Shown piece by piece: positions 1 to 5,602 of a DNA stretch of 5,602 nt (positions within the stretch are counted from its first letter, which is position 1; each line of letters begins with the position of its first letter). The position numbers were made by a program, and so were the translations under genes. A model generated the notes under the pieces. That model saw nothing but the letters and a program-made list of their open reading frames with translations, had not been told where the DNA came from and ran no database searches. Origin of the DNA: a virus (lineage: Duplodnaviria > Heunggongvirae > Uroviricota > Caudoviricetes); IMG/VR virus record IMGVR_UViG_2563366830_000004, positions 1-5,602 of that record. One strand, written 5' to 3'.

Positions 1-2066
1 CCGCCAGCAGTTTCCAGATCGATAGTCTTACTAAATTCCGGTCCCATATCTCCGGTTTGCGGATCGAAAAATATTGCACCTATTGAGATGATCGGGGCAT
101 CAGGATTTTTTCCCATGGTTTCAAGGTCGATCATTAGATGGTCACACGTCCTGCTGGTGGATGTGATTTCTTGATGACCGTTCACCTTAATTGAGTGATC
201 TGCCGTCTCGCCAGTTTCATTATCGCTATCGTGATGCTGATTGCCGCCAGTGTTCTCCTTGTGTGGATGTTCAGCGCCTTCCATTTCCTCCGGATCATCT
301 TCCTGAACTTCAGGCTGATACTCTTCATCGAATGTTTCCTGGTATGTTGCGTCGCCCATTACCGCGCCACAATCAGGGCAGTTGCCGCCGCCGGTCTGAC
401 CGCAGGCGGTGCAGACTTTTTCCACTTCCTGTTGCGCCACTGATTCAGGCTGTTTCGTTTCTGGCTCGTTTTGTAACGCATTTGGGCTGTTTTGTTCCGC
501 TTTCTGGTCGTTCTGTTCCGTTTCTTGCTGGTTCTGGTTCACAGAATCGCGGGTCTGGTTCCCCTTAACCCATTTCGGATCATTCGGGTCGCTAATCCCT
601 TCAACAAATTCACCACGTGATACTGCAAGCAGTTCATCGGCGTCAGGCTGGCTGATATTGGCTGCCTGCATAATTTTGTTTACTTCGTCAGCGGTAACTT
701 TTACTGACCCTGGTTGTGCGGTCGTGTCAGATGCACCAGTATTTTGTTGTGAACCTGAGTATGTACCGTTTTTGCGGGCGAAATATTCTTCTTTCGTGAT
801 TTCAGTAGCCCCAGCAGACAGCGCCTTATCCAGACCAGAAAGTTTGTTTGCGCGACCGTATTTTTCGCCGTCCTTATCGGTGAAAAGGAAGTAGAACGGT
901 CCCTCACGCTCTACAGATGGTTCGTCTTCCACTTCGCATTCGGTTTTTTCGTTGTCCGGCATTGCCGTTTCCACTGCATCAGTTTCTGGTACTGGTGACG
1001 GGAGAGTACCAGCTGTGCCCTGATTTGTTCCTTCGTCATCTTCAAACACGCCCTTGGTAGTCAGGTATTCAGTGATGTATTTGTTCAGTGCTACGGGATC
1101 TTTGTGAATGTCGATCGGACGCTCACGGACAAGGCCAAAAATAGTCTGACGGTCGTAGCGAACGGCATCGGGTTGTTTGCGCATTGATGCGGAAATGCGC
1201 TTCCAGTCTTCGCGATCTTTGTCGATAACTTCATTTTTTGCCCGGCGATGGATGCTGCCGTCAATGTTTCCGGTATCAATATCGCCAGGCCAGAGAGCGT
1301 AGGCCAGTTCTTCATCCAGCGTTTTCCATGTCTGCTTGTATTCGCGACAAATGGCGGCAGTGACTGGGTTGATTTTTCCTGCTGAGTTTTCAGTGTGCTG
1401 TTGATTGACTCTGGCGCGGGCGAGATCAACAACAGACGTGTATTTTCCAGTCTCTTTGCGCTCTGCGTCCTGCCGTTTTTTCCAGTTACGTAATTCAGCC
1501 TGAATTTCTGGCCATTTGGCACCCGGATTACATTTGTGTTTAACCCATCCGATAGCGAACAGTTTGCGTTCCGGATACATAGCGTTAATTTCAGGCGTTT
1601 TCATCAGTGCTTCAACGATATGCCCGTCAAAGGTAGCAACGTCTTCCTGCAGTAATTCCTGCGCGTCAATCGCCATATCAACGGTGATGTTTTCACATGT
1701 GTCGAACTTAACCATGACAGCGTTCTGTACTTCAGGGGCCAGCTTGTCAAAAGTGACGTTCATCGGATCTGATTCAGTCTCAACCGGGACAAAGGAAGCA
1801 GACGCCTCATCCCAGCGGTTTTCCTGCATATATTCAGCATCCCAGGAATCTAGGGCAGGGCGGGGTATACCGGGTTTATCCTCGCAGACAAGAAATTTAT
1901 AAGCGCAGTCCTGAGCAGCCGGATAATGTTCCAGGAATTGCCAGTGAAATTTTGCGCGGGCGCGACGTTCATCACCGGCTTCAATGGCAGTGGCTACAGC
2001 GACTGCACCTTCTTCCTTTATTGCCTGTTCGTCCGGAATGGCGGCGCAAATAAAGACTTTACTCAT
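1..2066 (-). CDS. Large prophage exonuclease-family protein (RecE / YdfE-like), partial: N-terminal 688 codons, C-terminus beyond the window start
   Basis: Minus-strand frame open from ATG at 2066..2064 down to codon 5..3, checked triplet by triplet with no stop. SD GAGGT about 8 nt upstream. Absent from the ORF track, presumably because there is no stop in the window. N-terminus MSKVFICAAIPDEQAIKEEG. Internal motif ELLAVSRGEFVEGISDPNDPKWVKG. CxxC-x8-CxxC at 369..413. Last in-window residues DHLMIDLETMGKNPDAPIISIGAIFFD. Position at the distal end of the early-left operon matches recE/ydfE in Rac/Qin-type prophages. Family assignment is from memory. Confidence 0.75.
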   Translation of the reverse strand, partial: MSKVFICAAIPDEQAIKEEGAVAVATAIEAGDERRARAKFHWQFLEHYPAAQDCAYKFLVCEDKPGIPRPALDSWDAEYMQENRWDEASASFVPVETESDPMNVTFDKLAPEVQNAVMVKFDTCENITVDMAIDAQELLQEDVATFDGHIVEALMKTPEINAMYPERKLFAIGWVKHKCNPGAKWPEIQAELRNWKKRQDAERKETGKYTSVVDLARARVNQQHTENSAGKINPVTAAICREYKQTWKTLDEELAYALWPGDIDTGNIDGSIHRRAKNEVIDKDREDWKRISASMRKQPDAVRYDRQTIFGLVRERPIDIHKDPVALNKYITEYLTTKGVFEDDEGTNQGTAGTLPSPVPETDAVETAMPDNEKTECEVEDEPSVEREGPFYFLFTDKDGEKYGRANKLSGLDKALSAGATEITKEEYFARKNGTYSGSQQNTGASDTTAQPGSVKVTADEVNKIMQAANISQPDADELLAVSRGEFVEGISDPNDPKWVKGNQTRDSVNQNQQETEQNDQKAEQNSPNALQNEPETKQPESVAQQEVEKVCTACGQTGGGNCPDCGAVMGDATYQETFDEEYQPEVQEDDPEEMEGAEHPHKENTGGNQHHDSDNETGETADHSIKVNGHQEITSTSRTCDHLMIDLETMGKNPDAPIISIGAIFFDPQTGDMGPEFSKTIDLETAG

Positions 2067-2158
2067 TTTGTTTTACCTCATTACAGATTTAAGGGTGAAC
2101 AAATCCCTGCCATTGCTGGCATATAAGAATGAAACCGGATATTTATTACGGAACTGTT

Positions 2159-2350
2159 TTAAAGACCTGCCGGGATTTCGTTATTATCCTGGTGAATGAC
2201 TTTATCGACCGGGTAACAGTTACCGGGAATTTTCTGTTCGGTTGCTGCAGTCACACACTCCTGCATTGTCCTGTGAACACTGACTGCAATATCAACTGGC
2301 TCTCCGGAAACAAGAAAAACTGTCAGAACAAGTGCAAATGCTGTATTCAT
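2159..2350 (-). CDS. ydfD: YdfD-like small membrane (lysis) protein, 63 aa
   Basis: ATG at 2350..2348 overlaps the dicB stop codon (ATGA overlap, translational coupling). SD AAGGA 8 nt upstream. Product MNTAFALVLTVFLVSGEPVDIAV... has a hydrophobic N-terminal segment. The 81-aa ORF-track version (start 2404) begins inside dicB and has no SD. Size and order match my recollection of Qin ydfD. Confidence 0.75.
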   Translation of the reverse strand: MNTAFALVLTVFLVSGEPVDIAVSVHRTMQECVTAATEQKIPGNCYPVDKVIHQDNNEIPAGL

Positions 2351-2535
2351 TGTGCACATCCTTTTTGTATCGGACGTAAACGGGCCAGCATTGAAAGAAT
2401 GCATATTTTATTTAATAACTCCCGTTCGTGTTTTCTCTTGTTAATGGCATCTTCAGTAAATACAGGGTTACTGATAGTGACACCAATTTCAAAACAACCT
2501 TCAGACGTATTAACGTTTGGTAATAACGTTTCCAT
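2347..2535 (-). CDS. dicB: DicB cell-division inhibitor (MinC-targeting small protein), 62 aa
   Basis: ATG at 2535..2533 with SD GAGGA 7 nt upstream. Product METLLPNVNTSEGCFEIGVTISNPVFTEDAINKRKHERELLNKICILSMLARLRPIQKGCAQ, which closely matches my recollection of K-12 DicB (62 aa). DicF lies about 180 nt upstream on the same strand. Confidence 0.85.
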   Translation of the reverse strand: METLLPNVNTSEGCFEIGVTISNPVFTEDAINKRKHERELLNKICILSMLARLRPIQKGCAQ

Positions 2536-2713
2536 TATCGCGTCCTCAACAATGAATTTTGTGATGCAGTGCCTGGTGCCTCCAGGTGACGTTAACCAGT
2601 TAACAATTAACGCCGGGTTAGTTGATGCTCGTTACGCCCGTAAAATACCGCCTTACTGCTTTAACTGTTCCGCGTGCGCATAGCCGCATTCACCGCATCA
2701 CAAAATTCACTTT

Positions 2714-2770
2714 AAAAAGGGCGGCAGAGCAGTCACGGAGTAAAACTGATACCGCCAAATGTCACCAGAA
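2714..2770 (-). ncRNA. dicF: DicF small regulatory RNA (Hfq-dependent, ftsZ-targeting); 5' end approximate
   Basis: Reverse complement of 2714..2770 is TTCTGGTGACATTTGGCGGTATCAGTTTTACTCCGTGACTGCTCTGCCGCCCTTTTT. It ends in a GC-rich stem plus U5 (intrinsic terminator) and matches my recollection of E. coli DicF. Located between ydfC-like and dicB as in the K-12 dicB operon. The mature 5' end comes from processing and cannot be fixed from sequence. Confidence 0.75.
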
Positions 2771-2796
2771 AATTGATAACAGAGGGCGTTGTAGCG

Positions 2797-2833
2797 GGGT
2801 TGTCACTTAAGCGTATGGTCAACCTGACAACCC
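2797..2833 (-). other. Perfect 9-bp stem-loop (GGGTTGTCA / TGACAACCC, 19-nt loop) just 5' of DicF on the operon transcript; candidate RNA processing structure
   Basis: Inverted repeat read directly: arms at 2797..2805 and 2825..2833. No U-run follows on either strand, so it is not a terminator. Confidence 0.45.
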
Positions 2834-3106
2834 GGTGCATTTTCTGGAGCAATGGAGGAAACCCCAGCCATACTTACCGCCGCGCCATTTCGCGGAGTGC
2901 CACAACCGGAAGCGCACGGTCGAACTAAATTTAACGACACCGTACAGAGAGACCAATTTCGCCGTGCGCTTTCGCGTTATGCCCTGACTTTTCAGGGACA
3001 TATCCTTTCAGTAAACTGTCAGTGCCGGATGCTCACCCGTGTCCGGCGCACGCACTCCACCTGACCAGTGGAGAACTCCTTAATTACCAACCCTCAGGAG
3101 GGTGAA

Positions 3107-3385
3107 ATGGATAAAAAGCAAATTGAGGCCCTGCAATCTATTATTGAAGAACAAGATGAAGCTATCAGGATTCTTTCATATCGCACTGATATGATACTAA
3201 ATATGCTTTCTGCATTAACGGCTGCGCTTGGTGGTACAAAAACAAACGTATACCGCGAAGTTGTTATTCAACAGATAGATAAATTTGAAAAAACCATACC
3301 AGGTATTAATGCTCATCTTGCAGAACAAGAGAAAGACCATGCTCTTATGGCAATTTCTTCAGTAGCTCTCCCGAAAGTTGAGTAG
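3107..3385 (+). CDS. Hypothetical 92-aa acidic, predicted helical protein; AT-rich moron convergent to the early-left operon
   Basis: ATG at 3107 preceded by SD AGGAGG (3096..3101) with a 5-nt spacer; stop TAG at 3383..3385. Product MDKKQIEALQSIIEEQDEAIRILSYRTDMILNMLSALTAALGGTKTNVYREVVIQQIDKFEKTIPGINAHLAEQEKDHALMAISSVALPKVE. About 37% G+C by hand count, versus roughly 50% in the neighbouring large gene. The ORF-track start at 3068 (GTG) lies inside a hairpin and lacks an SD. Confidence 0.7.
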   Translation: MDKKQIEALQSIIEEQDEAIRILSYRTDMILNMLSALTAALGGTKTNVYREVVIQQIDKFEKTIPGINAHLAEQEKDHALMAISSVALPKVE

Positions 3386-3746
3386 TTTTAATTGTTGTTT
3401 TGAAATAATCACTGCTTTCACATTTGAGTGATTTCATGGCAATCCAAATGCGGGCCTCTGTGCCTGCATTTGGTTCCAGTTGCTGTAGACGTTTTGCGTC
3501 TTCCAAAAGTAAGGCGATAATGTGTTTCAGCTTCTCATCATTTGCTTGATTCTTGTTTTCAGGCGAATTCTGTCCGCCGAATAGGCGCTTCTCTTCATAC
3601 AGACCTATAAAGGCACGACGCACGTTACCGGATATAGTATCGATGGTTTCCTTTTCTACAGTACTCAGGTCAAGAGTCGCCAGTTGAGAGCGAACCACAT
3701 TCGCTGCCATTTCCTGGAATGGCATTGGTAAATCTTTAAATTCCAT
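3345..3746 (-). CDS. Hypothetical 133-aa protein, no recognisable motif; member of the early-left operon
   Basis: ATG at 3746..3744 with SD GAGG 6 nt upstream, 22 nt after the ydfC-like stop. Product MEFKDLPMPFQEMAANVVRSQLATLDLSTVEKETIDTISGNVRRAFIGLYEEKRLFGG... The last 41 nt overlap the 3' end of the plus-strand 92-aa gene. Confidence 0.7.
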   Translation of the reverse strand: MEFKDLPMPFQEMAANVVRSQLATLDLSTVEKETIDTISGNVRRAFIGLYEEKRLFGGQNSPENKNQANDEKLKHIIALLLEDAKRLQQLEPNAGTEARIWIAMKSLKCESSDYFKTTIKTTQLSGELLKKLP

Positions 3747-3768
3747 TATTAGCCTCGTTGGTTAGCTA

Positions 3769-3987
3769 TTAACGTGGGTATGTAACCATTCTGGCAATGC
3801 TTAATGCCGCTGCTTTTTCCAGCCTGGTGATATCCTGCTCCAGAGCGGACAGATTTTCAGCCTGCTTAGTCCTGGCTTCATTGGCCCATTTCAGATCCTG
3901 CACTGCATTAATTTTCTGGCGCATCCACTCATAAAGTTCATCATCGGTATAGTCTGGCGCGATGATGACGGGTTCTCGTTTCTGCAT
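3769..3987 (-). CDS. ydfC: YdfC-like small protein, 72 aa
   Basis: ATG at 3987..3985 with SD GAGGA 7 nt upstream. Product MQKREPVIIAPDYTDDELYEWMRQKINAVQDLKWANEARTKQAENLSALEQDITRLEKAAALSIARMVTYPR. Size and operon position match the third gene of the K-12 dicB operon (recollection). Confidence 0.75.
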   Translation of the reverse strand: MQKREPVIIAPDYTDDELYEWMRQKINAVQDLKWANEARTKQAENLSALEQDITRLEKAAALSIARMVTYPR

Positions 3988-4016
3988 ACTGATTCCTCGC
4001 GGTGCTGTTTCGCTTA

Positions 4017-4145
4017 TCAGCCGTTAGATTTTCCCGAACTGGAAAGCGCCTGTTTAAATTCACTGAAGCTGAGAGCTTCTTCGCCTTCGGCAAGACCATC
4101 GAAGTATTCTTCGTAAGCCTTTTCCATGATTGTGTCGAAATCCAT
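4017..4145 (-). CDS. ydfB: YdfB-like small protein, 42 aa
   Basis: ATG at 4145..4143 sits 1 nt after the upstream gene's TGA (GAGTGATATGG), SD-like AGGTGA upstream; stop TGA at 4017..4019. Product MDFDTIMEKAYEEYFDGLAEGEEALSFSEFKQALSSSGKSNG. Below the ORF-track size cut-off. Size and position match K-12 ydfB (recollection). Confidence 0.65.
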   Translation of the reverse strand: MDFDTIMEKAYEEYFDGLAEGEEALSFSEFKQALSSSGKSNG

Positions 4146-4146
4146 A

Positions 4147-4302
4147 TCACTCACCTGAGTTTCTTTCCAGCCAGCGACGGGCACCATTTTCGGTTTTAAA
4201 CGTTTTGCTTTTGGTATACGTCATCGCGGTGAATGTGCCGTCCTGGTTGGGAAACACGCCGTACACCAGAGATTCGTTGTTGCCAAGCTCGATAGTATCC
4301 AT
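4147..4302 (-). CDS. ydfA: YdfA-like small protein, 51 aa; first gene of the early-left operon
   Basis: ATG at 4302..4300 with SD GAGG and a 5-nt spacer; stop TGA at 4147..4149. Product MDTIELGNNESLVYGVFPNQDGTFTAMTYTKSKTFKTENGARRWLERNSGE. Below the ORF-track cut-off. Size and position match K-12 ydfA (recollection). Confidence 0.7.
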   Translation of the reverse strand: MDTIELGNNESLVYGVFPNQDGTFTAMTYTKSKTFKTENGARRWLERNSGE

Positions 4303-4371
4303 GCTGACCTCATTTCCCCTTAACGCCGGGTGGCGGAACTAAAACCTACAGCGCCGTGCTGTTCTTGATAG

Positions 4372-4394
4372 AAATATTAGTAACGCGGATATTT
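4372..4394. promoter_or_regulatory. Candidate left operator: inverted repeat AAATAT-N11-ATATTT overlapping the -10 and spacer of the leftward promoter
   Basis: Arms at 4372..4377 and 4389..4394. The 9-mer AAATATTAG at 4372..4380 recurs at 4460..4468 and, inverted, at 5088..5096 in the right operator region. Confidence 0.45.
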
Positions 4395-4402
4395 TAAGTC
4401 AA
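4374..4402 (-). promoter_or_regulatory. Leftward early promoter (PL / dicBp equivalent)
   Basis: On the minus strand: -35 TTGACT (4402..4397), 17-nt spacer, -10 TAATAT (4379..4374). Predicted start near 4367, about 65 nt upstream of the ydfA-like ATG. Confidence 0.6.
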
Positions 4403-4499
4403 CAGTATGGCGTATGATATTTTTGATTTGGTAACTATGTAAATGTTTTTTCAAGGGAAAAATATTAGTTATACAGCTGATTTGCAGAAGTTATGGCAC

Positions 4500-4529
4500 A
4501 AAAAAACCGACTAAGACGTCGGTTTTTTT
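4500..4529. terminator. Bidirectional rho-independent terminator between the repressor gene and the PL/OL region
   Basis: A7 (4500..4506), stem CCGAC / GTCGG (4507..4511 and 4518..4522) with a 6-nt loop, then T7 (4523..4529). Lies 26 nt downstream of the repressor stop codon. Confidence 0.8.
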
Positions 4530-4555
4530 GTTGTGGATGGGGTAGTGAGCGGTGG

Positions 4556-5017
4556 CTACTGGTTACGTTTCTTTAGTGCCAGCATGTTCTCGAAGGCTTC
4601 CTCGTAGAGCTTGTTTAGTCCACGTAGCTGGTTAAGGAGTTTGGCTTTTTCTGACGCAGGTAGAATCTCGAAGAGGTTAAGTAACTCTGCCTGTTCTTCA
4701 TTGACCAGCCTCCATCCTTTGCCTGAAAAGTTATCATCATAAGTATCTGATGATCTTACATAATTCATTAAGTCTTTAAGGTCTTCTCGAATGTCCTCTG
4801 GTTTTACCTTTAACAGAGCCGCAAATTTTAGCGCAGCGTCGGTATTTACCGGTATCTTGCCGTTCAGATACTGGCTAACGGTGCCTTGAGATTCGAATCC
4901 CAACAACTCAGCCGCCAGCTCTTGAGTCAGCTTCAGCTCTTTTTTTCTTGCATTCCATGCGGCTTTTAAATTCTTGCTCGCTTCTGGAGTTGCAATCACT
5001 TCGCGTGTTTTTTTCAT
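4556..5017 (-). CDS. Prophage repressor, CI/DicA-type HTH (XRE family), 153 aa, without a LexA-like S24 cleavage domain
   Basis: ATG at 5017..5015, stop TAG at 4556..4558. The N-terminal part KELKLTQELAAELLGFESQGTVSQYLNGKIPVNTDAALKFAALLKV has the lambda CI / P22 C2 HTH pattern. The C-terminal part (ELLNLFEILPASEKAKLLNQL...) resembles the DicA C-terminus as I recall it and has no Ser-Lys peptidase motifs. Sits upstream of the dicB-type operon and divergent from a Cro-like gene. Confidence 0.85.
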   Translation of the reverse strand: MKKTREVIATPEASKNLKAAWNARKKELKLTQELAAELLGFESQGTVSQYLNGKIPVNTDAALKFAALLKVKPEDIREDLKDLMNYVRSSDTYDDNFSGKGWRLVNEEQAELLNLFEILPASEKAKLLNQLRGLNKLYEEAFENMLALKKRNQ

Positions 5018-5023
5018 ACATAG

Positions 5024-5051
5024 AGTTTATTTGTTTTACCAATATTATCAA
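5024..5051 (-). promoter_or_regulatory. Repressor (maintenance-type) promoter giving a leaderless or near-leaderless mRNA
   Basis: On the minus strand: -35 TTGATA (5051..5046), 16-nt spacer, -10 TAAACT (5029..5024), only 6 nt before the ATG. There is no SD ahead of the repressor start, as for lambda PRM. Confidence 0.5.
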
Positions 5052-5065
5052 AGATAGTCTGGCTA

Positions 5066-5094
5066 TTGATCTTTAAAATTAGCGGGGCTAATAT
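5066..5094 (+). promoter_or_regulatory. Rightward promoter (PR equivalent) for the Cro/YdaS-like gene
   Basis: -35 TTGATC (5066..5071), 17-nt spacer, -10 TAATAT (5089..5094). Predicted start near 5101; SD GAAGG at 5114..5118; ATG at 5125. Confidence 0.6.
5078..5092. promoter_or_regulatory. Candidate right operator: perfect palindrome ATTAGC-GGG-GCTAAT overlapping the PR spacer and -10
   Basis: Read directly from the sequence. Shares the AAATATTAG core (inverted) with the left operator region. Confidence 0.45.

Positions 5095-5602: not shown

Follow-up and report, generated by a model that had tools for sequence, protein, structure and literature searches.

An uninterrupted counterpart of the Escherichia coli K-12 pseudogene ydfE in a lambdoid prophage and its predicted DEDDh 3'→5' exonuclease domain

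Introduction

RecE, the exonuclease VIII of the Rac prophage, has its nuclease domain at residues 564–866 (PMC11611040). This domain is of the PD-(D/E)XK type and acts with 5'→3' polarity, RecT is the partner of the protein, and the gene is located upstream of xis-int. Several phage records use the label "exodeoxyribonuclease VIII" for proteins of the kind described here. In E. coli K-12 the related gene ydfE (b1577) is a pseudogene of the Qin prophage, which is cut by IS2E and of which nothing is left downstream of the insertion. It follows dicB and ydfD, and transcription from the DicA-repressed promoter dicBp runs through ydfDE (PMC10448788). Our literature search on "ydfE" found no functional study of this gene.

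Among proteins with solved structures, the nearest in sequence and fold to the C-terminal domain discussed below is DexA of phage T4 (exonuclease A; PDB 8KEL/8KEN), a stand-alone protein of 227 aa. A DexA homologue of E. coli, EcD (HAK9828821.1, the "HREX" defence exonuclease), is likewise encoded by a stand-alone gene and protects cells against T4 (PMC12153337).

Here we describe a ydfE-family gene at the edge of a 5,602-nt stretch of viral DNA (IMG/VR record IMGVR_UViG_2563366830_000004), to which, at its full length, we refer as the window.

Results

A long open frame at the window edge is the counterpart of ydfE

The minus strand of the window is open from an ATG at 2066 down to position 1, giving in translation 688 sense codons with no stop, and nucleotides 1–2 are the beginning of codon 689. 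The chance of 688 open codons, computed with the base composition of the window, is about 1.2e-17. The first-pass annotation had pointed out both this frame and its absence from the accompanying list of open reading frames, and rightly so: no minus-strand frame longer than 143 aa is listed between 1 and 2066, because the listing tool omits frames that run off the end of the window. The gene and its probable translation signal are as follows.

1..2066, minus strand: ydfE-family prophage exonuclease gene, 5' 688 of about 824 codons
2076..2079, minus strand: Shine–Dalgarno-like GAGG, read from the sequence, 9 nt upstream of the ATG

The ATG at 2064–2066 is the start used by RefSeq for the 824-aa homologue in strain THO-006. 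The 688-aa product is 96% identical in amino acid sequence to the RefSeq 824-aa "exonuclease" WP_032290541.1, and its residues 1–688 matched positions 1–687 of the 823 positions of PHROG 2082, also named "exonuclease".

Over residues 1–256 the product shares 90% identity with K-12 YdfE. This similarity breaks off precisely at the point where IS2E begins in K-12, so that the gene is, judged by its sequence, the uninterrupted counterpart of ydfE. The statement in the first-pass annotation that K-12 ydfE is only an N-terminal fragment cut by an insertion element proved correct, as IS2E interrupts it after codon 255, whereas the copy in the window runs for at least 688 codons. The precomputed Pfam matches on the window's own 689-residue product (positions 4877–6942 of the source locus, L021) are YdfE_N (PF27430), YdfE_C (PF27432) and Rv2179c-like, and the gene is the last one of a dicBF-type operon, after dicB and ydfD, as in K-12. 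Its assignment to the ydfE family, together with the DEDDh architecture described below, is almost certain.

The gene is ordinary, very common and already annotated. A match to it was found in 4798 of 5426 complete E. coli genomes, where it is annotated as "exonuclease / 3'-5' exonuclease", and intact copies are present in most E. coli genomes. The search for homologous proteins gave only near-identical E. coli sequences, and sequence diversity was taken from a representative library. Comparison with eight relatives gave dN/dS values of 0.13–0.22, indicating purifying selection on the gene; on these values, the earlier suggestion that this copy is possibly functional appears reasonable.

The window ends in an assembly gap

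The window is 100% identical to L021:4877-10478, which is a complete contig between N-runs in scaffold KE137254.1 (GCA_000408725.1), and the left end of this contig is a 10-N assembly gap inside the exonuclease gene. On the adjacent contig lie codons 25–824 of an allele that is 98% identical and has a normal stop; this contig overlaps the gene of the window over 1995 nt, with 98.2% identity. The apparent truncation at codon 688 is an assembly artefact, due to a break in the draft assembly within a repeated prophage gene, and the window edge does not mark a biological boundary. The gene had been suggested to be possibly full-length. The 688 of about 824 codons that lie in the window are indeed open, but codons 689–824 lie past the gap; leftward of it, the frame of the 98%-identical allele in the adjoining contig runs on to its normal stop with neither an earlier stop nor a frameshift.

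Along the 688-aa sequence, blocks of two alleles follow one another as in a mosaic. The sequence could be partly an assembly chimera, an observation that weighs against our overall interpretation of the locus. A further relevant observation is that individual copies of the gene do decay, as in the closest relative, MS 196-1, which has a nonsense codon at position 140; the window has Gln there, so this stop is not shared. An IS3-family insertion adjoins the immunity region of the prophage, and the regulation of the operon may be disturbed by it here. The gap at which the window terminates, the overlap with the neighbouring contig, the mosaic of alleles, the IS3-family insertion and the nonsense codon in MS 196-1 would all fit a copy that is non-functional or not real as written, either because the prophage is damaged and the gene decaying, or because short-read assembly produced a consensus chimera of two paralogous copies. 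However, the 688 codons here and the 800 in the neighbouring contig are free of stops, other genomes have intact genes of each parental allele type, and dN/dS is well below 1, which makes such a copy very unlikely.

The product is modular and ends in a DEDDh domain

The following parts of the product could be delimited from sequence matches and structure models.

1032..2066, minus strand: folded N-terminal region (YdfE_N), codons 1–345, AlphaFold2 mean pLDDT 85
1032..1349, minus strand: helical sub-domain, the most conserved part of the scaffold, codons 240–345, pLDDT 94–98 in the full-length model
147..1031, minus strand: middle region (YdfE_C), codons 346–640, acidic/polar and mostly disordered, from BLASTP to RecE and low-pLDDT segments
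369..413, minus strand: zinc-ribbon-like CxxC-x7-CxxC motif (CTAC...CPDC), codons 552–566, from motif positions and the RecE alignment
3..146, minus strand: first quarter of the C-terminal DEDDh (Rv2179c/DexA-like) domain, codons 641–688, Pfam PF16473
120..128, minus strand: Exo I motif D647-L-E649, predicted metal-binding Asp and Glu, equivalent to DexA D7/E9

In the AlphaFold2 model, codons 1–345 comprise an alpha/beta part (1–95) and two helical parts (111–206 and 247–338), and structure comparison of this N-terminal region gave no informative fold relative and no clue to its function. The sub-domain at codons 240–345 is common to relatives with either a RecE_N or a YdfE_N N-terminus, and the BLASTP match to RecE begins in it; a narrowed alignment of this sub-domain, used as the query, led to five loci. 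The middle region contains a small beta element at about residues 390–417 and helices at about 458–482, and is homologous to RecE 340–591. Its CxxC-x7-CxxC motif, whose structure is not confidently modelled, is conserved in RecE, where it aligns to CNACGQTGGDNCPDCG.

Residues 643–686 matched positions 2–45 of PF16473 with 57.4 bits against a cut-off of 27, over the 44 residues that fall in the window; the full-length homologue has the complete domain, with 227 bits. Only motif I of the Exo motifs lies inside the window, where D647 and E649 of its DxE align with DexA D7 and E9, and the rest of the C-terminus of this copy is outside. The 98%-identical allele of the adjoining contig has, beyond the window, the Exo II Asp and the Exo III H-x4-D (...FEGERHNALDDARYQ...). 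All five catalytic residues are present in the full-length relatives (823–824 aa), with Exo II and III represented by D747, H797 and D802, and the DexA catalytic residues D7/E9/D119/H186/D191 are invariant in the alignment of relatives. The model of a family representative has pLDDT of about 90 over residues 640–820, and its best Foldseek matches, T4 DexA, RNase T and Orn/REXO2, each with a probability of 1.00, point to a DnaQ-like fold. By sequence, the C-terminal catalytic domain is that of a DEDDh 3'→5' exonuclease (PF16473), and it is highly probable that the protein is active as such. It differs from DexA, with which it shares about 29% identity, in that DexA stands alone and has extra loops, whereas here a scaffold of about 640 aa precedes the domain in the same protein.

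The gene closes an early-left operon without an annealase

The genes around the exonuclease gene place it in a lambdoid setting.

2159..2350, minus strand: ydfD-like gene (Pfam DUF1482), adjoining the exonuclease gene on its upstream side, same operon, annotated with 63 aa in relatives (L012 and L013)
2347..2535, minus strand: dicB, cell-division inhibitor, same operon, Pfam DicB, 129 bits
2719..2770, minus strand: DicF sRNA, same operon, Rfam RF00039, 77 bits against a gathering score of 48
4556..5017, minus strand: CI/DicA-like HTH repressor, 153 aa, Pfam HTH_3

The gene order in the window is thus DicF-dicB-ydfD-exonuclease gene. The position of the repressor gene is analogous to dicA-dicBp in K-12 (PMC10448788), and the repressor presumably represses the early-left operon, of which the exonuclease gene is the last. 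A scan for promoters and terminators in the window did no better than on shuffled sequence (8 promoter-like elements against 7.2 expected, and 7 terminator-like elements against 6.2 expected).

Directly downstream of the exonuclease gene, the source scaffold and all DEDDh-type relatives examined have genes for an excisionase (or DUF4224) and an integrase. The order dicB-ydfD-exo-xis-int with no annealase was found in PPompW-type loci, in strain THO-006, in phage mEp460 and in two further loci (L016 and L019). The first-pass annotation had proposed a search for a recT-like gene downstream; there is none in the source scaffold or in the DEDDh-type relatives, and none of the annealase Pfam families (RecT, Red-beta, Erf, Sak) was detected among the window's reading frames or in about 20 kb around the gene (L004-L011, L021-L024). 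A SynExo-type two-component recombinase, consisting of an exonuclease and an annealase, was also considered and rejected, as no adjacent gene for an annealing protein was found in the 20 kb searched. RecT was encoded immediately downstream in all four of the PD-(D/E)XK relatives checked and in none of five distinct DEDDh prophage or phage contexts (Fisher exact p about 0.008, with counts from few lineages).

The gene is RecE-related but not of the RecE type

Residues 262–626 of the product align with RecE 278–591 (BLASTP, E 3e-60), with about 75% identity over the last 150 aa, and the gene sits where a recombination module does, just upstream of xis-int. These features, the exodeoxyribonuclease VIII labels of homologues and a partial match to the corresponding NCBIfam model would be expected of a recombination exonuclease like RecE, acting on dsDNA with 5'→3' polarity and in partnership with a RecT-like annealase. 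However, the region in common with RecE is the non-catalytic N-terminal part of RecE, for which no function is known, and lies outside its nuclease domain. The NCBIfam match (NF007259) reached 279.9 bits against a cut-off of 1269 and covered only model positions 437–602 (protein residues 445–626). The N-terminal Exonuc_VIII family PF06630, which K-12 RecE matches with 327 bits, gave no match at E<=0.1 in either the window protein or the 824-aa homologue, and the PD-(D/E)XK nuclease PF12684/DUF3799, which RecE also matches, is absent from the full-length homologues, which have PF16473 in its place. No PD-(D/E)XK structure was among the top Foldseek matches of the C-terminal domain.

The protein is not of the RecE type because the segment it shares with RecE is outside the RecE nuclease domain and because PF06630 and PF12684 are absent. 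Its domain content already contradicts a RecE-like enzyme, and with a C-terminal domain that is DEDDh by both sequence and fold, and with RecT in none of the DEDDh contexts, such an enzyme is hardly conceivable here. The earlier description of the gene as RecE/YdfE-like holds for its YdfE identity and for the region shared with RecE, but not for the type of enzyme, and that of a recombination exonuclease in the RecE sense has to be abandoned.

A defence or RNA-directed function appears unlikely

Membership in the DexA/Rv2179c family, the protection against T4 by EcD, and the finding that the neighbouring gene dicB protects against phage infection (PMC6832061) raise the question of an anti-phage nuclease of the HREX/EcD kind, that is, a DexA-like exonuclease encoded by a prophage and selectively destroying the 5hmC-modified DNA of superinfecting phages. 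EcD is a different protein: the primers used for it encode the termini MIDTET... and ...TIPETYD, which rules out that EcD is the C-terminal domain of the protein described here. Its defining residue pattern (equivalents of W152 and D169, with D90 lost; Kang et al. 2025) is not present either. In the family studied here the 5hmC-recognition residue W152 is replaced by Y (C in one relative) and D169 by A, the latter being less certain, as the T4 DexA alignment is gapped around D169; the tetramer residue D90 is retained, and S87 is replaced by P. PADLOC gave a weak generic match to a cas-associated DEDDh protein and no defence-system assignment. Moreover, the gene is located in a repressed lytic operon, not expressed from the lysogen, and phage mEp460, which is viable, has retained it at the position of a recombination module. 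A defence nuclease of this kind is therefore an unlikely reading of the gene.

Pfam and PGAP both call the domain an exoribonuclease, which is an observation against our preferred interpretation. A 3'→5' exoribonuclease, which would process or degrade phage or host transcripts, would agree with these names (the PGAP product name is "3'-5' exoribonuclease"), with the activity reported for Rv2179c of M. tuberculosis, and with the presence of RNase T and oligoribonuclease among the structural neighbours. On the other hand, the closest solved relative by sequence and fold, DexA, is a DNA exonuclease, the scaffold is in common with the DNA enzyme RecE, and for RNase T the matched structures show action on DNA as well. 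An RNA-directed role thus seems improbable, and DNA is the likelier substrate of the putative DEDDh exonuclease.

Discussion

Our preferred interpretation is that a lambdoid prophage of the PPompW/Qin type carries here an early-left operon (PL-like, dicBF-type), that the frame belongs to the last gene of this operon and accounts for 688 codons, the first ones, out of about 824, and that this gene is the intact form of the IS2-truncated K-12 pseudogene ydfE. Its product is predicted to combine a folded N-terminal region of about 340 aa, a long and mostly disordered acidic middle with a zinc-ribbon motif, homologous to the non-catalytic part of RecE, and a C-terminal DEDDh domain of DnaQ fold and Rv2179c/DexA type. 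The expected activity is that of a Mg2+-dependent 3'→5' exonuclease, whose polarity would be opposite to that of RecE. By analogy with the dicBF operon, expression would take place only upon inactivation of the repressor. We consider this interpretation as a whole, its specific biological role aside, correct with a probability of about 0.75. As to the role, the most likely one would be the trimming of linear DNA at its 3' ends in lytic growth, in which no dedicated annealing protein would take part; we propose such DNA-end trimming as the main role only tentatively. In the recombination modules of lambdoid phages no role is established for a 3'→5' nuclease, an observation that speaks against our interpretation.

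The same architecture allows for a broader and rather doubtful idea, in which the N-terminal and middle regions of RecE and YdfE are a common targeting scaffold, to which lambdoid phages would attach one or another of several exchangeable modules for end processing. Each module would have its own neighbour: the 5'→3' PD-(D/E)XK nuclease would go with RecT, the 3'→5' DEDDh nuclease would go without an annealase, and a third, unclassified C-terminus would go with a Gp157-like gene. The DEDDh form would then have a distinct, RecT-independent function in DNA-end processing (or an anti-nuclease or defence function) rather than being a degenerate RecE.

The finding itself changes little, as the gene is routinely annotated and Pfam families are named after ydfE. 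However, the label "RecE/exonuclease VIII-like", which persists in many phage records, is misleading, given the predicted opposite polarity of the catalytic domain and the lack of a RecT partner. If the idea of a shared scaffold is true, it could reveal what the long-unexplained N-terminal 560 residues of RecE do. The comparison of the DEDDh with the PD-(D/E)XK forms would then offer a way into the function of the RecE N-terminus, which would be relevant to linear–linear recombineering.

An uninterrupted ydfE counterpart in a dicBF-like operon

In translation, the minus strand of window positions 1-2066 stayed open from its ATG (2064-2066) up to the edge of the window, which bears out the 688-codon frame claimed in the first-pass annotation; in the base composition of the window, such an open stretch has a chance of about 1e-17. 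GAGG lies 9 nt 5' of the ATG, which is also the start used by RefSeq in an 824-aa homologue. As had been remarked, the frame is absent from the ORF list, because ORFs running off the window ends are not listed. Over residues 1-256, the product and the K-12 Qin pseudogene ydfE have 90% identity. This similarity ends at codon 256, and in the K-12 gene IS2E starts at codon 255, so that ydfE of K-12 was correctly described as an IS-cut N-terminal fragment. All 688 aa are 96% identical to the RefSeq 824-aa 'exonuclease', and the product is matched end to end by PHROG 2082 'exonuclease'. Precomputed Pfam matches on the product itself are to YdfE_N (PF27430), YdfE_C (PF27432) and Rv2179c-like (PF16473).

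Of 5426 complete E. coli genomes, 4798 matched the gene by megablast, 3491 of them with a query coverage of at least 80%. The median number of places per genome is two, and the annotations read 'exonuclease' or '3'-5' exonuclease'. A single protein cluster at 90% identity has 23,183 members, and sequenced lambdoid phages, e.g., mEp460, also carry full-length copies. The dN/dS ratio against eight relatives was 0.13-0.22. Being ubiquitous and annotated before, the gene offers little novelty.

The window reads, all on the minus strand, repressor (153-aa HTH)-ydfA-ydfB-ydfC-133-aa ORF-DicF-dicB-ydfD-exonuclease. In K-12, DicA represses the dicBF transcript, which extends from dicBp upstream of ydfA through ydfDE and has been likened to lambda PL (PMC10448788); by analogy, the operon of the window would be controlled in the same way. 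A promoter scan of the window gave results no better than those for shuffled sequence.

Features between the exonuclease gene and ydfC
2159-2404, minus: ydfD-like ORF, extendable in frame upstream to 81 aa, whereby it runs into the end of dicB
2719-2770, minus: full-length DicF sRNA (Rfam, 77 bits), between the 133-aa ORF region and dicB
within 3093-3748, minus: 133-aa ORF, the identical protein being indexed in 4205 contig-collection blocks
within 3093-3748, plus: 105-aa ORF (92 aa in RefSeq), overlapping the 133-aa ORF convergently

The ydfD-like gene is annotated as 63 aa in relatives, and its DUF1482 match starts at residue 22. The segment 3093-3748 is missing from K-12 Qin, and neither of its ORFs had a Pfam match. 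Megablast gave no match to Qin beyond nt 4340: the immunity region at 4341-5358 is unlike K-12 dicA/dicC and encodes the 153-aa HTH_3 repressor and a YdaS-like cro. At 5358-5602 lies the right end of an IS3-family element, whose insertion into the 3' end of this cro shortens the cro product from 91 to 78 aa. E. coli M15 has the same junction, accompanied by the loss of the ydaT-to-P replication genes, and so does E. coli MS 196-1, the closest of the relatives with this junction. In the MS 196-1 copy of the exonuclease gene (L012:4592-7063), which is annotated as an internal-stop pseudogene, codon 140 is a nonsense codon; in the window it encodes Gln.

The frame ends at an assembly break

Scaffold KE137254.1 of assembly GCA_000408725.1 (locus L021) was retrieved through an exact match to the IS-truncated YdaS-like protein. 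The window is 100% identical to L021:4877-10478, and lies between N-runs of 10 on its left (L021:4867-4876) and 960 on its right (L021:10479-11438); it is therefore one whole contig. The contig across the 10-N gap ends in codons 25-824 of the same gene, that is, 800 sense codons followed by a stop, and then by excisionase, integrase and ompW. Where the ends of the two contigs overlap (1995 nt), their identity is 98.2%, and they thus represent two alleles or copies. As the scaffold places this second, partial copy directly beside that of the window, a naive reading would wrongly suggest two 'genes' in tandem, of 800 aa and 689 aa. Since the window is a gap-bounded contig with an overlapping allele in the next one, the frame end is a short-read assembly break inside a repeated prophage gene. 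For the leftward extension proposed in the first-pass annotation, the adjoining allele showed neither a stop nor a frameshift just beyond the window edge.

In mismatch mapping, window nt 1 to about 880 and 1700-2600 had the identical sequence of the PPompW-type allele (strain M15), and nt of about 880-1700 that of the THO-006-type allele; from the PPompW type, this middle block differs by about 100 mismatches. Differences between the window and the neighbouring contig are confined to window nt 400-900. The block-wise mosaic in 1-2600 reflects one of two events, gene conversion among copies of the prophage or assembly into a (partly consensus) chimera. That the copy in the source strain is non-functional or chimeric seems to us improbable.

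A probable DEDDh exonuclease on a scaffold common to RecE

BLASTP against K-12 RecE (E 3e-60) aligned only window residues 262-626 with RecE 278-591, with about 75% identity over the last 150 or so residues, including a CxxC-x7-CxxC motif. The nuclease domain of RecE comprises residues 564-866 (PMC11611040). K-12 RecE has Pfam matches to Exonuc_VIII (2-178) and DUF3799/PDDEXK (615-850), neither of which was found in the window protein or its full-length homologue, and the NCBIfam exodeoxyribonuclease VIII equivalog scored 280 bits, below its cut-off of 1269. What the two proteins have in common is therefore a non-catalytic scaffold, the middle region, and not the enzyme. The suggested RecE-type recombination exonuclease, contradicted by this domain content, is very improbable.

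Instead, PF16473 matches from residue 643 (57 bits, cut-off 27), and full-length homologues contain the complete domain (227 bits) and a weak RNase_T match. The only solved relatives by sequence were 8KEL/8KEN, phage T4 DexA, a 3'->5' DNA exonuclease (PMC12153337; T4 annotation). The AlphaFold2 model of a family representative was confident at residues 640-820, and the DEDDh enzymes DexA, RNase T and oligoribonuclease/REXO2 were its best Foldseek matches. DexA D7, E9, D119, H186 and D191 are invariant in aligned full-length relatives; the window contains only the first catalytic motif (D647, E649), while D747, H797 and D802 are present in relatives and the adjoining contig. The N-terminal 350 residues are also modelled as a confident fold (pLDDT 85; alpha/beta 1-95, helical 111-206 and 247-338), residues 245-340 being the best-defined part of the full-length model (pLDDT 94-98), and disorder is predicted for residues 347-387, 422-459 and 500-634.

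The best-supported reading is a DEDDh 3'->5' exonuclease of modular build. It would be made upon derepression of the early-left operon, and would act at the 3' ends of nucleic acids without a dedicated annealase. Its likeliest role may be DNA-end trimming in lytic development (probability of about 0.4), as the nearest enzyme is DexA, the scaffold is common to a DNA-end enzyme, and the map position fits. Action on RNA, which the Pfam and PGAP names suggest, appears unlikely. We also doubt an HREX-like defence against modified-DNA phages: EcD, a DexA homologue of E. coli, does confer protection against T4 (PMC12153337), but EcD is a different, stand-alone gene, the residue signature of its paper is absent from the exonuclease (W152 replaced by Y or C, D169 probably by A, D90 retained in the DexA alignment), and the PADLOC match is weak and generic.

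The next gene varies with the nuclease module

Among 1.84 billion representative proteins, a search returned 466 relatives (P numbers) at E<=1e-3. Five modules mapped onto the longer ones revealed combinatorial architectures.

Architectures
YdfE_N + middle + DEDDh: exonuclease gene of the window
RecE_N + middle + DEDDh: P0125, P0131, others
YdfE_N + middle + PD-(D/E)XK: P0132, P0205, P0207, P0252
RecE_N + PD-(D/E)XK: RecE and relatives
YdfE_N + middle + C-terminus without a Pfam match: among longer relatives

Next genes
PD-(D/E)XK: RecT directly downstream, 4/4 (K-12 Rac; P0207/L017; P0132/L018; Citrobacter braakii L036)
DEDDh: excisionase/DUF4224 and/or integrase (PPompW-type loci; THO-006; phage mEp460; P0125, in a Rac-like kilR-ydaE operon; P0131)
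Unclassified C-terminus (about 300 aa, no Pfam match) on the YdfE_N scaffold: Sipho_Gp157 (PF05565) directly, in Erwinia, Pantoea and E. whittamii (L032:6341-9114, L033:6341-9162, L035:6302-9081)

The recT-like gene anticipated downstream was not found: no annealase followed the DEDDh-type gene in any of the five contexts examined, in contrast to RecT in 4/4 (Fisher p of about 0.008, for a small sample and with kinship ignored). The first-pass annotation rightly recognized a ydfE counterpart uninterrupted to the contig end, and mistook its enzyme family and expected partner. The unclassified C-terminus with Sipho_Gp157 is a third module-and-partner combination. Two apparent in-frame fusions, P0212 (703 aa; RecE_N and middle region joined to a RecT domain) and P0065 (810 aa; exonuclease joined to a tyrosine-recombinase domain), are probably deletion products.

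Genomic context tracks the nuclease module, not the scaffold. The interchangeable nucleases on a scaffold common to RecE are the only aspect that may merit follow-up.

Follow-up and report, generated by a model that had tools for sequence, protein, structure and literature searches.

A 92-residue gene in an exchangeable small-gene slot opposite the early-left operon of DicF/DicB-type prophages

Described systems and the layout of the locus

Several described systems share features with the locus analyzed here. The superinfection exclusion gene sieB is known from Rac, lambda and P22. In Rac and in lambda it lies within the early-left operon but is read from the other strand, and its product SieB (162-184 aa) is a membrane protein. 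Rac sieB overlaps the 3' end of a converging early gene by 4 nt, and lambda sieB is annotated as convergent with N. The OOP transcript of lambda, a 77-nt non-coding RNA, is also convergent and overlaps the 3' end of the early regulatory gene cII. Hendrix-type morons, such as HK97 gp15 and lambda lom/bor, are extra genes that are present or absent among otherwise collinear prophages. They are inserted between the genes of a conserved operon, have a low and deviant G+C content, and possess an orientation and signals independent of the operon; the classical ones carry their own promoter and terminator. Finally, the anti-phage hot spots known in P2-like prophages and in satellites of the P4 type hold many alternative cargo genes at a fixed position between conserved flanks, mostly multi-gene or large defence systems for which phage resistance was tested (Rousset et al. 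2022, PMC9122126).

The DNA analyzed (the window) comprises 5,602 nt of a Caudoviricetes virus (IMG/VR record IMGVR_UViG_2563366830_000004, positions 1 to 5,602) and covers the immunity genes and early-left operon of a Qin/DicBF-type (DicF/DicB-type) lambdoid prophage. A 98%-identical copy is found in the E. coli 118UI prophage, integrated beside ompW. The - strand encodes, in this order, an HTH-only repressor (4556-5017; 153 aa, without an S24 peptidase domain), ydfA (DUF1391; 4147-4302), a ydfB-like ORF, ydfC (3769-3987), a 133-aa early-left gene (3345-3746; PHROG 1363, WP_000394529.1), the DicF sRNA (2719-2770; Rfam RF00039, 77 bits), dicB (2347-2535; Pfam DicB, 129 bits), a DUF1482 gene and a RecE-type exonuclease gene. 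At the right, a ydaS/cro-like gene lies on the + strand and is interrupted at 5361 by an IS3-family element.

The gene under study, a 92-aa ORF on the + strand (3107-3385; PHROG 18692, WP_000358769.1), is situated between the 133-aa gene and DicF. All of its neighbors are on the - strand, and the original prediction was thus right in orientating it against the early-left operon. A consensus scan placed candidate early-left (pL/dicBp-type) promoter-like sites (TTTACA-18-TATCAT and TTGACT-17-TAATAT) on the - strand at 4374-4443, between the repressor and ydfA, and transcripts from these sites would cross the 92-aa gene antisense.

The corresponding gene order in Rac of K-12 is racR, ydaG, ydaF (DUF1391), sieB (+), KilS sRNA, kilR, ydaE, racC and recE. 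Since the two orders correspond, the 92-aa gene holds the place of sieB and is oriented like it. The analogy with sieB that had been proposed for the gene is therefore positionally exact with respect to Rac, and compatible with the convergence of lambda sieB and N, but it does not extend to the protein or to the leader. BLASTP of the 92-aa protein against Rac SieB gave no alignment at E <= 100, a membrane segment is not predicted in the 92-aa protein, and sieB has its own unrelated leader, common to Rac and lambda, which differs from the slot leader described below. On these three grounds membership of the SieB family was ruled out.

The K-12 Qin prophage offers a comparison with an empty site. 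A BLAST search against the K-12 dicBF region showed that 1300-3092 and 3749-4340 of the window are contiguous there, with position 3092 fused directly to 3749. The segment missing in Qin (3093-3748, 656 bp) holds the Shine-Dalgarno (SD) sequence, the 92-aa gene and the 133-aa gene, and because of this junction K-12 lacks a gene at the slot, as had been stated originally for the interval between ydfC and dicF. The flanks of the site were matched in 3470 of 5426 complete E. coli genomes, indicating that prophages of the DicF/DicB type are present in most E. coli.

The 92-residue gene and its product

The gene starts with the ATG at 3107, with a spacing of 5 nt to a consensus SD (AGGAGG, 3096-3101) that had already been pointed out in the original prediction. 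An alternative GTG start at 3068 (105 aa) was rejected, since the homologues begin at the ATG, and since both the SD and an allele breakpoint (see below) indicate 3107. The G+C content of the ORF, predicted to be about 37%, was measured as 0.373; sliding windows gave a trough of 0.36-0.37 across 3101-3400, versus 0.44-0.54 on either side. Codon-aligned comparison with homologues of 72-74% identity yielded dN/dS values of 0.08-0.25 at dS 0.67-0.89, and the differences by codon position (20/11/32) are dominated by third positions. On this pattern of substitution the ORF is a real protein-coding gene under purifying selection.

A search among 5.8 billion proteins returned 22 relatives, exclusively from E. 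coli or Salmonella, among them Salmonella proteins of 93 aa with 72-74% identity. Four further relatives (90-93 aa, 33-44% identity) were retrieved in a profile search of 1.84 billion representatives, and a 91-aa ORF that occupies the site in further E. coli prophages (allele B below) aligns end to end with 24% identity. The homologues at 24-44% identity have kept the length as well as R26, L31, S35, R50, E75, K76 and S85. The protein matches PHROG 18692, to which no function is assigned in that resource, over its entire length (E 8e-63, residues 1-92 on profile 1-92 of 92), and the distant homologues P0143-P0147 match the same profile. Two of the elements with distant homologues (L151 and L152) have them in the immunity region, adjoining and convergent with cI-type repressors of the cleavable, S24 kind. 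No relative was found in a scan of GTDB representative genomes or in viral-contig scans with P0143 and P0144, and a literature search on WP_000358769 found nothing. The svsR prophage sRNA (PMC12803456), which was also considered, belongs to a separate locus and not to this slot.

It is scarcely credible that the ORF is non-functional, i.e. a chance reading frame or a decaying remnant annotated by a pipeline, and this view is refuted as far as sequence can tell. It could appeal to the RefSeq label, which is hypothetical protein for both the 92-aa and the 133-aa ORF, to the missing family and fold matches described below, and to the frameshifts in 5 of the 53 allele-A loci in IMG/VR, because of which selection on this allele is not universal. 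It is, however, at odds with the low dN/dS and third-position bias, with the full-length homologues at 24-33% identity in different mobile elements, and with the conservation in E. coli, where 121 of the 127 copies among the 5426 complete genomes are at least 99% identical.

The product is an acidic protein (pI 5.1, about 10 kDa), and its AlphaFold model consists of three helices and nothing else (pLDDT 79), in line with the acidic and helical character originally foreseen. The hydrophobic stretch noted at the same time did not prove to be a membrane span. The best 19-residue Kyte-Doolittle mean is 0.93, and the family motif RxD(I/M)xLNxLSALTxALGG includes conserved polar residues; the stretch is thus neither hydrophobic enough nor sufficiently free of polar residues to span a membrane, and the protein is predicted to be soluble. 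No family was matched in Pfam (E <= 0.1) or NCBIfam, an NCBIfam RelB-like match being noise (15.6 bits versus a cut-off of 50), and among solved and viral folds the model gave no match beyond a generic three-helix topology. Nor was a catalytic motif found in the protein; as it also lacks a predicted membrane segment, it most likely binds another protein.

The proposed identity as a defence moron found no backing among known defence proteins. With the PADLOC-DB 2.0 defence models the 92-aa protein gave zero matches, and its homologues, the other alleles and the 133-aa partner gave noise only (E 0.0045 or higher). The anti-adaptor IraP (PF10796) is likewise small, acidic and helical, with about 86-92 aa, and a member of the 92-aa family and an unrelated allele of the slot each gave a sub-threshold Pfam match to IraP (E 0.039 and 0.062, respectively). 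Both matches, however, score about 15 bits against a curated cut-off of 23.2; they probably reflect coiled-coil composition and are a lead rather than a sign of membership.

Phages typically inhibit host proteins with small, acidic and helical proteins, and the resemblance of the product to these could mean that the gene is expressed from its own promoter during infection or induction and acts for the phage, in anti-defence, in host takeover, or as a cIII- or antirepressor-like modulator. The 153-aa repressor of the window lacks an S24 domain, and Lemire et al. are said to have described in 2011 that Gifsy prophages, with repressors also lacking this domain, use small antirepressors. Conditional translation, moreover, is suggested by the SD-sequestering leader presented below. 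We nevertheless consider such a role very unlikely: homologues of the gene are also found beside cleavable cI-type (S24) repressors, the gene lies head-on to the strong early-left operon, which would be active at just that stage, and a LexA box is absent anywhere near it. The 20-nt LexA consensus had no match with up to three mismatches, and CTGT-N8-ACAG (up to one mismatch) had three matches, at 2271, 4005 and 4050, and no match upstream of the gene. With no LexA box at the promoter, a LexA-controlled antirepressor of the Gifsy GfoA/GfhA or 186 Tum type was rejected.

The convergent partner and gene exchange at the slot

The original prediction treated the 92-aa gene as a solitary element, which it is not. 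Its last 41 nt (3345-3385) overlap the 3' end of the convergent 133-aa gene, and both genes are part of the same insertion missing in K-12. The 133-aa protein is modular, with a conserved N-domain (aa 1-62), a core motif (LKHIIALLLEDAKRLQQLEPNAGTEARI) and a C-terminal tail. Other prophages combine the N-domain with a variety of C-terminal parts, and where the core motif occurs elsewhere it is accompanied by other tails and no small ORF is present; it is the tail with which the small gene is associated. The identical 41-nt overlap is seen in Salmonella prophages (L004-L006 and L009), in which the partner is a stand-alone 71-aa gene, and in a P2-like element (L148), in which it is a 214-aa XRE-HTH, CII-like protein. 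In L151 and L152, the homologues of the 92-aa gene are overlapped by short uncalled ORFs on the - strand whose tail is similar.

The arrangement recalls lambda OOP/cII, in that a convergent transcript would overlap the 3' end of an early regulatory gene, and the CII-like nature of the overlapped partner in L148 adds to the likeness; unlike OOP, however, the convergent transcript of the slot would encode a conserved protein. The 92-aa gene and its convergent neighbor might accordingly be one unit that tunes an early-left regulator, either through cross-regulation of the two mRNAs in the overlap, as for OOP and cII, or through binding of the small protein to the tail of the partner as an inhibitor, stabilizer or antitoxin. 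The overlap has been kept at 44-74% protein identity in E. coli, Salmonella and the P2-like element, which hints at a coupling that would be superfluous for a free-standing moron. Furthermore, the tail motif (D/E)Y(F/L)xxxIxxTQ(L/I)SxELL recurs in partners, including the - strand ORFs of L151 and L152, the length differences between tails are multiples of three, and allele B, the homologue with 24% identity, pairs with a different yet alignable C-domain.

On the other hand, the two genes can be separated. In 13 further loci (allele E) an unrelated 57-aa ORF, which has a terminator of its own, stands in place of most of allele A, while the partner gene with its tail is intact and the last 56 nt of allele A are retained. 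The C-domain that accompanies allele B is seen with the 91-aa ORF, with an unrelated 73-aa ORF, or with none. Homologues of the 92-aa gene occur without a partner gene in L149 and L150, frameshifted copies of allele A stand next to an intact partner, and the conservation of the tail within the overlap may just mirror the conserved C-terminus of the small protein. Allele E beside an intact partner, together with the partner-less homologues, weakens the idea of a strict cognate or toxin-antitoxin pair, and we regard a coupled function of the two genes as unlikely. A type II toxin-antitoxin pair was rejected, since the genes are convergent and the partner persists where the small gene has been replaced or frameshifted.

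Comparison of related prophages indicates that the 92-aa ORF is one allele (A) of a small-gene slot that is hypervariable among lambdoid prophages of the DicF/DicB and Rac types, and that this slot is a hot spot for gene replacement. The slot sits inside the early-left operon but is read from the other strand, and it has the promoter-proximal early genes on one side and the pair of sRNA and division inhibitor on the other. In allele D of PPompW/Stx phages the segment 3107-3595 has been exchanged: homology to the allele D prophage (L002) ends at 3106 and restarts at 3596, and an unrelated 77-aa ORF replaces the 92-aa ORF with the left breakpoint exactly at the ATG. Other prophages have a 73-aa ORF, a 91-aa ORF or nothing at this place. 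The unrelated slot ORFs share an identical leader and SD upstream sequence (...GTGGAGAACTCCTTAATTACCAACCCTCAGGAGGGTGAAATG), and every slot allele has a G+C content of about 36-37%, as compared to 45-53% in the flanks.

The frequencies of the alleles were assessed in three ways. Among 80 IMG/VR loci, located via the N-domain of the 133-aa protein, allele A was intact in 48 and frameshifted in 5, allele B was found in 10, and no small ORF was present in 18. A 14-mer leader scan returned 85 leader copies, 37 of which are followed by an SD and an ORF; these ORFs, 57-94 aa long, are of at least 11 unrelated kinds. The remaining 48 have no SD and ORF behind them and exhibit either an empty K-12-like junction (about 25 copies) or an abutting partner gene. 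In the 5426 complete E. coli genomes, allele A was counted 127 times, B 198, C 88, D 650 (including O157:H7) and E 48, so that each counted allele is carried by 48 to 650 genomes. All five are annotated as hypothetical proteins only, and the cargo families of the slot are all PHROGs of function not known. One 94-aa slot allele barely passes the Pfam GhoS cut-off (21.2 versus 21 bits).

Presence in some prophages and absence in others, as seen in Qin and in the loci with other alleles or empty slots, is typical of morons, and the same applies to the low G+C content, the independent orientation and the insertion between genes of a conserved operon. The moron reading put forward originally stands in these respects, but not with regard to the terminator. 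Classical morons carry their own promoter and terminator, whereas no terminator-like site was found on the + strand in 3386-3790 after allele A; allele E has one. A second difference is that many unrelated ORFs are swapped here behind a single leader, which is conserved and structured, and that the breakpoint coincides with the ATG. The slot shares a fixed position, conserved flanks and many alternative cargo genes with the P2/P4 anti-phage hot spots, but its cargo is a single ORF of 57-94 aa without a match to a defence model, and is known here from sequence.

The structured leader and the role of the slot

On the + strand, at about 3022-3100, the leader is predicted to form three helices with compensatory changes. 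Hairpin 1 (3022-3049), with an 11-bp stem, three conserved G.U pairs and a 6-nt loop, would form the 5'-terminal stem-loop of the mRNA. Hairpin 2 (CUCCAC/GUGGAG, 3055-3073) has 88% of the cells in the alignment paired and compensatory changes in two pairs, and it occurs as CCCAAC/GUUGGG in the P2-like element L148 and as CCACACG/CGUGUUGG in the Salmonella prophage L009. The third helix (3076-3101) joins an anti-SD, CUCCU (3076-3080), to the SD itself, AGGAG (3096-3100); 92% of the cells are paired, and both sides have changed in three of the five pairs, e.g. from U-A to A-U in L004, L009 and L148. The consensus SD of the 92-aa gene is hence predicted to be base-paired with a conserved anti-SD, and with the SD sequestered in a conserved helix, translation appears to be regulated and not simply strong.

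The 90 nt upstream of the ATG have a folding energy of -37.7 kcal/mol on the + strand (z -3.6, equaled by none of 200 shuffles), and a z of -0.8 on the - strand. In an alignment (A7) of ten contexts, namely five E. coli alleles, two Salmonella prophages, the P2-like element and two others, the structure has 90% of its cells paired and seven compensatory pairs (0 of 500 shuffles equal), as compared to only about 40% paired cells in slid controls. Pairing is observed in 180 of 200 cells on the + strand versus 148 of 200 on the - strand, with 36 G.U cells on the former against 4 A.C cells; the relatedness of the sequences inflates these pair counts, but the wobble positions still persist in the most distant contexts. 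The structure is thus valid on the + strand only. Rfam at E <= 5 recognized DicF alone in 2700-3800 and has no model for the leader. With a covariance model of the leader one copy per locus was found, always at the slot, and none in lambda or Rac.

A candidate sigma-70 promoter precedes the leader at 2989-3017 on the + strand (-35 TTTTCA at 2989-2994, a 17-nt spacer, -10 TAAACT at 3012-3017). No other site on the + strand scores higher within 150 nt before the ATG, but the site is weak (4/6 and 4/6), and it was not listed in a stricter consensus scan. Comparable promoter-like sites, differing in sequence, are present in five diverged contexts (the window type, L004, L009, L148 and L149), and in all five the -10 ends 6-9 nt before hairpin 1. 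This positional conservation is suggestive of a promoter for the slot. Taken together, the conserved position of the promoter-like site and a leader structure valid only on the + strand argue that this strand is transcribed.

Transcription of the + strand could also matter mainly at the RNA level. The promoter and leader would then send antisense transcripts into the early-left operon as a safety device that damps leaky expression of toxic DicF/DicB (or KilS/KilR) in lysogens, and the ORFs would be passengers of minor importance. DicF and DicB are indeed toxic on expression (PMC5069750). In K-12, and likewise in the leader copies with a K-12-like junction or an abutting partner gene, the promoter-like site and two leader hairpins are retained in the absence of the ORF, whereas the SD arm of the third helix is lost (in K-12 it is inside the missing segment), and a weak + strand terminator-like hairpin (window 3792-3809), which in empty slots is about 60 nt from the leader, could yield an RNA of about 160 nt. 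This explanation is quite unlikely, however, in view of the purifying selection on the 92-aa ORF at the protein level. In addition, filled slots all keep a consensus SD, the proper spacing to the ATG and a compensated SD/anti-SD helix, features that are relevant to translation only. K-12 3'-end tables, which represent an empty slot, contained nothing antisense to ydfC, and no antisense signal at ydfC was present in the ROSE promoter tables.

The explanation that we favor, and hold with about even confidence, is that the 92-aa gene is a lysogen-side accessory gene, a moron, which would depend on a conserved promoter and on a leader that gates translation, and whose product would be a small and soluble protein acting by binding. 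The weak sigma-70 promoter (-10 at 3012-3017) would begin the + strand mRNA at the foot of hairpin 1, and the leader of about 85 nt, with its two hairpins and the SD-sequestering helix, may stabilize the mRNA and gate its translation. The gene would be transcribed while the repressor holds the early-left promoter off. After induction, early-left transcripts running antisense across the whole gene would lead to its shutdown. The acidic three-helix product would most likely bind a protein, either from an incoming phage or from the host, and this binding would benefit the lysogen by exclusion, defence or host modulation. Points that speak against this explanation are the weakness of the promoter-like site, the lack of an antisense signal in the K-12 3'-end tables although K-12 retains that site and two hairpins, the missing terminator after allele A, the negative searches for defence models, families and folds, the frameshifted copies of allele A, and the conserved overlap with the convergent gene.

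A broader version of this proposal is possible, though doubtful. DicBF/Rac-type and some P2-like prophages might share a plug-in expression slot, in which one promoter and one riboregulated leader drive a large and rapidly renewed set of unrelated lysogen proteins of 57-94 aa that convergent early-left transcription turns off on induction, the cargo, with the three-helix 92-aa family among it, being single-protein inhibitors of superinfecting phages or host modulators. The 92-aa gene is in itself an uncharacterized new representative of a kind of element already known, the moron. The architecture of the slot is of greater interest than this gene, and a plug-in slot would be previously undescribed.

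The meaning of the locus depends on whether the slot is expressed in lysogens; if it is not, the 92-aa gene is an ordinary uncharacterized prophage ORF. If it is, the slot provides a compact collection of small single proteins that are easy to clone and whose targets, in incoming phages or in the host machinery, could be screened directly, and the leader that they share would add a new case in which one translational gate serves many cargos. The slot also bears on the silencing of the toxic DicF/DicB module, since + strand transcription at this place would meet the operon head-on. Should the plug-in reading be true, these prophages would hold a reservoir of miniature exclusion factors that current defence-finding tools have missed.

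Modular build of the convergent gene

The early-left gene that converges on allele A, the 92-aa gene in the slot (3107-3385, plus strand), encodes a 133-aa protein of modular build (3345-3746, minus strand). Its N-domain (aa 1-62; PHROGs 6937, 2151 and 9419) occurs in other prophages in fusion with no fewer than four distinct C-terminal parts, and its core motif, LKHVIALLLEDAKRLQQxEPNAGTEARI, also opens stand-alone genes with unrelated tails (loci L223-L232) and has a DNA match in an Aeromonas phage.

The tail of the 133-aa protein resembles the conserved part of two short minus-strand ORFs that were missed by the gene finders (739-906 in L151 and 488-664 in L152, both of them loci in which a distant homologue of allele A lies beside a cI-type repressor). 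These ORFs encode 44-58 aa with the pattern ...EASIL(E/D)YLxxEIxxTQ(L/I)S..., and their overlaps with the 3' end of this homologue are 74 and 101 nt long. Likely early-left operators are located immediately upstream of them.

Borders, cargo and the empty slot

An imperfect inverted repeat, TTACCAAC ... GTTGGTTA (3083-3092 and 3754-3764), flanks the segment that K-12 lacks. Its motif is also present ahead of both start codons (TTACCAACCCTCAGGAGG..ATG, and TAACCAACGAGGCTAATAATG on the minus strand), and a CAACC motif ahead of the SD was conserved in all contexts, including the distant ones.

Five of the 53 copies of allele A (L085, L115 and three similar IMG/VR loci) are frameshifted past codon 23 (MDKKQIEALQSIIEKQDEAIRILFIS...), and in all five the convergent partner gene is intact. 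Among the ORFs held in the slot, a family hint of any sort was obtained only for the 94-aa ORF of the IMG/VR locus L310 (MAKFTVRIELRDSS...), which barely attained the Pfam GhoS cut-off (21.2 bits vs 21). In its type V toxin-antitoxin system, GhoS is the antitoxin and acts as an endoribonuclease.

Empty slots, found in K-12 Qin (L003) and in many IMG/VR contigs, retain both leader hairpins along with the promoter-like site (2989-3092 in the window). In these, a weak terminator-like hairpin on the plus strand, inside the 3' end of ydfC (3792-3809 in the window), lies about 60 nt from the leader elements, and this arrangement could yield an unannotated antisense RNA of about 160 nt. The K-12 3'-end tables hold no entry at this position.

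Repressor and early-right side

The 153-aa repressor (4556-5017, minus strand) consists of an HTH only, as does DicA, and lacks an S24 peptidase domain; no LexA box was found across the entire window. The end portion of an IS3-family insertion sequence occupies 5362-5602, with the C-terminus of the transposase on the minus strand and the terminal repeat TGAACCGCCCCGGG.... This element cuts the ydaS/cro-like gene, which encodes 80 aa here, whereas the intact relative L001 has a gene of 91 aa, so the early-right side of this prophage copy is damaged.

Comparison with Rac

When K-12 Rac (L233, 2906-3660) was compared with the window (2719-3385), the same order was observed in both: a DUF1391 gene, an opposite-strand gene, an sRNA, a division inhibitor and recE. 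The sRNA is KilS in Rac but DicF in the window, and the division inhibitor kilR in the former and dicB in the latter. The flank adjacent to the sRNA (...GCGCCTTCGTGTTGTGCCC...) is common to Rac, Salmonella and the window. The two regions appear to be versions of one ancestral module, differing in their cargo.

Follow-up and report, generated by a model that had tools for sequence, protein, structure and literature searches.

Introduction

What is a 133-codon open reading frame doing between ydfC and dicF, in a prophage operon that in Escherichia coli K-12 has only a 340-nt untranslated stretch at this place? The question is raised by ORF133, which is located in a 5,602-nt stretch of a Caudoviricetes virus (IMG/VR record IMGVR_UViG_2563366830_000004, positions 1 to 5,602), here called the window. 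In contrast to the Qin prophage of K-12, the window has 656 extra bases and two genes between ydfC and dicF. Here we describe the locus, the architecture and the relatives of ORF133, together with an evaluation of the functions that may be considered for its product.

Locus and distribution

ORF133 belongs to the early-left operon of a Qin/Rac-type lambdoid prophage, whose first block it closes. The genes are arranged as repressor, ydfA, ydfB, ydfC, ORF133, convergent gene, DicF, dicB, ydfD and RecE-like exonuclease. Identified neighbors on the minus strand, which is the strand of ORF133, are ydfA/DUF1391 (4147-4302; Pfam E-value 7e-28), a ydfB-like ORF, ydfC as the upstream operon neighbor (3769..3987; named by PGAP in identical loci), the DicF sRNA as the downstream operon neighbor (2719..2770; Rfam score of 77 bits versus a gathering score of 48) and DicB (2347-2535; Pfam E-value 4e-38). 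The downstream exonuclease was considered as a pseudogene, but its frame is open over all 688 codons in the window. In the closest complete genome the exonuclease has an internal stop.

The dicBF operon of K-12 Qin (ydfA-ydfB-ydfC-dicF-dicB-ydfD), whose canonical gene set does not include ORF133, shares DicF and DicB with the window, and the backbone is 90-96% identical on both sides. K-12 Qin aligns only to window positions 4340-3749 and 3092-1300. The 656-bp segment that is absent from K-12 (3093..3748) contains both ORF133 and the convergent ORF92, and their start codons delimit it; neither direct repeats nor target duplications were found at its ends. The two genes form a convergent cassette that is missing from K-12. 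A first-pass annotation of the sequence had described ORF133 as cargo without counterpart in K-12 Qin; the absence from K-12 and the location in a variable region are confirmed, but the cargo is a two-gene cassette and not a single ORF, as ORF92 had been missed.

Comparative genomics of dicBF loci, proposed in the same annotation, distinguished three junction states among 5426 complete E. coli genomes: full-length ORF133 in 168, an empty K-12-type junction in 2854 and an alternative 'type B' gene in 544. The exact ORF133 protein was found on at least 1000 public contigs. With these numbers, a RefSeq entry (WP_000394529) and membership in PHROG 1363, the gene is not specific to this prophage variant, as had been supposed. 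If this reading is true, the ydfC-dicF stretch is a swap site and not generally a 'long untranslated region', with the E. coli states being empty in about 53% of the complete genomes, type B in 10% and type A in 3%. In strains with the cassette, dicF lies downstream of convergent transcription and of an additional structured element, which could alter the expression of the DicF sRNA and of dicB.

Gene and selection

In the ORF listing of the window ORF133 extends over 3345..3746 on the minus strand, with an ATG start and 133 codons plus stop, exactly as first annotated. The stop codon of ydfC (TAA, 3771-3769) and the ATG (3746-3744) are separated by 22 nt, and a Shine-Dalgarno sequence, GAGG (3753..3756, minus strand), is located 6 nt 5' of the ATG, in agreement with the spacing and the ribosome binding site originally noted. 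This sequence lies outside the K-12 indel, and K-12 reads AAAG at the same place.

Spurious ORFs of 143-184 aa also occur in the window, so that 133 codons are attainable by chance. That ORF133 is a real gene and not a chance frame follows from its conservation as a protein. The pN/pS ratio is 0.26 across 19 distinct nucleotide versions, and of 71 related loci 68 keep the full frame; neither the pN/pS pairs nor the IMG/VR loci are independent samples. The protein matches PHROG 1363 end to end (E-value 3.4e-45, residues 1-131 on profile positions 1-126 of 139), a family listed as 'unknown function'. ORF133 is a genuine, conserved protein-coding prophage gene under purifying selection. The early view of a real gene on the operon strand, in the variable part of the early-left region, is borne out. 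The protein is identical to RefSeq WP_000394529.1 ('hypothetical protein'); PGAP annotates the gene in identical loci, with hypothetical as the sole label.

Two-headed architecture

ORF133 arose when two small genes were fused in frame, both of them coding for a head of about 50 aa that is predicted to be a helical hairpin. The N module (residues 1-55, MEFKDLP..FQEMAAN..NVRRAFIGLYEEK; 3582..3746, minus strand) is predicted to form a helical hairpin with helices at residues 8-22 and 32-55. It is followed by a linker predicted to be disordered (residues 56-68; 3543..3581, minus strand), with the fusion junction at its 3' end. Module A (residues 69-108, starting with KLKHIIALLLEDAKRLQQLEPNAGTEARIWIA; 3423..3542, minus strand) has predicted helices at residues 67-90 and 94-106. 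The tail (residues 109-133 and stop; 3345..3422, minus strand) is again predicted to be disordered, and it shares its last 41 nt with ORF92, which is encoded on the opposite strand. The pN/pS ratio is 0.18-0.27 in both heads, whereas the tail is under looser selection (0.43).

The fusion is deduced from stand-alone module-A genes, a relic start codon and the occurrence of the N module with other C-termini. ATGATG at 3536..3541 (minus strand), out of frame within ORF133, is the relic start of an ancestral stand-alone module-A gene. From AAACACATT, after this relic, the window is near-identical to the 67-aa stand-alone genes of two other loci (L006, L074), and an identical module A with tail is carried by stand-alone genes of 66-67 aa (P0157, P0160; L006, L074). 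More than 60 clusters of module-A proteins begin at M-x-E-x-ELKH. The head of the N module recurs with other C-termini in type B (PHROG 6937), in PPompW_070 and in proteins of 112-208 aa, and both heads are also found alone or on other tails at the same genomic position. The families of the N module (PHROGs 1363, 6937, 2151 and 9419) and of module A (PHROGs 30817, 12693, 32391 and 2982) are all listed as 'unknown function'. The halves of ORF133 match the other families of the two sets separately; ORF133 is the fused form, while most members have one head only. An exhaustive phmmer search of 1.8 billion representatives delivered only one-module partial matches, none of them annotated. An origin of the two heads by internal duplication was rejected, as MAFFT aligned them once but hhalign gives a probability of 0.1%.

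Sequence and structure searches with ORF133 led to no homologue whose function or fold is known. ORF133 and ORF92 have no significant match in Pfam, NCBIfam or PADLOC, the best E-values for the defense profiles of PADLOC-DB being only 0.025 and 0.059, over small fragments. Sequence searches of PDB, run with single sequences and with a profile for each of the two modules, gave no match, and for anti-defense families no significant match was obtained with Pfam, PDB and Foldseek, a match to AcrIE3 at an E-value of 7.5 being meaningless. The AlphaFold2 model of ORF133 consists of four helices and is of low confidence (pLDDT 59.6, pTM 0.33). Foldseek searches of this model against PDB and BFVD delivered nothing below an E-value of 0.02; the best match, a 52-aa uncharacterized protein of phi191 (50 columns, 38% identity), is probably a relative of the N module. 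The initial description of a soluble, helical protein with no helix-turn-helix, nuclease or transmembrane motif fits the GRAVY value of -0.48, the database results and the four-helix model, while the remote homology checks it had called for, by profile and by Foldseek on a predicted structure, led to no functional family. A literature search for the accession WP_000394529 found nothing, and the gene is not mentioned in the papers on dicBF, CP-933P and Rac YdaT.

Convergent gene and hairpin

ORF92 (92 aa; 3107..3385, plus strand; WP_000358769.1, PHROG 18692), which overlaps the 3' end of ORF133 by these 41 nt, is preceded by a GGAGG Shine-Dalgarno sequence at 3097-3101. It is distributed in E. 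coli and Salmonella only. Its model shows a soluble protein of three helices (pLDDT 69.9), with no match below an E-value of 0.9 in a structure search against PDB. A candidate promoter region of the convergent gene was read manually at 2982..3017 (plus strand), below the threshold of the scan tool. It comprises a hairpin, CCCTGACTTTTCAGGG (2982-2997), a -35-like TTTTCA (2989-2994), a 17-nt spacer and a -10-like TAAACT (3012-3017), and the candidate scores only 8 of 12 in the window. Sequences homologous to this region are found upstream of other convergent cargo genes.

A conserved hairpin, CCAAATGCGGGC-CTCTGT-GCCTGCATTTGG (3444..3473, plus strand), is located inside module A and starts 59 nt downstream of the ORF92 stop codon. 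It has 12 pairs including G.U on the plus (antisense) strand, with A.C mismatches on the sense strand; 94.4% of the hairpin cells are paired on the antisense versus 82.9% on the sense strand. The hairpin is constrained at the nucleotide level: the fraction of major codons is 0.89 in the arms versus 0.65 elsewhere (p=0.0015). The plus strand of the window folds at -27 kcal/mol (z = -4.0). Pairing best in the antisense transcript, the hairpin probably shapes the 3' end of the mRNA of the convergent gene. It was not accepted as a canonical intrinsic terminator, having no U-tract and no compensatory double changes and being unflagged by the terminator scan. The conservation of module A stops directly after the hairpin, where the variable slot starts.

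Conservation and synteny of module A

The module-A family is defined here by the motif [KR]H[VI]IALLLEDAKRLQQ.EPNAGTEARIW, by a position on the same strand downstream of a DicA/RacR/cI-type repressor and by a facing convergent ORF. ORF133 carries the motif at residues 71-101 and shows the other two features, and the synteny of module A with the convergent slot is seen in the window and in 36 distinct relatives. In these 36 proteins the convergent ORF is nearly always next, either overlapping by 4-63 nt or within about 80 nt. Module A is nearly always the last early-left gene ahead of a convergent hypervariable gene, and the order repressor, small genes, module A, convergent gene, KilR or DicB, RecE is found in at least seven genera, partly in further loci.

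Module A is among the most conserved small proteins of Qin/Rac-type prophages and near-invariant whatever the repressor or cargo, with 80-90% identity across over 100 protein clusters, which come from prophages of Enterobacterales and from an Aeromonas phage. The first-pass annotation had regarded identification as a conserved Qin/Rac operon gene as speaking against its reading; K-12 indeed has no such gene, but module A is a conserved early-left component of Qin/Rac-type prophages in many genera and comes close to such an identification. The majority fractions at codon positions 1, 2 and 3 are 0.85, 0.93 and 0.68, which, together with a plasmid homologue that keeps the motif with different codons, argues for constraint at the protein level.

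This homologue, a 112-aa protein headed by module A, is present on 40 large plasmids of Morganellaceae, of which 38 are typed as conjugative. It retains EPNAGT.ARI with different codons and without the hairpin, and it has no convergent partner. On the plasmid examined, the gene lies about 7 kb downstream of mobI, from which a co-directional array of small ORFs, the gene included, extends over more than 30 kb. In IncC plasmids oriT is located upstream of mobI, and from this biology the array downstream of mobI on the Morganellaceae plasmid would be the leading region. The sole new support for a possible role in host takeover or anti-defense is circumstantial, namely the recurrence of module A on conjugative plasmids in this array.

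Proposed function and alternatives

The explanation favored here, held as a whole with moderate confidence, is that ORF133 is the product of a fused early-left gene in a cassette and acts as a small binding protein that modulates the host or its defenses. The gene would be transcribed only once the DicA-type repressor is lifted. Its predicted product is a soluble, all-helical protein of 15 kDa with no catalytic motif, which on account of these properties would most likely act by binding another macromolecule. The partner would more likely be a conserved component of the host, or one common to mobile elements, than the product of a neighboring gene, because module A is near-invariant from an Aeromonas phage to E. 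coli, independent of the cargo, and recurs on conjugative plasmids. Such a partner would point to a role in host takeover, establishment or anti-defense rather than in the division control exerted by DicF/DicB. As a counterpoint, module A and the N module adjoin the convergent slot so strictly that they might be linked in function to the cargo gene instead of to a host target.

Such a link is at the center of an alternative that we regard as unlikely, in which ORF133 is the antidote or regulator of ORF92, either in self-immunity resembling Esc versus SieB or in a toxin-antitoxin-like pair; ORF92, produced in the lysogen, would act against incoming phages by exclusion or abortion, and on induction ORF133 would be produced and turn ORF92 off. 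Compared with K-12, both genes are gained or lost as a pair, and they share 41 nt at their 3' ends. Module-A and N-module genes are nearly always opposed by convergent cargo in the sieB slot, and the tails co-vary with the cargo, the ...RIYHETMV.ALR... tail going with PHROG 8894 behind either head. Physical overlap, however, forces the tails to co-vary, and minimal module-A proteins of 47-52 aa, almost tailless, stand opposite PHROG 8894 cargo, as do long-tailed ones. At least six unrelated cargo families (PHROGs 18692, 8894, 10348, 28250 and 6315, a 61-aa protein and a Zn-ribbon protein) are found opposite the same heads. Intact ORF133 occurs beside a frameshifted ORF92 in five loci and beside a different gene of 61 aa in 15 loci, and the plasmid homologue is without any convergent partner. 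The convergent layout is also atypical of type II toxin-antitoxin systems: ORF133 and ORF92 are not co-directional and contain no recognizable toxin or antitoxin domain, the only such match, of ORF92, being RelB-like (E-value 0.014, 15.7 bits versus a cutoff of 50).

Lambda CIII is a 54-aa FtsH inhibitor of the pL operon, and module A could be its functional counterpart, a helical FtsH inhibitor of about 50 aa that stabilizes YdaT as the equivalent of CII. Size class and operon are those of cIII, phiES15 has cII and no annotated cIII, and the extreme conservation across genera would suit a conserved host target such as FtsH. In most module-A loci YdaT or CII is found on the other arm, and YdaT is described as a functional equivalent of CII in one report (PMC9986795). 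The comparison of module A with lambda CIII by hhalign, however, gives a probability of 0.1% (E-value 0.47), YdaT is only a putative FtsH substrate, and it is not obvious why the plasmid homologues would need a CIII function, which makes this role improbable. It is likewise hardly probable that the protein is functionless and the frame kept for DNA signals, namely the hairpin and 3' end, the recombination flanks of the cargo slot or a translational coupling that sustains early-left transcription. The nucleotide-level constraint in the hairpin arms, the stop of conservation at the start of the variable slot, the highly variable tails and the predicted disorder of linker and tail would fit such signals, but helix 1 of module A and the N module show synonymous variation with conserved amino acids, pN/pS is low in both heads, and the plasmid homologue keeps the peptide motif where codons differ and the hairpin is absent. 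Highly improbable is an N-like antiterminator that allows reading through the DicF terminator into dicB. Lambda N abuts the convergent sieB, a positional analogy only, and the 3' end of DicF results from Rho-independent termination upstream of dicB in the K-12 operon (PMC5069750). Against this, ORF133 has no arginine-rich motif, it begins with the acidic sequence MEFKDLPMPFQEMAAN (the N module has a pI of 4.9), hhalign versus lambda N gives a probability of 0.1%, and the dicBF operon exists without ORF133 in K-12 and 2854 other complete genomes.

The favored binding-protein explanation might be extended, although we consider the extension doubtful. Module A, the hairpin and the conserved promoter region opposite would together bound an undescribed hypervariable cargo hotspot in Enterobacterales and an Aeromonas phage, namely the sieB slot of Qin/Rac-type prophages, holding at least seven unrelated families of small exclusion or defense genes. 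The module-A protein would be a new, widespread early counter-factor that conjugative plasmids have as well (anti-defense, anti-exclusion or a CIII-like host-protease inhibitor), with ORF133 as its double-headed version. A literature search for sieB or a lambdoid defense hotspot returned no relevant paper. Apart from this extension, if the ydfC-dicF stretch is a swap site equivalent to the sieB slot, it is a defined place to seek new small exclusion or defense genes and the early proteins that face them. Module A is a cheap target for pulldown experiments and phenotype screens.

Comparison with known systems

Small anti-defense and establishment genes are found in the leading regions of conjugative plasmids, and module A likewise occurs in a plasmid array of small ORFs; in contrast to the anti-defense genes known from there, it has no match to a known anti-defense family in Pfam, PDB and Foldseek. 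With lambda CIII module A would share position, size and a plausible logic only, with no detectable sequence relationship.

The sieB slot of Rac (ydaG-ydaF / sieB) and lambda (N / sieB) has the same layout, the early-left genes downstream of the repressor ending at a convergent gene. The 3' ends overlap by 4 nt in Rac, abut in lambda and overlap by 41 nt in the window. In Rac as in the window, an sRNA (KilS or DicF), a division inhibitor (KilR or DicB) and recE come next. Rac, a further locus (L091) and the window have homologous sequence upstream of the convergent gene, and the right flank of the slot is common to different cargo types and Rac. ORF92 is convergent and lies between the early-left genes and the kil/dicB block, as SieB does; it sits where Rac and lambda have the superinfection exclusion gene sieB, and unrelated small genes are found in this slot in different prophages. 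The occupants differ: ORF92 is no homologue of SieB, belonging to PHROG 18692 only whereas Rac SieB belongs to PHROG 6399, and SieB is a membrane protein while ORF92 is modeled as a soluble three-helix protein. The gene facing the slot differs as well, being N in lambda, YdaF in Rac and ORF133 in the window.

Operon setting and coding status

ORF133, the 133-aa open reading frame studied here, lies on the minus strand at 3345-3746. Its ATG (3746-3744) follows a Shine-Dalgarno GAGG (3756-3753) after a 6-nt gap and stands 22 nt behind the stop codon (TAA, 3771-3769) of the ydfC-type ORF (3769-3987, minus strand). The frame, ribosome-binding site and spacing reported in the first-pass annotation were all confirmed in the sequence. 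In many relatives (IMG/VR loci L020-L087) an ATG five codons further upstream gives a 137-aa form beginning MRLTMEFKDLP, at which position the window has ACG. MEFKDLP is argued to be the true start because of the conserved GAGG-N6-ATG.

The same strand carries an HTH repressor (4556-5017), ydfA/DUF1391 (4147-4302), a ydfB-like ORF listed between ydfA and ydfC, DicF RNA (2719-2770; Rfam 77 bits, gathering score 48), dicB (2347-2535), ydfD/DUF1482, listed after dicB, and a RecE-like exonuclease frame (3-2066), which is open for all 688 codons to the left end of the window and is absent from the ORF listing because it runs off that end. Strain 118UI encodes an 823-aa protein to which the RecE-like frame is 95% identical; in MS 196-1, the closest complete genome, an internal stop makes the gene a pseudogene. 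At the other end, a YdaS-type gene (5119-5361, plus strand) is directly followed by the C-terminal end of an IS3-family transposase (5401-5602, minus strand), which runs off the right end of the window. An IS3 element lies between ydaS and ydaT in the closest complete genome, so that the right arm of the prophage is interrupted.

Because spurious ORFs of 143-184 aa are also present in the ORF listing of the window, length alone does not prove a gene; ORF133 is a gene on the strength of its conservation. The full frame is kept in 68 of 71 related loci, disruption in close relatives being a point raised in the first-pass annotation, and pN/pS is 0.26 over 19 full-length versions that differ in nucleotide sequence (N module 0.27, linker 0.10, module A 0.18, tail 0.43), figures that are descriptive as the pairs and loci are non-independent samples. 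Complete genomes show the identical gene order in PGAP annotation. In databases ORF133 is already present as a 'hypothetical protein' (RefSeq WP_000394529.1), and at least 1000 public contigs carry the identical protein, never with a name. A known family does exist, with an end-to-end match to PHROG 1363 (E 3e-45); it is not one of known function.

Comparison with the K-12 Qin prophage

The alignment with K-12 Qin covers window positions 4340-3749 (96%) and 3092-1300 (90%) and leaves out 3093-3748, so that ORF133 is absent from the K-12 operon, as first proposed. The missing 656-bp segment ends 2 nt before the ATG of ORF133 on one side and 14 nt before that of ORF92 on the other; inspection of the segment ends found no flanking direct repeats. 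ORF92 (3107-3385, plus strand; 92 aa, own GGAGG; PGAP WP_000358769.1; PHROG 18692) is convergent with ORF133 and overlaps its last 41 nt. Since both genes lie within the same gap, the 'inserted ORF' of the first-pass annotation is one half of a two-gene convergent cassette and not a lone ORF. ORF92 has three predicted helices and is found in E. coli and Salmonella only (22 clusters).

Among 5426 complete E. coli genomes, the empty K-12-type junction occurs in 2854, the full-length ORF133 type in 168, and type B, an alternative gene whose first ~55 codons are as in ORF133, in 544. ORF92 is intact in 50 of the 71 ORF133-type loci, frameshifted in 5 and replaced by a 61-aa gene in 15.

Composition of ORF133

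PHROG matches split the protein into residues 1-62 (PHROGs 6937, 2151 and 9419) and residues 69-117 (PHROGs 30817, 12693, 32391 and 2982). The N module (residues 1-55; MEFKDLP..FQEMAAN..NVRRAFIGLY) was found in database searches with several unrelated C-termini. Module A (residues 69-108; KLKHIIALLLEDAKRLQQLEPNAGTEARIWIA) is 80-90% identical across >100 clusters of proteins of 47-141 aa, where it forms the extreme N terminus (M.E.ELKH...) ahead of tails that differ widely. The exact module A and tail of ORF133 also occur as stand-alone genes of 66-67 aa (P0157, P0160; loci L006, L074), to which the window is near-identical in nucleotides from AAACACATT on, and the ancestral ATGATG start is still seen, out of frame, at 3536-3541. 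These stand-alone genes and this relic show ORF133 to be an in-frame fusion of two small genes. Any relatedness of the two modules is undetectable by hhalign (0.1%).

Confidence in the AlphaFold2 model is low (pLDDT 59.6, pTM 0.33). With helices predicted at 8-22, 32-55, 67-90 and 94-106, and disorder in the linker (53-67) and the tail (113-133), it amounts to two predicted helical hairpins.

Related loci and convergent genes

A set of 36 distinct module-A proteins was compared, from Escherichia/Shigella, Salmonella, Citrobacter, Hafnia, Raoultella, Lelliottia, Cronobacter phage phiES15, Aeromonas phage pAEv1818 and IMG/VR contigs. Their genes share a strand with a DicA/RacR/cI-type repressor and lie downstream of it, sometimes preceded by ydfA, ydfB or ydfC homologues, and are nearly always followed by a convergent ORF, with a 4-63-nt 3' overlap or within ~80 nt. 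The convergent genes are mutually unrelated: PHROG 8894, PHROG 18692 (ORF92), PHROG 10348, PHROG 28250, a 61-aa protein and a Zn-ribbon protein; behind the type B gene stands a 148-aa membrane-like protein (PHROG 6315). Past them follow KilR or DicB, YdaE, RacC and a RecE-type exonuclease. PHROG 8894 (72-113 aa; sequence types 'VRVELRNSE.ADY..LHEKM' or 'HVSLFNASSEQK..') is the commonest cargo outside dicF-type E. coli prophages, seen in L002, L003, L007, L009, L011, L013, L015, L017, L092 and L093; its proteins have no Pfam match and no known function.

Upstream of the convergent genes lies a region that is conserved across cargo types, and also between Rac and locus L091 (81%); in L091, L093 and L103 the match to the window extends to about position 3065. 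The conserved element (2982-3065, plus strand) comprises a hairpin CCCTGACTTTTCAGGG, a -35-like TTTTCA, a -10-like TAAACT and a second hairpin GCCGGA..TCCGGC (3024-3047). In the window the promoter-like part (2989-3017) reaches no more than 8/12, by manual reading and below the promoter-scan threshold; L092 has TTAACC-17-TATACT with an upstream TG. K-12 keeps the element despite lacking a convergent gene at this site, so in that strain antisense transcription into ydfC might be driven by it.

Hairpin within module A

Third codon positions of module A vary freely overall (majority fraction 0.68, 24 distinct nucleotide versions), with the exception of two 12-nt inverted-repeat arms, CCAAATGCAGGC-ACNGAR-GCCCGCATYTGG, which form a hairpin at 3444-3473 (plus strand; 12-bp stem, 6-nt loop). 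Arm codons are near-fixed across genera (CCA 23/23, AAT 23/24, GCA 22/23, GGC 21/24, GCC 22/24, CGC 23/23), whereas the two loop codons are variable; against a major-codon fraction of 0.65 elsewhere, the arms reach 0.89 (Mann-Whitney p=0.0015). On the sense strand there is a fixed A.C mismatch, to which the common ATT/ATC (Ile) variation adds a second; on the antisense strand both become G.U, and paired cells therefore reach 94.4% there against 82.9% on the sense strand. RNAalifold retains a 9-bp consensus stem, and plus-strand positions 3430-3495 fold at -27 kcal/mol (z = -4.0).

With its start 59 nt past the ORF92 stop, the hairpin sits exactly where conservation gives way to the variable slot. 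For the convergent transcript we read it as a 3'-end or insulating structure; it may instead be a recombination boundary or a palindrome bound by protein. As the module-A alignment has no compensatory double changes and there is no U-tract, a terminator role is not established.

Plasmid homologue

A 112-aa protein on 40 large Morganellaceae plasmids (38 typed conjugative) from Providencia, Proteus, Moellerella and Morganella has module A at its N terminus, starting with MSENELKQLIAMLLEDAKRIQQIEPNAGTAARI. Its gene uses different codons (CCC, GCC, GGA, CGA) and lacks the hairpin. On the one plasmid inspected, Providencia pPROV008-1 (L105 4001-4339), it lies ~7 kb downstream of mobI in a >30-kb co-directional array of small ORFs and has no convergent partner. 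In IncC plasmids oriT is located immediately upstream of mobI, so the array would presumably be the plasmid leading region. Weaker module-A matches were seen on Citrobacter and Klebsiella plasmids.

Predicted function

No relative of known function or fold was found for ORF133 or ORF92 in Pfam, NCBIfam, PADLOC and PDB sequence and profile searches, and an exhaustive phmmer search gave partial matches only, all without annotation. Foldseek, which the first-pass annotation had proposed as a check on ORF133, gave nothing significant for either model, and literature searches found no mention of the ORF133 gene. The data support a protein that is small, soluble, helical and non-enzymatic and that comes from an early operon under repressor control. 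One head hardly varies between genera, irrespective of the adjacent repressor or cargo, and is shared with plasmids, which speaks for a binding protein whose target is a conserved component of the host or one common to mobile elements. We give an even chance to this reading, in which the protein would serve host takeover, establishment or anti-defence, with the structural claims included; its functional part taken alone is much less certain.

In the main rival ORF133 would partner the facing gene, for immunity or regulation, in analogy to Esc and SieB. The strict adjacency to a convergent gene speaks for such a partnership, but the heads are promiscuous, tail-less minimal forms exist and some loci have ORF92 broken or replaced, and we regard it as unlikely. 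Less likely than either are three further roles. A CIII-like function is improbable and an N-like antiterminator very improbable, hhalign giving 0.1% against each of lambda CIII and lambda N. Retention of the frame for its DNA signals only likewise has a small probability: helix 1 of module A (ELKHVIALLLEDAKRLQQ) is conserved as protein amid ample synonymous change and the plasmid homologue has other codons and no hairpin, so the conservation of module A is not due to the hairpin signal alone.

Comparison with Rac and lambda

The finding is real, but ORF133 is of an ordinary kind: it is an accessory gene, so far uncharacterised, in a variable region of a type known from lambdoid prophages. Beyond the first-pass annotation, the analysis adds the missed convergent partner with the exact 656-bp cassette, the fusion origin, a site equivalent to the sieB slot, the broad conservation of module A, plasmids included, and the embedded antisense-strand hairpin. 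The locus is a reasonable, modest experimental target, with no new mechanism discovered.

In K-12 Rac (L100), positions 2750-2916, which span the stretch between kilR and kilS and the 3' part of the sRNA KilS, are 77% identical to window positions 2551-2724 (dicB-DicF), and KilS looks like the counterpart of DicF in position and partly in sequence. The layout of K-12 Rac is that of the module-A loci, with a convergent sieB overlapping ydaF by 4 nt, and in lambda N adjoins the convergent sieB. From this shared layout and the conserved upstream region, ORF92 occupies the sieB slot and ORF133 is the early-left gene opposite it.

What the first reader, a model, noticed from the sequence alone, without database searches (positions are those of the whole stretch)
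3345..3473. Convergent 41-bp overlap of the 92-aa and 133-aa genes, with two hairpins just past the 92-aa stop
The two unknown genes overlap tail to tail at 3345..3385. Two strong inverted repeats (AATCACT-N13-AGTGATT at 3407..3433; CCAAATGC-N14-GCATTTGG at 3444..3473) sit inside the 3' part of the 133-aa coding sequence, immediately downstream of the 92-aa stop. This suggests reciprocal antisense or transcriptional-interference control between a lysogeny-expressed gene and the lytic operon, and that the pair was acquired or rearranged together.
Basis: seen in the sequence. Interest (0 to 1): 0.5.

Follow-up and report, generated by a model that had tools for sequence, protein, structure and literature searches.

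The report
Convergent prophage gene pair with hairpin
Two small prophage genes that face each other and overlap by 41 bases form a swappable cassette inside the DicF/DicB operon, and one of the two hairpins is a conserved RNA stem-loop that most likely marks where the reverse-facing gene's transcript ends; this is a new example of a known arrangement, not a new kind of system.

Summary
The 41-bp tail-to-tail overlap (3345-3385) is real. It has the same length in Salmonella copies that share only 71-73% protein identity. Both ORFs are genuine genes. Together they form a 657-bp cassette (about 3094-3750) inserted between ydfC and the dicF leader of a Qin/Rac-like prophage integrated at ompW. This is the slot that sieB occupies in Rac.

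Hairpin 1 (3407-3433) is no better than chance and is not conserved.

It is encoded by the most conserved peptide (PNAGTEARIW) of a YmfJ-family module. Synonymous variation is suppressed in its stem codons but free in the loop, and the changes that do occur keep pairing on the + strand.

In E. coli K-12 the homologous pair ymfI/ymfJ is a published convergent excludon. The published Rho-termination coordinate antisense to ymfJ falls on the second-to-last base of the homologous hairpin.

Best reading: hairpin 2 is a stem-loop without a U-tract that protects the 3' end of the 92-aa gene's Rho-terminated transcript. That transcript therefore runs antisense into the 133-aa gene. Regulatory interference is plausible but was not tested here. 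No promoter for the 92-aa gene was found.

The parts
3094..3750 (.). Two-gene cassette, present or absent relative to K-12 Qin. It lies between the ydfC stop codon and the conserved dicF leader.
   Evidence: Three-way alignment with K-12 Qin and the PPompW phage. 124 of 5426 genomes hold the whole cassette and about 3500 hold only the flanks.
3107..3385 (+). 92-aa gene of unknown function (phrog_18692), oriented against the operon. It is a positional analogue of sieB. The Shine-Dalgarno sequence AGGAGGG is at 3096-3102.
   Evidence: ORF list. RefSeq CDS WP_000358769.1. phrog_18692 at 8e-63. dN/dS of 0.08-0.24 at dS 0.67-0.89 against Salmonella copies. AlphaFold2 model with three helices, pLDDT 76, and no fold match.
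3345..3746 (-). 133-aa gene of the leftward operon. It is a fusion of an N-module (residues 1 to about 56, nt 3579-3746) and a YmfJ-family module (core residues 69-108, nt 3423-3542) with a cassette-specific tail.
   Evidence: PHROG matches split at residues 62/69. The AlphaFold2 model shows two helical parts joined by a low-confidence linker at residues 56-73. Free-standing versions of 67-71 aa exist in E. coli and Salmonella. The K-12 gene ymfJ is a homologue.
3345..3385 (.). 41-bp tail-to-tail coding overlap. Third codon positions of each frame face second positions of the other.
   Evidence: The overlap has the same length in Salmonella loci L059-L061 and L064. 35 of 41 bases are identical between the window and L059 (alignment).
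3444..3473 (+). Hairpin 2, a conserved stem-loop (CCAAATGCGGGC-CTCTGT-GCCTGCATTTGG). On the - strand it encodes P92-W101 (PNAGTEARIW). Proposed role: protective 3' stem-loop of the + strand transcript.
   Evidence: fold; synonymous variation; recoding; pair counts and energies across variants; K-12 data.
3407..3433 (.). Hairpin 1, a 7-bp inverted repeat at chance level. It is not conserved.
2771..3093 (-). Conserved leader upstream of dicF. In Qin it carries the RNase III processing region. On the + strand it is the only place a promoter for the 92-aa gene could lie.
   Evidence: Alignment with K-12 Qin. Processing described in PMC10448788. Weak + strand promoter candidate TTTTCA-17-TAAACT at 2989-3017.
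2719..2770 (-). DicF sRNA gene, downstream of the cassette in the same leftward operon.
   Evidence: Rfam RF00039, 77 bits, E = 2.5e-16.
3769..3987 (-). ydfC, the operon gene immediately upstream of the cassette.
   Evidence: RefSeq annotation of the identical region in strain 118UI.

Best explanation
The finding sits at the 3' junction of a two-gene accessory cassette in the leftward (dicBF, PL-like) early operon of a Qin/Rac-like lambdoid prophage. The 133-aa gene is read with the operon. The 92-aa gene is read against it, from the slot that sieB occupies in Rac and lambda. Their coding ends overlap by 41 bp.

Hairpin 2 is a selected RNA stem-loop written into the conserved core codons of the YmfJ-family module. 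It most likely acts on the + strand RNA, that is, on the 3' untranslated tail of the 92-aa mRNA. Transcription past the stop codon is ended by Rho. The stable stem-loop, which has no U-tract, then fixes and protects the 3' end against 3'-to-5' exonucleases.

As a result the 92-aa transcript is antisense to about the last 130 nt of the 133-aa gene. The pair therefore forms an excludon-type convergent unit lying across the only route from the dicB promoter to DicF and DicB.

What is shown: the genes, the cassette, the overlap, the hairpin's stability and its nucleotide-level conservation. What is inferred: the strand on which the hairpin acts and its role at the 3' end (from substitution patterns and from K-12 data on a homologue), and any regulatory effect (by analogy only). 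Hairpin 1 has no supported role.
For: Genes and cassette:
- define the genes and the cassette.
- dN/dS of the 92-aa gene is 0.08-0.24.
- The 41-bp overlap is the same in Salmonella.

Stability of hairpin 2:
- z = -5.7 on the + strand and -4.5 on the - strand.
- Only 0.5-0.6% of synonymous recodings of the same peptide fold as well on the + strand, against 1.5-4% on the - strand.

Conservation of hairpin 2:
- Across 22 distinct sequences from Escherichia, Salmonella, Citrobacter, Hafnia, Raoultella, Cronobacter and Aeromonas phages, synonymous diversity is 0-0.25 in six of the seven stem codons that can vary synonymously. The seventh, Ile28, is 0.56, and its ATT/ATC change keeps pairing on the + strand. 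Diversity is 0.44-0.67 in the loop codons and 0.24-0.79 in other four- and six-fold codons (Mann-Whitney p = 0.002, or p = 0.001 for four- and six-fold codons only; codon counts).

Strand:
- 96.8% of cells are paired on the + strand, and six pairs vary on one side while staying paired. On the - strand 92.4% are paired, with 15 broken cells.
- The + strand hairpin is the more stable in 16 of 18 variants, mean -19.2 against -14.6 kcal/mol.

Context:
- Nearly all hairpin-bearing loci have a convergent ORF whose stop lies 38-204 nt before the hairpin. These ORFs belong to at least five unrelated families.

Experimental data on the K-12 homologue:
- ymfI-ymfJ and sieB-ydaF are RNA-seq excludons (PMC12288877).
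- In the Rho-termination table of Adams et al. 2021, the best coordinate antisense to ymfJ is 1202011 on the + strand (Rho score 6.6, p = 1.3e-14). The homologous hairpin spans 1201983-1202012.

General principle:
Against: - There are no transcript data for this locus.
- No convincing promoter was found for the 92-aa gene. The cassette begins at the Shine-Dalgarno sequence, so any promoter must lie in the shared dicF leader.
- There are no double (compensatory) substitutions, so the covariation measures equal the shuffled controls.
- The strand asymmetry rests on few independent substitution events.
- The link between hairpin and convergent partner is confounded with phylogeny.
- The region downstream of the hairpin shows no C-over-G (rut-like) bias; the C/G ratio is 1.0-1.1.
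- The K-12 coordinate comes from scoring in 800-nt windows, in a homologue only 78% identical whose hairpin is weaker (-16 kcal/mol).
- The K-12 Term-seq table lists a 3' end at 1201911, after a different hairpin, and none at the conserved one.
- Unrelated cassettes in the same slot (PPompW, Rac sieB) have no comparable structure.
Confidence: 0.55

Rival explanations
1. Hairpin 2 works in the sense RNA, the leftward operon transcript. It could be a processing, pausing or stability element, or a nut/put-like signal, because in several phages the YmfJ-family gene is the first gene after the repressor.
For: The - strand hairpin is also stable (-17.1 kcal/mol, z = -4.5) and beats 96-98.5% of synonymous recodings. 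In Salmonella L059, Aeromonas phage pAEv1818 and Cronobacter phage phiES15 the module gene directly follows the repressor gene. The GGC-to-GGT variants keep pairing only on the - strand.
Against: 9 of 22 distinct sequences carry ATC at the Ile codon. This puts an A.C mismatch in the middle of the sense-strand stem and lowers it to -9.6 to -13.5 kcal/mol, while the + strand keeps a G.U pair. The distance from the promoter is not fixed: about 1 kb in the window, a few hundred nt elsewhere. A strong hairpin inside an ORF would be melted by translating ribosomes.
Confidence: 0.15
2. Hairpin 2 has no function of its own. The peptide PNAGTEARIW is quasi-palindromic at the codon level, and the nucleotide identity reflects recent recombination at a conserved linker between mosaic phage modules.
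For: Random synonymous recodings of the peptide already average -8 to -9.6 kcal/mol. No compensatory double changes were seen. The core sits right at the junction between conserved and variable sequence and shows mosaic identity patterns; for example L064 is nearly identical to the window only across the core.
Against: Within the same 30 nt, the loop third positions and the wobble-compatible Ile position vary freely (0.44-0.67), while the other stem third positions are nearly frozen (0-0.25). A recent sweep would freeze all of them. The pattern holds across genera as distant as Aeromonas. A measured Rho-termination coordinate coincides with the K-12 homologue.
Confidence: 0.12
3. The two proteins form a functional pair, for example a toxin and antidote or a two-component defence or exclusion module. 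On this view the overlap only reflects tight genetic linkage.
For: The 92-aa gene and the YmfJ-type module are inherited together in E. coli and Salmonella with the same 41-bp overlap. The tail of the module protein changes with the partner gene.
Against: The module pairs with at least five unrelated partner families and occurs alone in distant relatives. There are no PADLOC or Pfam matches. The 92-aa gene is frameshifted in 5 of 56 viral contigs while the 133-aa gene stays intact. The co-varying tails are largely explained by the physical overlap of the two reading frames.
Confidence: 0.1
4. The palindrome acts at the DNA level, either as a binding site for a dimeric protein or as a structure-specific recombination site that mediates exchange of the neighbouring cassette.
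For: It is a 30-bp near-perfect palindrome within about 10-20 nt of the junction between conserved and variable sequence. The slot holds many alternative cassettes.
Against: The common ATT-to-ATC change breaks the two-fold symmetry in 9 of 22 sequences yet is tolerated. No second copy or matching site exists at the other cassette boundary. No recombinase is encoded nearby. Homologous recombination between conserved flanks is enough to explain the exchange.
Confidence: 0.06
5. One or both hairpins form a classical intrinsic (bidirectional) terminator separating the two convergent transcripts.
For: Hairpin 2 has a G+C-containing 12-bp stem placed between two convergent stop codons.
Against: There is no U-tract after the stem on either strand. 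The terminator scan flags neither hairpin. The hairpins lie inside the 133-aa coding sequence, so a - strand terminator here would truncate the operon before DicF and DicB.
Confidence: 0.02

Closest known systems
ymfI / ymfJ of the e14 cryptic prophage (E. coli K-12)
   Same: ymfJ is a sequence homologue of the C-terminal module of the 133-aa gene: 78% nucleotide identity over 97 nt, including the hairpin. It is the first leftward gene after the repressor, and it converges on and overlaps a reverse-oriented small gene by 63 bp. The pair is a published RNA-seq excludon. The + strand RNA ends in a Rho-dependent way at the hairpin.
   Different: The partner YmfI is unrelated to the 92-aa protein (for a member of the YmfI-like family). 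ymfJ is free-standing (102 aa), not fused to an N-module. The K-12 hairpin has one mismatch (Trp replaced by Leu) and is weaker. e14 has no dicF or dicB downstream.
sieB in Rac (sieB/ydaF) and in lambda (sieB/N)
   Same: Same slot and geometry. A gene read against the early-left operon lies tail-to-tail with the preceding operon gene: a 4-bp overlap in Rac, abutting in lambda. It sits between a DUF1391-type gene and an sRNA followed by a cell-division inhibitor (KilS-kilR in Rac, DicF-dicB here). sieB-ydaF is also listed as an excludon.
   Different: No sequence or fold similarity between the 92-aa protein and SieB was detected. The overlap here is 41 bp. No comparable hairpin lies downstream of sieB in Rac (z = -0.7).
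P22 sieB / sas antisense switch
   Same: A reverse-oriented exclusion gene in the PL operon whose mRNA is paired by RNA made from the lytic promoter (reviewed in PMC12197685 and PMC7067206).
   Different: sas changes which start codon is used inside sieB. Nothing comparable was looked for or seen here. No defined antisense sRNA is known at this locus.
Protective 3' stem-loops of Rho-dependent transcripts (Dar and Sorek 2018)
   Same: A stable stem-loop without a U-tract just upstream of the steady-state 3' end. Hairpin 2 has these sequence features, and its K-12 homologue sits at a Rho-termination coordinate.
   Different: Here the stem-loop is embedded in the coding sequence of the opposing gene and is conserved across genera together with that gene's core peptide. 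No rut-like C-rich tract is evident downstream.
Convergent excludons (overlapping 3' ends, transcriptional interference, RNase III cleavage)
   Same: Convergent genes whose transcripts must overlap; here even the ORFs overlap.
   Different: Opposing expression and RNase III cleavage, which define an excludon in function, have not been measured for this pair.

Membership tests
Intrinsic (Rho-independent) terminator | G+C-rich stem-loop | tested here: met
   Hairpin 2 has a 12-bp stem and folds at -20.1 kcal/mol. Hairpin 1 is AT-rich and folds at about -6 kcal/mol.
Intrinsic (Rho-independent) terminator | Run of U immediately 3' of the stem | tested here: not met
   The + strand tail is UUCCAGUUGCUG and the - strand tail is AUUGCCAUGAAA. 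The terminator scan flags neither hairpin.
Protective 3' stem-loop of a Rho-dependent transcript | Stable stem-loop not followed by a U-rich tract | tested here: met
   The definition comes from PMC6061677.
Protective 3' stem-loop of a Rho-dependent transcript | Steady-state RNA 3' end immediately downstream, sensitive to Rho inhibition | not testable with these tools
   There are no data for this locus. In the K-12 homologue the best Rho-score coordinate, 1202011 (+), lies on the second-to-last base of the hairpin at 1201983-1202012.
Protective 3' stem-loop of a Rho-dependent transcript | C-rich, G-poor rut region just downstream | tested here: inconclusive
   The C/G ratio is 1.0-1.1 over 3474-3600 on the + strand.
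Convergent excludon | Convergent neighbouring genes whose transcription units overlap | tested here: inconclusive
   The ORFs overlap by 41 bp, so if both are transcribed the transcripts must overlap. Transcription of the 92-aa gene has not been shown. The homologous and analogous K-12 pairs are listed as excludons.
Convergent excludon | Mutually exclusive expression, RNase III cleavage of the duplex | not testable with these tools
   Requires RNA-seq, short-RNA or dsRNA data from a carrier strain.
SieB superinfection-exclusion gene | Position and orientation: reverse-oriented gene in the early-left operon, tail-to-tail with the upstream operon gene | tested here: met
   Comparison with Rac and lambda.
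SieB superinfection-exclusion gene | Sequence or fold homology to SieB | tested here: not met
   No Pfam match for the 92-aa protein at E <= 1 other than noise. No PADLOC match. No Foldseek match in the PDB at E <= 0.001.
YmfJ-family early-left protein (C-module of the 133-aa gene) | Conserved core of about 40 aa, LKH(I/V)IALLLEDAKRLQQ(L/V)EPNAGTEARIW | tested here: met
   Protein alignment. 83 cluster representatives at E <= 1e-3, with the core at the N-terminus of proteins of 40-150 aa. Match to K-12 ymfJ.
Toxin-antitoxin or known defence system | Match to a known toxin, antitoxin or defence protein model | tested here: not met
   PADLOC gave 0 families for the 92-aa protein and only noise for the 133-aa protein. 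Pfam gave only noise.
Known RNA family (Rfam) | Covariance-model match over 3386-3480 | tested here: not met
   cmscan at E <= 1 returns nothing in this interval. Only DicF and weak hits appear elsewhere in the window.

The most novel reading that the evidence does not exclude
The YmfJ-family core, with its embedded hairpin, may be a constant 'docking end' for a hypervariable slot of reverse-oriented accessory genes in enterobacterial and Aeromonas temperate phages. On this reading, any gene that recombines into the slot inherits a ready-made Rho-dependent 3' end inside the opposing early gene. It then automatically forms an antisense (excludon) barrier across the route from the early-left promoter to the toxic DicF/DicB or Kil functions. 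The hairpin would thus be selected both as an RNA 3'-end element and as the homology anchor for cassette exchange.
Probability: 0.2. Interest if true: 0.6.

Novelty: new member of a known kind. Interest (0 to 1): 0.35.

Why it matters
In this prophage, transcription from the early-left promoter can reach the DicF sRNA and the DicB division inhibitor only by reading through a gene that is transcribed the other way. If the reverse gene is active in the lysogen, its transcript could limit leaky expression of these toxic products or change how DicF is processed.

The analysis also gives a clean example of an RNA stem-loop conserved inside a coding sequence for the benefit of the opposite strand. 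It identifies a recombination slot where many unrelated small accessory genes are exchanged, which is a good place to look for new exclusion or defence genes.

All of this can be tested with existing strains (EPEC E2348/69, EAEC 042, K-12 e14).

Tried and rejected
- Searching one genome per species for relatives of the 92-aa protein found none. The family is confined to E. coli and a few Salmonella: 22 clusters and 56 near-identical viral contigs.
- Pfam, PHROGs function labels and PADLOC gave no function for either protein.
- The AlphaFold2 model of the 92-aa protein (pLDDT 76) has no PDB fold match.
- The intrinsic-terminator reading was rejected because there is no U-tract.
- Hairpin 1 was rejected as a feature. 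The equivalent intervals in Salmonella show no significant structure (z = +0.7 and -0.7).
- Covariation was sought but not found: 0 pairs changed on both sides. The support for the hairpin is suppressed synonymous variation, not compensatory change.
- A promoter for the 92-aa gene was sought. None scores at least 9 of 12, and only 8-of-12 candidates exist.
- A comparable hairpin downstream of other reverse-oriented genes in this slot (the PPompW 77-aa gene, Rac sieB) was not found. Lambda sieB shows only modest structure (z = -2.4).
- A rut-like composition downstream of the hairpin was not evident.
- Supplementary tables of ExcludonFinder and of Dar and Sorek were not available as text.
- The preprint on Pas sRNAs does not mention this locus.
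Full report
**Context.** The window is the early-left region of a lambdoid prophage of the Qin/Rac type. It is 100% identical over 2950-3800 to a prophage next to ompW in E. coli 118UI and many other strains.

On the - strand, right to left, lie these features:
- a DicA-like repressor (4556-5017);
- a DUF1391/ydfA-like gene;
- ydfB;
- ydfC (3769-3987);
- the 133-aa gene (3345-3746);
- the DicF sRNA (2719-2770; Rfam 77 bits);
- dicB (2347-2535);
- a DUF1482 gene;
- a RecE-like exonuclease.

The 92-aa gene (3107-3385) is the only + strand gene inside this operon. In K-12 Qin, DicF is cut out of the polycistronic transcript that starts at the dicB promoter upstream of ydfA (PMC10448788). Here, therefore, that transcript has to cross the 133-aa gene and run antisense through the 92-aa gene before it reaches dicF and dicB.

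**Checking the observation.**
- The overlap is exactly 3345-3385, 41 bp, and RefSeq annotates both genes the same way.
- Hairpin 2 is better than described. It extends to 12-nt arms with a 6-nt loop. The RNA energy is -20.1 kcal/mol on the + strand (z = -5.7) and -17.1 on the - strand (z = -4.5).
- Hairpin 1 is ordinary: about -6 kcal/mol and z = -0.55, or -11.3 kcal/mol and z = -1.3 when extended. About 6.6 perfect 7-bp inverted repeats are expected by chance in a window of this size and composition.
- Neither hairpin is followed by a T-run, and the terminator scan flags neither.

**The pair is a cassette.**
- Aligned with K-12 Qin, the ydfC end and the 340-nt dicF leader are collinear. The window has an extra 657 bp (about 3094-3750). 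It runs from the Shine-Dalgarno sequence of the 92-aa gene to the start codon of the 133-aa gene.
- Only 124 of 5426 complete E. coli genomes carry it, whereas about 3500 carry the flanks.
- PPompW/Stx phages carry a different convergent pair (77 aa on +, 135 aa on -, 23-bp overlap) at the same place. Homology to the window breaks exactly at the + gene's start codon and again inside the - gene at about codon 50.
- In K-12 Rac the same relative position holds sieB, which converges on ydaF with a 4-bp overlap and is followed by the sRNA KilS and kilR. In lambda, sieB abuts N tail-to-tail.
- The 92-aa gene is therefore a positional analogue of sieB, with no detectable homology to it.

**Both ORFs are real genes.**
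- The 92-aa family is narrow: 22 clusters, from E. coli and a few Salmonella. It is under purifying selection, with dN/dS of 0.08-0.24 at dS 0.67-0.89 between the E. coli and Salmonella copies.
- Its model is a three-helix protein (pLDDT 76) with no structural match.
- It is frameshifted by a +1 T at 3173 in 5 of 56 viral contigs, as expected for a dispensable accessory gene.
- The 133-aa protein is a fusion. Residues 1 to about 56 form a module shared with many alleles. Residues 69-108 are the N-terminal core of a separate family of small proteins. The AlphaFold2 model shows two helical parts joined by a low-confidence linker.
- Free-standing versions of 67-71 aa occur with the same 92/93-aa partner in E. 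coli and Salmonella. The overlap there is again exactly 41 bp, and 35 of 41 overlap bases are identical between the window and L059.
- The family has 83 representatives at 50% identity. The 40-aa core sits at the N-terminus and the tails are highly variable.
- Its K-12 member is ymfJ of prophage e14.

**Hairpin 2 is a selected structure.** It is encoded by codons P92-W101 (PNAGTEARIW), the most conserved peptide of the family.
- The peptide itself favours pairing: synonymous recodings average -8 to -9.6 kcal/mol. Even so, only 0.5-0.6% of recodings reach the native + strand energy, and 1.5-4% reach the native - strand energy.
- I collected 22 distinct sequences of the Trp-containing subfamily from Escherichia, Shigella, Salmonella, Citrobacter, Hafnia, Raoultella, Lelliottia, Cronobacter phage phiES15 and Aeromonas phage pAEv1818.
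- Synonymous diversity is 0-0.25 at the stem codons Pro, Asn, Ala, Gly, Ala and Arg. It is 0.67 and 0.44 at the two loop codons, and 0.24-0.79 at other four- and six-fold codons of the same genes (codon counts). Mann-Whitney gives p = 0.002, or p = 0.001 for four- and six-fold codons only.
- The one stem codon that varies freely, Ile ATT/ATC, changes an A-U pair to G.U on the + strand but to A.C on the - strand.
- Counted over 18 distinct 48-mers, 96.8% of cells pair on the + strand, and six pairs vary on one side while staying paired. On the - strand 92.4% pair, with 15 broken cells.
- The + strand hairpin is the more stable in 16 of 18 variants, mean -19.2 against -14.6 kcal/mol.
- There are no double compensatory changes, so the classical covariation measures are uninformative. 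The strand preference rests on few independent events.
- More distant relatives without the Trp have no hairpin.

**Genomic association.** In nearly every hairpin-bearing locus, a convergent ORF overlaps the 3' end of the module gene by 4-63 bp, or abuts it. Its stop codon lies 38-204 nt before the hairpin. These partners belong to at least five unrelated families:
- the 92-aa family;
- a YmfI-like family of about 95 aa;
- a zinc-ribbon protein;
- ORFs of 81 and 82 aa.

The PPompW 77-aa gene is a further partner type in the same slot, but its partner gene lacks the YmfJ core and the hairpin. Most distant relatives that lack the hairpin also lack a convergent partner. This association is confounded with phylogeny.

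**Experimental evidence from the K-12 homologue.**
- ymfI (1201497-1201838, +) and ymfJ (1201776-1202084, -) overlap by 63 bp.
- ExcludonFinder lists ymfI-ymfJ, and also sieB-ydaF, among the 165 convergent excludons seen in at least half of 58 MG1655 RNA-seq data sets (PMC12288877).
- The homologous hairpin spans 1201983-1202012 and folds at -16.2 kcal/mol on the + strand (z = -3.1).
- In Adams et al. 2021 (PMC7815308), the table of Rho-termination regions gives 1202011 on the + strand, antisense to ymfJ. Reads upstream/downstream are 68/21 without bicyclomycin and 181/367 with it. The Rho score is 6.6 and p = 1.3e-14. That coordinate is the second-to-last base of the hairpin.
- Their Term-seq table also lists a + strand 3' end at 1201911, three bases after another stable hairpin (-22.7 kcal/mol) in the variable part.
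- Hairpin 2 fits this class in its sequence features. Its K-12 homologue also fits in position.

**Mechanism proposed.**
- Shown: a cassette of two real genes with a conserved 41-bp overlap, and a stable stem-loop conserved at the nucleotide level, 59 nt past the 92-aa stop codon.
- Inferred (confidence about 0.5): the stem-loop acts in the + strand RNA as the protective 3' end of the Rho-terminated 92-aa transcript. That transcript then overlaps the last 130 nt or so of the 133-aa gene in antisense.
- Speculative (about 0.3): this convergent transcription dampens or reshapes expression of the operon, including DicF and DicB, by polymerase collision or RNase III cleavage. Precedents are excludons in general and the P22 sieB/sas pair.

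**Weak points.**
- No promoter for the 92-aa gene was found.
- There is no rut-like composition downstream of the hairpin.
- There are no transcript data for this locus.

**Verdict.** The feature is a new member of a known kind: a sieB-slot, excludon-type convergent pair. The modest new element is the hairpin embedded in, and conserved with, the YmfJ-family core next to a slot of exchangeable reverse-oriented genes. Rfam has no family for it, and the literature searches made here found no description of it.

Noticed in passing
window 2719-2770 (-) and leader 2771-3093: A full-length DicF sRNA gene (Rfam 77 bits) with the conserved 340-nt leader that carries the RNase III processing region in Qin. 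The cassette sits between ydfC and this leader, so DicF and DicB can be made from the dicB promoter only by transcribing antisense through the 92-aa gene.
   Followed up: partly
window 2503-2721 (-); L066 2653-2838 (+): A weak STnc100-like match (31 bits, below the gathering score of 47) lies between dicF and dicB. A stronger one (40.6 bits) lies at the equivalent place upstream of kil in Cronobacter phage phiES15. A 2026 preprint relates STnc100 to the PasD sRNAs of EPEC prophages.
   Followed up: partly
window 5359-5602: The cro/YdaS-like ORF ends in a TGA that appears to belong to the terminal repeat of an IS3-family element (TGAACCGCCCCGGG...). The C-terminus of a transposase is encoded on the - strand up to the window edge. 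In strain 118UI the YdaS-family gene is longer (276 nt) and is followed by ydaT, so this copy of the prophage seems to be interrupted just right of cro.
   Followed up: no
window 4498-4531: A near-perfect hairpin flanked by A- and T-runs (AAAAAAACCGAC...GTCGGTTTTTTT) lies just downstream of the repressor gene. It looks like a bidirectional intrinsic terminator separating the repressor gene from the early-left promoter region (promoter-like sites at 4443-4414 and 4402-4374).
   Followed up: no
window 3093-3107 versus L002 3134-3148: The alternative + strand genes of the window (92 aa) and of the PPompW phages (77 aa) share the same upstream sequence and Shine-Dalgarno motif. Homology breaks exactly at the start codon, which suggests that different genes are plugged into one expression signal.
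   Followed up: partly
window 3170-3173; L052-L056: 5 of 56 related viral contigs carry a +1 T insertion in a short T-run. It truncates the 92-aa protein after 27 residues, while the 133-aa gene and hairpin 2 remain intact.
   Followed up: yes
L059 2734-2782 (-): The Salmonella prophages that carry the 93-aa/71-aa pair also have a DicF-like sequence (36 bits, below the gathering score) just downstream. The order module gene, reverse gene, sRNA is therefore conserved across genera.
   Followed up: partly
L065 2241-2522, L066 2235-2522, L075 1626-1913, L079 1644-1931, L168 97-438 (ymfI): A second, widespread family of convergent partner proteins of about 95 aa (N-terminus like F-VRVELRNSE-ADY--LHEKM; the more divergent K-12 YmfI appears to belong to it). 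It has no Pfam match and occurs next to YmfJ-family genes in Aeromonas, Cronobacter, Hafnia, Raoultella and E. coli.
   Followed up: no
L168 465-511 (NC_000913.3 1201865-1201911): In K-12 e14 a strong hairpin (-22.7 kcal/mol) lies between the ymfI stop codon and the conserved hairpin. A published Term-seq 3' end lies 3 nt after it. This is the position that the weak hairpin 1 occupies in the window.
   Followed up: partly
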